Shown: one piece after another, positions 1 through 64,000 of the stretch
How the letters are laid out: each line of letters opens with the position of its first letter
Numbering within the stretch: the stretch's first letter is position 1
Program-made: the position numbers and the translations under genes
Source of the DNA: a virus
Taxonomy: Duplodnaviria > Caudoviricetes
DNA: 64,000 nucleotides
Virus record (IMG/VR): IMGVR_UViG_3300020047_005740
Span: 777-64,776 of that record
Strand: one strand, 5' to 3'
Notes under the pieces: generated by a model
Databases searched by the model: none
Told to the model about the DNA's origin: nothing
The model's input: only the letters and a program-made list of their open reading frames with translations

Positions 1-1
1 C

Positions 2-139
2 TATAACGGAAAGACTCAGATACTTTCTGATTGGGCAAAAGAGCTTAATATGTCAGAAGGAATGATTCGACAAAGAATTAGAAAATTAGGGTGGTCCACA
101 GAAAAAGCCTTGACCACTCCAAAAATAGGAGACAGATGA
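2..139 (+). CDS. 3' end of putative HNH endonuclease (truncated by window edge)
   Basis: Own translation, not in ORF track: YNGKTQILSDWAKELNMSEGMIRQRIRKLGWSTEKALTTPKIGDR*, which resembles the C-terminal DNA-binding module of phage HNH endonucleases. Stop overlaps next ATG (ATGA). Confidence 0.65.
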   Translation, partial: YNGKTQILSDWAKELNMSEGMIRQRIRKLGWSTEKALTTPKIGDR

Positions 140-846
140 ACGACATAGGAGTGACTCTAATAACCACGACCGGATGGCGACCAAAAGCATTTGAACTATG
201 TGAGAAGTTCATCGCACGTCAAACGTATAAAGGTCCACTACAATGGATCGTAGTATCTGATGACGATCCTAAAACTCCTACAAAGATGAACATGGGTCAG
301 GAGTATTATGAAGGACCGAAGATATGGAAGCCAGGATACAATACACAAAAAAGATCTTTGGATTTGGCGTTAACTAAAGTTAAGTATCTGTATTCATTCA
401 TAATTGAGGACGACGACTGGGTGCATCCTGATTACATCCAGACCTATTTGGATTTTTTAAAACATGCACCACTGGTAGGAGAGTGTGACACTACATACTA
501 TTCTCTTAAGGTAAAAGGTTTTAAAACTATGGGTAACTTTTCACACGCGAGTTTGTGTCAGACTGCGTTTAGGAAAGAATACCTGCCGTGGGTAGACAGG
601 GCGACCAACTCTTCAAACACATACGTAGACTTAGAGCTTTGGGGCAACGCTAAAATATACGACCATAAACGTATTCTTTTCAGCGGTATTCGATTGGCAT
701 ATGGAATTAAAGGTTTACCAGGCAGGGGTGGGATCGGATTCGGTCACACGAACACTCATGAGTTCACACCTGATTCTAACTTCGTAAAGCTCAAGCAGTT
801 GGTGGGTGAAGAAGACGCTAAATTGTATATTAACATGGTGAAATAA
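136..846 (+). CDS. Glycosyltransferase, GT-A fold (GT2-like)
   Basis: N-terminal VTLITTTGWRP...WIVVSDDD and FIIEDDDW (DxD-type motif). Start moved to ATG 136 because of an AGGAGA RBS. Confidence 0.75.
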   Translation: MNDIGVTLITTTGWRPKAFELCEKFIARQTYKGPLQWIVVSDDDPKTPTKMNMGQEYYEGPKIWKPGYNTQKRSLDLALTKVKYLYSFIIEDDDWVHPDYIQTYLDFLKHAPLVGECDTTYYSLKVKGFKTMGNFSHASLCQTAFRKEYLPWVDRATNSSNTYVDLELWGNAKIYDHKRILFSGIRLAYGIKGLPGRGGIGFGHTNTHEFTPDSNFVKLKQLVGEEDAKLYINMVK

Positions 847-1100
847 TGGACGAGACTATAGACATTCCTAATGATGTAGTGAGTATCGATACGGTGAAGG
901 CATTCATCGCTGAAGCGAACGACGGGATAGAGAAGTTTAGAGTTGCGGTACGATTCTTGAATAACGCTGGTTACTCGTTCGTAGCCCAGAAAGATGGTAC
1001 AAATTATGTATACAGAGATGTAACTGAAGAGAAGGATGGATACACCCAGACTACTCGTATCGCTTTTGGTAAGCCGTATGACTCTAACAAAGAAAGGTAA
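846..1100 (+). CDS. Hypothetical protein
   Basis: 84-aa ORF translationally coupled (TAATG) to the upstream gene. Confidence 0.6.
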   Translation: MDETIDIPNDVVSIDTVKAFIAEANDGIEKFRVAVRFLNNAGYSFVAQKDGTNYVYRDVTEEKDGYTQTTRIAFGKPYDSNKER

Positions 1101-1221
1101 AAAGATTCTCCAAAACATGTACAAGACGTACAAGACAAAGGAGAAGTCTGAGCAGGTCTTCTATGACATGATTAGAGAGGGGAAGATAACAGGTGCCGAA
1201 CGCAAGAAGCGTAGAAAATAA
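1078..1221 (+). CDS. Small basic phage protein
   Basis: MTLTKKGKKILQNMYKTYKTKEKSEQVFYDMIREGKITGAE resembles a recurrent small basic phage family (LTKKGKKI...EQVFY...G.I.G.E). Function unknown. Confidence 0.55.
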   Translation: MTLTKKGKKILQNMYKTYKTKEKSEQVFYDMIREGKITGAERKKRRK

Positions 1222-1828
1222 CGCGTTTCATCAGGAGGAATTCCCTGATATAATGCGTTCGGTGGCAAAAATCGAGCGCACACACAGACGCATCGACCTA
1301 TCCCGTGAGCAGATACACGGTGAGACCTTTCACCCTAGAAATCAGAAGCTAATAGACGGTGGCATTAAGTACGGCTCTTTCTCTGAGCTTGTCGTGTCTC
1401 GTATGCTCCAGAAGTATCTTGCCTGGGAGCCTGTTGAAGGTAAGACCTATCAGGTACCTATCGGCTACAACAAGCATGTAGACTTCTACATTCCTACAAG
1501 GGAGTGGTTAATCGAATACCATCCAATAGTATTACGCTACGAGATTCAGCATCGAGGCGCTGCAGCATCTATTCAGGATATCCTGCGTCAGGTTCCTGTA
1601 CACGTTGCTAACAAGCTTGAGGATGCGCTCTCTGCAGAACTCCGGCTTCAGTATTTCAAGAAGCGACGGTTCGCTCTCGATTACGGGGATGGTAGGTACA
1701 CCAAGACAGAGCTGATGGTCCTCTGTTCAGGTGAAGAATTTGTAGAACGTGTTCTAGTCACCAACGGTGTGAAGCGGTCAGTCGCACTGTCAGAGTGGAA
1801 AAGGTTGATGAACAGTAAAAGGATATGA
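1193..1828 (+). CDS. Putative PD-(D/E)XK-fold nuclease
   Basis: YGSFSE helix followed by VDFYIP...LIEYH, a restriction-endonuclease-like motif arrangement. Confidence 0.45.
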   Translation: MPNARSVENNAFHQEEFPDIMRSVAKIERTHRRIDLSREQIHGETFHPRNQKLIDGGIKYGSFSELVVSRMLQKYLAWEPVEGKTYQVPIGYNKHVDFYIPTREWLIEYHPIVLRYEIQHRGAAASIQDILRQVPVHVANKLEDALSAELRLQYFKKRRFALDYGDGRYTKTELMVLCSGEEFVERVLVTNGVKRSVALSEWKRLMNSKRI

Positions 1829-2349
1829 CGCCATGGTTTATAGGCATAGACCCAGGGGCTAAGGGAGCTGTAGCTGTTATACATCCTAGAGGTCACCTCG
1901 TTACCTACGCCCTTGATAGGCAGGATGAGTCGTGCCGAGATGTGAACATATATCTGAGAAGTCTCGACGGCAAAGTGTATGCAGCTATCGAAGATCTACA
2001 TGCAATATTTGGCGCTGGTGCATCATCAACATTCGCATTTGGTTGGGCCTGTGGGTATTGGCATGGTGTGCTTGATTCCCTGCATATACCAATCACACTG
2101 GTAAAGCCCATGACCTGGCAGGCAGAGATAACAAAACCGCCTTTGAAGCAGTACATTCCTCGGTCGTTGCCGAAAAAGGAAGCGGCAAAGATGCGGAGTG
2201 ATCATAAGAAAGCATTGAAAGCAGAAAGCATGAGGACAGCAAACGAACTATTCCCTGGTAACAACATCACACATGACGGGGTGGCCGATGCTGTATGTAT
2301 TGCAGCTTGGCGTCGTTATAGGTATCTATTAGAAAACCCATCACAGTGA
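1825..2349 (+). CDS. ruvC: RuvC-like Holliday junction resolvase
   Basis: IGIDPG, IED, STFAFG, PMTWQ and DGVADA catalytic motifs typical of phage RuvC-like proteins. Confidence 0.85.
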   Translation: MTPWFIGIDPGAKGAVAVIHPRGHLVTYALDRQDESCRDVNIYLRSLDGKVYAAIEDLHAIFGAGASSTFAFGWACGYWHGVLDSLHIPITLVKPMTWQAEITKPPLKQYIPRSLPKKEAAKMRSDHKKALKAESMRTANELFPGNNITHDGVADAVCIAAWRRYRYLLENPSQ

Positions 2350-2370
2350 TGGGTATGTATGGAGTGTAAA

Positions 2371-2436
2371 ATGAAAGCGGCACCTAAGAAGATGAAGAAA
2401 AAGAAAGCAGCGGCTAAGAAGAAAAAGAGCTGTTAG
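2371..2436 (+). CDS. Lysine-rich micropeptide (21 aa)
   Basis: MKAAPKKMKKKKAAAKKKKSC*, GGAG RBS at 2361-2364, hairpin directly downstream. Not in ORF track. Confidence 0.5.
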   Translation: MKAAPKKMKKKKAAAKKKKSC

Positions 2437-2444
2437 TATTTAGA

Positions 2445-2464
2445 GGCGGTAGGCAACTACCGCC
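2445..2464. terminator. GC-rich hairpin, possible terminator or processing site
   Basis: GGCGGTAG-GCAA-CTACCGCC: perfect 8-bp stem with GNRA loop; no clear U-tract. Confidence 0.5.
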
Positions 2465-2472
2465 AATACATA

Positions 2473-2769
2473 ATGCGGAAACGGGAAGTGACATACAATC
2501 AGGACCAGGAGACAAGGGAGGCGAGCAATCCCTTACACGTACTGCTCGCTGCAACATTAGAAAGAGCTGTGAGGGATTTAACACACAGACATAGCGACAT
2601 ACGGAGGTCTACCGTATGGTGGTTTCTCCAGTGGAGGAATACCCCCGTTGATGAAACTGGTATATCATTCAAAGACATTGTTGACGTGCTTAATCTGGAA
2701 GATTTCCAGGTTCAGGCTTTAATGGTAAGAGTACGACATGCTGATTCTAAAACGGAAACCGAGCAGTAA
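2473..2769 (+). CDS. Hypothetical protein, possible regulator
   Basis: 98-aa ORF with LLAATLERAVRDL...WF...ISFKDIVDVLNL pattern. Confidence 0.55.
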   Translation: MRKREVTYNQDQETREASNPLHVLLAATLERAVRDLTHRHSDIRRSTVWWFLQWRNTPVDETGISFKDIVDVLNLEDFQVQALMVRVRHADSKTETEQ

Positions 2770-3127
2770 CGACGTTACTATCGGGGAGATATTCTACAAC
2801 GATACATTCATCTGTGCGACCTTCGAGCTACCCTGGCTTGATAACAAGGTAGAGGAGTCCTGTATACCCGTAGGCACGTATACACTTAAGCGTGTCCTAT
2901 CGAATCGTCTGCGACGCCAGGTATACACATTGACCAACGTACCTGGCAGGTCATCCATTCATATACACCCAGCGAATAAACTGGATGAGATTAAGGGATG
3001 CATTGCACCATTCATGGTGGCTGATAGGGTCAATGGAAAGTTCTTCGGTAAGCACAGTGGCAAAGCCTTAACTGTCCTTGAGCGTGTCATACGGGATAAC
3101 AAGATAGGTAGTATTACTATTCAGTAA
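2738..3127 (+). CDS. DUF5675-like protein (L,D-transpeptidase-like fold, candidate cell-wall enzyme)
   Basis: TIGE...ELPW...SCIPVGTY...VPGRSSIHIHPAN...GCI motifs. Confidence 0.75.
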   Translation: MLILKRKPSSNDVTIGEIFYNDTFICATFELPWLDNKVEESCIPVGTYTLKRVLSNRLRRQVYTLTNVPGRSSIHIHPANKLDEIKGCIAPFMVADRVNGKFFGKHSGKALTVLERVIRDNKIGSITIQ

Positions 3128-6100
3128 CAATTTTCGCAGCGTGTTTTGCCAGTATCTTATTCCAGTCTGTATTTAGTTGCTCCTGTACACGGTCGCTGTA
3201 CGCACTGTACGAGTACGCCTGTCTATACCTACCTACAAGGTCACGTAGCTCAGGAGATGCTGCCTGGTACACCTTACGTTTGAATTGATAATCGAGTGCT
3301 TTAGCACCTGCCTCATCTCCCTTAGCAGCATACGCCTGTATCTTATCAGAGAAGCGAAGATTGCTAAGTATAGGTGTGGTGTACCCGTTATCTGATAACC
3401 ACCTCATATCAACGTCACCACCACGAGTAGAGAAAAGACGGTGCATACTATACACCTCTTCATGTCTCTTCTTCATAGGTTCACCAAAGATATTGAGTGC
3501 AGGCTCTCCACCCATACTCTGCAGTCCTGGTATACCCTCTACGATTGCAGACATTATGTCTTTCTTAGCGTCAACTGGATTATCTGTATAGCGGGATATC
3601 GTTCTCCAGATAGTAGCTCCTGGTATAAACCCCTTAAAGGTGTTGAGAAGTGTTCTTGCTACACGTATATCTGCATCAGGTTCACCTTTCGCAGCGTCTG
3701 AGAAAGCACCCATCAGCTCTGATACACCACGTAACATGCTTAGGCTACCGAGTCCTTTTATGTTGTTCATGAGCATGACGCTACCTGCATACATCATCTC
3801 CGTAGCTGTCTCAGGTGACGGTTCTTTACCGTCTCGGACCCTATCTAATACAGACGCAACTCCTCCAAGCATGAGTACGAAAGGCGTCTCACCGAATGGG
3901 ATATATACGTTGCCTATTTTCACAGAGTATAGAAGACCACCATTTCCTGTGAACACATCTCGCTTTTTCTTATCTGAACTATAGTTCCCTACGATGTCGA
4001 ATAGTCGCTCATCTTCCGGCACTTCTAATTGCTTAAGACCCGCTATAGCCAGCGCAGCCATGGCAGTTGTAGATGTGATAGACGCACCAATCATTGTCAT
4101 GCGCTCGAAATCAGTACGATTGGTAAAGTCCTTACCCATAGTAGCGCCTACAAAGGCGAAGGGCGTCATATCCACAGCCCGTCCCATGAGCTGTGCGATG
4201 CTGTTGGTGAACGGTACGAGATACTTGAGTTTGTTTAACCCTGGAATGCCTTCCATGGATTTGAGATTCGTCTCTATAGCGTGTGATATATAACCGATGT
4301 ACCCAGGAGCAGGTGCGTTCAGACCTACACTGTTCGCCTTCTTCCACGCAGATATCTCGACCTGCTTAGGTCTATACGTAAGGTATCGTTCTATGGACGA
4401 CAGATGCTGCTGCTTTGGTGTCATTGGTATACCTGCAGATTTTAGCTGCTTTGCTTTGTAGGCTGTCTCTGCCTGTGCTCGTGCCCAATTCTTTTTAGGA
4501 GAATACATGTACTCTGCAAGCTCTGCGTCAGATACACCTTCGTCTACTGCTTTATTATAGTAATAAGCTGCAGAGGCTCGGTCATAACTACTGTCGTGAA
4601 CAGCACTCATCTGAGCTTCGAGAGCAGTCATTACACGCAGGAAAGTTCCAGACATTATTCCTGATGCTTTGAATACGGCAGTGAGTAGGTTGTCTCCTAT
4701 TGACCCGTCAAACTTCATGTCCTTAGTAGCTTTTACCCAATCACCGATTACCTGGGAGTATTCTATTGTAGCTGACGCGTTTAGTAATTCCCGTCCTGCT
4801 GCCACTTCTTTTGGTGTTAAGGTTGCTCTTACACGCTCCCCTGTAGTGAGAGCAATCATTGCAGCCTTGTACCCACGCTTCCACGCAGTAGAGTTGAACA
4901 ATCCTTTATAGTACTCCATTAGAGGAGTCTTATATTTTAATTCTCCTGCACGTACGTTCTTGTAAAATATACGGAGCGCGTCTGGTGACATTCCGAACGT
5001 AGCTACAACAGGCTCTAACGCTCCAGACAGGTTTCCTATAGCAATACCTATAGGAGCACCTATGAGATTGGATGTCCACATGCGAGCAAAGTCACTTCGT
5101 TTAACAGGATCTTTTTCGTCTGTGCCTTTACGTGCAAGCAGTTCGGCTTCAACAGTTGCTCTTTCCGTATTTGATAGGTTTGTATCTTCGAGCATCTTTT
5201 CAAGCTCGATGATACGTAACTGATTAGCAGACTCATTGCGAACAGCTTCTGCCTGCTTCTGTTCAGCAAGGCGCTTTTTCTCTAACAGGCGTTCAGCTTT
5301 CCTACGTGCAGCCTCTAGTCTAGCCAGCTCTTTCTTCGCAGCCTTACTCTCTTCTGATTCTACTTTTGGTCCTTTCTTAATCTCGTCTAACTTGTTTTTA
5401 TACTTCTTATACGTTTCAAGTTTACCTCGTGGAATACGACTCTCAGGTGTAGCACCTATCTTTTCTTTTAAGAGTTCTTCAAGTCTCTTTGTAGCCGCGT
5501 CAACTTTCTTTCTCTCTGCGGCAGTGAGTGGGTCTGCCTCACGAGACTTGGCAAGTAGTTCTTTATTTGCTTTGATTCTGTCCTGCAACTCTTTTATCTG
5601 AGCGTTGGTTGTATCTTTAGCGTCCTTACCCTGACTAAAAATGTTTGATAGGTCATTAACTCCTTTAGCAAGAGCAGATAGTGAACCGAACGCCTGACTC
5701 TTCTTACTAAACAATTTGTTTACATTGAGCCCTGATTTCTTGGTCTTAATCTGGATACTACGTCTACCACCTTTGACAGGCGTTATCTGTACCTCTATCC
5801 CTGATTCAAGCTCATCGAGCATATCCTCAGTTTCTATATTCTCCAGAGCATCCAATGCCAGTTGCTCTTCTACCTTGCGTAGATTCTCCTGTGCATCTGC
5901 TATACGCTGCTGAGCGGCGTTCTCAGCGCGAGTGAGTTTATCTATCTCAGCGTCTATCTTTGCGCGTATTGCTGATGGGTCTGCGTTCTTTTCAATAGCC
6001 TTGCTTTCAAGCTCATAGAGCTTACTGAGTTTAACATCCATCTTCTGTTGTAGTGTGTCCAAGGCAGCCTCTGCCTTTGTGACCTTATCAACAGCTACAT

Positions 6101-8672
6101 CATATGTAGACCGACGTATTGTTTCTCTTGTAGCGCGTTCCTCCTTAGCAGCAGCAATTACTTCTGAGTTTGCTTTAGACTCTGCCGTCTTAATAAGTGA
6201 GTCTACTTCCTTACCGATTTTAGCTGATTCTTCTGCGGTAATGTTCTTGATATCCTTAGCAGATTCAATCACGTTTATAAGTGTCTCAGAATCACTTGCG
6301 ACTGCTTGCTCAACCTTACTAATGGCCTTTCTCTTTGACCTTTCTGCTTTCTTCTTAATCGTCGCTACTTCCTGCTCAAGTATAGCTTTTTCATTCTCCA
6401 GTATAGTGAGGTCATCTATGAGTTTTTCACGTGCAGCGTTTTCGATATCTGCTACAACGGTATAGATTGCTTTTTCTTCTGGTGTACCAGCGACCTCAGC
6501 CTGACTTATCTTACGCTCTATTTTCTCTATGTCAGATGTGAGCTGCTCAATATTTTCAGGGCTATTAGCAATCTCTAGGGGATCTACACCTTCTTCTTTA
6601 CCTGCGGTTATAAGAGCGTCTTTATATGCAAGGTCTCCTGCTCGTACAGGCTTAGTAAGTACATCGATGTCTATCTTACCCTTGTTAAACGCGAGTGTAC
6701 GTCCACCACTTGTACCGATGTCTGAGATTAACTGTGCGCGTGACCTATACTCAGCTTCAATCGCAGCCGCTAATTTTGTGTCTCCCTCTGCAGCAGCCTT
6801 AAGTCCTGCAGTGGTGTACATATTATGAAGCTGCACCCTCATACGAGCTTTAAGCTCTGGAGCAGTGTCTGGCTTAGACATTATCTCTACGAGCTTATCC
6901 ACTCCGTTACGAAGTACGATTGGAATGACTACCTCTGTATCCACATCGCTGGATTTTTGTGGTCTATAGAATAGACCCTCATCTCCAACCTTACGCATGA
7001 ATCCGACAGACGATGATGTACGTATCTTACGACTGTACTCAGACTCTACTTCCTTAAGATTTTTTGCTGGTCCAGCAGCACCTACACTCTGTGAAGAAGA
7101 TACCTCACGTATCCTCCTACCAAGCTTGATAGGGAGTACTTTTGTGTCTGAATTAGGTGACCTTGGGTTTGATATGTTAAGTGGAAACGCCCCTACACTG
7201 GGTGTTCTACTTGGTTCTAACACCTCTACAGTTAGGTTCCCCTCTGTATCCATGTGCTGTATAGCAACACCCTGGTCAGTGTTTACGACGTTCTCACCAG
7301 ATGTAATTGCTGTCGCCACTTTCTTAGCGTCTTCTTCACTTAGGAAAAAGGTATAATCGAATGGTAACGTACCTGTCTCAATAAATTTACCAGGCTGTGT
7401 TTCTACGTAGGTAGTACCATCATCCGATTCAAACGCAGGTGTTACATTCTCTTCAACTATGGCTGGAGCACTTAGGTTTGCCACGTCATCGTTAACGAAT
7501 GTGTCTACGTTCTGGGGAATGTCTCCTACAACCTGTTTGGTAACAGGTGTTACAGGTTCTCCAGTCTCACGTATCTCTTCTGCTCGTGTGTCTGAGTTAT
7601 TCTTAGACGGGAAGTAGTGTGCGCCTGCAGTGGCTGCTCCACCTGCTACGGCTCCTAACGCCATGTTAAGACCTACACCACGCCAAACATCCTCTAATTC
7701 TGGCTGTGCTTTCTGTACGTTCTCAGCAATGTTACTAATAGCCTGTCCAGCACCTTCGGAAAAGCCCTCTATTCCAGCGGCTCTTACTACATCGTTTCCG
7801 ATAGTGCCTGTAGGTTTACCAAGCATGGTCGATGCCATCCGACCAAACACGAGCTTTTCTCCGACCGTCTGTAACGTCTGTGAAGCTGCTTCATATGCGG
7901 TGGCCTTGCTCGCTTTACCAGGGTCTCCAGTAAGACGCATTGTATCCTGATACCTATCTACTACCTGGTCTCCAGCTTGAGTGAGAGAGAAGCCAAGTAC
8001 TCCAGCACCCTTGGCTAATGCACCTGCTCCGACAAATCCTGCAACGTTACCAGCAGCTCCAGCGAGTTCATGTATAAATTTACCGTCTCTCTCTGGATTC
8101 GTAAGCTCTGTGAGGTGGTCGTTTAGTTCGTATCCATCGGTAAAAATGTTCACCGCGCTGTTAATGATAGGCTCTATACCTGCCGTAACTCCACGAAGAA
8201 ACCGAGCACCAGTATCCCTTATGTTTTCTCCAACACCACTGTCCTCTGTGTTGGCTTCTCGTCTCTTAGCAGAGGCATGAGTTTTTATGTCATTGAGAAA
8301 CTGTTGCTTTGCTACTACATACGTAGGCTCAAGAGACTTACTGTTAAGGTAGTCGTTATTGAGTTCTTCCCATTTAGTATATGCGTCCTGCACAGTCTCT
8401 ATACCAGGCATCGATGTGACATCTGACATCTTTACAGGCGCGAGCTTCTCTACATCTTCACCAAACGTAGACTGGTCTTGGTCGCGGAACTTAAGAGCCT
8501 GACCGTAGTACTCTAAGATTTGTTTTGCTTTCTTAGGGTCTGTCCAAGTGTAGGCGTTGTATGCTTCTAACAACGCAGAACGTCCTGAGTCTACATTTGA
8601 AGCGTTCTCGAACACTCCAAATGCCAGTCCCTCAAAGTAGTCACTGTCTATAAGTAACCGTTCATCACTCAT
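3117..8672 (-). CDS. Very large internal virion (ejection) protein, putative
   Basis: 1851 aa, Ala/Glu/Lys-rich central coiled coil; last gene of the morphogenesis operon, where podoviruses place their largest core protein. Confidence 0.65.
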   Translation of the reverse strand: MSDERLLIDSDYFEGLAFGVFENASNVDSGRSALLEAYNAYTWTDPKKAKQILEYYGQALKFRDQDQSTFGEDVEKLAPVKMSDVTSMPGIETVQDAYTKWEELNNDYLNSKSLEPTYVVAKQQFLNDIKTHASAKRREANTEDSGVGENIRDTGARFLRGVTAGIEPIINSAVNIFTDGYELNDHLTELTNPERDGKFIHELAGAAGNVAGFVGAGALAKGAGVLGFSLTQAGDQVVDRYQDTMRLTGDPGKASKATAYEAASQTLQTVGEKLVFGRMASTMLGKPTGTIGNDVVRAAGIEGFSEGAGQAISNIAENVQKAQPELEDVWRGVGLNMALGAVAGGAATAGAHYFPSKNNSDTRAEEIRETGEPVTPVTKQVVGDIPQNVDTFVNDDVANLSAPAIVEENVTPAFESDDGTTYVETQPGKFIETGTLPFDYTFFLSEEDAKKVATAITSGENVVNTDQGVAIQHMDTEGNLTVEVLEPSRTPSVGAFPLNISNPRSPNSDTKVLPIKLGRRIREVSSSQSVGAAGPAKNLKEVESEYSRKIRTSSSVGFMRKVGDEGLFYRPQKSSDVDTEVVIPIVLRNGVDKLVEIMSKPDTAPELKARMRVQLHNMYTTAGLKAAAEGDTKLAAAIEAEYRSRAQLISDIGTSGGRTLAFNKGKIDIDVLTKPVRAGDLAYKDALITAGKEEGVDPLEIANSPENIEQLTSDIEKIERKISQAEVAGTPEEKAIYTVVADIENAAREKLIDDLTILENEKAILEQEVATIKKKAERSKRKAISKVEQAVASDSETLINVIESAKDIKNITAEESAKIGKEVDSLIKTAESKANSEVIAAAKEERATRETIRRSTYDVAVDKVTKAEAALDTLQQKMDVKLSKLYELESKAIEKNADPSAIRAKIDAEIDKLTRAENAAQQRIADAQENLRKVEEQLALDALENIETEDMLDELESGIEVQITPVKGGRRSIQIKTKKSGLNVNKLFSKKSQAFGSLSALAKGVNDLSNIFSQGKDAKDTTNAQIKELQDRIKANKELLAKSREADPLTAAERKKVDAATKRLEELLKEKIGATPESRIPRGKLETYKKYKNKLDEIKKGPKVESEESKAAKKELARLEAARRKAERLLEKKRLAEQKQAEAVRNESANQLRIIELEKMLEDTNLSNTERATVEAELLARKGTDEKDPVKRSDFARMWTSNLIGAPIGIAIGNLSGALEPVVATFGMSPDALRIFYKNVRAGELKYKTPLMEYYKGLFNSTAWKRGYKAAMIALTTGERVRATLTPKEVAAGRELLNASATIEYSQVIGDWVKATKDMKFDGSIGDNLLTAVFKASGIMSGTFLRVMTALEAQMSAVHDSSYDRASAAYYYNKAVDEGVSDAELAEYMYSPKKNWARAQAETAYKAKQLKSAGIPMTPKQQHLSSIERYLTYRPKQVEISAWKKANSVGLNAPAPGYIGYISHAIETNLKSMEGIPGLNKLKYLVPFTNSIAQLMGRAVDMTPFAFVGATMGKDFTNRTDFERMTMIGASITSTTAMAALAIAGLKQLEVPEDERLFDIVGNYSSDKKKRDVFTGNGGLLYSVKIGNVYIPFGETPFVLMLGGVASVLDRVRDGKEPSPETATEMMYAGSVMLMNNIKGLGSLSMLRGVSELMGAFSDAAKGEPDADIRVARTLLNTFKGFIPGATIWRTISRYTDNPVDAKKDIMSAIVEGIPGLQSMGGEPALNIFGEPMKKRHEEVYSMHRLFSTRGGDVDMRWLSDNGYTTPILSNLRFSDKIQAYAAKGDEAGAKALDYQFKRKVYQAASPELRDLVGRYRQAYSYSAYSDRVQEQLNTDWNKILAKHAAKIVTE

Positions 8673-8674
8673 TA

Positions 8675-10750
8675 TTATTCATCTATAATCTTACTACTGC
8701 TTGAAGACATTGCTGGCGGATTAAAACCACCTATGTTTTTTGGTACCCACGGTAAAGAACCTGCATCATTTGGGGTCACTGGTTTCTCATATACACCATC
8801 TGATACCTCTATAATATTGTAATTTTGTAATGCACTGAGAAATGAGTCATCGCTTGCATTACCTCCGACTATGAACGGTATAGATGCCGCGATTACCTTA
8901 TCTGCATATTCTACGTTCTCTATCTTATTCTTGTCCGACTTATTACTAGCAGTCATAATGTACTGCTTAACATCATCCCAGGTCTTAGCGCCTGCTCGTA
9001 TAGCATGATCAATTGCTACATGTCCTCCGTTGTAGGCAGCGAGTACCATACGAGGGTCTGGTCTTATATCTATACCTCGGGTATCTTTAAACGTTGTAGC
9101 TATAGACTTGCTCACACGCTCATACTGCTTCATTAGAAAAATACCTGCTGCAGGTATAGCTATAGTAGGGTCGGCCAGTTCTTCAGGTGTAAGTCCAAGA
9201 TCAACCTTACCTGTATTAGGCATTATCTGCATAAGACCGACAGCACCTGCACCAGATACAGCACCTATCTTACCTCGGCTCTCTACGTAAGACATACCTT
9301 TGAGTATTGCAGGTGCATTACCCATAACAGGAATAGAGTTGATACGGTCAATGGATTCTTGGTCTAATGTAAAAGCACTTGGTGCTACATTAATGCTTAC
9401 GTTATTTGTACCCAGTAACTTAGACAGTTTCAGCATTGCTGTACCTATACTATCCACTTTAGGTGCGTCCGGTACATTCTGAGATATGCTTGGTGTATTC
9501 GGTGCAACGGGTACGCTCTGTGGTGTACTTATGTACGACGTTGCAGGAGCAGTCCTACGAGCAATCTGTGCTCCTGTCTTAAGCATTTCTTGGTAGCCAT
9601 TCGCGGTACCTCGCGATTGCATACGAGACAGTGTTGCACTATTCCTGTCCCTTGCCATGTTTATGATGGTCTTATTCTGACCAATACCAGTGTTGTTCTG
9701 CGGTACTCCTTCTGCTAGGCCAGCCCCTGTAGGTGTGTCATCTGGAGATGTCTGCTCTGGGTAACCGCTTACCTTAGCGTTGATACGCAGTGTGTTAAGA
9801 TATTTCTGATACTGTCTACCCTCTTCAGGGCTTAGGTTCCTCGCTATGACATTCTTACCGTCAGCAACAACATACGTTGCCTGACCGTCTGGAATTATTG
9901 TTGGTCTTACTATGTTTTTAAATGCGTCTGTTTCCAGTTCGTTTCCTATTACATTAACTGTATTGGAACTGTATATACGAAGTTTGCGAGGGTCTACATT
10001 ACCGCCTCTTGACGTTGCATATTCCTGGTATTCAGGCATACCATTTATAGCAACCTGAGCTTCTGACAACTCCTGCTCGTTCTTAAGTTTATATGCCTCT
10101 TCTTTCTTAGCCTTGTCTGCGTCCATCGCTGCATAACGCTTCTCCATCTCAACAGCACTGATGGATTGCTTCCAAGGATTAACGAGGTCAGGGTTTACTC
10201 CTTGTGCTTCGAGAGCAGCGATTGACCGCGCCCCAAAATCAGGATACCTCAACAACGTTCCGAGCACGTTGTTGTTTCTAAATATCGCTTCCTTGTTAGC
10301 AGGCAGAGGGTCTGACAGCGCAGTACTAACTGCAGACATATTCTCTATATCCTGTCTCTTCTGAGAGGACTCAGCAGCTCTGGCTTTAAGGTCTTCTAAT
10401 TTCTGAGACTTATAAATCTCTTCGTTGTCACGGATAATTTGTGCCTGAAGCTGTGCCTCCAGTGCAGCACTTTCTTTTAAAGTACCTTCAGCAACAGCCG
10501 CCTGCTCTTTCGCAGCACGTACTTCTGGGTCACTGTTAAATTCATTCTGTATCTGCTGTGCCTCTAACGCAGCGAGTCCAGACGCAACAGACGTTCCTGT
10601 TTGAATTGCATCTGTAACACCTTCTGCAACAGCCTGCCATGTCGTCTTCTGTGCGTTGCCCTGGCTAATACCAGCAGACGCTGCATTACTAAACAGGTTT
10701 ACATCTACTCTTGGTCCCTGCGGATTGAAACTACTATAGCTTTGTGGCAT
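8675..10750 (-). CDS. Internal virion protein with lytic transglycosylase (SLT) domain
   Basis: VESRG...GAVGLMQIMP...LAAYNGG...EYADKV SLT motifs in the C-terminal third. Confidence 0.85.
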   Translation of the reverse strand: MPQSYSSFNPQGPRVDVNLFSNAASAGISQGNAQKTTWQAVAEGVTDAIQTGTSVASGLAALEAQQIQNEFNSDPEVRAAKEQAAVAEGTLKESAALEAQLQAQIIRDNEEIYKSQKLEDLKARAAESSQKRQDIENMSAVSTALSDPLPANKEAIFRNNNVLGTLLRYPDFGARSIAALEAQGVNPDLVNPWKQSISAVEMEKRYAAMDADKAKKEEAYKLKNEQELSEAQVAINGMPEYQEYATSRGGNVDPRKLRIYSSNTVNVIGNELETDAFKNIVRPTIIPDGQATYVVADGKNVIARNLSPEEGRQYQKYLNTLRINAKVSGYPEQTSPDDTPTGAGLAEGVPQNNTGIGQNKTIINMARDRNSATLSRMQSRGTANGYQEMLKTGAQIARRTAPATSYISTPQSVPVAPNTPSISQNVPDAPKVDSIGTAMLKLSKLLGTNNVSINVAPSAFTLDQESIDRINSIPVMGNAPAILKGMSYVESRGKIGAVSGAGAVGLMQIMPNTGKVDLGLTPEELADPTIAIPAAGIFLMKQYERVSKSIATTFKDTRGIDIRPDPRMVLAAYNGGHVAIDHAIRAGAKTWDDVKQYIMTASNKSDKNKIENVEYADKVIAASIPFIVGGNASDDSFLSALQNYNIIEVSDGVYEKPVTPNDAGSLPWVPKNIGGFNPPAMSSSSSKIIDE

Positions 10751-13064
10751 GGCGCTTCATACTCAAAAATAGACCGTCGTTTACGCCACCGCTAAAATTG
10801 CTTGCAACGTAATATCCTGTGTCATCGTACACCATATCAGCCGCACGCTGTGCTGATACAACATCTATCGCACTAAACCTACCCTCTGCAAAAGCCTGGT
10901 TTGCGAGCTGATATGCCTGCTCTTTATTCACGATGTTATTCAGTGCGTACTCTCTTCTCATAGCCACAGCTACTTCTTCAAAGGTGCCTTTGAGAAGTGG
11001 ACCTACCGTTTTGTATCTCATACCCTTTGCATCTATCTCAGGGTTAGATTCACCGTGCACCAGTCTTTCAAGGTTCACACCCATCACGTTAAGCATAGTA
11101 GGCAGTGCGTCTATCGACCCCTTACCGACCACATTCTTTAACGTGTTGTATACTACTGCCGACCCAAGACCTTCTGGATTAAATACGTTCAGCTTGTTGA
11201 GTCCTGATACAAAGGCCGACCCACCGATAACACCTCTGTCCTGCTTAATCCCGTCCTTTGTCCAGTTACGGTAGACCTTAAGAGCTGCTTCACTTGCAAC
11301 GATTGGATTATCAAACATGGTAGTGTCGGCATTTGCCTCTGGCACCACGATATTCCTGCCCTTGATGTTTGTAAGCGCCACGTATCCAGATGGAGCAGGC
11401 TTACCCATAGGCATACTCACCGCACCGATTCCATACTGGGGGGTGGGGGTAGCACCTACAGCAGAGAGTTCTTTCTCTGTAATAGGTACAGCGCGTCCGT
11501 CTGCTCCGAACCCTAGCATACCCATAGCATTTAAAGACTGGGCTATCTCAGGAGCAGTCTGTTTAGCGCCTCCTGCAGCTTCCTGTGCAGCAGTATAGTT
11601 TACCCAATCACGCGCAAGGGGTACTACGTTTACCTGTGCAGAGGAGAGACGGAGACTATCGGCAACGGTCATTCCAGGGATACCTGGGAGTTTAGGCGTG
11701 ACCATCTTATCATGTATCGTCTTACCGTCGCTGAATTTATACCCCTGTACAGAGGCATTTGCTACGGCAACCGATTTCTGTGCAGGACTGAGCACACCCC
11801 ACTTCTCGTAGAGCGTGTATCCCATGTGACCTATAAGGTCTCGTGAGCCGAGCTTGTTTACAAACTCTTCAACGTTGTCGTTGTTATGAAGATTATCCAG
11901 TTCCTCGAAGTAAGGCTTGTCTGTTGTGCGTAGTTCGAGGGTTCTAAAAGAACTCAGGTCTTCCGGTGTAAACGCTCCGACAGCGTTCATAAGAGCGCCT
12001 GTCATCTGCATCGCAGGTTGACCTGCTTTCATGTTTGTATTGGCAGCAATGGTAGGGTCTGTGTAGACAGTTGCGCCATTGCTATCGATTCCAGCCTCTA
12101 TGACAGAGGCACTCGGTCTATCCGTTATACCGATGGAGCCGAGCATTTTTGTAGTAGCTTCTGCCTGCTGTACTTCCTTAGCACCTGTCTTTAATTGCTC
12201 TGCGAATGCAGTTAGTTCATCCTTGTTAGTGATATCCATCGTGCCGTGATGTTCACTAACCTTTGCGGCGTTTGCGATTTCAAATCTTTCCTGTTCTGAC
12301 TTCTGTAGCCAATCGGGGAACATCTCATAGAACGCAGCATATCCCCACTTATCATAAGCTGTGAGGTCATCCTCATTACGACTATCTGCGAATTTGTTAT
12401 TTACCCAGACACCTTCTTCGTCCTTGCCTACAAAGTCAGCAGCAAGGTCACTGCGTATTAGTTCTTCCTTAGACCGACCAGCAGTAAGGAAAGCAGCTCC
12501 TGCAAGTGCGTCAGGGATATCAACGCCACTCTCTCTGAGCTTATTAATCCTATCTCCTTCGGTCTTCCACTTATCACTATCACCGAATAGACCTGTGATA
12601 CGGGCTATCTCTGAAAGACCACCTGAGCTGATTGCTGTCTGTATACGTGACGCCTTACCCCAAGCACCTTTTGGTTTCTTGTCACTGATTAGGTCTTTAA
12701 CACCTTGATAGACCATTGCAGTTCCTATTGCTGCTCCAACGTATGGTGCAAAAGGTGCAAGAGCTTTTCCTGCTGCGGTAAGACCTCCTGTTTGACTTGC
12801 GGCACCTGTCTGTGTGGCAGCTCCTGCCGCCGCTGTTCCACCTGTATGTGTTGCACTTACTATTACTGGTGTAGCCACTTCAGAGGCGAACATGGATGAG
12901 ATTGCTTTACCGACTGCTGCACCTGCAGCGATGTTCTTTCCAAGTGATGCAATGGTGCGTGTTGGAGTCGATGCAGCAGGTGTACCACTGGCAGTACCCT
13001 CTTCAGGAGGATTAGTGTCTATTACAGGTCCGACAGGTCTGAAACTCTCATAGCCTTGTGGCAT
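10734..13064 (-). CDS. Internal virion protein, putative
   Basis: About 776 aa, Gly/Ala-rich hydrophobic N-terminal segment, among core genes; start set at MPQGY with an AGGTGA RBS. Confidence 0.6.
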   Translation of the reverse strand: MPQGYESFRPVGPVIDTNPPEEGTASGTPAASTPTRTIASLGKNIAAGAAVGKAISSMFASEVATPVIVSATHTGGTAAAGAATQTGAASQTGGLTAAGKALAPFAPYVGAAIGTAMVYQGVKDLISDKKPKGAWGKASRIQTAISSGGLSEIARITGLFGDSDKWKTEGDRINKLRESGVDIPDALAGAAFLTAGRSKEELIRSDLAADFVGKDEEGVWVNNKFADSRNEDDLTAYDKWGYAAFYEMFPDWLQKSEQERFEIANAAKVSEHHGTMDITNKDELTAFAEQLKTGAKEVQQAEATTKMLGSIGITDRPSASVIEAGIDSNGATVYTDPTIAANTNMKAGQPAMQMTGALMNAVGAFTPEDLSSFRTLELRTTDKPYFEELDNLHNNDNVEEFVNKLGSRDLIGHMGYTLYEKWGVLSPAQKSVAVANASVQGYKFSDGKTIHDKMVTPKLPGIPGMTVADSLRLSSAQVNVVPLARDWVNYTAAQEAAGGAKQTAPEIAQSLNAMGMLGFGADGRAVPITEKELSAVGATPTPQYGIGAVSMPMGKPAPSGYVALTNIKGRNIVVPEANADTTMFDNPIVASEAALKVYRNWTKDGIKQDRGVIGGSAFVSGLNKLNVFNPEGLGSAVVYNTLKNVVGKGSIDALPTMLNVMGVNLERLVHGESNPEIDAKGMRYKTVGPLLKGTFEEVAVAMRREYALNNIVNKEQAYQLANQAFAEGRFSAIDVVSAQRAADMVYDDTGYYVASNFSGGVNDGLFLSMKRHATKL

Positions 13065-13070
13065 AATCAC

Positions 13071-14306
13071 CTACACCTTAATACCGCCTAGACCCGCCAT
13101 TATACCTACTATGGATCCAGCGCCTTCAATTATACTTCCAATCTCATTACTACCCTGTGTTTTATCTTTCTCACGTTTACGTATTGCTTCTGCACGGTTA
13201 CGTTCACCGATAGCAAAGTTGGTGTTTATGTCTATCTGCTCACCTGCGGCAACAGAGTTCACATACGCATTGAGATAATTAAAATAGGATAATGCAAACT
13301 CATTCTTAGCGTTAGCATTAAACGTTCTCACGTTGTACTTCATGGTCTTATTGAACTCTCTATTACGTGTAATAAGAGAGGTAAGAAATTGAGACTGGTT
13401 AACTGACGTGTTAAGAGCGTTGTCAGGAGAGAGTAGTGTGTTCTTATTAAACTCTCCAAAGTAGTTGTTTGTCATCTCTGCAGCAGAAACAGTTGGCATA
13501 ATCTTAACCTGACTACCCGCTGTACTGTACTGCGTATCTGCAAGGAACAGATTTGCCTGTGCTTCAACATTCTTACCAAGCAGGTCATTGCCATACTTAC
13601 TAAGGTCAATCCTCTCTCGCGCACTCATGAGGTCAGATGCCTTACGTGCAGCAGAACTGTTAACTCCAAAGCCTGACGTTGCTGCAATATCTGCGGCATC
13701 GCTCCTAATCCCCAGCTCTAACGCTCTGTCAGTAACTGCGTCAGGTGCTCGTCCTTCAGAAAACGCTATCGCGTTCTGTCGTATTCTTTCAAAGTCTTCA
13801 CGCGCTCCAGGTACAGCACTGGCAACCTGTGCCTCTCTCTGTGCCTGATTAAATTGATTGTCTATAGCAATCTGGTCTCGTGATAGTTGTGCTGACTTAG
13901 GCACGTAAGAAAGAAGACCTTCTAGTTCTGTATTAACAGCATCAAGACCAAACTTCTTAGCCTGGTCATAATTCTTATCCATCTCACCGCGTGTGGCGGT
14001 GCCGAAGCCTTCTGCAAACTTTACAGGGTCGATAAACGTGTACGGTGCTCTTTTTGACCGGAGACCTTTGAAGGAGATCGTTTCTGCCTCTGGAAATAAG
14101 CCGCCTATAAACTCAGGCACTGCTCCAAAAGACGCTGGATATTCTGCGTCACCAGACGCCCCACTATCTGAACTTCCTGCTTCTTCGCCTCTATCAGGTA
14201 AAGAATCGCCCGATGGTTTTGTAATAGAATTAGGATCCTCGCCTCGTTTTTCTGCGTCTCTTAGGCGATTATAATAGGCGTCCCATACAGCCCTATTTGT
14301 TGCCAT
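13071..14306 (-). CDS. Internal virion / DNA pilot-like protein, putative
   Basis: About 411 aa, Ala/Asn/Gln-rich with a Gly-rich hydrophobic C-terminus; first of four consecutive core-type genes. Confidence 0.55.
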   Translation of the reverse strand: MATNRAVWDAYYNRLRDAEKRGEDPNSITKPSGDSLPDRGEEAGSSDSGASGDAEYPASFGAVPEFIGGLFPEAETISFKGLRSKRAPYTFIDPVKFAEGFGTATRGEMDKNYDQAKKFGLDAVNTELEGLLSYVPKSAQLSRDQIAIDNQFNQAQREAQVASAVPGAREDFERIRQNAIAFSEGRAPDAVTDRALELGIRSDAADIAATSGFGVNSSAARKASDLMSARERIDLSKYGNDLLGKNVEAQANLFLADTQYSTAGSQVKIMPTVSAAEMTNNYFGEFNKNTLLSPDNALNTSVNQSQFLTSLITRNREFNKTMKYNVRTFNANAKNEFALSYFNYLNAYVNSVAAGEQIDINTNFAIGERNRAEAIRKREKDKTQGSNEIGSIIEGAGSIVGIMAGLGGIKV

Positions 14307-14712
14307 GAATCTCACTCATAATATTTTTCTGTGCCTGTTCTTGTCCAATCGATATTGACGTAAGCGTCGCGTCAATCGTTTGCTGGTTAACGTATAACAC
14401 GACAAGCACTGCAATGCCTACCATGCTTCCAAGTATCAGGTAGTGACTCACAAGCGGTATCTGACCTTTTCCAGACGCCTTATCATTCGCTATCTGGAGC
14501 CTATCTTCGAGCTTACTAAATCTCTTCTCAGCATGTTCGTGAGTAGCAGCCATACGGTCTGCCGCAGATGACATTGTATTCTGTGCCGTCGTGATTCGTT
14601 CTAGGATTACCTGCATACGTGGTAACTCCACCGTGATAATGGGATGCATATCCTCTACCTTTTTTCTAATGCCCAGAAGAATTGCGCGGTCGGTCTCTTT
14701 ACCATTTTCCAT
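14293..14712 (-). CDS. Membrane protein with coiled coil and one TM helix (holin-like candidate)
   Basis: LILGSMVGIAVLVVLYV TM segment after a coiled coil; GAGGGG RBS before ATG 14712. Confidence 0.5.
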   Translation of the reverse strand: MENGKETDRAILLGIRKKVEDMHPIITVELPRMQVILERITTAQNTMSSAADRMAATHEHAEKRFSKLEDRLQIANDKASGKGQIPLVSHYLILGSMVGIAVLVVLYVNQQTIDATLTSISIGQEQAQKNIMSEIHGNK

Positions 14713-15703
14713 ACGCCCCTCTGAGAACTCTTCTGATTGTTCGTCCTGCATTTCTTATCGCTCCACCACTAAGAGGTCTGAACATCTCTAACGGCTGTCC
14801 GTTATTTACCTTCTTAAAATTACCCTCTGTCTCGATGAGTTTCTGCGTATAACCGTCTTTTGTGATTGCCGTCTGCACATCATCGTTGTGCATACTATTC
14901 ACTGTCTGACCTGCCGTATTTAGAATGTATAGGTTATCGAACGGTATTAAGTCGTCGTCAGCATACTTATCCTTCAACCGTATGCGACCAAGCACTGTCA
15001 CCTTACAGACAGGAGGACAATCAGGGATTAGAAATCGCACCCGTCTATACGCAGGAGTGGTTTCATATGGACCATAATCAGAGAGGAATTTCCTACTGCA
15101 CCCTGATTCATCAAGGGAGAGCATGTTCACGTATCCCTTGGTTTCCGTCTTGTATACACCTGTAATTTTTCCAAACAATACAGGCGACGTTTTGATGACG
15201 TTCTTACATACGGATAGCTTCACGCCGACAATTCGCTCACCTTGATGAGTGGTGTATATCTCTCTACCTGTGACATCCACGCCCTTTACAATAACGTGCG
15301 CGTCGTCAGCTTCTTTGCACGTACCCATCACTGCCGGATATCCTCCGCAGCTCGGTAGGTCGTAGACTGTTGGATAGAGATTAGGGTCTTCAAGGAGGGC
15401 GTCTGACTTTAGGCACTCACGGTCGAGCATGTTTCCGCTGTGATACTCGAACCATCTGTTCCAGACAGAGCCTACAGCGCCGTCAATCTTAACCTTGAGA
15501 GGGACTTCCAGCTCCTTCGGCAATGTAATAGTGCCGTTCTCAGCGTAGAACTGAAACTTTCTTTCGTTACCGTATGTGCCGTGGATGAGGAGATATTCAA
15601 GAATCATCCGTACGAAGAGGTCTACGGATGCTGTGTCAGGACATTTACCAGATGTTCCGGCGTATTTTGAGAGGACGCTTTTTGCCGCACCGTAGGTAAT
15701 CAT
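14699..15703 (-). CDS. Head-tail adaptor (tail tubular protein A-like), putative
   Basis: 334 aa, near the nozzle gene; assignment by size and synteny. Confidence 0.55.
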   Translation of the reverse strand: MITYGAAKSVLSKYAGTSGKCPDTASVDLFVRMILEYLLIHGTYGNERKFQFYAENGTITLPKELEVPLKVKIDGAVGSVWNRWFEYHSGNMLDRECLKSDALLEDPNLYPTVYDLPSCGGYPAVMGTCKEADDAHVIVKGVDVTGREIYTTHQGERIVGVKLSVCKNVIKTSPVLFGKITGVYKTETKGYVNMLSLDESGCSRKFLSDYGPYETTPAYRRVRFLIPDCPPVCKVTVLGRIRLKDKYADDDLIPFDNLYILNTAGQTVNSMHNDDVQTAITKDGYTQKLIETEGNFKKVNNGQPLEMFRPLSGGAIRNAGRTIRRVLRGAYGKW

Positions 15704-15717
15704 GTCGTCGTACCACT

Positions 15718-15858
15718 TTATTTAGCAGGCTTCTTAGCTCCTATGTGCCTGGGTTCTCGTGCTGTCTGCGGTACGATCTGAGATGCAGCAGATGTCTCAG
15801 ATGATGTCGGGGGTGTAGATGTGGTTGTGGGACGTTTACTACCGCAAGCACATCCCAC
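15718..15858 (-). CDS. Small protein beginning MGCACG
   Basis: GTG start with GGAGGT RBS; 46 aa. Confidence 0.55.
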   Translation of the reverse strand: MGCACGSKRPTTTSTPPTSSETSAASQIVPQTAREPRHIGAKKPAK

Positions 15859-15874
15859 AAACCACCTCCATAGA

Positions 15875-16120
15875 TTAAGCAGGGCAAGCCGCACTAGCGA
15901 TGCCAGCAAAACCCTTGTTGAACGTATCAGGCTTCACAGTTCCAACATAGGTCTTCGACTTATCTTGTACAGCAGTCGAATTAGGGAACGAGAGAGTCTG
16001 ACCAGAAGCAAACCAGAGACCGATACCAACGAAGTTGCCATACGCCGTAGCGCCAGTCATGCCTTCACGAGTAGCAACCCGAGGAATACTGCAGAGAGGA
16101 AGAAGTTGAACACAGGCCAT
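15875..16120 (-). CDS. Hypothetical structural protein
   Basis: 81 aa, GGAGGT RBS. Confidence 0.6.
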   Translation of the reverse strand: MACVQLLPLCSIPRVATREGMTGATAYGNFVGIGLWFASGQTLSFPNSTAVQDKSKTYVGTVKPDTFNKGFAGIASAACPA

Positions 16121-16137
16121 AAATACCTCCGACTAAA

Positions 16138-16338
16138 TTACTTTTTTGCGCTAAAGGTCTTACCCGTAAACGCACTTGCGATACTGCCAGGACGTTGCTG
16201 TGAAGCAGCTACATCTGACTTAATACCATCAACAAAACGATATGAGCCCTTAGCTGCAGGGGACATGAACATGTCAGCGCCCTTAAAGCCAGCTTTGATT
16301 TTGCTCCATGCACTAGAAAGATTCAGCATCTCAATCAT
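16138..16338 (-). CDS. Hypothetical protein
   Basis: 66 aa, AGGAGG RBS. Confidence 0.6.
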   Translation of the reverse strand: MIEMLNLSSAWSKIKAGFKGADMFMSPAAKGSYRFVDGIKSDVAASQQRPGSIASAFTGKTFSAKK

Positions 16339-16397
16339 GTTGCCCTCCTAAATAGGCTGTCTTAATAATACGGTTACTTTAAACTAATGAAAATACC

Positions 16398-16841
16398 CTA
16401 TATCGATGTGAATAACGCTGGATAATACGTATACGGTCCGGCTCCTGCAGGTATTGCATTGGCAATGAGAGCAGCATAATCCGGTGCGGTGAATACAGTG
16501 GATACAGCGGTGAAGCTAAAACCTGCAGGTGGGTTAGCACTATCTCCATAGAGCCAGAAAATCTGCTGTGGAGCAGGGAATACCTGTACCCAGGAACCGC
16601 CAGAGTAGAGGTACATTCCTACGAACCCACCGCTATTGGCGAGCCTCCACCAAATCTTGTTCCTATCAGCCTGTCCTGGTTGGACGTTCGATATTACTAC
16701 GTTTGAGAACGACTGATTAGGTATCTCGATAGTGAGGTACTGACCGAGTGCCTTTAGAAGCTCTGTGAAGTTACTGAAACATGCACTGTCTGGTACACCT
16801 GCTACCTTTACAGCACCTTTTATAGAACTCTGAGTTGCCAT
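16398..16841 (-). CDS. Hypothetical tail protein
   Basis: About 147 aa, coupled (TAATG) to the nozzle gene; VISNVQP...KIWW pattern seen in tail proteins. Confidence 0.55.
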   Translation of the reverse strand: MATQSSIKGAVKVAGVPDSACFSNFTELLKALGQYLTIEIPNQSFSNVVISNVQPGQADRNKIWWRLANSGGFVGMYLYSGGSWVQVFPAPQQIFWLYGDSANPPAGFSFTAVSTVFTAPDYAALIANAIPAGAGPYTYYPALFTSI

Positions 16842-18691
16842 TAACATTCTCCATTATCAGGAATAAGCCAATAATCAAAGCAGCTCATAGGAGCTGGCTC
16901 TGCTTCCGTAGGGTCACAAGCTGTATCAAGCTCGTTACGTGGGAGTACCCGACCCTTAAGTTTAAGATACTCCAATTCCCAGTATTTAGCCTCTATCGTT
17001 AAGCGTAGCTGCACACCCTTGTATACATGCGCGAGGTCATTAGTGCCTGGGATACATTCGTTCTCGTCTACGCTTCCGATCGTAAGGTCTCGTATACCCT
17101 GACGACCGAGACCGTTAGGGAAAGGAACATCAGACTCACACTGCTCAACAGGTGCCGTATACGTATAGTCTTTCCAGTGGATAAATGACTCGGACGTGGA
17201 AGGTTTGTAGTCAACAGAAATGTCCATCTTTTCCTCGATGCTCCGCATACCAAGGTCAAGACTATGTAGCGCCTTATTAACCGTACCGTCTGTGTTGTCA
17301 TACTCTTTAGTGACGAGCACGGAGCGAACCTTCCTCTGCTTACCGTCAATAGTGTCATATGTTGAATCAGGGTCCATATAGAAGAGTCCATTCTGCCCTC
17401 GATGTTTTCCTGCTATGTAGAGCCTTTCATCTATCTCTGCAAAATCCATGAACCCTACACCTGTCCATAGCCCTGTCCAGATAGGAGGAGCGTCCTGGGT
17501 AAGTCCAGCGTTTACGTCAAGCTCCATTACGACAACACCAGCATTTACATAATCTGTCTGTATGACTCCCTCTGCACTGATACAGTCAACGCGGTAAGGG
17601 TTACATGTGGTGAATACCTTATTTCTATAATAGGTGGTTACACCGACGAATTTAATCGTAGGGTCTACATACTGAAGAAAGTTAGACACCTCACGAGATA
17701 TAGGTGAACTTCCCCAACGCTTCTGATCGTTACGTGACATAGAAAGCGCATATATCTGACCGTCCTTACCAAGAAACAGGACATCAGAATTAACATTTGT
17801 AAACGCTCGTGGACCGACAACACCTGTTGTTGGCAGAAGCATAGATCCGAATACCTGGCTATTTGCAGTACCTTGCCATTGTCCACGCGGAACGTCTGTA
17901 CGATAAGAATAGATGGAGTTCTGTGTAGCGACGAGTAGTGGTCCGATACCAGTTGATGTATCTACAACCTGTAGAAATCCCATCGCAGTGATAGCATCGC
18001 TATTCTTGTTTGCTGTAGGTATCTGATACACGTCCCCGACGTACGGAGAGGATGGGTACAGGACTTCAAAGAATGTTACAGGTGCGCTCGGTGTAGCAGG
18101 TGAGCCAGACGGGTCTCCTGCAGTCCAGTCGATTCCTGCGTTCGCAATGCATAACCTATTCTGGTTATACGCACCCATCACAGCAATCGGCACTTCGTAT
18201 AGTGTCGGATCTGCACGACGTATGTTGATACCGTCAATGATGAACGGGTAATTAGGCCAGTCGAATATGACAAGATAGTTTCCAGCGTTAGACCAGTTAA
18301 CCCTATCCGCATATACGTTTAGTTGGTCGGTCGGGTTCATTACGGATACAAGGCCCGTAGATATATTGATGAGGAAGATGAATCCTGAGATTACGTAGAT
18401 GGCATATTTGTCAGGTCCAATCCCGTACGGTATGAATGACTGAAATTTTCCGTTTAGGTATATGTTCTCAAACGATACGAACGAACCCGTCTCTCTCTGG
18501 TAGTCTCCAGCAGTGCTGAAGTCCAGCTCTCTCTGCACAATTCCCCAACGAGGTGTGAGGGATGTACTCTGTGCAGATACGTTTACTCCGATGTAGTACT
18601 GATTAGGTTGTAGCGCATGTGGATTTACTCCGGCGTTTTGTCCACCGGAGAAATTTGTCGTACCGTCTGGGACGATAGTTGATGCGACCAC
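16841..18691 (-). CDS. Tail nozzle / stabilisation protein (tubular protein B, P22 gp10-like beta-propeller), putative
   Basis: 616 aa, N-terminal NFSGG motif, beta-rich; size and position fit. Confidence 0.7.
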   Translation of the reverse strand: MVASTIVPDGTTNFSGGQNAGVNPHALQPNQYYIGVNVSAQSTSLTPRWGIVQRELDFSTAGDYQRETGSFVSFENIYLNGKFQSFIPYGIGPDKYAIYVISGFIFLINISTGLVSVMNPTDQLNVYADRVNWSNAGNYLVIFDWPNYPFIIDGINIRRADPTLYEVPIAVMGAYNQNRLCIANAGIDWTAGDPSGSPATPSAPVTFFEVLYPSSPYVGDVYQIPTANKNSDAITAMGFLQVVDTSTGIGPLLVATQNSIYSYRTDVPRGQWQGTANSQVFGSMLLPTTGVVGPRAFTNVNSDVLFLGKDGQIYALSMSRNDQKRWGSSPISREVSNFLQYVDPTIKFVGVTTYYRNKVFTTCNPYRVDCISAEGVIQTDYVNAGVVVMELDVNAGLTQDAPPIWTGLWTGVGFMDFAEIDERLYIAGKHRGQNGLFYMDPDSTYDTIDGKQRKVRSVLVTKEYDNTDGTVNKALHSLDLGMRSIEEKMDISVDYKPSTSESFIHWKDYTYTAPVEQCESDVPFPNGLGRQGIRDLTIGSVDENECIPGTNDLAHVYKGVQLRLTIEAKYWELEYLKLKGRVLPRNELDTACDPTEAEPAPMSCFDYWLIPDNGEC

Positions 18692-18693
18692 AC

Positions 18694-19917
18694 CTACAAC
18701 CTTACCTCAATAGACGATAGTGCAAGAGACGCCTTAAATCCGTTTACTATTGGTGTACCTACCGACGCTGTTGCAGTAGCTACAGCATTAGCAATCGTTA
18801 ACGTACCTGCTGCAGCTACAGTGTACGTCTTTGTTATAGATACTGTTTCAAATACCGATACCGCATACGTAAAAGGTGCTGGAGGTGTCGTAAAATCAGA
18901 CACTATATAAGAGTATACAAGAGGAGTTGTGGGAAGCAGTGTAGCCGACCCACCTCCATTAATATTCGCTACAAGTGTATATTGAATAGCCGACAAAGCT
19001 ACCGCAGGAGACGTATCGCTGATGCTTACCTGTCCACTGAATACCGCATCATAAGTAACCATTACCTTAATTGCATGTGTGAGAGATACATTGGTAACAG
19101 TCAACGAAACGTTTCCGCTACCGATTGATGCTACACTTCCGACTGCCGTTCCGATGTTTGATGCATCCTGTACTGCTACAGAAAATGAATTTACATCTGC
19201 CTCAAGTACATCTACTGCAGTCTCTAACGCGTCCACGCGTGGACTAAGAGATGCACAGCATGATGATGTTACATAGATCGGGTATTGGTAATTACCAAAC
19301 TGGTCCTGTGCAATGACTGATGTACCTGGCAATATTCCATCACCAGTATTACAAATGTTCACCACTGTATCAGATAGAAACGCATCTATTTCATAAAAAC
19401 CGCTGCCGATAGAGATTACATCTCCAACAGACAGACCGTTAATAGTGGTTACTGTTATCGCAAGACAGCCTGTATCCGTAGGAGCAGTGAAATCAATTGC
19501 CACATAAGGAAACAGTTGTGAGTTGCTAGCTATATCAGCAGGAGGAGGTGATACAGTGAAGCAGGTGCATTTAGGAATCTGTGTGCCTGGGTCAGCGTTA
19601 CCAGTGAGACAGGTGTTCACAATACCGAGCAAGCCCTTATCAGCATCAACACTCACTACCTGGAAATATCCGTACGCGGTGTGCCAGATGTATGACCCGA
19701 TAGATGCACCCTGGATTCCAGGTACACTTAGGATTGCTGTGTGTCCACATGATGGAACGTTCCACGATACGTCAGGACATACACCAAAGGTAAACTGGTT
19801 GCAGTATATCTTCTTACAGTTGTCCTCTTCACAGACATCTGCACTATTGTAGTACGCGGTACCAGACGCACAGCTCGATCCGCTACATGTACTCGTCCCA
19901 CACTTACTGCAACCCAT
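18694..19917 (-). CDS. Cys-rich tail fibre/spike protein
   Basis: 407 aa, 16 Cys in the N-terminal 221 aa, short heptad coil (RVDALETAVDVLEADV), beta-rich C-terminus. Confidence 0.6.
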   Translation of the reverse strand: MGCSKCGTSTCSGSSCASGTAYYNSADVCEEDNCKKIYCNQFTFGVCPDVSWNVPSCGHTAILSVPGIQGASIGSYIWHTAYGYFQVVSVDADKGLLGIVNTCLTGNADPGTQIPKCTCFTVSPPPADIASNSQLFPYVAIDFTAPTDTGCLAITVTTINGLSVGDVISIGSGFYEIDAFLSDTVVNICNTGDGILPGTSVIAQDQFGNYQYPIYVTSSCCASLSPRVDALETAVDVLEADVNSFSVAVQDASNIGTAVGSVASIGSGNVSLTVTNVSLTHAIKVMVTYDAVFSGQVSISDTSPAVALSAIQYTLVANINGGGSATLLPTTPLVYSYIVSDFTTPPAPFTYAVSVFETVSITKTYTVAAAGTLTIANAVATATASVGTPIVNGFKASLALSSIEVRL

Positions 19918-19925
19918 AAGCTATC

Positions 19926-20666
19926 CTAGTAAAGTTTAATCGCTGTGATACTTGCTACCTGTACAACAAGGTTACCCGCACCAATTGCACCGCTATAACT
20001 TGCATTCATTGTCACAAGGTCATTCGAGTTCACAGTCGTATACAGATAAGCCGCAAGACGAACACCACTCAGAATATTGCTCAACCCTGTAACAGGAGGA
20101 ACACCAAACAATGAGTAATTCGTAATCGCACCAGCCGTGTTATTCGTTCTGTAGAACCCGCCGTTAACCGACAAGTAAGCTGCATTCGTCAACGCACTTG
20201 CTGATACACCAAGATACCCCTCAAGCAGGTATGTACCTGGTTGAGTGATGGTGATAACAGGCGAAGTGGTTCCAAACACAACCGGAGCCACACTCGATGT
20301 AATTGTATAACCTACACCAAGCGCACTCTGCGTATAATTAACAGTCGTAGACCCTGGAGGTGCTCCAAAGATAAACACGCTATCCGATGGCACTACAGTG
20401 CCAGCATCAGCGTTCGATTCGAGACACTCGTTAAGTACCGTTATCTGGTAGTTGATAGAGTCTACAGCAGTTACCTTGAACCATCCGTAGGTCGGATTCC
20501 AGATATAGGAACCGACAAGAGCTACGGTAAGCCCAGGTACAGCCAGCACTGCAGAATTACCGCATGACGGTACATTCCACGAGTTAGTGACTGTAAGTGC
20601 TGTACACACAGCAGAGCACTCAGTCTCTGTCGTGCAGCAGCTACAACTTGATGAACAGCATCCCAT
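19926..20666 (-). CDS. Cys-rich fibre protein, paralog of 18694-19917, with C1q/BclA-like C-terminus
   Basis: Shares SWNVPSCG...L.VPG...GSYIW...YG.F.V..VD...N.CL..NAD.GT..P with its neighbour. Confidence 0.6.
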   Translation of the reverse strand: MGCCSSSCSCCTTETECSAVCTALTVTNSWNVPSCGNSAVLAVPGLTVALVGSYIWNPTYGWFKVTAVDSINYQITVLNECLESNADAGTVVPSDSVFIFGAPPGSTTVNYTQSALGVGYTITSSVAPVVFGTTSPVITITQPGTYLLEGYLGVSASALTNAAYLSVNGGFYRTNNTAGAITNYSLFGVPPVTGLSNILSGVRLAAYLYTTVNSNDLVTMNASYSGAIGAGNLVVQVASITAIKLY

Positions 20667-20675
20667 AAACTCTCC

Positions 20676-21086
20676 TTAGCAACACCTACACTTACAGCAC
20701 TTAGTACTAGTACTTGTCGTACAAGTAACAGGTGCAGTAACACTTCCTACAGACCCACTGATATTTCCATAGATGGTCGTTGTCTGAGTAGGTCCAAGAT
20801 TAACCAACCCATCCACTACATTGTATACAGCATCTGTTGGGTCAGCCCCACCAGCCGTTGCATGTAGAATAACTGGTCCCACTGTATCCGAGTCAGAAGC
20901 ATTTCCTGCAACCTGATACCATCCGTTTGCAATCTCAGTCACAGCTCCTGCGGGTGAAGCAAACGCCGCACCGTTCTTAGAGATGGTGACAGTAGGCGAC
21001 AACCCAGTGATTGGTGAAATGTGGTCTGCTGACGAGATCATCAGGAACACAAGCGGCGTGACTGCATCTTCTTTTATTTCATACAT
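20676..21086 (-). CDS. Structural protein with Cys-rich C-terminus
   Basis: 136 aa ending TKCCKCRCC. Confidence 0.55.
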   Translation of the reverse strand: MYEIKEDAVTPLVFLMISSADHISPITGLSPTVTISKNGAAFASPAGAVTEIANGWYQVAGNASDSDTVGPVILHATAGGADPTDAVYNVVDGLVNLGPTQTTTIYGNISGSVGSVTAPVTCTTSTSTKCCKCRCC

Positions 21087-24000
21087 TAGTATGGTCTCCT
21101 TCTAGAATTCTGTCCTGGTGTTCCTGGCTCAGGTGTAGGCGGTGTTACAGTTATCAGAGGCGCTGTAATAGTACCGTCTGATATCTCTGCAACCCCAATC
21201 GCTCCACCTGTACTTGCTGTTACGGTTAATGTTGCACTCACTGGGCTATTAATCACCTGTGCGGTAATCGCTGCTCCTGTTACACCACTAATGGTAAATG
21301 TCGGAGTACCAGGAGTTCCTGCTGTCCAGGTTGTTCCTACACCCGTCACTGTCACTACGTTACCTGTTGTATTGGCAACAAGGGTTACCGGAGACACTGA
21401 CATTGATGCATTTACTACCTGATAACCTACAGCTCCAATTGTCGTACCATCATGTGCTGCAGTTGCATATGCTGCATTCGTTGGTGTAAACCCGTCACGA
21501 ATATAATCGTAGAGTGCAGGAAGCTCAGTCGCTAGGTCAGCTTTCAATATCTCGTATGCCGTCTTCTGCTTGAAAAAAAAAACCCTATAGGTACTCCATG
21601 TACGAAGGTTCCGTGTGTAATCAGCAAAACCTGGATTACCAGACACGTCATTCGCACCAGGCGTCCCTGCTGAGAAAAGAAGGTTGTTGTAGTTATTTGT
21701 ATTATTACCTACAGCAAGATTATACCCGCCGTTATAGTTACAGTTCGCGGCTGTCACTATGTTGGATATTACAGACAGTGCACCAGCATACAGTTTGTAA
21801 CCGTTGTTAGCTGTGAGACTCCACACCAGGTTAGACCGGAATGATTGAACCATCCCTGTGAATCCGGCATAGGTCTCTCCAACCACTGCTCCTTGACCGC
21901 CTGCAAAGCATGTATTGTGCTCGGCAATGACACTCGTGTTTGCATTTCCAAGCATGGTGAACATCGTACCGACCGTCTTATTATTCGGTCCAACAAGTGC
22001 GATGTTGTTTGTAATCGTGGCCACACACGCAGACCCAGGAGTTGCAAACGTGTAACAGTCTCCCTCTTGTGCAGGTGCCACAGATGCACAGTTCATATCA
22101 AAGATATTGTTGTTGTGCGTCTGGTTAGCTGCAAACCCTAATGGCTGTATGAAATGTGGATTCCACTCAGTCGGATTGTCATAGTAGAAGTAGCAGCCGT
22201 CAGTAGATCCTGCAGGATTGAATGGTCCAGGTGATGACGCACTGAATCGAACAAAGCAATTCTCAAATAGTGCCCATTCCCCAGATGTAAACTCCAACCC
22301 ATCGTTGAAGAAGTTACGCTGGAACGTGAAGTCTTCTGCAGAGTAGCCTTTGAATTGTAGGTCAAACACACTGTCGATAACGCGTCTTGTACCAGTACCA
22401 ATCGGAGCACCCGACGTTAGAATTACGTTATCGCCCGTGCTGTCAATGCTGCTCGCAAATGTAGTGTTGAATATACTATAGGTAGCATCTGCTCCTATGT
22501 TAAAGGTTCGGTCGATTCTTCCGCATCCTGTAAGGTTACAGTTATCGAGCCTGAATATCGTGCTACCTGTTGCAGACGCTACTATTGCTGGAACGGTGAC
22601 AGTACCGATTCTTGTGAAGTTAACGTATGTCGCGTCTACAAGACCACCTTCCGTTACTCCACCATCATCGATGTATCCGTTTCCACCACCTAGTGCACTC
22701 GATACATTGATAGGACTACCCACTGTACCACTAAGTGTCCATCGGCAGTTATTACCGTTTGCGCTTCCAAGGTCTACTTTATAATTAGTAGTAGACGGAG
22801 CCGCTGCGAGCGTAGAATCAAACGTAAATCCTGACCCTGCAGCACTGGTTATACGTCCTGTACCGTTTACCTTAAGGTCTCCACGAAGTCTCAATGAACC
22901 AGTGATAGCAAGAATGGCTGTCGTAGATACCGTACATACGTTAACCCCTGCAGCAGGTGATGTACCAATCTCTTGGCTTCCATCAACTGTAATTGTGTGA
23001 CCTGCTGCGATGGTTACCGTATCCCCTACACCAGGAACACCATTCGGTGTCCACTTGGTGCTGTCAGACCAGTTACCAGTTGCATTCGATGTATAAGCTG
23101 TTCCTGCTCCGTCTCCAGCTTCTGCCCACTCAATATACTGCGGTCCCCAGAAAAGCTGTTGACAGTACTGTTTACCAGAAGGATTTACCGCACTACGTGT
23201 ACCAAGATAGGTACCACTGTCATGGAATGGTCCGTTGTATACAGGTAGACCACCTTCAAATATCTGGTCACCTTGTGTTCTATAGGTAGCTCCTGCACCT
23301 ACTAGGTAGAGCCATCCCCACCAAGGTGCGATAAGCATATTCAAATCAGGCTGTACGAATCCGTCATCAGGATTGAAACCTGTTCTATCTGTATACAGAA
23401 ATGACAACGCCTGTCCCCATGCACCCGCCGTGGCTTTCCAGCACGATGACCACGCGTAATCAGCAAGGTCTGCTAGGCGTGTAACAGTAGACGCATCTAC
23501 CGACACATATATGTAGTGATTAATAAGAGCTTGTGCAGTTAAAGCACCCATGAACGGACGGAAGTAATCTGCTGTGTTGTTAATCCACGCATCGACATGA
23601 CCCTGTGCCCATGTCTTTAACTGTGCGAGCCGAAGTATTTGACCAGCATTTAATACGATACCTGCACGTTGTGCATTGATATGCGTCATTATCGCGTAAG
23701 CACATTCACGAGATAGGTCAGGACTAGAGCAGTCTCCAGTCGCAACATATGCCCCATTTAGAAGCTGTAGGTTAATAGATTGTAGAGCGACCGTCGCACG
23801 GCTGGTATTACGAAGCACATCTTCAAGCTGACCGCCTGTAAAGTTACGGAAGCCTGATACAGAACCGTTTGCAGGGATTACATAGTACGGAACATAGGCA
23901 AGATATGCCTCATCGATAAACCCTTCTACAAGCGTATAGTTACCGTAGTAGTCTCCTACGCGATACGCACAAAGCTCTCCGTCGTAATAGACGTTTGCCA

Positions 24001-24109
24001 GACCACCATCGTTTGCCGGATGGTTATTAACCGACAACCATTCTTTAAGGTAATCTGCCCACTCTGTCATGTAGGCCCAGTATGTAGCTTTATATGGTAC
24101 GGCTGGCAT
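21086..24109 (-). CDS. Tailspike / receptor-binding protein, putative (helical N-domain, G8-like module, beta-helix)
   Basis: 1007 aa; TGNWSDSTKW...VPGVGDTVTIAAGHTITVDG module and Asn/Gly/Thr-rich beta-helix-like repeats. Contains the adapter artefact. Confidence 0.6.
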   Translation of the reverse strand: MPAVPYKATYWAYMTEWADYLKEWLSVNNHPANDGGLANVYYDGELCAYRVGDYYGNYTLVEGFIDEAYLAYVPYYVIPANGSVSGFRNFTGGQLEDVLRNTSRATVALQSINLQLLNGAYVATGDCSSPDLSRECAYAIMTHINAQRAGIVLNAGQILRLAQLKTWAQGHVDAWINNTADYFRPFMGALTAQALINHYIYVSVDASTVTRLADLADYAWSSCWKATAGAWGQALSFLYTDRTGFNPDDGFVQPDLNMLIAPWWGWLYLVGAGATYRTQGDQIFEGGLPVYNGPFHDSGTYLGTRSAVNPSGKQYCQQLFWGPQYIEWAEAGDGAGTAYTSNATGNWSDSTKWTPNGVPGVGDTVTIAAGHTITVDGSQEIGTSPAAGVNVCTVSTTAILAITGSLRLRGDLKVNGTGRITSAAGSGFTFDSTLAAAPSTTNYKVDLGSANGNNCRWTLSGTVGSPINVSSALGGGNGYIDDGGVTEGGLVDATYVNFTRIGTVTVPAIVASATGSTIFRLDNCNLTGCGRIDRTFNIGADATYSIFNTTFASSIDSTGDNVILTSGAPIGTGTRRVIDSVFDLQFKGYSAEDFTFQRNFFNDGLEFTSGEWALFENCFVRFSASSPGPFNPAGSTDGCYFYYDNPTEWNPHFIQPLGFAANQTHNNNIFDMNCASVAPAQEGDCYTFATPGSACVATITNNIALVGPNNKTVGTMFTMLGNANTSVIAEHNTCFAGGQGAVVGETYAGFTGMVQSFRSNLVWSLTANNGYKLYAGALSVISNIVTAANCNYNGGYNLAVGNNTNNYNNLLFSAGTPGANDVSGNPGFADYTRNLRTWSTYRVFFFKQKTAYEILKADLATELPALYDYIRDGFTPTNAAYATAAHDGTTIGAVGYQVVNASMSVSPVTLVANTTGNVVTVTGVGTTWTAGTPGTPTFTISGVTGAAITAQVINSPVSATLTVTASTGGAIGVAEISDGTITAPLITVTPPTPEPGTPGQNSRRRPY
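21549..21582 (+). other. Illumina P7/TruSeq adapter remnant plus poly-A (assembly artefact)
   Basis: Exact ATCTCGTATGCCGTCTTCTGCTTG followed by A10; translates to FFFKQKTAYEI on the minus strand. Confidence 0.95.
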
Positions 24110-24168
24110 CGGTTATCCTATATAGGTTTAATCAATTTATAGCACCATACTTAACATTGTTCAGTACC

Positions 24169-24942
24169 CTATTTTAACGCTAAGAACTGAGTTAATTTAA
24201 GCAACCGCTGCCCTACAATATCTCCTGCTGACCCCGTAGGGTATGCACCAGGAAGTGCCGTACCCCATGGATCTCCTGCTGCCGCTAACGCTGCTTGTAT
24301 AGCCTCGCCAAACGTACCAGGGTCAGTGTGTTCAAGAATCATTGCATCCCAAACAGCCCTAGCTAAATTATCGATAGAGAATTCACATTCGCTAGATGAC
24401 ACCCCTGCCAAATACCCGATTGCACCGATAAGCCCCGCAGGTGTAAGAGTCACAGTGCTCTGGCCTGATAAACCTGCGAGTGCTCCAATCAGGGCACTTC
24501 CAGACAGTGTTATAGTTGCTGAACCGCTGCCAGCAGCTACGGATAATATGGACCCAGTAGGACTGAAGGTAATTGTAGCATTTCCACTACCAGACACTAT
24601 TAACCCGCCAGTTGCTGTCGGCGTAAATGTAATAGTGGTGCTACCACTTCCAGGTAGTCCAGCGACTGCAAAACCCGTCTGGTCAAATAAAATATCTGTA
24701 TTGTTGTGGGACGCCAATCCCCCAGGTTTTTGTGGCATCTGCCACGCTACAGGGTGCCTTGCCCCTTGCGGCTTTGATGATAGAGAGCTTATACCTGCAT
24801 CGGTTGCAAAGATATTTCTGGCCGCCCCTGGCGTTGTAGTACTCGGAGTATCGAGATACGGATAGGCACCGTTCGACGTGGTTGCACCGTAGAACTTTAT
24901 AGCCCCTAACGTATCTCGATAGTTGTTACTAAGTATCCCCAC
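24169..24942 (-). CDS. Structural protein (Gly/Ser/Thr-rich)
   Basis: 257 aa in the tail/decoration cluster. Confidence 0.6.
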   Translation of the reverse strand: MGILSNNYRDTLGAIKFYGATTSNGAYPYLDTPSTTTPGAARNIFATDAGISSLSSKPQGARHPVAWQMPQKPGGLASHNNTDILFDQTGFAVAGLPGSGSTTITFTPTATGGLIVSGSGNATITFSPTGSILSVAAGSGSATITLSGSALIGALAGLSGQSTVTLTPAGLIGAIGYLAGVSSSECEFSIDNLARAVWDAMILEHTDPGTFGEAIQAALAAAGDPWGTALPGAYPTGSAGDIVGQRLLKLTQFLALK

Positions 24943-25838
24943 TACCCACCATAACCGTAATCAAAATCTACGAACACAGTACCACCAGATGTCGTTGCTC
25001 CAGTCTGAAACATGATGAACATAATGTTTGCCCCGTCTTTGATCTGTCTAAATGACGGGATGGCGTTGCAGAAATCCATCTTAGAATAAAGCCCTGTTGC
25101 TGGAACTGGTCCTGTCCAGAGAGGTTTTACGAGATGCAGAATAACCGTACCCGATGCGTGAGCCGTACCAGCCCATACAACAGACACAATATCAGAAACA
25201 CCTGTGTCGCCTGCTGCGAGCGGTAAGAATGGGTTATACTTATTAGCTGCTGCTCCTGTGTTGATGATGCTTCCGTTTGTAGCTGACGCGGTTGATGTGA
25301 ATGTGGTGGTCGCTCCTGCTGCGCCTCCAGTGTCTAAGTAATTCACAATACACGTTGGAGCGTTTGCGCCAAGAGCACCTAACGCTGACATGTACATCCT
25401 AAGACCTTCACCGTTTGCGTACCTGTCAACTTTAGCCCCAGAACTTCCAATTGCAGTCATCGTAACTGTCTTAGTCCCTGTGGTGGTTACATTAGTAGTT
25501 GAGAGTTTTACATACCCTATATGGTCTACTGCCATAATGAACCACGGAGCACCTGCTGCCGCGACGCATGAGATACCTGCGTTTAGGAAGTGCTTAGTAG
25601 CTGGATCAACATCGCCCCCAGTATATAGCGTTCCTTCTGACCATGTATCGTCGGTGCTTGTAAATGTTAAATCCGCTGCTCCGAACGTGGCTGCTACTGG
25701 TATGCCTGCGGCGTTACCCAAATCTGTCCATGCTCCGGCAGTACCAGCAGCAGGCAGTGTCTTTTGAAACACGACTGTTCCGGTCTTTCCGTTATTCGTT
25801 ATCTGGTTGATTAGGTCGTCTTGACTTGTCCATCCCAT
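24942..25838 (-). CDS. Structural protein, paralog of 25843-26730
   Basis: 298 aa; NPFLPLAAGDTGV motif shared with neighbour. Confidence 0.6.
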   Translation of the reverse strand: MGWTSQDDLINQITNNGKTGTVVFQKTLPAAGTAGAWTDLGNAAGIPVAATFGAADLTFTSTDDTWSEGTLYTGGDVDPATKHFLNAGISCVAAAGAPWFIMAVDHIGYVKLSTTNVTTTGTKTVTMTAIGSSGAKVDRYANGEGLRMYMSALGALGANAPTCIVNYLDTGGAAGATTTFTSTASATNGSIINTGAAANKYNPFLPLAAGDTGVSDIVSVVWAGTAHASGTVILHLVKPLWTGPVPATGLYSKMDFCNAIPSFRQIKDGANIMFIMFQTGATTSGGTVFVDFDYGYGG

Positions 25839-25842
25839 AAAA

Positions 25843-26730
25843 TTACACGCTCCACATTGTTTCTATATACCCAACTAAAATAGACGATGCCAACGACCCG
25901 CCCATTCCCTTCGATAACAGTCCAAGAATCGCCCCGCTCTTTATTACGGGCGCGGCTGCTCTATGTATTAAACTATCTACAGATGTCGCTGCTCCGAAAC
26001 TCTCTAGGTTACTAGATGTCGTGCGCCTACATTCTGAATTCACTATAAACGTCTGAATAGGTTTAACAATGACAAGCGCCATCAAACCACCGCCCACCGC
26101 CGTAAACGTCACAGACTCAATTGATCGAACGCTACTGTCTCCGGCTTGCAATGGAAGAAATGGGTTAAAGCCGTTCGCGGAAATATCAGAGCTAACTGAC
26201 TGACCACCACCTGCGACAATCTGCGTAAAAATGTTTGGGCTTGTTCTACCCGCTACCCCATCTTGATTAGTGTAGCTGAAAGTAAATTGCCCGATAGTAG
26301 ACGATGCCGACTGTGCAATTGCCATAACATATCCGCTCGTATATCGCGGTATTGTCACAGACTGAACCATGTCCTGTTGGTCGGTGCTGTCGGTGTCGAT
26401 GAACGGGTAGTACATCAAATAGTCGCACAACATCAGCTTTTGACGCTGATTTGTTGTTGATGTCGCACTCGCTGCCGAGGTCATCACAGTAATATTCTTC
26501 AGAACTTGATCGGTAGTGGGAAGGTATATGCCACGAGTCGAATCTATGTGCGCCGCTTCCAGCGGGGTGGACGCATAAAAGTTTGCTAGTGGACTACCCG
26601 CAAAATACGTGTAGTCCACATAGCTTGATGTGATCGTAGCAGTGCTCGTAACAGCTTTTCGAAACTGTGTTATCCAACATTGCCCTGCGGCATCTGCGTT
26701 GGCGTACTCTGCTACGTTAATAAATCCCAT
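25843..26730 (-). CDS. Structural protein, paralog of 24942-25838
   Basis: 295 aa; NPFLPLQAGDSSV motif shared with neighbour. Confidence 0.6.
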   Translation of the reverse strand: MGFINVAEYANADAAGQCWITQFRKAVTSTATITSSYVDYTYFAGSPLANFYASTPLEAAHIDSTRGIYLPTTDQVLKNITVMTSAASATSTTNQRQKLMLCDYLMYYPFIDTDSTDQQDMVQSVTIPRYTSGYVMAIAQSASSTIGQFTFSYTNQDGVAGRTSPNIFTQIVAGGGQSVSSDISANGFNPFLPLQAGDSSVRSIESVTFTAVGGGLMALVIVKPIQTFIVNSECRRTTSSNLESFGAATSVDSLIHRAAAPVIKSGAILGLLSKGMGGSLASSILVGYIETMWSV

Positions 26731-26731
26731 G

Positions 26732-27139
26732 TTAATCTATTAACACATCTAAATCGCCAATGTTAAACTGTGGCTGAATACCATTGGAAATCGACAAGGA
26801 AGAAGTTAGCGCACCGCTTACAATAATCTGCCCTGCGCCATTCTGCGTGGTGCATACAGAGAAGTATGTTGCCGTAGCAGAACCGCCCGTGCAGAGAGGG
26901 AACTGAAGTAATGCCGCATTACTTGCTTCATTACCAGTAATAGTAAACCCAGTAGTACGCGATACAGTAACCCCGTCGTATCCTGTATAGGAGATTTCAT
27001 TTGTTACTGCGGTGCCTGCTTCTCCTGGGTCTGCAGAGTGTAGTCGCACATAGAAGTTTGCGTTACCTGCCCAAGAGGGTGCTGTTGTATCAAATATATA
27101 CGTAACTAAATCATTTTCCGTTTGGTTGCTTGCACTCAT
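26732..27139 (-). CDS. Minor tail / fibre-associated protein
   Basis: YVRLHSADPGEAG...NEISYTGY...FP.CTGGS.TATYF pattern of a common phage tail protein family. Confidence 0.65.
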   Translation of the reverse strand: MSASNQTENDLVTYIFDTTAPSWAGNANFYVRLHSADPGEAGTAVTNEISYTGYDGVTVSRTTGFTITGNEASNAALLQFPLCTGGSATATYFSVCTTQNGAGQIIVSGALTSSLSISNGIQPQFNIGDLDVLID

Positions 27140-27148
27140 ACAAATCTC

Positions 27149-27688
27149 CTAACTATAACTTAACGCTGCTCGGTTATCCCAAATATTATCGAAGTTTGCG
27201 TTCCCATCTGCATATAGGATAACTAAATCTGTAGATGTATCCATACGAGAAATACGCCATACAGCCGCTGCGTCTGACGCACCTACCGTCGCTGCACCTA
27301 TATAGGTAATAGTAGATGACGCCTCGTCTACACGTTTTGAATACTGTACGTCATCCGTAGGTACGGTCGTGTTAGATATTGCTACAATCCCGTCGACAGT
27401 GATGCTGTTACCGCCGTCCTGGATATTTACCGCCGATGCACCTGCACCGTTATTAACAGTGACAGCACCTACGCTAATAGTACCCGATACGACGTTTACA
27501 TCCAGCGTACCTTGGTCACTTGCCAACGTCACAGGGACACTCTGGGCCTTTACCTTCTGGCCCAGAGTAGTAACTGTACCACCCCATGAATTGATGTCTG
27601 TGGTAGAACCAGAAGACGTGCTGGCCCATATAGCTTCGAGAAGCTCTATGGACCTACGTGTTTCTTCCTCTTCTTCCCATGTGGGCAT
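27149..27688 (-). CDS. Structural protein
   Basis: 179 aa; C-terminal VDEASSTITYIG...AVWRI...YADGNANFDNIWDNRAALSYS module, common in phage tail regions. Confidence 0.6.
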   Translation of the reverse strand: MPTWEEEEETRRSIELLEAIWASTSSGSTTDINSWGGTVTTLGQKVKAQSVPVTLASDQGTLDVNVVSGTISVGAVTVNNGAGASAVNIQDGGNSITVDGIVAISNTTVPTDDVQYSKRVDEASSTITYIGAATVGASDAAAVWRISRMDTSTDLVILYADGNANFDNIWDNRAALSYS

Positions 27689-27689
27689 G

Positions 27690-27953
27690 TTAGCTCACAG
27701 TAACAGTCATCCGAGAACCAGCAATAACTACTGTAAGGTCAGTTCCATCGAACTCAAGCGTACCGTCTGCAGGGATGGTCGATGCAAGTGTTCTCTCTTT
27801 GACCGTAACCTGCGGTGCTGACAATACTGTAGCAGCTACCGTACCTAGAGGGGCAGAATCCGCACCTACATTAGGTTGTCCAAATGCAGGAACATCCATA
27901 TCAAGACCTTCTGCATTATCTATCCACGTACCGTTATTTCTAATACCGCCCAT
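27690..27953 (-). CDS. Hypothetical structural protein
   Basis: 87 aa from ATG 27953 with AGGAG RBS. Confidence 0.55.
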   Translation of the reverse strand: MGGIRNNGTWIDNAEGLDMDVPAFGQPNVGADSAPLGTVAATVLSAPQVTVKERTLASTIPADGTLEFDGTDLTVVIAGSRMTVTVS

Positions 27954-27961
27954 ACATTCTC

Positions 27962-28795
27962 CTATGCAACTGTTATATCCCACTTAGTACCTAACGCCGT
28001 TGTAAGGTTTCCCCTATTAGTTGCGTCAAGTGCTGACTGATAAATTATACATTCCCCAAGATACCCGTCATAAGCAAAGTTTAACCCAGGGTCTTGTATA
28101 CACAATGGGGGACCGATCTGACTGTCGGTATTATCCGTACTACCTGCTGTAAGGAACGCAGTCGGAGAGTAAATTGCCGTACCATCTACGTACATGGAAA
28201 GCAGCGCATTCGCATAGTCCACAACAACTACCAGGATATGCCAGTTGTTCTTTGCAAAGTCTACAGCGGGTGTAACCGTCGTTAATGAGTCGCTGTCACT
28301 ACGAACACCGCTGAACGAGAAGCGGTAATCTGTACCGTTCTGGTCGATAAGCCTGATGCGTACACGCGGATCCCAGCTACTATTTTCTGTGAACGCTGCG
28401 ATAGTGCAGAAAAACTGAGATATGTCGTCAGGATTAAGTACATACGCAAAGGTCATACCTGATACGTTACGTACAAGACCTAGACTATTCTGTAGCTGAT
28501 ACCAATTTGAGCTACTCTGTGTAACGTCAATCGCACCTAGAGAGTTTTTAACACTCGCTCTCCATAATCCCTGCCGTGCTCCTGTTGTCTGTAATCCAGA
28601 CCTGGAATTCCCTGACCTATCAGTTAGAGTCTGTACAGCCTCGTCAGGTGCTGCTGCATTGCCGCCACTATCCAGACAATAAGTGCTATCGCTACAATCC
28701 AGCCATACGGCAACCGTTCCGTAATCCGCTGGATTAAATGGCGTAGACGCTGGTGTACTGACACTTCCAGCACCAAGCAACGCTAGACCACCCAT
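27962..28795 (-). CDS. LamG/concanavalin A-like domain virion protein
   Basis: VAVWLDCSD...TLTDRSGNSR...WHILVVV...MYVDG...YDGYLGECIIYQSAL motifs. Confidence 0.75.
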   Translation of the reverse strand: MGGLALLGAGSVSTPASTPFNPADYGTVAVWLDCSDSTYCLDSGGNAAAPDEAVQTLTDRSGNSRSGLQTTGARQGLWRASVKNSLGAIDVTQSSSNWYQLQNSLGLVRNVSGMTFAYVLNPDDISQFFCTIAAFTENSSWDPRVRIRLIDQNGTDYRFSFSGVRSDSDSLTTVTPAVDFAKNNWHILVVVVDYANALLSMYVDGTAIYSPTAFLTAGSTDNTDSQIGPPLCIQDPGLNFAYDGYLGECIIYQSALDATNRGNLTTALGTKWDITVA

Positions 28796-28804
28796 TACTC
28801 ACTC

Positions 28805-29662
28805 CTACTGTGCACTAGACGTTCCACCGATTGCCACACGTACCGCAGCACCTGCAGTACCACACTGCACGTTAATCGCTGTATTTGATGCACACCTAAT
28901 TTGCTGTGGGAATGTTATAGAATACCCACCACCATTAGCTGACGCTGGCCCTGTCCAAATAAGTGTAGCCCCACTGTATATGTCTACACGAGTGTTTACT
29001 GACGCATGCATATTCGAGACTGTAATCGCGCTTATGTAAAACCTAGTAGATGCGACGGCAGCTCTAAGTTCTACTGCCGTATTAACATCAATGTCAGCAG
29101 CACTTACTGATGTCCACGTAGTCTCAGGCAATCCATGCAACGCCACTACCTGACGACCGATTAGGTCGGAAAGGTTGAGAATTGATAATCCAGCAGTAAA
29201 TCCTGCAGGATTTGACGACCTACATACAGCGCCCACCATTACAGGTGTCTCTACTGCAGTCTGCCCATGTCCTACAGCACCGACCGTCTGCGTATAGAGG
29301 CGTCCGTTAGCATCAGTATTAATCGTTGCATAATCACCCGCAGTACCTGCTCCTGACGCTGCAGTGTCCCGTCGTACCGACAAGGACATTATGCCCTTGT
29401 CGCCACTTACATGAGCTGCATCTTCTGCCTTAACAAAATCCTGGTCGCTCGCAAGTACAACAGGAATACTCGCTGCTGAGAGCGCCTGCCCGAATGCAAG
29501 GGCTACACCACCTATCTGGTTTACATTGACCGCCGAGGCAACGCCTCCACCTTCAGTGTTTGCAAGAATACCGCACAGAAGGTTTAACGCTGCCTGGTTG
29601 AAAAACTCAGGTCCAACGTTCTGTGGAATACATCCACAAATATCACAACTATTAATCGCCAT
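28805..29662 (-). CDS. Structural protein
   Basis: 285 aa, begins MAINSCDICGC; beta-rich C-terminal domain. Confidence 0.6.
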   Translation of the reverse strand: MAINSCDICGCIPQNVGPEFFNQAALNLLCGILANTEGGGVASAVNVNQIGGVALAFGQALSAASIPVVLASDQDFVKAEDAAHVSGDKGIMSLSVRRDTAASGAGTAGDYATINTDANGRLYTQTVGAVGHGQTAVETPVMVGAVCRSSNPAGFTAGLSILNLSDLIGRQVVALHGLPETTWTSVSAADIDVNTAVELRAAVASTRFYISAITVSNMHASVNTRVDIYSGATLIWTGPASANGGGYSITFPQQIRCASNTAINVQCGTAGAAVRVAIGGTSSAQ

Positions 29663-29677
29663 AGTCGTTCCTCAAGA

Positions 29678-29700
29678 ATGGGGGAGGTTTCCCTCCCCCT
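29678..29700 (-). terminator. Hairpin, copy 2 of identical 23-nt element
   Basis: Minus strand GGGGGAGG-GAAA-CCTCCCCC followed by ATTCTT. Confidence 0.6.
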
Positions 29701-29706
29701 ATTTTA

Positions 29707-30108
29707 TTACGCGCCTTGGAAGAGTCTTCCGTAGATGTACACATCTGCCGTCGCTGCTGCACCTTGTCCGGTGGTAAGCGAAAGGTAGATCGTACTTACT
29801 GTAAGAACATCCGTAAGTGACGCGCCCGTGAGGGTCAACGCAACATACTTGGTCGCTGCGGTAAGTGCGCTATACACTTGACCTGCTGCAACAATCGCCC
29901 CTGACTTAGAAGCCGCAGTGTATACACCCCCAGCCGCAGTCGTAAGCGAGATGCTCGCATTAGTCACTACGATACGTTCTACAACGTACTTAGTGAATTG
30001 GTCGTTCAACCCTTGAATGGTAATACCCTGGTCGGTCGTAACATTCATGTTCGCGCCAATCAGCTTACCGATAACTCGATAATCTTCAGGAAAATAATGT
30101 GCACCCAT
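29707..30108 (-). CDS. Capsid decoration protein, putative
   Basis: 133 aa from ATG 30108 (GGAG RBS), directly downstream of the MCP. Confidence 0.5.
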   Translation of the reverse strand: MGAHYFPEDYRVIGKLIGANMNVTTDQGITIQGLNDQFTKYVVERIVVTNASISLTTAAGGVYTAASKSGAIVAAGQVYSALTAATKYVALTLTGASLTDVLTVSTIYLSLTTGQGAAATADVYIYGRLFQGA

Positions 30109-30127
30109 ACATACTCCGTTAATCAAA

Positions 30128-30150
30128 ATGGGGGAGGTTTCCCTCCCCCT
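30128..30150 (-). terminator. Hairpin terminator downstream of MCP, copy 1 of identical 23-nt element
   Basis: Minus strand GGGGGAGG-GAAA-CCTCCCCC-ATTTTGATT. Confidence 0.7.
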
Positions 30151-30158
30151 TTAAAGTG

Positions 30159-32048
30159 TTAGCTCGCGCAAGCAGTGACCACAGGTGAGGTACCACAAGC
30201 AGGGCAGGTTGCATCCGTTGAAGGAGGCACACAGACACTCACAATGCCATTACGGTCACAGTTGAGGTCAGTGTTAAGCCCAGTTGTTCCAGCACCAGTT
30301 GGGTCATCCGTTGGCCCGTAGCCAGCAGAGTACTCAAGCACCCACTCGTTGGTCTGCATGTCAACCGACACAACATCGAAGTGCTGCGTAGTTCCATCAC
30401 CCATGTATCCGTAGATGATGTCACCAGCAGTTACCGCCTTAATCGGGTTAGCGAGGATAACTTTGAAGTTACCAGTCTCACCCGTACGGCAATCACTTAC
30501 CTGAAGTACCGAGGAGCTACAGCCAAGCGTATCGTCACAGAAGACGAACGTGAAGCCGTTGCAGTTACTAATCACAGTGCTCGTAGAGAACTGGATGGAC
30601 AACGTTAGATGGTCGGTTGAGATTGCGCTCACCGTTCCAGTTAGGTATCCACCAGTCGCAATGCCGATCTGGATAGTATCGTTTACAGCCGCATCGATTG
30701 GCACCCCAAACACGATTGTGTAACGTCCAGCGTTGAACGCATCCGCAGTCGCGCTGAGTACAAGAGGACATGGGCAATTGATGATCGCCGGAACCTCGTT
30801 GTCGCACTCAGAAGCTGCAGGAGGACATACCGCTGCCGGGAAGAACTCTGCAACCATGCTCTGAGGAGGTCTAGGAACCATAATCGCGTATACTCCACCA
30901 GAGTATTGAGGTGACAGAGCCATCTCAATAGAAGTTGCATAGAACCCAGAACGACGGAAAGGATCGCTATCCGTTTGCGGATTGACCCACATCCACTGAT
31001 TCATGAACGACGGCTCAGGTCCGAATGATGTTCCTTCACCAATGGTCGTAATCTGGTCACGGTAGAATACCGAGAACGGGCTACGTCCGTAGAGTAGAAC
31101 TTCTTCGTAATCTGCACTTTCCCACGCTGGGTTAAGGTCAGAGAATGTTCCGAGTTCAGCAGGGATTCCGTTAACGAATGGGAACACCTCAACCCACTGG
31201 CTACTCACGTAGTTAAACCTACGAGGGTAGAGAAGTGGAGCATTGATGAACTGCCCACGAATAGAACTCATGAAGTTATACCGTGTGAGCGTTGCATCAG
31301 CAGCCGAGCTGAACCGAAGGTCAGCACGAGCATTTGCATCCGTGAGGTAAATCGCATCCATCACTTCGTCAGAAGCTGAGATTGCATAGATAGGTTGTCC
31401 ATTCTGGACATCGAAAGGAAGAACGTCCGAACGTCTACGAAGGTTCTCATAGAGCTTCGAGAGCATACGAACATTCAGCTTAGACAATGTAGCAGTACCA
31501 AGTGCTCGGTACTGATAAGGGTCTGCGCTGTTTCCTTTGATACCGGCAGAGTCAACGATGAGCTTCTTGGCGATACCAGTGAGGAAATTCTGCCCGATGT
31601 TGATTTCCTTGAAGAAGGCAACCTGGGTTTGAATGTTCTCGATGATCTTCGCAAAGGTCTGCTCGAACTCATGTGCAGACTTAATCTCATTGACGCAGTA
31701 GGTGTCCGTCTTGAACTCCCGACGCATTAGAGAAATAAGCCGACGCTCAAAGCCATGACCAGAAAACTGAGTAAAGTCATATGAGCAGTCGTTGGTACAC
31801 GGTTCACAACCAGCCGATGATGCGAGCTTCTTCCAACGGTCGAATCCACGCTCTACTTCGGGCATTGAGCCACGAAATACAAGCTGCTGCATTACGTTGT
31901 CATTTGCTTCCCATCGCTTGAGTTCCCATACATCTGCCAACCACATTGGCATCTTGTAGGAAAGATCTAGGATTTCTGACGCGATATCAGGTGTCGCGGC
32001 CAGAAAAGCCTGGTTGAATGTTTCGGTAGTGGTAAGAGTACCCCCCAT
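30159..32048 (-). CDS. Major capsid protein with about 230-aa Cys-rich C-terminal extension
   Basis: Follows portal and scaffold-like genes and is followed by a terminator; N-terminal 400 aa is a typical HK97-fold MCP size. Assignment mainly by synteny. Confidence 0.7.
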   Translation of the reverse strand: MGGTLTTTETFNQAFLAATPDIASEILDLSYKMPMWLADVWELKRWEANDNVMQQLVFRGSMPEVERGFDRWKKLASSAGCEPCTNDCSYDFTQFSGHGFERRLISLMRREFKTDTYCVNEIKSAHEFEQTFAKIIENIQTQVAFFKEINIGQNFLTGIAKKLIVDSAGIKGNSADPYQYRALGTATLSKLNVRMLSKLYENLRRRSDVLPFDVQNGQPIYAISASDEVMDAIYLTDANARADLRFSSAADATLTRYNFMSSIRGQFINAPLLYPRRFNYVSSQWVEVFPFVNGIPAELGTFSDLNPAWESADYEEVLLYGRSPFSVFYRDQITTIGEGTSFGPEPSFMNQWMWVNPQTDSDPFRRSGFYATSIEMALSPQYSGGVYAIMVPRPPQSMVAEFFPAAVCPPAASECDNEVPAIINCPCPLVLSATADAFNAGRYTIVFGVPIDAAVNDTIQIGIATGGYLTGTVSAISTDHLTLSIQFSTSTVISNCNGFTFVFCDDTLGCSSSVLQVSDCRTGETGNFKVILANPIKAVTAGDIIYGYMGDGTTQHFDVVSVDMQTNEWVLEYSAGYGPTDDPTGAGTTGLNTDLNCDRNGIVSVCVPPSTDATCPACGTSPVVTACAS

Positions 32049-32179
32049 ATAATCACCTTAAAATGTAAAGTTATTAGTGCCTACGTACTTTACGCGAGGG
32101 AACCTCGGAGTTTTACCGTGTACGCAGGTTAGACCTGGATAACTATAGGGTGACTATAAGTGACTTAAATGTAAATAAC

Positions 32180-33451
32180 CTATTTCCTATTGGAGTCTAG
32201 GACTCTACCAAGAACGTTCCTGGCCGCTGCAGCCGGACCCTTGGCTTCTGTCTGTTTAACACTTGACGCGTTGGAGTTACCATTTACACCAGGTCTACCG
32301 ACCGTATTACGTGTCTTTAGTATACCTTCTAATTCAGACACACGGGCCTGGAGCTTACTCCTCTCAACCGCCAATACACCCGCCTGATGAGCGAGTTGAG
32401 TCATACGGCTCATTGCTGACGCTGCTTCTTTAGGCAACGCCGTAAGCCCGTGCTGTGCGAGAATCTTGATAATCTTTCCGTACTCCTGGCCTGCTCGTGT
32501 AAGTATAGGTCGGACTACCTTTTCATTGTGCTCAGTGTCCCCTTCCCTGTATACCAGCTCTGGGAACCTCTTATCCTCACGAAGTCCTGACAGGCTCTCC
32601 GTCCAGGCGTCTCTTGACGTGTTGGCAATCATCTCGTTTGCCCGATGTCTTTCTGCTTCTACGATTTGCTTATTCTCTTCCTCGATACGGGCAAGAACCT
32701 TTACGGGTTCCTTCTCTGCCTCAAGAGCATCAGTCTCTATCTTCTTCATGCTACTGAAGATGCTCTTTGCTTCCAACGCTCCGATGTCGTCTTTGATGTA
32801 TGCAGACAGGATTCTATTCTGTTCAGCTACACTTGTAGCATTATAAGCTGCGTCTAATACCGACGGGTCTATCTTGTAGTCCGTGGCTATCTTATTTAGT
32901 TTCCCTTTTTCTTCTGCAAGTGGTTCAACAAATCTTTTACGATAAGTAGGAGAAGACTTAATAGCGTAGATTTTTTCATATTTCTCAAGCTCCTCAAGAC
33001 GCGCCTGTTGTTGTGATACTAATTCTGGCATGGCTAGGCCAGTTTCGTAATCCGTAACTTTTTTCCTGAGTGTCTCAGCTTCTGCTTTGTACTCGTTTGT
33101 CTTCTTACTTACGTTCTTAATAATGCTGCGTAACCGCTTGATAGCATTCTCTCCAGCAGGTGCCTTAACATCGTTTCCAATGGTATCAGGGTCAACAGCA
33201 TCTGGGTCTTCCGGTTCTGATGGGACGTACTGTGGTTCCTGCTTAACAGGTTCTTCTACTACAGGAGCAGCACTCTCTATAACGGGAGGCGTTATAGGTT
33301 CAGCAACGGCAACAGGTTCAGCAGCCTTAACAACACCAGGCTCTGGAGGAAGGAATTTATCTCCCCCTGGTACGCGCTTTAATATATCCCTTGCTCGGTT
33401 CGGACTACGCTTTACTTCAACCTGTATACCGTTATCAACATTACCTTCCAT
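32180..33451 (-). CDS. Scaffolding protein, putative
   Basis: 423 aa, Pro/Glu-rich N-terminus and long coiled coil, between portal and MCP. Confidence 0.65.
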   Translation of the reverse strand: MEGNVDNGIQVEVKRSPNRARDILKRVPGGDKFLPPEPGVVKAAEPVAVAEPITPPVIESAAPVVEEPVKQEPQYVPSEPEDPDAVDPDTIGNDVKAPAGENAIKRLRSIIKNVSKKTNEYKAEAETLRKKVTDYETGLAMPELVSQQQARLEELEKYEKIYAIKSSPTYRKRFVEPLAEEKGKLNKIATDYKIDPSVLDAAYNATSVAEQNRILSAYIKDDIGALEAKSIFSSMKKIETDALEAEKEPVKVLARIEEENKQIVEAERHRANEMIANTSRDAWTESLSGLREDKRFPELVYREGDTEHNEKVVRPILTRAGQEYGKIIKILAQHGLTALPKEAASAMSRMTQLAHQAGVLAVERSKLQARVSELEGILKTRNTVGRPGVNGNSNASSVKQTEAKGPAAAARNVLGRVLDSNRK

Positions 33452-33800
33452 TATCTAAGTCCTTTTTAGTAAGGTCACCCTTATCAAGTGCCAGTTTAAG
33501 TGCTCCGAAGTCTGCTTTAACCTTCTTAAAGTTAGATAGGTCATTACAGTACAGCTCATCGAAATACATTATATCGTCCAGTGCTTTGTTATATCCTTCG
33601 ACAAACGCGGCCATGTACGCTGACTGGTAGGGATTTGCTCCCTGATTGATAGCGAATGGTCTGGCAAATGTACGTAGGAATGCAACGAATCCTGAGTCAC
33701 GGAGTTTCACCACTGCTTCAGATAGCATCTGTCTTGCAGTACCGTTCTTCTTAAACCGTTCAAACTCTATGTCTAGTACGTTCACATTTGCCGTGGCCAT
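33441..33800 (-). CDS. Hypothetical protein
   Basis: 119 aa between portal and scaffold. Confidence 0.6.
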   Translation of the reverse strand: MATANVNVLDIEFERFKKNGTARQMLSEAVVKLRDSGFVAFLRTFARPFAINQGANPYQSAYMAAFVEGYNKALDDIMYFDELYCNDLSNFKKVKADFGALKLALDKGDLTKKDLDNGR

Positions 33801-33806
33801 ATATCC

Positions 33807-36254
33807 TTATTCAAAGTCTACAGTTGATGGTGTGTTACCGATTATCCCTGCCAGTTGAGATGAGAGCATCTCAGGAGGCGTGTTCATCAGTTCGTCCTGA
33901 CTCCTCCCCTTAGCAGTAGCAAGCCTCTTATTCTCCGCTTCAAGCTCTACCTGCCGTCTCTTTATCTCAGCATCTTTCTCCACCTTTTCCTTCATGATCT
34001 CAGCCCTTGTCTCGTTCGCCTTATCCGAACGCTCGACCTGTTTCTGTACCTTGAAGTCAGAACGCTGTGCGTCACGTTGTGCCACGAAGTCCTTACGCTG
34101 TGCGTCAGACATAACTTCCTGCGTAGCTGCAGCATCTTCCTGTTGCTTCCTCATAGCTGCGGTAATCATTGCTTGAGCGTTACGTCTATTGAGCTGTGCC
34201 CATCTGACGAACTGGTTATACGGTTCCTCAATACGCCTCATTGTCTCGGCGTAGAACATAGGCGCTCTTGCCATGAACTGAATATGTTCCGTCAGATGCG
34301 GCAATAGTAACGCTGCTATCTTATCCGCATCTACTGGAGACATCTGCTGTTGAGACACCGCCTGCACGAGTCTACTACCCTCGCCCATATGTTCATCAGC
34401 GTGAGCTGACTGATCATTGTCAGGGCTGAACAGCACTTCCTTGCCAAGCGACATCAATCCGTTTTCCACCTTCGCCAGTGAGGCCCCACCAGTGATCTCA
34501 TCACCCACATCATCAGTTGCAAACGTATCCACATAATCCACACCCATCGTCGCTGTTACCCATTCACGTTTCCACGCCGCCATTTCCGGTGGATTGAACG
34601 TAGGAGCAATTGTCTGCAGTGACTCAAGCCCCATGATACGAGCAAGTGTTGACCCGTCTCCTGCAACACGCGCAGCTTTAACTGACCTAAACTGAATAGG
34701 CAACCCGTGCAGTCCTTTCTTACCCGTGTCAAATAAAATCTCAGGTACTCCGTCTTCCAGACACCTGCGTTTGAATTCCTTCGCCAGCTCATACCCAGGA
34801 GCCCCTTCCTTCATCGTAAGGAACCGAACGAATGTAAGCCGCACCACCTTATCAAACGTGTTGTAGAAGTGAGCAACGATGTTCTTAAGAACACCGAACT
34901 CCCTAAACGACCGCTGCCGCGCTTCCGACGGTGATATCGAACCCTGCGACCTGTCAGGAACGGACGGGTCATCCCCACTATTAATCGCGTTCATGTCAAT
35001 CGATTGGGTTAGGTACTGAGAAGCACCTACGAGCTGTTCGATATTGGCTCCAAGGTTATTCTGTACAAACTCTGCAGCCCCGATATCAGTAGGTACACCA
35101 GACCAGAATCTGATTGCCTCTGCGTTACGTCCACCAGTTGCGAGCGTTCGTATGAGTGGCGTACTACTCATCTTCGCCATGTCAACAATGGAGCAATCAA
35201 GCATGTTAATCGCCTGCGATGCGGCGTACATCTTCTGCCCAAGTCCAAGGTTACCATGCACACACCACTCACCAGGGGAGGCAGTGAATACAATGATTGC
35301 TTCCTCCATGCTGCTGTACTGTCTATCTACGAAGTACATGAAGTCTTGGGTGGTGACATCAGACCCAACGGATACATTGTTGAACATGTCTGAGCTAAAG
35401 ATGTAATGGGATATCTTCCCATCGTATTCTTTCTGGTACATGTTCACCAACCTAACAGTGTCGGTAAAATACTGGTTTACCGTTGCGTCGTTATTATTGA
35501 TGAACCTCTGCCAGGTCAATGTATCGAAGACGGGGGACTGCGTGTTTACCGTTAATGCATTAGCACGAAGAATAAGAAAGTCTCCAAGTGCTTCTTTGTT
35601 CCATGGTCCACCATCCTCTGCCTTCTCGTATATCTGGTACAGTTCCTGCACGGTGTATGTCGTGTCTACGGATACATTCGACAGCTTACTAATAAACGTC
35701 TGTGCGTTTGATGGAATGTAGAACCGAGACACGTCCACCACTTCCCACATTGGAGATTCTTCGTGTGGGAATATGACAGGACAAAGCCCGAATTTTACAA
35801 GCTGCGCTCCGAGCAGGTTGAAATTAGGAGCGAAGTCTTCCCATTCCTTTACGATATCGCTGAAATGCCTTGCGATTATGCCTGCGTACTCGGAAGCTTT
35901 GGGTATCTTTAACCCAATCACAATCTTTACAAACACTTCCGTACTGTTAATGAGGTTCCAAAAACCCCCTGCCGATTTCTCGTATGACGACCGAGCCTTG
36001 AAATTATTGTAGTTCGTTATGTGGCCTAGCCCATTCTCTTCCAGTTCTTCCTGGCTGTAGGGAGTATTACCACCAATCATACCCTCGATTGCTGCATATA
36101 CCTTGATACGCTCTATGTGGTCGGACCTTAGTGTTGTGTACTGCTGGTACGCTGCAGACACTGTTTTCAATATATTATCCGGTGCTGTCACGCTACCATC
36201 TGCGTTACGTACGAGCATTGCACGGATGAACGGGGATATTGAATCTAGGTACAT
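33807..36254 (-). CDS. Portal protein, putative
   Basis: 815 aa, helical, with Gln/Lys/Glu-rich C-terminal coiled coil like podoviral barrel portals; synteny. Confidence 0.7.
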   Translation of the reverse strand: MYLDSISPFIRAMLVRNADGSVTAPDNILKTVSAAYQQYTTLRSDHIERIKVYAAIEGMIGGNTPYSQEELEENGLGHITNYNNFKARSSYEKSAGGFWNLINSTEVFVKIVIGLKIPKASEYAGIIARHFSDIVKEWEDFAPNFNLLGAQLVKFGLCPVIFPHEESPMWEVVDVSRFYIPSNAQTFISKLSNVSVDTTYTVQELYQIYEKAEDGGPWNKEALGDFLILRANALTVNTQSPVFDTLTWQRFINNNDATVNQYFTDTVRLVNMYQKEYDGKISHYIFSSDMFNNVSVGSDVTTQDFMYFVDRQYSSMEEAIIVFTASPGEWCVHGNLGLGQKMYAASQAINMLDCSIVDMAKMSSTPLIRTLATGGRNAEAIRFWSGVPTDIGAAEFVQNNLGANIEQLVGASQYLTQSIDMNAINSGDDPSVPDRSQGSISPSEARQRSFREFGVLKNIVAHFYNTFDKVVRLTFVRFLTMKEGAPGYELAKEFKRRCLEDGVPEILFDTGKKGLHGLPIQFRSVKAARVAGDGSTLARIMGLESLQTIAPTFNPPEMAAWKREWVTATMGVDYVDTFATDDVGDEITGGASLAKVENGLMSLGKEVLFSPDNDQSAHADEHMGEGSRLVQAVSQQQMSPVDADKIAALLLPHLTEHIQFMARAPMFYAETMRRIEEPYNQFVRWAQLNRRNAQAMITAAMRKQQEDAAATQEVMSDAQRKDFVAQRDAQRSDFKVQKQVERSDKANETRAEIMKEKVEKDAEIKRRQVELEAENKRLATAKGRSQDELMNTPPEMLSSQLAGIIGNTPSTVDFE

Positions 36255-36257
36255 AGG

Positions 36258-36845
36258 TTACTCCTGACCACTCAGCTTAAGCTGCCAACATTTGACATGC
36301 CTCATCTCCTGTACCTCATTGTCAGGAAACGCAGGCAACGGAGGTGCTACGAATACCTTACTCCTCAGTGGGCAGGTACATACACCGCAGTTGCCAAGCT
36401 CATTATGCAGCGAGGTCTTCCTTTCTCCAACCTGCTGAATAGCGACCTCATCAGACCAGGCCATAAATGGCCCCTTATCAGGAAACGTATTATGTGGGCA
36501 GGCCACACATTGCTTAGCCCGTACCTCGGCCTCTGCCTGGGACGCGAACCGTGGAAACATCATATTACGGAGCAGCGACATACCTCCGTGTAGGTACTGC
36601 ACTACCGACCGACCCAGTGTCAGCTCCTTACACTTCCCCACATTGCACGGTAACCCGCACATGTAGTTGTCTACGACCTCGCGTAGGAATTCGATAGGTG
36701 CAAGCCTATTCTGTAATCTGTATGTTATTATGTCTCTGTATAAACCAGCGAGTGTGGTATTCGTGTATATATGGCCGTTGTCAGGGTCTTTGAACTCGAT
36801 TGCCCCAGAAGCCTCAAACGGTTTGAATGTTCTAAACATACGCAC
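36258..36845 (-). CDS. Cys-rich hypothetical protein (possible Zn-binding)
   Basis: CxxxC, CVAC and CGVCTC motifs; first gene of the morphogenesis operon. Confidence 0.6.
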   Translation of the reverse strand: MRMFRTFKPFEASGAIEFKDPDNGHIYTNTTLAGLYRDIITYRLQNRLAPIEFLREVVDNYMCGLPCNVGKCKELTLGRSVVQYLHGGMSLLRNMMFPRFASQAEAEVRAKQCVACPHNTFPDKGPFMAWSDEVAIQQVGERKTSLHNELGNCGVCTCPLRSKVFVAPPLPAFPDNEVQEMRHVKCWQLKLSGQE

Positions 36846-36889
36846 TGTAATGCAGTGGATAAAATGTGTAGCCCGATCCTAACATAGAT

Positions 36890-38752
36890 ATGCCAGCAGC
36901 ACACTACACTAAACGAGATGCCTGTATAGACGCCGGATTCGATGTCCAGGGGGATATAGTCTGGGCCTATGGTAAATCCTTCCCACTGGCCGACCCGCTC
37001 TCCATACATCTAAAGACATACCGTGTACACGAATCCCACGACACGCGCTACATCGCCATGAAAGCAGCGTTTGACATCCTGTGGCCTAAGCAAATCCCTA
37101 CATACAACTACTGGATGGAACGCATGTTCCGAGAACACTGTAACCACGAGACCGAGGTATTCACCCTCGCTGCGGGGGGAGGTGTAGGAAAAACACAGGC
37201 CGCTTCATACATAGGGTCACTCTTCTGGCTCGCACTCCCACACAAACGTGCAGTCATCGTAACATCCACAACAATTGAATCACTCAAGTCCCGTATCTAC
37301 GGCTACATCCTGAGAGCACTTAAGGAGATGTCGGTACCTTTCCCACTGTCTATCCGTACGTCCCCTCCACCATCAATCTCCATCCAGCCACCTGACCACA
37401 TACACGGCATCTTTGGCATCGCAGCCAAGCAGGGGTCTGATGAGGACACTATCAAGGACATCATTGGAAGACATCCAAAGAATGCACTTCTCCTCATTCT
37501 TGACGAAGCCCCACACATGCCCGTCGCTATCATGAATGCAATGCCGAACCTGAAGAAAGGATTAGAAGACCGCTTCCAGGCAATCGCCATCGGTAACCCA
37601 GATTCAATAACCGACCTCCACGGAGCACTCTCCACTCCGAAAGTCGGATGGGAAAACATAAACCCTGCTAAGGATTTCCGTTGGGAGACAACCCAGCCAA
37701 ATGGTATCTGCCTGTATTTTAATCCCTATGACTCACCAGCCATACACGAGACAGACCCGATAAAAAAGAAAGCACTCTCCAGCTTCCTCATGACAGAAGA
37801 ATCCCTGATACGTGCGGAAAGAGAAGAAGGCACTGACTCCGAAGCCTTCTGGAGATTCACCATGGGATTCTGGAGAAACAAGTCTACCGACAAGACAATT
37901 GTATCGGAAGCGTTCCTCAAGGATTACGACCCTACAATGAACGCAGAATTCAGCGGCAAATACCCACTGCATGTAGTTGCTGGACTGGACCCAGCGTTTT
38001 CTACAGGAGGCGATAAATGTGTACTCCGCCTGGCAGTACTGGGACATCATGTCAATGGTTCAATGGTCCTAGACTTCAGGGGGGAGGCATTTGTATTCGT
38101 GCTTAAGATCCTCGCCAACACTGGGAAGTCTGCAGAGATCCAAATAGCAGATCAGGTAATCACTGTACTACAACACTACGGTGTGCCTCTTAACCATTTG
38201 TGTGTAGACGCATCGGGACAGGGGCGCGGTCTGGCTGATGTCATCCAGCTTAGATCTGGTACAGGGCTTACACCTACCAAGATATACAGCACTAACATTG
38301 GTACACGGAATACCAAATCCTTCGATGTCGTCATCTCATCAGCTCACGAGATGTGGTTTAAGGGACGTGAGTTTATATCCCACCGGCAAATATTCGGTCT
38401 TGACGCTCTCGCATACGGCCAGCTCCATACACGCCTGATTGAAGAGAAGGGTGGTAAGAAGCTGCTTGAAAAGAAAGACACATATAAGAAAAGAATGAAC
38501 AGCGTAAGCAGCCTGCTCGGTCGGTCGCCTGATGAGGCTGATGCTGCGATGCTTGCAGTCCAGTCAGCCGTAATACACCACGGGTTTTTCCCTGGACAAA
38601 CACGGGAAATCAAAACATACGGCAACGAGACGAGTCGAGATTTTGACCTTGCAGTGCAGGCATATAATCAACAGGTGAGTAAGAAGATTCCTTATATAAA
38701 GGGACACTATAACGGAAAGTTGTCAGACTTTATAAATCGGAAATTATTCTAA
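36890..38752 (+). CDS. terL: Terminase large subunit
   Basis: Walker A (AAGGGVGKT), Walker B (LLILDEAP), coupling IGNP, nuclease AGLDPA...GDKCV and RSPDEADA. Confidence 0.9.
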   Translation: MPAAHYTKRDACIDAGFDVQGDIVWAYGKSFPLADPLSIHLKTYRVHESHDTRYIAMKAAFDILWPKQIPTYNYWMERMFREHCNHETEVFTLAAGGGVGKTQAASYIGSLFWLALPHKRAVIVTSTTIESLKSRIYGYILRALKEMSVPFPLSIRTSPPPSISIQPPDHIHGIFGIAAKQGSDEDTIKDIIGRHPKNALLLILDEAPHMPVAIMNAMPNLKKGLEDRFQAIAIGNPDSITDLHGALSTPKVGWENINPAKDFRWETTQPNGICLYFNPYDSPAIHETDPIKKKALSSFLMTEESLIRAEREEGTDSEAFWRFTMGFWRNKSTDKTIVSEAFLKDYDPTMNAEFSGKYPLHVVAGLDPAFSTGGDKCVLRLAVLGHHVNGSMVLDFRGEAFVFVLKILANTGKSAEIQIADQVITVLQHYGVPLNHLCVDASGQGRGLADVIQLRSGTGLTPTKIYSTNIGTRNTKSFDVVISSAHEMWFKGREFISHRQIFGLDALAYGQLHTRLIEEKGGKKLLEKKDTYKKRMNSVSSLLGRSPDEADAAMLAVQSAVIHHGFFPGQTREIKTYGNETSRDFDLAVQAYNQQVSKKIPYIKGHYNGKLSDFINRKLF

Positions 38753-39037
38753 TACCTCATACACCTTAGAGCTGGCTGACGATGAACCATAGGCCAGCTT
38801 CTTAACTTTCCTGCGTGTCTCGATAAGTTTGGTAACTGTGGTCGAGAGCATACAAAGACCTACGATAGAGTGGACGCTCGGTAATGCAGCGTTACACAAC
38901 TCCAGGTGATTGTTAAGGATGTTAAGGTCGCTCTCAGTGGTGACCTTATCAGTGTCACTTTCTGTTATCGCTACGAACGGGCGCAGTGTGAGTTGCTTTG
39001 TGGTGTCATGGAGGACTTCTGGGTCTTTGGTAGCCAT
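38744..39037 (-). CDS. Hypothetical protein (small terminase candidate, unproven)
   Basis: 97 aa, convergent with terL, AGGAGG-like RBS; no diagnostic motif. Confidence 0.45.
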   Translation of the reverse strand: MATKDPEVLHDTTKQLTLRPFVAITESDTDKVTTESDLNILNNHLELCNAALPSVHSIVGLCMLSTTVTKLIETRRKVKKLAYGSSSASSKVYEVLE

Positions 39038-39391
39038 ATACCACAGTATAAAAGAATACCTGATTTTATAAAAGAGGGAGGTACCGCTACCTGGTAGGGG
39101 GCCGGGGCTTTCGCGAGCGCAACCGTACCCACTCCCACAAAAAAGAGAGTTCCCATTTTTACCACAATCCCCGCTCCTACCACACGAACCACTGCCGAAA
39201 ATCCTTGTTCACTAGAAATATAATTCTCGTGAAGTAACTAACGTGGTGCTGAAGCGGTACAAGTGACGCGACTTGTTCGACTGGTGAAGCTGATCGCGAT
39301 CATGGGCGCGGTCAATCATCTGCTTGCAGTGTATATAAGGAAGCGAACCGAAAAAATTTTCGGTGCATCCGATAAAGTGTTAAGTAATTGG

Positions 39392-39420
39392 TTGACAGTG
39401 ACGATGTTAGTGATTAGAAT
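39392..39420 (+). promoter_or_regulatory. Sigma70-type early promoter
   Basis: TTGACA-N17-TAGAAT directly upstream of the small-gene cluster. Confidence 0.8.
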
Positions 39421-39466
39421 CTGATTGTGGGGATAATCCCACAACGAAAACAAAGGAATAAACACA

Positions 39467-39658
39467 ATGGACACAATTAAAGCTAAATGGGACGCCATCG
39501 TATCCAACTGGACACAAGGGAATAGAAAAGACGCAGCCAGAGAGTTAAAATCTATCATCATACATAGATGGTATGTATTGGAACACGCATTGCACAACGA
39601 TGCGCGCACTCTTACAGAGATCATACACTTTATAAATTCTACTTGTGGAAAAATTTAA
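39467..39658 (+). CDS. Early hypothetical protein
   Basis: 63 aa, AAAGGA RBS. Confidence 0.6.
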   Translation: MDTIKAKWDAIVSNWTQGNRKDAARELKSIIIHRWYVLEHALHNDARTLTEIIHFINSTCGKI

Positions 39659-39717
39659 TATGTTCCGAGTATTCTTCTATACCGCATTCGCAATACTTTT
39701 ATACATAACGGCAAAAT

Positions 39718-39837
39718 ATGACTAAAAAAATTGATTCTAAAACACTTGCTCGCGCTCTCTTACTGAAACTACGCGCGTCGATGGTAGTACAGAAAGACAG
39801 AGAGTTGATTAAGAAACATTTAACGAAAGGTAAGTAA
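39718..39837 (+). CDS. Small early protein
   Basis: Own translation MTKKIDSKTLARALLLKLRASMVVQKDRELIKKHLTKGK. Confidence 0.45.
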   Translation: MTKKIDSKTLARALLLKLRASMVVQKDRELIKKHLTKGK

Positions 39838-39839
39838 CA

Positions 39840-40079
39840 ATGCTATACATAAGAGAATCGATTATGAATGAATTAGTATCGGCAGACCCGCCAATATTTG
39901 ATTATCCTATTTATGAAAGAATCAAGGCAGATGCTACTCTCGATCAATTATGGACCCTATTTAAATGGATAATGCAAGGTAATAAATATACTGTTACCGG
40001 AATATCGACGGATCATATATCACTCTCATATGCGGGCATGTACGTAGCAGTACTTCCTGACGGTAGTACGCACACATAA
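39840..40079 (+). CDS. Early hypothetical protein
   Basis: ORF track; start uncertain. Confidence 0.5.
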   Translation: MLYIRESIMNELVSADPPIFDYPIYERIKADATLDQLWTLFKWIMQGNKYTVTGISTDHISLSYAGMYVAVLPDGSTHT

Positions 40080-40145
40080 GGAAAAATCCTGATAACCCTT
40101 CAATGAGGGGTTATTGTGGTTTTACTTAAAACAAAGGGAAGCACA

Positions 40146-40736
40146 ATGAGAACAGAAACGATAGAAAGACCTATATATAAATTCGAGGAGCTATCCGATA
40201 GAGCAAAAGAGATCGCAATACAATCAATTGCACCATGGGATGCTTTTAATCCTGATGAGTACTCCGATTGCTTTATTGATACGTCCGCGAACGGTATCAA
40301 GTCATGGTCCATGGGATACTGGAATACGAATCCAATTGAGGCACGATTCAGCAGATGCGATCTCGATTATGATTATCTCATTGCCAACATGAGCGAATCA
40401 CTTAGAGAACAGAGGAACCTGTACCGTATTGCTAATCATGCCTACTACTCATACCAATGGGGAATGGACCATTTATTCTATACTGAAACCAATAGGAACT
40501 ACCGCAACACTCGATTAGACATATGCGCCGAATCACCTTGCCGTGATAGGTCAAAACGTATCGATTCACTAGTTGAGAAGTACAGGGAGAAACTAGAATC
40601 CCACCTGAGAGACTGCGAGCATACCGTAGCAAAGGCAATCAATGCGGATTACGAATATCAATGCAGTGAAGAGAACGTACGGGACTTATGCGAGTGTAAC
40701 GGGTACGAATTCACTGAAGACGGAGAATTAGTTTAA
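40146..40736 (+). CDS. Conserved mobile-element early protein (YKFEELSD...YEFTEDG family)
   Basis: N-terminal IYKFEELSDRAKEIA and C-terminal EYQCSEE...NGYEFTEDG match a phage/plasmid family I recall being labelled antitoxin-like; function unverified. Confidence 0.6.
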   Translation: MRTETIERPIYKFEELSDRAKEIAIQSIAPWDAFNPDEYSDCFIDTSANGIKSWSMGYWNTNPIEARFSRCDLDYDYLIANMSESLREQRNLYRIANHAYYSYQWGMDHLFYTETNRNYRNTRLDICAESPCRDRSKRIDSLVEKYREKLESHLRDCEHTVAKAINADYEYQCSEENVRDLCECNGYEFTEDGELV

Positions 40737-40737
40737 C

Positions 40738-40804
40738 GCCATTGTGGGCACTATAACCTAGTGCCTACATTGGTTTAAATTACTTAAACCATTTAAAACA
40801 AGGA
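40738..40804 (+). repeat. Structured intergenic repeat, copy 1
   Basis: GCCATTGTGGGCACT-loop-AGTGCCTACATTGGTTTAA...TAAACCATTTAAAACAAGGA; near-identical to 41191-41255. Confidence 0.85.
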
Positions 40805-40812
40805 ATGAAAAC

Positions 40813-41184
40813 ATGGGAAACGCTGGAATAGACTACGGATTAGGCAAAACGAATATCGATCTTGAGACTGGTATCAGATACGGAGTGATTGCGCTCAACA
40901 ATTGCAATCCTGATTGGTTAAATGAATTCGAGCCCTACTATGGAGAAGAATCAATAGAACTCGATGATTATGCCGAGCCTATATCATGGTCTTATGACAG
41001 AGACGGTATAAAAGCCGAGTATAGTGCGGATGGATCATGGTTATTCGTTTTCAAATCACCTGTAGTTGTACGCTGTAACTATTGCTCGCCTTGCGTACCA
41101 GGAGCCGGTGACCTTGATAATCCGAACCCTGAAGGTATCGAGGCATATGGATTGCCGAATGATTGTCTATGGTCCGAGGAATAG
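40813..41184 (+). CDS. Early hypothetical protein
   Basis: 123 aa, acidic, with CxxCxxC near the C-terminus. Confidence 0.65.
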   Translation: MGNAGIDYGLGKTNIDLETGIRYGVIALNNCNPDWLNEFEPYYGEESIELDDYAEPISWSYDRDGIKAEYSADGSWLFVFKSPVVVRCNYCSPCVPGAGDLDNPNPEGIEAYGLPNDCLWSEE

Positions 41185-41190
41185 GTTGAT

Positions 41191-41255
41191 GCCATTGTGG
41201 GCACTGATCGCAGTGCCTACATTGGTTTAACTTATAAACCATTTAAAACAAAGGG
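41191..41255 (+). repeat. Structured intergenic repeat, copy 2
   Basis: Same stems as 40738-40804 with different loop sequences. Confidence 0.85.
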
Positions 41256-41264
41256 AAACACACT

Positions 41265-41873
41265 ATGGAAGCGGTAATACATACCTTTCACGGATTTTAT
41301 AACTCAATACATGATTCAGTCTTAGACAATGCACTAGAATCATTATGCGAGAGTAACCCAAAACTACGCGAACACTTATTTGATGCTCTCAATTGGCAGT
41401 CTATACATACCGAGTACGCTTCAAAATATGTGGACGCATATAATGACCTATTAAATATTGATTCTAAATTCATTCGGCTTATATCGCCTAAATACTATAA
41501 CTATGAAACCGATAGAATTCTGATTGACGTACCCTTTGAAACCATCGAACGAATATTTAAAACTGTAGACCGTAAAATATTAGAGGACACTATAAAATCT
41601 CAGTACACATCCTGCAGTGGTTTCAGTTCGTTCTATTCGAATAATATTAATAAATGGCTGAATAAACCATTGGAAGAATGGGACTGCAACGAAGTAGGAA
41701 CACTCCTCTATGCCTACAGTACGGACGAAATAGGTCCGATAGGCGCAAAAGATATAGAGTATAAGTTAATCGATTCAATGGACGATAGTGCCTACCGGAT
41801 AGTAGGCGAGGCTGTGCCTAACAGACTCAGAAAAATTGCATACTATTTATATGAACGTGAGCAACGAAAATAA
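41265..41873 (+). CDS. Early hypothetical protein
   Basis: 202 aa; FHGFYNS...SPKYYNYETDRI pattern recurrent in phage early proteins. Confidence 0.65.
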   Translation: MEAVIHTFHGFYNSIHDSVLDNALESLCESNPKLREHLFDALNWQSIHTEYASKYVDAYNDLLNIDSKFIRLISPKYYNYETDRILIDVPFETIERIFKTVDRKILEDTIKSQYTSCSGFSSFYSNNINKWLNKPLEEWDCNEVGTLLYAYSTDEIGPIGAKDIEYKLIDSMDDSAYRIVGEAVPNRLRKIAYYLYEREQRK

Positions 41874-41963
41874 TGTAAACCTTTTGATTGACAGCATCCT
41901 CTTAATATGAGAGGATGCGATCAACCGATGGATACTCCACCGGCCAAACAAAGGGAAAACAAT

Positions 41964-42248
41964 ATGAAAACAATAGAAGACGCAAAACAACGGAACGAAG
42001 AGACGGGACACTACTTTTTTTCACCTGATACTATGAGGTTTTTTAGGTCACAGGTAGAGACATCACTACTCAAAGGTAACTACTTCGTAACCTCTGAACT
42101 TGCTCCGTACGACAAGAAACGAAAATACACGTTACGAGAAATTGATTGGGATAGTGGCGACATCAACACAATCGGAAAATTCTATTCTCATGATTCTGTT
42201 GACGATGCAGAGGAAGCACTAAACGAATATTTGAAAAGGGCAGCATAA
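41964..42248 (+). CDS. Early hypothetical protein
   Basis: GHYFFSPDTMRFF motif; start moved to ATG 41964 (AAAGGGA RBS). Confidence 0.65.
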   Translation: MKTIEDAKQRNEETGHYFFSPDTMRFFRSQVETSLLKGNYFVTSELAPYDKKRKYTLREIDWDSGDINTIGKFYSHDSVDDAEEALNEYLKRAA

Positions 42249-42529
42249 TGAAACATCCATTCAACACACCACAAGCATCGAGGGTTAAACCATTGGGAGC
42301 AAATCAAACTGAAGTAGTACACGGCTCAGGAATGATTGTCTTGTACTCGTATGAGACTCCTGTATGTGTGAGGCATCACGGAGAGGAGTACTACACTACC
42401 GCGAAATACTCCCGTACAACGTCTAAGCATATTAATGCTTGGAAGTCTGAAGACGCTAAACCAGTGACTCAACAAGAATTGGAAGCAATTCTTGCTTACG
42501 GGGTTACTGCTACCGCGTCACTTCACTAA
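42248..42529 (+). CDS. Early hypothetical protein
   Basis: LYSYETPV...YSRTTSKHIN motif, common phage family. Confidence 0.65.
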   Translation: MKHPFNTPQASRVKPLGANQTEVVHGSGMIVLYSYETPVCVRHHGEEYYTTAKYSRTTSKHINAWKSEDAKPVTQQELEAILAYGVTATASLH

Positions 42530-42537
42530 CCTGAATC

Positions 42538-42561
42538 GACCGCCTAAACCATTGGGCGGTC
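42538..42561 (+). terminator. Hairpin with AAACCATT loop
   Basis: GACCGCCT-AAACCATT-GGGCGGTC followed by CTTTG. Confidence 0.5.
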
Positions 42562-42664
42562 CTTTGAGGTAGGTTCCTTTGTTACCCTAACTCAGTCCTT
42601 TCCCCGTGAGGACACTTATCATTCGATAAGACACGGGGGTTATAAACGTACTTATGAGGTTATT

Positions 42665-42997
42665 ATGAAACAACTACTATTCCTTTCTTCAATTCTTTTG
42701 CTCTCCGGCTGTGGTGCAGTCATGACCACGGGAGATCATGCTTCCCTATCAGGCTCACCAGAAGGGATCAGGGCAATGCTTGACGGTATGAATGGTCTGG
42801 TCTCAACAGGCAAGGCATCACCTGACCGAACAACCGATTACGCAATCATGCGCGGAGAGCATGAGCGCGAACGAACGAAACGCGCCATGACTCCGGGTTT
42901 CTTACAAGGAATCTTCCAGCGTAACGGCGCATCCAATACCACTAATGTGGATATGTCAGCACCCCAAACCATCAGGGAAACTGACTTTATTAAGTAG
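42665..42997 (+). CDS. Predicted lipoprotein
   Basis: MKQLLFLSSILLLSG|C lipobox. Confidence 0.7.
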   Translation: MKQLLFLSSILLLSGCGAVMTTGDHASLSGSPEGIRAMLDGMNGLVSTGKASPDRTTDYAIMRGEHERERTKRAMTPGFLQGIFQRNGASNTTNVDMSAPQTIRETDFIK

Positions 42998-43039
42998 TAA
43001 TGCACTGCTGTAAAACAAACTGTAAACAAGGAAACCTAT

Positions 43040-43144
43040 ATGCATGAATTAGTTAAGTACTTCCTCTACGGATCATCTTTTTATTTCATTGTGTATGTAC
43101 TGAGTAACTTTCCAGCTATGTGGGTGTCACTAATATGCCAATAA
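43040..43144 (+). CDS. Small hydrophobic peptide
   Basis: 34-aa own translation, hydrophobic, AAGGA RBS. Confidence 0.35.
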   Translation: MHELVKYFLYGSSFYFIVYVLSNFPAMWVSLICQ

Positions 43145-43248
43145 TCATTGCTTTTATAATGGTGTTTGGCTTTGTGTTCGGGGTTATCGACAATTCAGAA
43201 GGAGTTAACACTTCTCCCAATTGCTCAATATTCACCGACTGTGACTAA
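43135..43248 (+). CDS. Small hydrophobic peptide
   Basis: MPIIIAFIMVFGFVFGVIDNSEGVNTSPNCSIFTDCD, own translation. Confidence 0.35.
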   Translation: MPIIIAFIMVFGFVFGVIDNSEGVNTSPNCSIFTDCD

Positions 43249-43270
43249 CTAAAAACATGGGACAAGGAGA

Positions 43271-43370
43271 TTCACCAGTGAAACCATTTGCTGACATCTC
43301 CTTGTCCCCTTCAGTTTCACCAGTGAAACCATTTGCTGACATCTCCTTGTCCCCTTCAGGTTCACCAGTG
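43271..43370 (+). repeat. 45-bp tandem duplication (2 copies plus partial)
   Basis: TTCACCAGTGAAACCATTTGCTGACATCTCCTTGTCCCCTTCAG(T/G) x2, then TTCACCAGTG. Confidence 0.9.
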
Positions 43371-43406
43371 GAACCGACTCTCACCACAGGTTCACCATTG
43401 AAAACA

Positions 43407-43934
43407 ATGAAACCACTAAAATCACTCCTATCCCTCCTAATTCTAGCCTCTACAAGCCACGCCAAGCCCCTCGAATTGATTACCCCTAGGCTTACCTATC
43501 AACAGAGATTGGACCACGCTATAAAGTATCATGCCGCCAAGGAGGAAGTGAAAGAGAGCTTTATCAGAGCTTGGGTAATGCGTGAATCGTCGGGGCTCGA
43601 CAACGCTACGAGATATGAACCTCACGTAGCAAAGCAACGGGAAACCATCGACCGATACTTAACACCTTCACAGCGCAGTGCTATGGCCTCGTCACACGGT
43701 CCGTTACAGGTTATGGGATACAACGCCAAAGCTTGCGGCCTACGTATAGCAGACCTATACGACCCTTATAAAGGGATAGGCTGTGGTATCTACCATCTCA
43801 AGGCTTGGATGAGGCTACATCCTAGGGATGGTGAGCGACTGCTCAAAGGTCTAGCGAACTATAACGGCGGGTATAAGGGGCATACATCCGACCGACCCCT
43901 ATCCTATGCCAAGCAAATCTATACCCATTACTAA
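43407..43934 (+). CDS. Lytic transglycosylase (SLT-like) with Sec signal peptide
   Basis: MKPLKSLLSLLILASTSHA signal; RESSG, SHGPLQVMG and NYNGG motifs. The longer ORF-track start only adds the tandem repeat. Confidence 0.75.
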   Translation: MKPLKSLLSLLILASTSHAKPLELITPRLTYQQRLDHAIKYHAAKEEVKESFIRAWVMRESSGLDNATRYEPHVAKQRETIDRYLTPSQRSAMASSHGPLQVMGYNAKACGLRIADLYDPYKGIGCGIYHLKAWMRLHPRDGERLLKGLANYNGGYKGHTSDRPLSYAKQIYTHY

Positions 43935-44021
43935 ACCGGAACCCAGATTCACCGTTGCTACTGCTTCCCTCTGCTGTTCCTGAGTATTTCCCCCATCTCT
44001 TATATATTAACTTTGAGTTAT

Positions 44022-44318
44022 CCTTGTACCCTTGTACTCCCTTGTATTTCCCTTGTACGCTAAATCGTACAATGCAACTTAGCTCTTAACATATTGAAAT
44101 GACGATTCTAAAATTACTATAATACATATATATATATGTGTGTACTATATATAGTAAGCCTCTATCTTTTTTATAATATAAAAGCAGGTCTTCCGCCGGG
44201 GGGTCGGCCCTCCGACCACTTTCTGGTACAAGGGTACAAGGGAATCTGATTCGTTAATCTAATCAGGAACTTAACCCCGGTACAAGGGAAATACAAGGGA
44301 AGTACAAGCGGTACAAGG
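44022..44318. other. Replication origin candidate: iterons in inverted blocks around an AT-rich palindromic core
   Basis: Four CCTTGTA(C/T) copies on the left, six (G/A)TACAAG copies on the right, AT palindromes at 44124-44139 and 44143-44156; abuts the primase-helicase stop. Confidence 0.7.
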
Positions 44319-44322
44319 CAAT

Positions 44323-46647
44323 CTAGGTAACGTCTCCGAGGTACACGAAGATGGATGGTTTAGCCCTAGAGCCTATACCCCTGGTTTCTTTACGTAGAAC
44401 AATTTTATCTAGTTTCACCAGTTCAGACAGGCAGCTTTCGAACTCGATCATGTTCTTGAACTTCTTTCTAACACTGGAATAGATGTCCAGGCGAGGTACA
44501 CCAGGACCATTGTCCTTAGTAAGCCTTGTGAGTGTTTTGAGTACCACATCTTGTTGGGTGATATTGAGCGAACCTCTGTCCCTGGTAATAAGACCTAGGT
44601 TCTCCATTCCGGCGTGTAATCGGGACCGGACGAATGTTTCTGCGTATTGGAGTGTCTCCAGGTTGATTAGGTCACCAGGGGAGAGGGTTGCAGCGACACG
44701 CTCGATGTTTTCGGCCACTCTGGTGTAAATAGGAGATATATCCGAGTCGTCTGACTTCTTGTTAAGGGCTACATCGACTGCTAGGCGTCTGAATTCGTTA
44801 ACAATAGCTTCGAAATGAGCGGCAGCGTCTGGAGTGTAATGCATATGGATGCGTGAAGGGGATTGGAGAGATGGAACAGGTTCTCCAGTGTCAGAGAGTT
44901 CTGGTGGGTGGATAGTCTGGAAGAATGGGGACTTAACTGTAAACTCCTTATCACAGTGTGGGTTCTTCTCTATGTACCGGATATCAGAGACTATAGGTAG
45001 GAAACGTGAGAAAAGACCTTCCTTGATAGAGTCTAGGGTAAATACAGAGTAGAAAACGGATGGGACAGTGTAACCGCAAATAGCCATTGCTGGGCGGTCG
45101 ATTACGGGTGCAGGGTCGTTTGACTTCTTCTTAGAATAGTCAGAGGTCTTCCCAAGTGTATGACCCCTACGTGTGGCAGCGTCAGAGAGCTGTAGAATCT
45201 GCCGTTTGATACCCTGGAGATGCACCTCGTCAGATGAAAGCATGGCATGAAGGATGTTCCCGATCTCGTCTACAAGGAACAGGCCGTTACCGTTGTTGGA
45301 CTTCAGGTGTTCTAATAAGCCTCGGTCGGATCGGATCTCGTTCTCAATAAGAGGCTTAAGGTTATATTCAGCAAGAGTGTTCTGGAGCATGGTCATCGGT
45401 GATGACTTTCCATAACCAGATATAGCCACATTAATAATGTATAGGGCTGGAGCTGATTTGTTAGGGGTAAGATAAGAGATGGATTTGACCGCGCTGACGC
45501 CTGCGAGGAAAGTGCCGAACGCAAGTGAAGCACAGGGGAACATTGAATTATCCATCACAGATTTAACAATGTGACCAAACCCATTAGGTGCTGACGTGTA
45601 GAACTCGTCAGGTAATACCCATGGTGATGGAGCAGGTTCATCAATGTTCTGGGGAGGTGGCGGGGTGTTCTCCGCAGCTACCTTGGCTAGGGCTGTAGTA
45701 AATATAGAGAGTGATTTAGGTGTTAGAGCATTGTTGTCGACATACTCATTGTCAGTGTGTGTAGTATCTAATAGTACCATCGAACGATAAGCATTGAGCT
45801 TATCTTGGTCAGAGATAGGGAGATTAGCCAGGTGCATCGCATACGACACGTAGGCAGTGTTTCGGTTCCCTGAGGTTACTGACTCTGGAATGGTATAGGT
45901 GTGTTGTAGCGGTCGATTGCGGGTGAAAGAGGAAGCGTTAAGTGACAGGTAGAGCTGTGAGATATCATAGGCCGGTAGATGGGTGTTGTCGGATATGAGT
46001 GTCACCAGTGTCTTATGCTTAATATGGAAAAACCCTGGGACACGCAGGAGTTTCGCCGGATCATTCATCGAAAAGTCAGTACCGAGATCCTTGGATATAT
46101 CAGGGTCACCAAGATGAGATAGAACATCTTGTAATGTTTTCCAGCGCGGGTCGGTCTTCTCGATAGGGTCAATAAAGAAATAGAGATGGAAACGACCAGG
46201 CGATGATTCGATTTTTATATGCGGAGTCAGGTCAACAGATGATAAATAGGACTCAACAGTAGTAATGGGGCAGGTGTCAGTATCGATAAAGAGTTTGGAA
46301 AGAGTAGTGATGGCAGCGAAATTCCGCACTGTCTTACCAGTACCCGTGGTGACGCCGTCACCCTCATTTACCATGTGATATATGTCGTAGCCTTTACGAT
46401 TATATTCGAGTGCGTCAGAGATAGCAGTGTTGATGTCGGTCGATTTGTAGGGTCTTACGACTACATGGTTACCTGACTGGTAATGGAAGGTGAATGTATC
46501 GTAGGCAAAGGTGTTGAACAGGAATGTGACACCCTCGGTCGCGGCGTCAAGCGGACTTTTTGAGCTTACGCTTGAGCTTTCGCTTACAGAGGTTAAGAAG
46601 TCGATCAGGGTGGAATCGGATCGTGGGTTCGTCCCCATATAACTCAC
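44323..46647 (-). CDS. Primase-helicase: RepB-like AEP primase, PriCT-like linker, DUF3987-like P-loop helicase
   Basis: LFIDTD, ESSPGRFHLYF and DPAKLLRVPGF primase motifs; SGNRN; SGYGKS Walker A; LVDEIG Walker B. Confidence 0.85.
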   Translation of the reverse strand: MSYMGTNPRSDSTLIDFLTSVSESSSVSSKSPLDAATEGVTFLFNTFAYDTFTFHYQSGNHVVVRPYKSTDINTAISDALEYNRKGYDIYHMVNEGDGVTTGTGKTVRNFAAITTLSKLFIDTDTCPITTVESYLSSVDLTPHIKIESSPGRFHLYFFIDPIEKTDPRWKTLQDVLSHLGDPDISKDLGTDFSMNDPAKLLRVPGFFHIKHKTLVTLISDNTHLPAYDISQLYLSLNASSFTRNRPLQHTYTIPESVTSGNRNTAYVSYAMHLANLPISDQDKLNAYRSMVLLDTTHTDNEYVDNNALTPKSLSIFTTALAKVAAENTPPPPQNIDEPAPSPWVLPDEFYTSAPNGFGHIVKSVMDNSMFPCASLAFGTFLAGVSAVKSISYLTPNKSAPALYIINVAISGYGKSSPMTMLQNTLAEYNLKPLIENEIRSDRGLLEHLKSNNGNGLFLVDEIGNILHAMLSSDEVHLQGIKRQILQLSDAATRRGHTLGKTSDYSKKKSNDPAPVIDRPAMAICGYTVPSVFYSVFTLDSIKEGLFSRFLPIVSDIRYIEKNPHCDKEFTVKSPFFQTIHPPELSDTGEPVPSLQSPSRIHMHYTPDAAAHFEAIVNEFRRLAVDVALNKKSDDSDISPIYTRVAENIERVAATLSPGDLINLETLQYAETFVRSRLHAGMENLGLITRDRGSLNITQQDVVLKTLTRLTKDNGPGVPRLDIYSSVRKKFKNMIEFESCLSELVKLDKIVLRKETRGIGSRAKPSIFVYLGDVT

Positions 46648-46837
46648 CAGTAAATATAATAGAATCCAGGTCTTTTAGGTGGAGAAGAATATCAGGCAAG
46701 TCACGCGCAATGAACAACACTTGTGCGTAGGTCAACCATTCTTTCCACTTAATACATCGTACGGATAATTTAACGCAGTACTTTTCACTCTCCTCATTGT
46801 CAAACCACCCAATGGGAGTAGATGTTTTAAGATGCAT
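46547..46837 (-). CDS. Hypothetical protein
   Basis: 96-aa ORF overlapping the primase start by about 100 nt. Confidence 0.4.
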   Translation of the reverse strand: MHLKTSTPIGWFDNEESEKYCVKLSVRCIKWKEWLTYAQVLFIARDLPDILLHLKDLDSIIFTGELYGDEPTIRFHPDRLLNLCKRKLKRKLKKSA

Positions 46838-46970
46838 CTTTCAATCTGTCTTCAATAAGATTTCTTATATAAGAAGAAAGAGAGCGTCGTTCGGAGCGAG
46901 CGCGGTCACGCAGGAGCTTAATAACTTTCGGTGGGAGTCGTAGGGCAATTAATTTCATATTACTTTTCAT
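46827..46970 (-). CDS. Ribbon-helix-helix (Arc/CopG-like) regulator
   Basis: MKLIALRLPPKVIKLLRDRARSERRSLSSYIRNLIE fits the RHH pattern. Confidence 0.75.
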   Translation of the reverse strand: MKSNMKLIALRLPPKVIKLLRDRARSERRSLSSYIRNLIEDRLKDAS

Positions 46971-47235
46971 TTTTATCCAATATAAAAAGATATAGAGCGT
47001 GTAATGACTCAGGGTGAATGTAGTATTTGTCCTCGTATGCAATGTATATAAACCCAACACTTCTTGGGCGACGTATATATTCTGTAATTGTAGACGAGTC
47101 GCTTATTAACAGCGATGGTGCAGGTATCCACGCTTCAAATGGAAAATAGTTCATTCTCTCTATCTCACACATACGCCGTGCAACATCTTCAAACTCATCT
47201 AAATGATTTATTCCTTGCCCAAATAATACCGCCAT
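46960..47235 (-). CDS. Hypothetical protein
   Basis: 91-aa ORF upstream of the RHH gene. Confidence 0.45.
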   Translation of the reverse strand: MAVLFGQGINHLDEFEDVARRMCEIERMNYFPFEAWIPAPSLLISDSSTITEYIRRPRSVGFIYIAYEDKYYIHPESLHALYLFILDKNEK

Positions 47236-47331
47236 TGTTAACTCTTTCCTTGCATCTTATTTTTCATTGTGTTAATCCTATGTATAACAGCGTGAACGCT
47301 AGTATACACATTAAGATAATTGGAAAGCAAT

Positions 47332-48606
47332 ATGAGATTCGCATTATTCGACTATCAGAAGGAAGGGGTTAAATGGCTGGTCAGTGGGAAAAGGCGATTG
47401 CTCGCTGACGGAATGGGATTAGGTAAGTCTTGCCAGACGTTAGAGGCGATCCGAGTGTTAAGGAGTACTCAGGAGAGTGCGCTTAATGTACTCATTGTCT
47501 GCCCCGCAGCACTGGTGCCTATGTGGGTGGAGATGTGCAGAGGCTGGTTTGATAATGCCGAGGTTCATGAACTCGCTAAGAGCAAGAGAATAGAATTCAG
47601 TAAGGATATAAGGATAGGGGTAGTGAGCTATCATTATATGCAGAAGCATGTCGACCGACTCATCAAGGTTCGGTGGGATGTGGTGGTGCTCGATGAGGCC
47701 CACGCAATTAAATCATTGCGTTCAAAGACATGCAAATCATTTAGAATATTAGCCGAGATTCACCAAGGGCACCTCTGGATGCTCACCGGAACCCCCGCAA
47801 CAAGAAGCGGCCAGGATTATTATATATATTTGAAGGTCCTGATGGGTCTTGATATGGGCTACCGCGAATTCAGCGATGCTTACTGTATCCGCGAGTGGAA
47901 CCCGTGGCGAGGAGGATTCGATTATAAGGGTGTGAAGGATGGGAAGCGAGCAGAGCTTCGTAAGCTGTTCGCTGGAATCATGCTACGACGCAGGAAAGAA
48001 GAAGTATTGAAAGAGCTTCCACCTAAGCTAATCAGTGAGGTGCCATGTGAGGTAGACGCCGCAATCGTTGCGGAATGCGCCCAGGTGGGAGAGGAAACAG
48101 TGAGAACTTGCCTAGCTGAAGGTGTCGGAATACCCGCGCACATTATGAAAGTGATACGAAGTGTCGGCATGGGGAAAGTGGCTGCAGCGGTTGAGATAAT
48201 AGAGAACACTGATGAACCGATTGTTGTGATGGCAATACATAAGGATGTGGTGGCAGCGATATGTGAGAAAGTCGGTGGCGTGAGAGTCACAGGAGATGAG
48301 ACTGCAGAGCAAAAGAATCAGGCAGTAGCAGATTTCCAGAGTGGGAAAGAAAGGATAATCGTATGTAACGTCTCGGCAGGGGGAGTAGGTATTACCTTGA
48401 CAGCGGCAACACAGATGCTATTTGTCGAACTCCCCTGGTCACCGGCTGTCATGCGACAGGCTGAAGACAGGATACACAGAATAGGTGCAAAGGGGTGTAG
48501 TAATATAATCAGGCTTATTGCAAATAATACTGTTGACAAGCAAATCCTTGACGTGTTAGCGTACAAGGAAAGATTTATGACATCTGTTATGGGGGATATG
48601 AAATGA
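47332..48606 (+). CDS. SNF2-family (HARP/SWI2-like) helicase
   Basis: LLADGMGLGKS, VLDEAH, LTGTP, GVGITLTAA and QAEDRIHRIG motifs. Confidence 0.9.
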   Translation: MRFALFDYQKEGVKWLVSGKRRLLADGMGLGKSCQTLEAIRVLRSTQESALNVLIVCPAALVPMWVEMCRGWFDNAEVHELAKSKRIEFSKDIRIGVVSYHYMQKHVDRLIKVRWDVVVLDEAHAIKSLRSKTCKSFRILAEIHQGHLWMLTGTPATRSGQDYYIYLKVLMGLDMGYREFSDAYCIREWNPWRGGFDYKGVKDGKRAELRKLFAGIMLRRRKEEVLKELPPKLISEVPCEVDAAIVAECAQVGEETVRTCLAEGVGIPAHIMKVIRSVGMGKVAAAVEIIENTDEPIVVMAIHKDVVAAICEKVGGVRVTGDETAEQKNQAVADFQSGKERIIVCNVSAGGVGITLTAATQMLFVELPWSPAVMRQAEDRIHRIGAKGCSNIIRLIANNTVDKQILDVLAYKERFMTSVMGDMK

Positions 48607-48893
48607 GTGCGATTGTAAGACTTGATGATGATACTGAAGTATTTCTTAAAGACAGCCTGGATGTGAGATGGAAAGATGAGTCTGGAGTGATGTGGAAAGT
48701 ATCGGTTGGAGAGATGCTTTCATTCTGGATGTATGGCGTATCAAACGGTGCTGAGATTGAGGAAGGCCGGAGACGTGAGTACATCAGGCTCGTGGATAAG
48801 ACATGCGGCATGGCGAGATACGACGAAGAATTCGGTGAGTTGAGAGTAAAAGAATCACTGGCCGATGTACTGGATAACTTTGCACATAAATAG
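48603..48893 (+). CDS. Hypothetical protein
   Basis: Coupled ORF. Confidence 0.6.
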   Translation: MSAIVRLDDDTEVFLKDSLDVRWKDESGVMWKVSVGEMLSFWMYGVSNGAEIEEGRRREYIRLVDKTCGMARYDEEFGELRVKESLADVLDNFAHK

Positions 48894-48903
48894 AGGAAAC
48901 ATT

Positions 48904-49278
48904 ATGAACGATTATGACGTAAACATGGAACTGGCAGTAGAGAGTGTAAAAGAAGGCGAGACCATTACATCAGCCGCTACGAAGTTCGGCGTAGGGTACT
49001 GGGTACTTCGCAACAAATGCCTGAAGCAAGCCTGGTATACAGACAGAAAGAAAAACAGGAGCACACCGAGTAACACAGTGAAGCGTAGGAGGCAGGCACG
49101 TAAGATGTTCCGCGATGGTGTCGATAGGAAGACAATCGCAGGGAAGCTAGACGTGCATGAGCGTACTATATACAGCTACGTTGAAGACATTAAGAAGAGG
49201 AAGACGGCGCTCACTTGTGTTCCTCCAGCACCTAAGCGGTCGTTCCTATCTAGGATGTTCGGTTGGATGTGGAGGTAG
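48904..49278 (+). CDS. Helix-turn-helix DNA-binding protein
   Basis: Two HTH-like segments: ITSAATKFGVGYWVL and RKTIAGKLDVHERTIYSY. Confidence 0.7.
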   Translation: MNDYDVNMELAVESVKEGETITSAATKFGVGYWVLRNKCLKQAWYTDRKKNRSTPSNTVKRRRQARKMFRDGVDRKTIAGKLDVHERTIYSYVEDIKKRKTALTCVPPAPKRSFLSRMFGWMWR

Positions 49279-49280
49279 TC

Positions 49281-49484
49281 ATGTATAAAAACCCATTACC
49301 GTGCCCATTCTGTAACGAGTTCCGAGAGCTGTTACACACAGGCAAGTACATCAAATGCACCCGATGCGGCGCATGTGGCCCAACAGGGGATGAACTCATG
49401 GCAGTTGGCCTCTGGAATAGAGCAAAGCGTGATAAATACGCAACGAAGACAATCAAGGAGGAAGCATATGAAAATATGGATTGA
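49281..49484 (+). CDS. Lar-like restriction-alleviation / Zn-ribbon protein
   Basis: PCPFC...IKCTRCGACGP...AVGLWNR pattern. Confidence 0.6.
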   Translation: MYKNPLPCPFCNEFRELLHTGKYIKCTRCGACGPTGDELMAVGLWNRAKRDKYATKTIKEEAYENMD

Positions 49485-50214
49485 TACTGATATACATGCG
49501 AGCGAACCTGATGACACGCAATCATTCATACACGCTGTCATGGCTCACTTGACCCGTAGGGTCGACATCCGAGGAATTACAATCGGGTGTCCTCGTGGAG
49601 ACGTGAAACATATACGACGAGTCTTGCGCGCGTTCGAGATGGACGGGTTCGATGTGAGCGACCTTCAAACAAGGGTTCACCAGGGATTAGTGAAACCAAA
49701 CTACACTGCTCTCACTGGTAACATGGCGCGTAATGCGCTCGCTGCAGAGCTGGATGCGAACGAAGATACCTGTGTACTGCTCTGGGGGGCTGCTACTAAC
49801 ATGGCGAGCTACATGCAGAAAGCGAAAAGGTTGAGGTTCCCTCGCTGTCACGCCATCGGTTCGTGGAACAGAGAGCAGGATGAGAGCGCATACAATTATG
49901 TTCGGTCAGCATATAGAGTGCAGGGCAAACTATTCATTGACAACGAGAAAGACTTTCGTAATATCTATCTTGGGTGGGATGTTGAGAAGAACAAGGCTTG
50001 GGTAGAGAAGCACATAAGACCACTGCGACGGGTCGGCCAGTTGTTCTGGGATGTGAGTAGAGGAGTCAACGTGTGTCAGCACTGCATCAAGATGGGAGAC
50101 ACTCCGACTGTGCAGTGGGCGATGGAGGGTGCTCCTGATAAGTGGAAGACGAACAGGGTTCGGATACTCAAGGACTGGTTACAGATGATTGAGCAATTAT
50201 ATGGGGTGGCGTAA
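49468..50214 (+). CDS. Nucleoside hydrolase-like protein (IUNH/DUF1593-like)
   Basis: N-terminal IWIDTDI...EPDDTQSFIH, IRGIT, LLWGAATNMA; AGGAGG RBS. Confidence 0.65.
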   Translation: MKIWIDTDIHASEPDDTQSFIHAVMAHLTRRVDIRGITIGCPRGDVKHIRRVLRAFEMDGFDVSDLQTRVHQGLVKPNYTALTGNMARNALAAELDANEDTCVLLWGAATNMASYMQKAKRLRFPRCHAIGSWNREQDESAYNYVRSAYRVQGKLFIDNEKDFRNIYLGWDVEKNKAWVEKHIRPLRRVGQLFWDVSRGVNVCQHCIKMGDTPTVQWAMEGAPDKWKTNRVRILKDWLQMIEQLYGVA

Positions 50215-50597
50215 TGGGTACAGATATTCGGTTCTTTATCGAGAGGAAGCTACGGGACACAAATCACTGGACTACCGTAGTGGAGTTCATGGGATTCGGT
50301 CGTGACAGGACATTGTTCAGTCTGCTTGGAGAAGGAAGTGTGTCAGGAGAGGACGCTGTATATTCTCCGCGAGGTATTCCGACTGACAATACATATTCTT
50401 TATTAGCAGGCGGTTATTACAATCCGTCGTGGCTCACGTACGATGAGTTCAAGAACATTGGCTACGTGTATAGAAAGGTTAACCCAGAGGTTTACGCAGA
50501 GTTTGCCTGGAGAGGACTCCGCGATGTCGAAGAGATTATGAAGGTACTCATGGTGGGTGACCATGAGGTGAGATGTGTGTATGGGTTTAATTGTTGA
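50214..50597 (+). CDS. Conserved phage hypothetical protein
   Basis: MGTDI...SWLTYDE...VRCVYGF pattern. Confidence 0.65.
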   Translation: MGTDIRFFIERKLRDTNHWTTVVEFMGFGRDRTLFSLLGEGSVSGEDAVYSPRGIPTDNTYSLLAGGYYNPSWLTYDEFKNIGYVYRKVNPEVYAEFAWRGLRDVEEIMKVLMVGDHEVRCVYGFNC

Positions 50598-50850
50598 GGC
50601 CATTATGTGGGGTAATGTATGCGGTGTAGGACCGAGTAAAGATCTTATTAAAGACCATATTTTTGATTGGGTACCGAATAAGAAAATTATGTTGTGTAGT
50701 AAGTGCGGATTTACGTGGAACGGAAAAAGCAGGTGGTTTGGTGGAGAAAGTAAAATTTACGGTTGTATGTTTTTGTCTAGTTCGTATGGGTATCTGGGAC
50801 CGCGGAAAAATATTTTTCCTACCCGGTTGGTAAGTAGTACCTGGAAATAG
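50575..50850 (+). CDS. Hypothetical protein
   Basis: ORF with H...CSKC; start uncertain. Confidence 0.45.
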   Translation: MCMGLIVEAIMWGNVCGVGPSKDLIKDHIFDWVPNKKIMLCSKCGFTWNGKSRWFGGESKIYGCMFLSSSYGYLGPRKNIFPTRLVSSTWK

Positions 50851-50866
50851 TTATTGTTGAGGATAT

Positions 50867-51136
50867 GTGGAAGCAAAATATAAGGTCGGTCAGACAGTTT
50901 GGTTTGTAGATAAGTATCTAAGATTTATTCAGGAAATTACTATTAATAGTATTAATATAACTGCAAAAGGCGTTTCTTATACTTGGAAAGGTTCTAAGAG
51001 TGCCGCATCTACCTGTTGTGAACTTGTCGGGTCTAAAGAAGAGGCAATTACTGTCCTGCGCGACTGTGTAAAAAAACAGCACGAGAGACTCAACCTTGAT
51101 TTGTTAAAAGAGATAAAGAGACTGAGCGATGAATAA
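50867..51136 (+). CDS. Hypothetical protein
   Basis: KYKVGQTVWF SH3-like start. Confidence 0.6.
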   Translation: MEAKYKVGQTVWFVDKYLRFIQEITINSINITAKGVSYTWKGSKSAASTCCELVGSKEEAITVLRDCVKKQHERLNLDLLKEIKRLSDE

Positions 51137-51359
51137 CTGTATGGAAGAAATAACTGATAGAGATATAAAAATAATGCTTATGACCGTCGTGGATACGTTA
51201 AGGGCATACGATATACAGGTGGACTACCGGAGTATTATTGACTGTGTAATGAGCATAGTGCTTACAGCCGACAAGATTAAAGTTGTTCCAGATGAAGCAG
51301 TAACACAGTTAAGAGACTTGGTGAGTGCATTTGAAGAACACAGAAGGAGTGTGCAATGA
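51129..51359 (+). CDS. Hypothetical protein
   Basis: Coupled ORF. Confidence 0.55.
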   Translation: MNNCMEEITDRDIKIMLMTVVDTLRAYDIQVDYRSIIDCVMSIVLTADKIKVVPDEAVTQLRDLVSAFEEHRRSVQ

Positions 51360-51685
51360 GAAAAACAGAGCATGGTGCGGTGAAGGTATTATTTGGTGAA
51401 TTTGTCAGGTATGACAATAATTCTATGTCACTTTCTAATCTGGACATAAAACTAAATATAGACTCAGTGAAAGCAGTTTATTCTCCACGGTTAATGCCTG
51501 ATGTATGGCATGAGTATGAGTGTACCCATACAGGAGAAACTTTTAGAGAGTGGTTTCAGCATGAGATACTGAACAACAGATACATAGTATTAAGGCAGGT
51601 GTACAAGCGGGGAAAGGAGTCCATAAAAGGTGTTGAGTTCGATATGGATGGAAAGAAATACAGGATTACAGAGGTGCAGGGATGA
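51356..51685 (+). CDS. Paralog family member 1 (GKKY.xTEV C-terminus)
   Basis: Ends DGKKYRITEVQG. Confidence 0.6.
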   Translation: MRKTEHGAVKVLFGEFVRYDNNSMSLSNLDIKLNIDSVKAVYSPRLMPDVWHEYECTHTGETFREWFQHEILNNRYIVLRQVYKRGKESIKGVEFDMDGKKYRITEVQG

Positions 51686-52017
51686 AAGAATACGTCAGAG
51701 TTAAGAAGGGTGAGATAGGGAAAAACAATGCAGGTACGATTTTCACAGGGGATCTTATACTTGGTGAAGAAGAGATACAGTCTGTATACAGATCTGTTAA
51801 ATCTGTCTTTGCAGACATGTTTACGGGTGAGAAGGGTTTACCAAATCCTGATTATATACACGCCTACACCTATAAAAAGTGGTTAGATGAAGAGATAAAA
51901 TCCGGTCGTCTCCTTCTATTCTATCAGAGCTGGGTCAGAAAAGAGAAAGCAACCTGCGAAGGTAAGATAGTAGAAATCGAGGGCAAGAAATATCAGCTTA
52001 CAGAGGTGAAGTCGTGA
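51682..52017 (+). CDS. Paralog family member 2
   Basis: Ends EGKKYQLTEVKS. Confidence 0.6.
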   Translation: MKEYVRVKKGEIGKNNAGTIFTGDLILGEEEIQSVYRSVKSVFADMFTGEKGLPNPDYIHAYTYKKWLDEEIKSGRLLLFYQSWVRKEKATCEGKIVEIEGKKYQLTEVKS

Positions 52018-52283
52018 ACATTATTTACGCCATGCAATACCCTGACGGCTCGATTGATGATTCGATTCTGTATAAAGAAGAAGACTTAGACTATTCAATA
52101 GACAAACCATATAAGGATCAGGCGATGCATTCTCGTATGCGACTCATGTTTCATAGAGAGTTTGGTGAGGGGTTTCGACCTGACAGGGAGCTACATAAAG
52201 CCGCAATGAAAGAGATAGAGAAGCGGTATGTGAACTGTAAAATGGTGCGCGTCAAGATTGTGTTGGATGAGGTGCAGGGATGA
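52014..52283 (+). CDS. Hypothetical protein
   Basis: Ends LDEVQG; coupled. Confidence 0.55.
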   Translation: MNIIYAMQYPDGSIDDSILYKEEDLDYSIDKPYKDQAMHSRMRLMFHREFGEGFRPDRELHKAAMKEIEKRYVNCKMVRVKIVLDEVQG

Positions 52284-52645
52284 GCGACGAAAGTATAAAT
52301 GTGAAGTACGGGGATTTGGTAGTTTTTCGCGATGGAAATGAGCTTTTAGCCCATGGAGATTATTCGCTTATCAACGTAGCTGCGGTCTACGAACCATCGG
52401 ACATGACCTCTGAGAGTGATTTGTTTCGCAGATGGGAAATGGAAACAGGTAGGGTTTTGGATTTTAGCACTTGGCTTAGGTGGCAAGTCGCTGATAAGCG
52501 CGTGAAGATATTCGACCAAAAATACCAAGCAGCGTCATCGCTCGGAGAAGAAGTAATTAACATTGGCAGGAAAAAGGATATATCTGACACTTCAATCATC
52601 ATGTTAGGTGGAAAGAAATACGAGCTGACTGAGGTAGAGGAATGA
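52280..52645 (+). CDS. Paralog family member 3
   Basis: Ends GGKKYELTEVEE. Confidence 0.6.
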   Translation: MSDESINVKYGDLVVFRDGNELLAHGDYSLINVAAVYEPSDMTSESDLFRRWEMETGRVLDFSTWLRWQVADKRVKIFDQKYQAASSLGEEVINIGRKKDISDTSIIMLGGKKYELTEVEE

Positions 52646-52818
52646 ACGATAACAACAGTATCGGTGGACTGATAATAGGGGCCGTCTTCCTCATTACGAT
52701 GTTGCTCCTTGTGAGCGCGGGGGTTTCGGCTTGCGCTACGCATCGGTGGCCGGAGATTGGGGAGGGTGTGAGGGTGGAGAAGGTAACGATTAGGGAATGT
52801 AAGCAGGGGGAGTGCTGA
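52642..52818 (+). CDS. Small membrane protein / lipoprotein candidate
   Basis: Own translation MNDNNSIGGLIIGAVFLITMLLLVSAGVSAC...; 58 aa. Confidence 0.5.
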   Translation: MNDNNSIGGLIIGAVFLITMLLLVSAGVSACATHRWPEIGEGVRVEKVTIRECKQGEC

Positions 52819-52819
52819 G

Positions 52820-53110
52820 ATGCAATTTGCATTGAGCGTATTACGAGTAAATCAGGGCAAGGACGATATTCCAGACAAACTAAAGAAAGAGCTACGAGAT
52901 AACGCCGTTTATGTTCGTAGGTATTCTGTGTGGTTGTTTGAAGGAGACTGGGAAACGACCTTAGATCCATGGGTGGAGAGTCAGAATATCAGGAGCGTTG
53001 GGGAGATTATAACCGGAAGCCTTGGTGGACTTTCTGATAGAGCCCTAGAAAAAATCGTGGAAGACGAGATTGACATTGATGAGATGAAGCAGCAGGAGGG
53101 CGGGAAGTGA
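52820..53110 (+). CDS. Hypothetical protein
   Basis: ORF track. Confidence 0.55.
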   Translation: MQFALSVLRVNQGKDDIPDKLKKELRDNAVYVRRYSVWLFEGDWETTLDPWVESQNIRSVGEIITGSLGGLSDRALEKIVEDEIDIDEMKQQEGGK

Positions 53111-53292
53111 AAAGGGAAGATGCAGACATCTTACGAATTCAGGCACATGAAATTATACGTACTCTATGGGCTAACAAAGAACTAGAGATACTCGAATTAC
53201 TTTCACAGCAGATAGATACAAGTATAGAGGATATTTACGCAACCCGTAGAAAGAACAATGCACGTAGGAGATTAAAGGAGGGCGGGAAGTGA
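53107..53292 (+). CDS. Hypothetical protein
   Basis: Coupled ORF. Confidence 0.55.
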   Translation: MKREDADILRIQAHEIIRTLWANKELEILELLSQQIDTSIEDIYATRRKNNARRRLKEGGK

Positions 53293-53567
53293 ACTTTGAA
53301 CTTTGCGATTGTTGTCAGAAGAAGTTTTACGGCGCGGATTTGGAGAAAGCAGAACTAATAAACGCATTAAAGATGATGGTCGAGTACTTTGAAACCGAAC
53401 TTGGCTGGGCACATTTTCGGGCAGAGTTTATGACTCGTGGAGATGTTGAGTATGAGAAATCATCTCTTAGGAATGCCGCAATAATCACAAAGGCGCTTGA
53501 ATCATTCAAATCGTCTTGGCCTGAGATTGCGGCATATTTAGATAAAGTTAAGCCGATAACGTTATGA
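53289..53567 (+). CDS. Hypothetical protein
   Basis: Coupled ORF. Confidence 0.55.
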   Translation: MNFELCDCCQKKFYGADLEKAELINALKMMVEYFETELGWAHFRAEFMTRGDVEYEKSSLRNAAIITKALESFKSSWPEIAAYLDKVKPITL

Positions 53568-54307
53568 AAAAACTCCTCCTCGCCTTACTGCTTTCCGCTT
53601 GCGGCTCCGACAATGCCACCGATGGTGGCAGAAAGGTAGTGTCGCTGGACTTACTCGGCATCATGCACGAGGATTTTCCGTGTCAAAAATATTTATTGGA
53701 GATGGAAGATGCAGACGAAATCAATATCGGATACCTCGCTGGGGGAACATTTGGCGAGTCCAGGGATTGTCTCGATAAAATCAGCAGAGACCCTCGCACA
53801 AGAGCTATCAGAATTCATGTATGCTCAGGCCCGTGCGTTTCAAATGATAGGTGTCACCCTACAGAGTGTCTCTATGACCTCGGCTGGAACGATAAGGATG
53901 ACATTCACAGAAGGTTATCGAGATTCGCAGAGAGAGAGTTTGGTAACTTGGACGCCTCACGAGCCTATCTAGTTTCACCGATCCTCGAACACCAACTCGA
54001 CCGAGCAACCTTCGACAGAGCAGCCGCAATGCTCACCCGACTCGCAGCAGAATACGGACTGCAAATTGAAATAATTGATAACCCACTTTACCCCCGCGAG
54101 TCTCCGTATTTGCTCGAAATTCATAACGAGTTCGACACTGTGCAGATGCCGTACCTGTACTCGACTGACGGCTATATGTTCGACCCGCGAGTGTTGCTAT
54201 CGCTGAATCAAGAGGCGCTTGTTGCTTTTGAATGGCGGCCAGAGATGAATGGCTTGTGTGTTGACGGATCTCCGTGGGTTAGTCCGTTGGAGAGGAGGTG
54301 CTGGTGA
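53564..54307 (+). CDS. Predicted lipoprotein with possible (beta/alpha)-barrel domain
   Basis: MKKLLLALLLSA|C lipobox. Confidence 0.7.
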   Translation: MKKLLLALLLSACGSDNATDGGRKVVSLDLLGIMHEDFPCQKYLLEMEDADEINIGYLAGGTFGESRDCLDKISRDPRTRAIRIHVCSGPCVSNDRCHPTECLYDLGWNDKDDIHRRLSRFAEREFGNLDASRAYLVSPILEHQLDRATFDRAAAMLTRLAAEYGLQIEIIDNPLYPRESPYLLEIHNEFDTVQMPYLYSTDGYMFDPRVLLSLNQEALVAFEWRPEMNGLCVDGSPWVSPLERRCW

Positions 54308-54558
54308 ATCCGTCGATAATCACAGAGATAGAATGGTTTAACATCGATACCGTAGTTCCGTGTCAGGAAGATAGTGTCTGGGTTTATGGTTTGTATATGC
54401 CTATGCAAATAAAGAAGTCTGCCACTCTTTGTGAGTATTGGGAGAAAAGGGGTCGCTGGATTTGGTATTGCGAAGAGACGGACGCTTGCTATCCGGCAAA
54501 ACAATTTCCGTGGTGGTGTGAATTGCCTAGTTTTAAGGAGCAGCAGAGAGATGAATAA
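54304..54558 (+). CDS. Hypothetical protein (Trp-rich)
   Basis: GTG start after GAGGAGG; ends KEQQRDE. Confidence 0.55.
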   Translation: MNPSIITEIEWFNIDTVVPCQEDSVWVYGLYMPMQIKKSATLCEYWEKRGRWIWYCEETDACYPAKQFPWWCELPSFKEQQRDE

Positions 54559-54570
54559 GAGGAGGTGCCG

Positions 54571-54840
54571 GTGATTGAGGTTCGTCTGGAAAAGACATGC
54601 AACGCTTGCCCCGAGCAATACGATGCGTTTATTGGAGATGAACGTGTTGGGTATCTACGATTGCGCCACGGGTACTTTTCTGTGAGCTGTCCCTATCATT
54701 TTGGCGAAGTTGTGTTTTCGTCTGAGTCTTGTGAGGGGGACGGCGAGTTTTCAGAGCATGAACGGGAGGGTTTCCTGTCTCTCGCCAAAGAGGCAATTGC
54801 TAAATGGTATATAGAAAAGGAGCAGCCGAGAGATGAATAA
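54571..54840 (+). CDS. Hypothetical protein
   Basis: TCNACPEQYDA...GYLRLRHG; ends KEQPRDE. Confidence 0.6.
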   Translation: MIEVRLEKTCNACPEQYDAFIGDERVGYLRLRHGYFSVSCPYHFGEVVFSSESCEGDGEFSEHEREGFLSLAKEAIAKWYIEKEQPRDE

Positions 54841-54852
54841 GAGGAGGTGCTG

Positions 54853-55098
54853 GTGAGAAATGAAGTTGTCGCATGGATCGCGGTGAACAATGGGACCAAG
54901 CAACCTATGCAGGGATTTATATTTTTCGATCATCGATACGGAATGGGGGTAGAGAGTGGTCGAGATGCGGCATACAGAGCATTGAGGGATTACCTTAATA
55001 CAGGAGCTACGGAACACAAGATTAAGGAGTGTTTCGGTTTGGTATTGGAACAGGTAACAGTGGTTTTTGATGACGAGGAGCAGCAGAGAGATGAGTGA
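54853..55098 (+). CDS. Hypothetical protein
   Basis: Ends EEQQRDE. Confidence 0.55.
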   Translation: MRNEVVAWIAVNNGTKQPMQGFIFFDHRYGMGVESGRDAAYRALRDYLNTGATEHKIKECFGLVLEQVTVVFDDEEQQRDE

Positions 55099-55321
55099 GG
55101 AGAGGAAGACGGAAGAGGTGGAGGGGTTTGTTTGCTGGAGTCCTGATCATGGATTCATCCCCGTAAACGATGAAGGCGATATCGCAATAGTTACTGATGC
55201 TGAGCGATGCGAAGAGTCTTTCATGGCACACCCAAATAGCTCGCGGGGCAAGACGCAACGAAGACACGGCTGGCGCATCCGCCCCTGCAAAATAGTTTTT
55301 ACGGATGAGGGTGAGAGATGA
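55091..55321 (+). CDS. Hypothetical protein
   Basis: Coupled ORF. Confidence 0.55.
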   Translation: MSEERKTEEVEGFVCWSPDHGFIPVNDEGDIAIVTDAERCEESFMAHPNSSRGKTQRRHGWRIRPCKIVFTDEGER

Positions 55322-55608
55322 GTGAAAAGAAACACGAAACATTGTCAGAGTCGTTTAATGTAGCGCTCAATCAGCCGCCTTATCGTGAACTCCCCTGGCG
55401 CAGCCCGGAAGAGAGGCCGGAGAACATGAGCATTGTAATTTGTCGTGGCAGTAAGGACGCGCATTTTCCCGTCCTGCATGCCTTATGTGTGCACGACGTA
55501 GACGGGGATTGGTGGGCAAGGACAGACAAATATGTTTTTCATCCCCTAGAGCTATCCGCATGGATGTACTCCGACGAACTCCCATTACCTGATTGGGTGC
55601 AGAGATGA
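55318..55608 (+). CDS. DUF551-like small phage protein
   Basis: WRSPEERP...W...AWM...LP pattern. Confidence 0.5.
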   Translation: MSEKKHETLSESFNVALNQPPYRELPWRSPEERPENMSIVICRGSKDAHFPVLHALCVHDVDGDWWARTDKYVFHPLELSAWMYSDELPLPDWVQR

Positions 55609-55787
55609 TTAACACATCAGCGTTTGAAAGTTTGGAAAGGTATCAGCGATTAGAGGCCGCGATGCTTAAGGTCAAAGATCCTCTACATCCTTACCACTGG
55701 ATACACGAGTTTTTGGTCCAGGCTGTGTTACGAGAGGTTAATTATATGAGGTGTAATAAAGAAGAGTGGTTGGATAGATTGAGGTGA
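55605..55787 (+). CDS. Hypothetical protein
   Basis: Coupled ORF. Confidence 0.5.
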   Translation: MINTSAFESLERYQRLEAAMLKVKDPLHPYHWIHEFLVQAVLREVNYMRCNKEEWLDRLR

Positions 55788-55791
55788 AGAG

Positions 55792-56358
55792 ATGAGTAAA
55801 GACTGTATACGTCATCATGGTCAACACATTGAATCATATCTGTACGGGTGTCCGACCTGTGGTGCTCCGGTATGCTGTAAGAAATGCTGCGAAGAAGTAA
55901 ATGCTCATTGGAATGTATCAGAGCTTAAGAAACAAGTAGATTGCGGGGCGGTAGTTGGCGAAACGTGGACAGGCACAGACGAGCAGATAGATAGGAATAT
56001 TCGTGCTAATTCTGGTGTTGATTGGAAAGACTCGAACACAGTAAGCGAGGAAGAGAACATGATCTACTTACCACCATTAGACATATCAGCCCCAGTACCT
56101 GAAGGGATGAAGGAAGCAGTGAGATTCTTTGAGGCACCGGACCTAAAAGAGAAACGTATTGAGATGATATTATCGGACGCCTTTGGTGCGCCGTTTGACG
56201 ACACTGACCAACGAATGGCCGATGCTAAGTGGGGAGCATTAGCATGTATTCGTATAGACCGAGAGAGAATCTGGAATAACCTATATGCACAGCCGTACAA
56301 TGATACTCCTGTAGGTGCTGAACGTGCTCGTAAGGTTATTTTCGAGGAGGAAGAATGA
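55792..56358 (+). CDS. Hypothetical protein with N-terminal Cys cluster
   Basis: CPTCGAPVCCKKCC. Confidence 0.55.
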   Translation: MSKDCIRHHGQHIESYLYGCPTCGAPVCCKKCCEEVNAHWNVSELKKQVDCGAVVGETWTGTDEQIDRNIRANSGVDWKDSNTVSEEENMIYLPPLDISAPVPEGMKEAVRFFEAPDLKEKRIEMILSDAFGAPFDDTDQRMADAKWGALACIRIDRERIWNNLYAQPYNDTPVGAERARKVIFEEEE

Positions 56359-56579
56359 CCCAACAGTATGACCCAAGAAAAGCAAAACCATTCTATATAA
56401 TTATTAACCGCGATGACGAGATAGTGGGTGTTGCCAATACAAAAGAACAGGCAATGATTATGGCTACAAAGTTTATTTCTGACTATCTAGCTCCAGACGA
56501 TTATGAGGAAATGTTATGGAGAGAATGGGAGAAGCTGGAAGCACATGGTTGGAAGATAGAGAAGAGAGAGGTGGTATGA
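56355..56579 (+). CDS. Hypothetical protein
   Basis: Coupled ORF. Confidence 0.55.
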   Translation: MTQQYDPRKAKPFYIIINRDDEIVGVANTKEQAMIMATKFISDYLAPDDYEEMLWREWEKLEAHGWKIEKREVV

Positions 56580-56776
56580 CACAGCGAGATGACGAGTTAG
56601 GACGCTTAGTAGAAAAGTCAGAGGAATCAGACCTGATTAATAATATACTGTTAAAATTACAACAGTGTAGGGACCAGACTACTAGAGAAGCTAGGCTGTC
56701 TCAACATGAGTGTTTCTATCTTCTCAAATACATAAATGAACTTACTGTTTATATGCTCAAGGAGGTGGGGTTTTAA
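56576..56776 (+). CDS. Hypothetical protein
   Basis: Coupled ORF. Confidence 0.5.
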   Translation: MTQRDDELGRLVEKSEESDLINNILLKLQQCRDQTTREARLSQHECFYLLKYINELTVYMLKEVGF

Positions 56777-57945
56777 TGACACACGCAAAGTACGGCTCAC
56801 CCTCATCACTCTACAGGTCTGCAGCATGTCCAGGTTGGGTAGAGTACACGAAAGACCTGCCTGACGGAGCACCGTCAATACACGCAGAAGAAGGAACCGC
56901 TTTCCATGAAGTGATGGAGATCATGTTTCAGCAGCGTGTCTCAAACTGGATTGATGATAGTAATACGTGTGTGGATATATACAGAAGCTATCCTGAGATG
57001 CGTAATACGGTAAACGATACGCTATTTGAGGTGGTGAATAGATGGGATAAGTTCCGCTCGATGCACTACAATGCGCGTTACCATGTAGAGCTTCGCGTAC
57101 ATCTTACCCAAGACATCTTTGGCACTGCAGACCTTGTATTCGTAGGCGAGGATAAGAAGACAGGTCAAACAAATATCGTTGTAATAGATTATAAGCATGG
57201 GCTTGGCGTACATGTGCAGGCACAGAACAACCTGCAGGGTCTTGCCTACCTACTCGGTGCGATAGAGACACTGCAGCTTAAGAACATAGGACGTACGATA
57301 TTCATCATCGCACAGGTACGCCTTGAAGACGGGTGGAGTCTCGCTGAATACGACAAGGAAGAGCTTGACAATTACAGAGAGAAGATACTATCTATAGTGG
57401 ACAAGGTGAAGGCTGTTTGTAATGGGGAGATTCCCCTTGAAAACAATCTTCACCCTGGGAGTCATTGCAGATGGTGTAAGGCAGACGGACTATGTGTGGC
57501 TCAGAAGAGAGAAACCTTTGACATGGTAGAAAGTACAGCTATGGAACTTCCAATTGAAGCACGAATTAAACATCTGACGCTCGACCAGCAGGTAGCTATA
57601 TTCCTGCGTAAGACACAGATTGAGGACTTCCTAAACGCAGTCGCTATGAATGTACAGCGCACCTTAGAGAGTGGTGTCACTCATCCAGATGTAAAGATTG
57701 TAGAGACGAACGGCAGGCGTGGGTGGAAGGACAGCGTTACACCAGAAGACCTGAAAGAGCTTGGTGTATCGGACCCAACCACAGTAAAGATATCCCTTAA
57801 GGGAATCGGCGAGGTGGAGAAGGCTGTCGGTAAAGGGAAGATTGACCATCTTGTAGTTGTAGGTGGGAAGAAGCGAGAAGTAGTACATGTGAGTGATAAG
57901 CGGTCAGCCGTGATAGGGCTCGCTCCAGCAGAATTACCAGAGTAG
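56776..57945 (+). CDS. Cas4-like PD-(D/E)XK exonuclease (DUF2800-like)
   Basis: HAKYGSPS...CPG, AEEGTAFH, FGTAD, VIDYKHG, NLQ..AY, GSHCRWCK. Confidence 0.85.
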   Translation: MTHAKYGSPSSLYRSAACPGWVEYTKDLPDGAPSIHAEEGTAFHEVMEIMFQQRVSNWIDDSNTCVDIYRSYPEMRNTVNDTLFEVVNRWDKFRSMHYNARYHVELRVHLTQDIFGTADLVFVGEDKKTGQTNIVVIDYKHGLGVHVQAQNNLQGLAYLLGAIETLQLKNIGRTIFIIAQVRLEDGWSLAEYDKEELDNYREKILSIVDKVKAVCNGEIPLENNLHPGSHCRWCKADGLCVAQKRETFDMVESTAMELPIEARIKHLTLDQQVAIFLRKTQIEDFLNAVAMNVQRTLESGVTHPDVKIVETNGRRGWKDSVTPEDLKELGVSDPTTVKISLKGIGEVEKAVGKGKIDHLVVVGGKKREVVHVSDKRSAVIGLAPAELPE

Positions 57946-58010
57946 GTAAGAGAATCTACCCAGTAAGCCCAGTTGGGTAGGTATATTAAACGGGCGTATT
58001 AGGAAAGCAT

Positions 58011-58622
58011 ATGGCAGCAGCGAAAGACAAACCACGTAAGCAGTTATGGACTCCAGCAGGACGGATTAGTTTCCCGTTCATTGCAATGCCTGACACTGGA
58101 CGTGAATACAGCGACAATAAATATAAGACCGACCTTCTTATCAGGAAGGAAGCGTTTAAGGAGCACGGTAAGGCATTGACCGATGCAGTCATTGAGGTAG
58201 GTAAGGCTTACTTCGGTGACAAGTTTACGCTTAAGGGGAAGTGGAAGACTCCCTTTAAAGATACGGATACTGATGACAAGGTTGTTAACGAGGCGATGAA
58301 GAACTGCATCCTCGTTAGAGCGAAGGCTTCTAAGCAACCTCTCATCATCGGACCACGTAAGAATAGCGACGGAAAGTTTCCAGAACTCTCACCTGAAGAG
58401 GTTCAAGCTCTGAAGGGTGGAGACTGGTGTGTTCTCAATGTTACGGTATTCCCATACGACCAGTCTGGTGGCGGTATCGCTCTAGGGTTGAACGTAGTTC
58501 AATTCTGGAAGACAGACACGGGCTTCGGACAGGGACGTTCTAAGGTACTCGACAGCGCGGAAGAGCTGGATAGTCCCCTGGATACCCCAACGGCTCCTGT
58601 AGACAATGATTCAATTGTCTAG
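58011..58622 (+). CDS. Single-stranded DNA-binding protein (DUF2815-like)
   Basis: GRISFP...KY...LLI...GIALGLNVVQFWK, acidic tail; located between exonuclease and polymerase. Confidence 0.85.
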   Translation: MAAAKDKPRKQLWTPAGRISFPFIAMPDTGREYSDNKYKTDLLIRKEAFKEHGKALTDAVIEVGKAYFGDKFTLKGKWKTPFKDTDTDDKVVNEAMKNCILVRAKASKQPLIIGPRKNSDGKFPELSPEEVQALKGGDWCVLNVTVFPYDQSGGGIALGLNVVQFWKTDTGFGQGRSKVLDSAEELDSPLDTPTAPVDNDSIV

Positions 58623-58682
58623 CACCTCAACCTAACGGAGGGTATCCGTGACGGCGGGGAAAGACCCGCGCTAAAGACAGCA

Positions 58683-60557
58683 ATGAGAACATTCAAGAAC
58701 CGATTTCACGAGTGGGACTTTAAGACCATATACATCACCGATGATACGGAAGCAGCCGAGATAGTGGGTAAGCTCGCTGCAGATACGAAGACCCTGTATG
58801 GGCTGGACATCGAGACAGGTAAGATTGGAGAGTACGAGCAGTCAGGTCTCTGCCCTCATATAAGTAGGATTAGACTGGTGCAAGTCTATGCACCGCAGCA
58901 CAACATCAGCTACGTATTCGACGTATATAAAGTAAGATTAGAGGTTCTTGCACCAATGTGCAGAGCCTGTCGGTTCGTAGCCCATAACGGGATATTCGAG
59001 ATTAAGCACCTAACACACGCAGGCTACCCTGACATGAACATCGGATGCTCGATGCTCATATCACAGCTCATCGTTGGAGCAGAGCACTCACCCTATGAGA
59101 AGGACGAGGATGATGACGATGAGGATAAGACGGGTCTATCCCAGTACACTCGGTTCGGGCACAGCCTTGACTACGTAGTGCAGCGTCTGTTTGGAGTGAA
59201 GGTGGATAAGGCGTTCCAGACAAGTAACTGGGACGCAGAGGAGTTAGTAGTTGACCAGATAACCTACGCTGGACTGGATGCGATACTGACCTACAAGATA
59301 GCCACAGCCATGTCTCCAAAGATAGCTGAGTATAAGATGGTTAAAGTATACCAGCTCCTTAAGGACATGCAGCACGTAGTTGCTCACATGGAACTGGTGG
59401 GGTTGCCAGTCGATTGGGAGTACCATGCGAACCTTATCAAGGGGTGGGAGAGTAAGAGCAGGGAAGCGTTCGATAGATGTACCCCATTCTTTGGTAACGT
59501 TAACATGCGCTCTGGTAAGCAGATGAACGAGTGGCTCATCGGTTACCTTAAGGATAAGCCGGAGCTACTAGAGGAGTGGCCAAAGACTGACAAGGGAGCA
59601 TACACGTTTACAAAGACGGCAATCGCAGCGTACAAGGAATTGCCTGCCATAGGCGCACTACTTGAATACAAGAAGTATGCCAAGCTCATTGATACCTACG
59701 GTCAATCGCTCATCGAGAAGAAGCACCCTATCACAGGGAGACTTCACACATCATACACACTAGGGGAAACACGCACGGGAAGATTATCCAGCAGGAATCC
59801 CAATTGCCAGAATTACCCGAGGGATAAAGAGTTCAGGGATATGTTCATCGCGCAACCAGGTCACGTAATTGTAGTGAGTGACTTCAGCCAGATTGAACTG
59901 CGCCTGCAGTCTGAGTTTAGCAAAGACCCACAGATGCGTAAGGTGTACAAGGAGAAGCAGGATATTTATAAGACGATGGCTTCCGTCGTGTATGGTCTAC
60001 CGACTGATAAGATAGATAAGGCGAAACGATTCGTAGGTAAAACTATCATGCTCGCATTAGGTTACGGAATGGGGGCAAAAAAGCTTAACCATTACGCCGT
60101 TAATGCAGGAGTTCATCAGCAGCAGGAATTCTGGGACGCTGCATGGAAGACCTATCACAATACGTTCACCACCTATTCACAGTGGTGTGACTCCGTACGA
60201 AGACGTGCAAAGGGACTAGGCTACATAGACACCCTGCTTGGTAAGCGAAGGAAACTCAGTCAGGATGAGATGTATACCCGTGCTCCAAACACAGTTATCC
60301 AAGGCTCTGCCGCAGAGTTGATGATGACTGCGATGCTACTTTGCTACGCAAAGGTGCGGTCGTATGGTCAGCTTGTTGCAACGGTCCACGATGAAATTCT
60401 CCTGCATGTACCAGAAGATAGAGCAGAGGAAGCAACTGAACACTTGGCATCAGCAATGAATGATGCTATGAAACAGATGTTCCCCAACGCAGCGAGTCAC
60501 GAGGTGGCAGACGCTGCAGCAGGTAAGCGGTGGGGAGAAGTAAAGGCTGAATTATGA
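58683..60557 (+). CDS. polA: DNA polymerase family A with 3'-5' exonuclease
   Basis: GLDIET, AHNGIFE, YAGLDA; motif A SDFSQIELR, motif B KTIMLALGYG, motif C TVHDEI. Confidence 0.95.
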   Translation: MRTFKNRFHEWDFKTIYITDDTEAAEIVGKLAADTKTLYGLDIETGKIGEYEQSGLCPHISRIRLVQVYAPQHNISYVFDVYKVRLEVLAPMCRACRFVAHNGIFEIKHLTHAGYPDMNIGCSMLISQLIVGAEHSPYEKDEDDDDEDKTGLSQYTRFGHSLDYVVQRLFGVKVDKAFQTSNWDAEELVVDQITYAGLDAILTYKIATAMSPKIAEYKMVKVYQLLKDMQHVVAHMELVGLPVDWEYHANLIKGWESKSREAFDRCTPFFGNVNMRSGKQMNEWLIGYLKDKPELLEEWPKTDKGAYTFTKTAIAAYKELPAIGALLEYKKYAKLIDTYGQSLIEKKHPITGRLHTSYTLGETRTGRLSSRNPNCQNYPRDKEFRDMFIAQPGHVIVVSDFSQIELRLQSEFSKDPQMRKVYKEKQDIYKTMASVVYGLPTDKIDKAKRFVGKTIMLALGYGMGAKKLNHYAVNAGVHQQQEFWDAAWKTYHNTFTTYSQWCDSVRRRAKGLGYIDTLLGKRRKLSQDEMYTRAPNTVIQGSAAELMMTAMLLCYAKVRSYGQLVATVHDEILLHVPEDRAEEATEHLASAMNDAMKQMFPNAASHEVADAAAGKRWGEVKAEL

Positions 60558-60787
60558 CGAACCCAACACTACCAGAGCTTATTGACCAAGCAAAAGAATT
60601 GTTTGGAAAGATTCCAGAGGACCAGCAGGAGGCAAAGGAGTGTGTACACCTACTGATAACAGTGGTGAACACCTACGCTCAGATGCATGTCGACATGCAG
60701 AAAGAGTTCGTAAAGATGAAGAACATCATCGATACGCAGAACGAGACGCTGAAGAAGAAGTTTAAGAAGGGACGTATAATCGTATGA
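60554..60787 (+). CDS. Hypothetical coiled-coil protein
   Basis: Coupled ORF. Confidence 0.55.
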   Translation: MTNPTLPELIDQAKELFGKIPEDQQEAKECVHLLITVVNTYAQMHVDMQKEFVKMKNIIDTQNETLKKKFKKGRIIV

Positions 60788-61161
60788 CACTAAAGGGAAT
60801 GTATAATACTGAGTATGAGAGAGCAGAGGGACGTGCGCTATACGTACTCGCTAAGAAAGAGTACGGGTCTATTAATATGATGGCATCAGCCTTTCATGTT
60901 TCTCGTCAGTTAATCCAGCAATTTATCACGAAGAAGGTTCCTGTAACGTATGCGAGTTACTTAGGCCGAAGACATAATTTCTCGCCTGGTATACTAGCCT
61001 ATAGGGATTATGTATTGGGAACACTGGACACTGTGGATTACAAGAAATTGTTCAGTGAACAGAACTACTACGACAGAAATGATATAGAGTACATTCTCGA
61101 AGGGGAGTATGTTGTATCTGCATCTCAATATCTAAAAGCGTGTGACAAAGAGCTGCTATGA
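60784..61161 (+). CDS. Hypothetical protein, possible Cro-like HTH
   Basis: YGSINMMASAFHVSRQLIQQF. Confidence 0.5.
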   Translation: MTLKGMYNTEYERAEGRALYVLAKKEYGSINMMASAFHVSRQLIQQFITKKVPVTYASYLGRRHNFSPGILAYRDYVLGTLDTVDYKKLFSEQNYYDRNDIEYILEGEYVVSASQYLKACDKELL

Positions 61162-62024
61162 AACGCCTGTTAGCCCTTGCTGTTATTATGACAGGATGTA
61201 CGACGGGTACATGGCAGTTACAGGAGAACAATGACTTCTTCAAACCCATCGGAAACAACGACGAGAAGTACACACAGGGGCTCAGGCTGTCCAACATCCG
61301 AGAGGATGATACAGGGTCACACGTATATTACTTTGGACAATCAATATATACCCCCAGCGATAAGCAGACCGAAGACTATCTACCTAACCAGCGACCGTAC
61401 TCAGGTTACCTATACGCGGGTTACGATGCTCGATATGTGCGAAGTCCGAATGTACAGGACACGCTAGGGGTAAACGTTGGAATGGTCGGTCCTGCTTCTC
61501 TCGCAGGGCAAGCACAGAACACCGTACACAGACTCATCGGACAGAAGACTGCTAAGGGATGGGACAACCAGATTCACAATGAGCCTGGTGTAATCCTTAA
61601 GGCAGAGAGGAAGTACTACGAACCAATCACATCGTGGATGGATTCAACAACAAGTATCGGAGGAGATATAGGAAATGTTTTCACACAAGCATACACCACT
61701 TTCGGCATACGCCTGGGCCATAATCTTGCACCTTTCTTTGATTCTGCTTCTCCTGTTTTTCCTCGTATACGGAAGCAGGGAACATCGGTGTACTTATTCT
61801 GTGAGGGAGTTGAGCGAGCCGTTGGGAGAAACATCTTTCTTGATGGAAACACCTTTAGAAAGTCTGCCTCTATAGATAAGAAGACGTTCGTACTTGAAGG
61901 AAGACTTGGCATCGCGGTCGAGTTTGATGGGTATGCTGTACGGTACACATACATCGCACAGTCGGAAGAATTTAAAGGCGAGGGTGCCGGAGCTGATTTT
62001 GGGGAGGTGAGTATATCATGGTGA
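61158..62024 (+). CDS. lpxR: LpxR-family lipid A 3-O-deacylase (DUF2219-like outer-membrane beta-barrel)
   Basis: ENNDFF, DEKYTQG, GQSIYTP, RPYSGYLY, GMVGPASLAG.AQNTVH, GWDNQI.NEPG, GRNIFLDGN; C-terminal aromatic (ISW); N-terminal signal. Confidence 0.85.
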   Translation: MKRLLALAVIMTGCTTGTWQLQENNDFFKPIGNNDEKYTQGLRLSNIREDDTGSHVYYFGQSIYTPSDKQTEDYLPNQRPYSGYLYAGYDARYVRSPNVQDTLGVNVGMVGPASLAGQAQNTVHRLIGQKTAKGWDNQIHNEPGVILKAERKYYEPITSWMDSTTSIGGDIGNVFTQAYTTFGIRLGHNLAPFFDSASPVFPRIRKQGTSVYLFCEGVERAVGRNIFLDGNTFRKSASIDKKTFVLEGRLGIAVEFDGYAVRYTYIAQSEEFKGEGAGADFGEVSISW

Positions 62025-62683
62025 AGCATTCTTATGGTCTAGGTAGAAGAATCCAGTTCGATGATCGAAGCTGGGATTATCCAATCAGAGCACTGATTGG
62101 TAAAGTAAAACCTCGTTCATACACTTGGACATGCGACAGTTGGCTTAATCAAGGGCAAGAGGGCGCTTGCGTAGGCTTTGCCTTAGCACATGAACTTATT
62201 GCAAAACCGAAAGTGTTTACCAAGATACAAGAAATAGATGCACTTAGTATTTATAAGAAGGCACAAGATTTGGACCCCTGGAGTGGAAACAACTACTCCG
62301 GCACTAGTCTCCTCGCGGGGATTCAGGCACTACAAACCCTATATCCGTCAGCACTTAAAGAGTACCGATGGGCATTTGGTTTACAGGATATGACGGATAC
62401 CATCGGTAATTATGGGCCTGTGGTAATCGCGGTCAACTGGTATGAGGGATTCTATACACCGGATGACCAAGGATACATACACCGTACAGGCAAACGAGTA
62501 GGTGGTCATGCTATTCTGGCAAATGGTATAAACATTAAAAAGAAACACATCCGTTTACATAACAGCTGGGGACGCTCGTGGGGCATTAATGGGGAATGCT
62601 TCATCTCTTTCGACGATATGGAAAGGCTTCTCAATGAGAAGGGTGAGGTATGTGTGCCTGTTAAGAGGGGGCGCGAATGGTAG
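62018..62683 (+). CDS. Papain-like cysteine peptidase (C1A)
   Basis: NQGQEGACVGFA (Q, C), GGHAI (H), HNSWGRSWG (N). Confidence 0.9.
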   Translation: MVKHSYGLGRRIQFDDRSWDYPIRALIGKVKPRSYTWTCDSWLNQGQEGACVGFALAHELIAKPKVFTKIQEIDALSIYKKAQDLDPWSGNNYSGTSLLAGIQALQTLYPSALKEYRWAFGLQDMTDTIGNYGPVVIAVNWYEGFYTPDDQGYIHRTGKRVGGHAILANGINIKKKHIRLHNSWGRSWGINGECFISFDDMERLLNEKGEVCVPVKRGREW

Positions 62684-63228
62684 ACGTAGATAAGCTCTGG
62701 GATAACGGACTCAATGGATGGTCTTGGCAGATTAAGAGTGAGTTCACTGACCTTCTAAAACTCATGCAGAAGAGAGAGATAGGTTCTGTCATCGAGATAG
62801 GTTGTTACGACGGAGGCACTGCAGCAGGATTCCTCGCACTCGGATGCAGTGTAGTCAGTGTGGATATTGCAAAGAGACCTCGCGTATCAGAGCTTGAAAC
62901 CACTTATAGCAACTATCATTTCTTTAAGGGGACGAGTGAGGAGTATGTATCAGCATTGCAGTCTGGCACCGAAAAGTCTCACCGCTTTGATATGGCGTTT
63001 ATTGATGGCGACCATACATATGATTGGGCACTTCGGGATTATAGAGCTGTGCGCCCTCTTATACCTGATGGGGGTCTTATTGTGTTCCACGATATTGTAG
63101 ACAGTCCACATCACAGGAAGAATAACTGTGAGGTGTATAAGCTCTGGCAAGAGTTGAAAGTAAGGGGTATTACGATGGAGTTTTGTGCAGGAGATATTTG
63201 GGGCGGTATCGGAGTCTATCTCAGATGA
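62677..63228 (+). CDS. Class I SAM-dependent methyltransferase (Methyltransf_24-like)
   Basis: IEIGCYDGGT and FIDGDHTY...DGGLIVFHDI. Confidence 0.85.
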   Translation: MVDVDKLWDNGLNGWSWQIKSEFTDLLKLMQKREIGSVIEIGCYDGGTAAGFLALGCSVVSVDIAKRPRVSELETTYSNYHFFKGTSEEYVSALQSGTEKSHRFDMAFIDGDHTYDWALRDYRAVRPLIPDGGLIVFHDIVDSPHHRKNNCEVYKLWQELKVRGITMEFCAGDIWGGIGVYLR

Positions 63229-64000
63229 GACATTGGTTAGCTGTCTGCACAATCGTACGTAATGAAGCTCGGTACATGAAGGAGTGGATAGAGAACCACC
63301 TTCTTGAAGGTGTCACCATGTTCTTCATCTACGACAATGGTTCGACCGATAACTTACGCGAGATACTGAAGCCTTTCAACTACTGTACCTACCTTATAGA
63401 CTGGCCATTACATCCAGGGCAGAAGGCAGCCTATGCCGACTGTATACAGAGATTCTCCAATACCTGCGAGTGGCTCGCTTTCATAGATGCTGACGAGTTC
63501 TTATACTGTAGGGATAAACGAACGGTCGCTACTGTTTTGAATGAGTTCCACTATGCGAGCGCAATCGCTGTACACTGGCTCCTGTTTGGCAGCAATGGAG
63601 AGATTGAAGCTGACGGTAAGACAGACGACGGGGAAGACATTCCTGTAGTATGCAGATTTATCAGACGAGCCAAGGACGTAAACCCTCACGTAAAGAGTAT
63701 CGTTCGTACATCGTGCCTCAATGGTGTTGGGTATGACGTACACTGCTTCGACGTTATCGGTGATATCGTAGACGAGAAACACCTACACCTACCGAAGCAT
63801 TACTCATTAGACTACAACGGTACGGCAGATGTGCTGGCGATTAATCACTATCATACTAAGTCGAAGGAAGAATATAAACAGAAGTGTCTACGGGGTAGAG
63901 CAGATACAGGCGAAGTGCGTGACTTTGAATCCAGTTTTGCGGCTCACGACGTGAATGAGGTTAAGGATACTGTGCTTAGAAGGAAGAGACATGAGTATTA
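63225..64000 (+). CDS. Glycosyltransferase GT92/GT2_4-like (runs to window edge)
   Basis: Own translation, not in ORF track: LAVCTIVRNEARYMKEWIENH...IYDNGSTD...WLAFIDADEFL...INHYHTKSKEEY; at least 258 aa. Confidence 0.85.
   Translation, partial: MRHWLAVCTIVRNEARYMKEWIENHLLEGVTMFFIYDNGSTDNLREILKPFNYCTYLIDWPLHPGQKAAYADCIQRFSNTCEWLAFIDADEFLYCRDKRTVATVLNEFHYASAIAVHWLLFGSNGEIEADGKTDDGEDIPVVCRFIRRAKDVNPHVKSIVRTSCLNGVGYDVHCFDVIGDIVDEKHLHLPKHYSLDYNGTADVLAINHYHTKSKEEYKQKCLRGRADTGEVRDFESSFAAHDVNEVKDTVLRRKRHEY

Follow-up and report, generated by a model that had tools for sequence, protein, structure and literature searches.

A predicted LpxR-type lipid A deacylase with a lipoprotein signal, encoded beside a papain-like peptidase by an uncultured and apparently virulent phage

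The gene described here lies in a window of 64,000 nucleotides (bases 777-64776) of a 64,776-bp IMG/VR record from an uncultured phage with an apparently virulent lifestyle. We propose, with a probability of roughly three in four, that its product is a Ca2+-dependent lipid A 3'-O-deacylase of the outer membrane, probably lipid-anchored, that is made during infection. Phages with a lipid-anchored LpxR would then probably remodel the outer membrane of their host in the course of infection. Lipid A editing enzymes serve bacteria in immune evasion and envelope adaptation, and on phages they are found as conversion genes of temperate coliphages. Both phage-borne LpxR and bacterial lipoprotein-type LpxR are already known; what is new is a conserved, peptidase-linked subfamily of lipoprotein-type LpxR in uncultured phages that look virulent. 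Literature searches turned up no publication describing a lipid A deacylase in a lytic phage. If the enzyme is active, lytic phages would rewrite host LPS from within during infection, which would bear on the breach of the outer membrane by phages without recognisable spanins, on the exclusion of other phages by infected cells and on how infection alters LPS and the shedding of vesicles in natural communities. Research on outer-membrane biogenesis would likewise gain a natural case of a beta-barrel enzyme that is routed as a lipoprotein.

An earlier note on this DNA had assigned the open reading frame to the LpxR/DUF2219 type and proposed a profile search, and this search supports the assignment. 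Pfam LpxR (PF09982, DUF2219) matched the predicted precursor with an E-value of 7.8e-68 and 229.2 bits (gathering cut-off 26), and the alignment covers nearly the full profile (positions 19-321 of 323). A six-frame search of the genome with the same profile yielded 227 bits. By sequence, HMMER also retrieved Salmonella Typhimurium LpxR (3FID, E 4.7e-14), which we take to be the sole solved LpxR structure. The protein further matches PHROG 2309, a family without assigned function (E 3e-13), and an NCBIfam scan gave no match. The predicted mature protein comprises 275 residues without a transmembrane helix and ends in SISW. The last residue is aromatic in 18 of 23 relatives, and the BAM-type aromatic C-terminus described in the earlier note is also supported.

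Table 1 Positions of the predicted LpxR gene, its signal and active-site residues, and surrounding genes within the window
Feature	Position	Strand	Basis or remark
Predicted LpxR-family lipid A deacylase gene	61158..62024	+	288-aa precursor, ATG start; PF09982, 3FID, AF2 model
Predicted type II signal peptide MKRLLALAVIMTG, lipobox Cys14 (codon 61197-61199)	61158..61199	+	conserved Cys
N25-D26, equivalents of N9-D10 (putatively Ca2+-binding)	61230..61235	+	codons verified
T39, equivalent of T34	61272..61274	+	alignment
K69, equivalent of K67 (putatively substrate-binding)	61362..61364	+	alignment
Q120-x3-H124, equivalents of Q118 and catalytic H122	61515..61529	+	loop-3 helix
125-aa gene, function not assigned	60784..61161	+	stop overlaps LpxR start (ATGA)
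Papain-family (C1) cysteine peptidase, 221 aa	62018..62683	+	start overlaps LpxR stop
SAM methyltransferase (Methyltransf_24)	62677..63228	+	neighbour gene
GT92/GT2 glycosyltransferase, 272 aa	63183..64000	+	stop codon just beyond the window's last base
Candidate lysis cluster	42665..43934	+	110-aa lipoprotein, 42-aa membrane protein, 225-aa SLT transglycosylase (context only)

An AlphaFold2 model was built from an alignment of 84 sequences, consisting of 23 members of the clade described below and 61 cellular homologues. It reached a mean pLDDT of 92 and a pTM of 0.87 and displays 12 strands together with a helix at residues 116-126. The best match of this model was 3FID, both in Foldseek (E 3e-22, TM 0.82) and in VIA-align (Z 29.5 and rmsd 2.1 Å over 259 residues, compared with Z 17.6 for the next-best barrel), and model residues 17-288 correspond to residues 1-294 of the 3FID chain. 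The barrel model proposed as a check in the earlier note hence shows the 12-stranded barrel and the loop-3 alpha-helix of the family, with model helix 116-126 corresponding to the L3 helix 110-126 of 3FID. Together, profile and fold matches support the identity of the product as an LpxR-family enzyme well. The phage protein and Salmonella LpxR share the Pfam family, the 12-stranded barrel with its loop-3 helix and the aromatic C-terminus at an identity of about 22%. They differ in that the Salmonella protein is longer, is encoded on the chromosome rather than on an apparently virulent phage, and bears a type I instead of a type II (lipoprotein) signal.

The numbering of 3FID was taken from the HMMER alignment, and the roles of the residues from a simulation study on Salmonella LpxR (bioRxiv 10.1101/309096). 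There, N9, D10 and T34 are the Ca2+ ligands, H122 activates the water and K67 contacts Kdo or phosphate in the simulations. Equivalents of N9, D10, T34, K67, Q118 and H122 are all present in the phage protein: the Ca2+/oxyanion residues align with N25, D26 and T39, the substrate contact with K69, and the pair on the L3 helix with Q120 and H124, both of which are placed in model helix 116-126. The codons of these residues, and that of K130 discussed below, were verified. The N-D, T and Q-x3-H set that the earlier note had recognised as catalytic is therefore confirmed by the alignment to 3FID. No substitution of N25, Q120 or H124 occurs in any of the 84 aligned sequences, and D26 is found in 23/23 clade members and in 60 of the 61 cellular homologues. 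The T39 position is occupied by Thr (17/23) or Ser (6/23) in the clade and by Thr in 59/61 cellular homologues, and K69 is Lys in every one of the 23 clade members. That these residues are kept while identity within the clade is 41-68% points to a subfamily under selection. From the alignment and the matching secondary-structure elements, we infer an active-site geometry like that of 3FID.

Two positions of the Salmonella enzyme are not kept. E128 is replaced by K130, in agreement with the Glu-to-Lys exchange six residues after the His described in the earlier note, and D11 is replaced by Phe. A hydrophobic residue mostly occupies the D11 position; at the E128 position, Glu occurs in 3 of the 61 cellular homologues, and the position varies within the phage clade as well. 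As Glu is rare and variable here, the residue does not define the family, and K130 does not disqualify the phage protein. E128 has been proposed to orient H122; in the simulations, it was only a hypothetical partner of this His, and a stable E128-H122 bond was absent (10.1101/309096). The loss of E128 and D11, together with an identity of about 22-25% to the characterised enzymes, might nevertheless suggest that the barrel is no lipid A deacylase in its host and instead acts on another outer-membrane lipid or has a structural or porin-like role. We consider this improbable, as strict conservation of K69, of the His and of the Ca2+ ligands extends through the clade, and the fold match is specific for LpxR and far above that to other 12-stranded barrels. 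Presence of the gene does not equal activity, however, as Salmonella LpxR is latent in vivo; the low activity of the Salmonella enzyme is also discussed in 10.1101/309096. By homology to Salmonella LpxR, N25, D26 and T39 would coordinate Ca2+, which in turn would polarise the ester; the His of the loop-3 helix, H124, would activate the water and K69 would touch Kdo or phosphate, so that the 3'-acyloxyacyl unit would be removed from lipid A of the outer leaflet.

The N-terminus has the layout of a lipoprotein signal, MKR-LLALAVIM-TG-C, with a basic n-region, a hydrophobic h-region and a lipobox (consensus [LVI][ASTVI][GAS]C ending the signal). The lipobox-like MKRLLALAVIMTG followed by Cys, which the earlier note had pointed out, proved to be a shared feature: 23/23 close relatives keep the Cys, whereas such a Cys close to N-D is missing from all 69 LpxRs that come from named bacterial genomes or MAGs. 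Within the clade, the Cys is preceded by [LIFM]-x-[GS] and lies 7-11 residues ahead of the invariant N-D; position +2 is occupied by T, S, A, V or L and never by Asp. A loose lipobox pattern matched all 23 clade members. A strict PROSITE-like pattern written for this analysis matched 15/23 clade members versus 4/61 cellular homologues, the misses in the clade being due to very short signals. Lipidation and LspA cleavage at Cys14 are thus probable, as judged from these sequence features. Cys14 precedes the counterpart of the N-terminus of mature Salmonella LpxR by three residues, and its predicted place at the rim of strand 1 that faces the periplasm would be topologically sensible for an anchor in the inner leaflet. 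The same phage encodes further canonical lipoproteins at 42665-42997 and 53564-54307, with the lipoboxes LLSGC and LLSAC.

These features would be compatible with the following route. The 13-residue type II signal peptide would direct the precursor through Sec, upon which host Lgt, LspA and Lnt would lipidate Cys14 and cleave the signal. With no Asp at +2, the Lol system would sort the protein to the outer membrane, where BAM would insert the 12-stranded barrel via the C-terminal signal ending in Trp, leaving the lipid anchor of Cys14 to rest at the periplasmic rim. The o-spanin Rz1, Llp of T5 and Bor of lambda are phage lipoproteins that are likewise sorted to the host outer membrane, with roles in lysis or exclusion. 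These proteins are small and non-enzymatic, whereas the phage LpxR would be a full enzymatic beta-barrel with a lipobox.

A word-indexed search identified 22 close relatives, which are 284-311 aa long and encoded on contigs no longer than 65 kb; beyond these, identity falls to 35-40%, the level of cellular LpxRs of 320-370 aa. In an IQ-TREE analysis of 100 sequences, the 23 formed one clade (SH-aLRT 95) without a specific bacterial sister, and among bacterial species-representative genomes the best LpxR copy was at most 39% identical, with matches mostly in MAGs of Alphaproteobacteria and Desulfobacterota. Phylogeny, proposed in the earlier note as a way to the donor or host, accordingly identified neither. 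Ten relatives had informative flanks, and all ten are located in phage replication modules with genes for a DUF2800 nuclease, an Enc34-type SSB, a family A polymerase, a D5 primase, an SNF2 helicase and giant virion proteins on the reverse strand. Divergence of LpxR is about that of PolA within the same contigs, which argues for a long residence in phages rather than a recent capture. The phage itself is strongly diverged: most structural proteins gave no PHROG match, megablast found no match to bases 58000-64000 among deposited phages, and in tblastn PolA was at most about 27% identical to that of cultured phages, so that no host can be transferred from cultured relatives. No tRNA genes were found in the record, and no integrase among the ORFs scanned, which were a part of the total.

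On a broader scale, 1.84 billion representatives were searched with a profile, which yielded 6,460 LpxR-family clusters, and at least 36 of the best 150 of these (50%-identity representatives) carry a lipobox. A tree of 95 rows placed 52 of the 55 sequences with a lipobox in one subtree, and the lipobox state required 4 changes versus 28.5 with shuffled labels. This subtree, which includes the phage sequences, also holds four bacterial lipoprotein-type LpxRs (P0155, P0171, P0205 and P0246), in which the lipobox Cys precedes E-N-D by about 11-13 residues. They comprise 330-350 aa with an Arg/Ala-rich N-terminus, whereas the phage form is shorter. The longer lipobox sequences with such N-termini form a separate branch inside the lipobox subtree, and their composition suggests a high G+C content. 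P0205 is flanked by cellular genes (MgtE, deoxyhypusine synthase-like and dienelactone hydrolase); P0171 and P0227, both on short contigs, were left out of the reading of contexts. By this sampling, lipoprotein-type LpxR is a coherent subfamily that includes bacteria, with most of the sampled diversity phage-borne.

As 69% of the members of the nearest ESM Atlas cluster are labelled Bacteria, one might suspect that the LpxR gene is bacterial DNA that was mis-assembled or mis-binned into the viral record. However, the record carries an exact 121-bp repeat at both ends, by which it closes on itself, and its completeness is rated 100%. Phage genes overlap LpxR on both sides, the synteny is kept across independent assemblies, and no copy from a bacterial species representative exceeds 39% identity. 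We therefore regard this explanation as effectively refuted.

LpxR is part of a same-strand block with replication genes. It is separated from the DNA polymerase by two small genes (77 and 125 aa), so that the earlier note's placement of LpxR directly behind the polymerase needs correction. Homologues of the 125-aa gene occur upstream of LpxR in the contigs L002, L003, L098 and L099. Start and stop of LpxR overlap the flanking genes, to which it may be translationally coupled. A promoter and terminator scan of 55000-64000 revealed neither enrichment nor a terminator on the plus strand and hence does not define the timing of expression.

The downstream gene encodes a putative papain-like peptidase, as indicated by Pfam Peptidase_C1 (22.6 bits), phrog_16701 (E 1.8e-62), cathepsin B-like PDB matches (E 1e-6) and the motifs Q/C/H/N-S-W read from the translation. 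The peptidase has no signal peptide. It accompanies LpxR in 7/8 contexts, even where the position relative to PolA differs: in some contigs, the pair precedes both the nuclease and the polymerase gene instead of following the polymerase. While a scan of IMG/VR with the single PolA sequence found no relative, an alignment-based scan found one, L095, whose PolA is 58% identical. L095 possesses neither LpxR nor the peptidase, and its 125-aa gene is directly followed by GT92. LpxR and the peptidase hence behave as an accessory two-gene module that is dispensable in this relative.

Such a module might work as a unit, in which the peptidase would remove a host sensor or repair factor for damage of the outer membrane or LPS while LpxR edits lipid A. 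The overlap of the LpxR stop with the peptidase start, the frequent association and the joint absence from L095 are in line with this idea. On the other hand, none of seven peptidase homologues has a signal peptide, which predicts different compartments for the two proteins; L005 has LpxR and no peptidase within its 7.6 kb, no C1 peptidase homologue was found near LpxR in the other viral lineages, and the linkage could be hitch-hiking. A functional unit of this kind appears rather unlikely to us. A methyltransferase gene is found near LpxR also in L002, L005 and L099. An 'envelope-glycan operon' tying the glycosyltransferase and methyltransferase genes to LpxR was considered and rejected, since these genes persist in L095, which lacks LpxR.

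With regard to lysis, PHROG and Pfam searches of 10 candidate ORFs revealed no holin, endolysin or spanin family. In the candidate lysis cluster, the SLT transglycosylase (43257-43934) contains an internal segment that resembles a signal, and the only other lytic domain found, also of the SLT type, resides in an internal virion protein (8675-10750). Spanins pair a small lipoprotein of the outer membrane with, or fuse it to, a coiled-coil partner in the inner membrane, and their genes belong to the lysis cassette. LpxR is not a spanin, being a 275-residue barrel without a TM helix and without an adjoining i-spanin-like gene, 18 kb away from the SLT cluster; it could still act in disruption of the outer membrane. 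A relevant precedent is PagL, a lipid A 3-O-deacylase that is, like LpxR, an outer-membrane barrel deacylating lipid A. PagL belongs to an unrelated family with an 8-stranded barrel and a Ser-His-Glu triad, acts at position 3 and not 3', and was not among the sequence or fold matches of the phage LpxR. Because PagL, by deacylating lipid A, drives vesiculation in Salmonella (PMC4958258), and because no recognisable spanin is present, we tentatively favour a role in loosening and vesiculation of the outer membrane that aids release. Under-acylated LPS would lead to a looser, vesiculating outer membrane and thereby ease the last step of lysis. Several points speak against this role, which the earlier note had proposed as a substitute for spanins: the cluster resembling a lysis cassette, with its SLT and lipoprotein genes, is 18 kb away, and the dispensability of LpxR in L095 argues against an essential function in lysis. 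Furthermore, constitutive activity of LpxR is compatible with viability in bacteria. An even bolder proposal, which we would advance with considerable reserve, is that lipoprotein-type LpxR, possibly with the linked peptidase, constitutes an enzymatic device for outer-membrane disruption that thins the LPS leaflet. If so, the outer membrane would fail once the peptidoglycan is cut, and phages without a recognisable spanin would have a third route, beside spanins and disruptins, for the last step of Gram-negative lysis.

The main rival to loosening of the outer membrane is nearly as likely and likewise tentative. Here, LpxR would block superinfection or re-adsorption, as other phages or the phage's own progeny would adsorb or eject less well on cells, debris and vesicles with deacylated LPS. 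By analogy, the lipoprotein Llp of T5 masks FhuA. An accessory, moron-like gene that most relatives have, and not all, would suit such a role, as would its place within a non-structural block with replication genes and the glycosyltransferase and methyltransferase genes nearby. The independent capture of LpxR by several phage lineages, temperate ones included, is also consistent with exclusion. However, LPS receptors of phages are mostly O-antigen or core sugars rather than acyl chains, and the glycosyltransferase genes are kept in L095 and are therefore not tied to LpxR.

The earlier note had considered a lipid A-editing enzyme behind DNA polymerase unexpected, which turned out to be overstated in view of PHROG 2309, an annotated LpxR in Escherichia phage 434, E. 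coli prophages in which lpxR adjoins antiterminator Q (PMC13192938), and LpxR-like genes of several lineages on at least eight further IMG/VR contigs. PMC9263587, citing Ogawa 2018, places EHEC lpxR under the control of Ler. The LpxRs of phage 434 and of lambdoid EHEC/EPEC prophages are, like the protein described here, phage-borne outer-membrane barrels of the LpxR family. Yet they are 25% identical to it, belong to the enterobacterial type with a type I signal, represent Ler/Pch-regulated lysogenic-conversion genes of temperate phages and have no adjoining C1 peptidase. In the tree, LpxR of phage 434 is the outgroup and sits by itself on a long branch, at a clear distance from the 23-member clade. 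Three of the other IMG/VR contigs with LpxR-like genes have an in-frame TAG where the homologues have Gln.

A cytoplasmic peptidase of the papain family (C1) accompanied the predicted lipid A deacylase LpxR in seven of the eight LpxR contexts. Neither gene was present in L095, the relative without LpxR. The C1 peptidase and LpxR are gained and lost jointly across the phage group.

Features discussed in this part, with their positions (window coordinates unless indicated)
Feature	Position	Strand	Details
DUF5675 protein	2738-3127		Pfam 97 bits; phrog_1501
Giant protein, 1851 aa	3117-8672	minus	adjoins 691-aa virion protein
Virion protein, 691 aa	8675-10750	minus	SLT/endolysin-type domain; phrog_669, phrog_342
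Candidate lysis cluster	42665-43934		three ORFs
Exported protein, 58 aa	52642-52818		N-terminal TMD, which ends in VSAC
Exported lipoprotein, 247 aa	53564-54307		lipobox LLSAC
Papain-family (C1) peptidase	62018-62683		cytoplasmic; also in L002, L003, L096-L099
Family A polymerase of L002, 966 aa	L002 2456-5356
Cys-rich ORF, 279 aa	genome 76-915		window up to 139

The candidate lysis cluster has three members: a lipoprotein of 110 aa whose lipobox reads LLSGC, a protein of 42 aa with a single TMD, and an SLT transglycosylase of 225 aa. The N-terminus of the SLT ORF carries a proline/serine-rich peptide twice, followed by an internal Met and a signal-like segment (MKPLKSLLSLLILASTSHA); this Met may be the true start of the enzyme. 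Together with the exported 247-aa lipoprotein and the 58-aa protein whose TMD ends in VSAC, the number of lipoproteins predicted to be encoded by the phage comes to at least three, possibly four.

By analogy, the 691-aa virion protein and the adjoining giant protein, for which no family match was found, are a putative T7-like internal ejection protein set; the remaining structural module around them was unrecognisable. The DUF5675 gene immediately precedes that of the giant virion protein, an arrangement kept in both the LpxR-bearing relative L002 and L095. The DUF5675 protein, for which no PDB sequence match was found, displays an H-x(n)-G-C-I motif, spotted by eye. As this motif is reminiscent of enzymes with the YkuD L,D-transpeptidase fold, the protein could act on peptidoglycan.

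LpxR-like genes with in-frame TAG codons occurred in three further IMG/VR contigs: L010 (at 6187, 6802 and 6862), L011 (6148, 6172, 6355 and 6838) and L012 (six sites). Homologues have Gln at these positions, and the sequences are consistent with TAG-recoded phages bearing LpxR.

The polymerase of L002 aligned with the 624-aa window enzyme in two blocks. An insertion of about 330 aa in the L002 protein separates them and may represent an intein or have come from a homing endonuclease. Finally, the Cys-rich ORF, flanked by the two glycosyltransferase genes, runs across the terminal repeat of the record. It contains repeated W-x-x-M-x-x-R-C motifs and may encode a homing-endonuclease-like or AP2-like DNA-binding protein.
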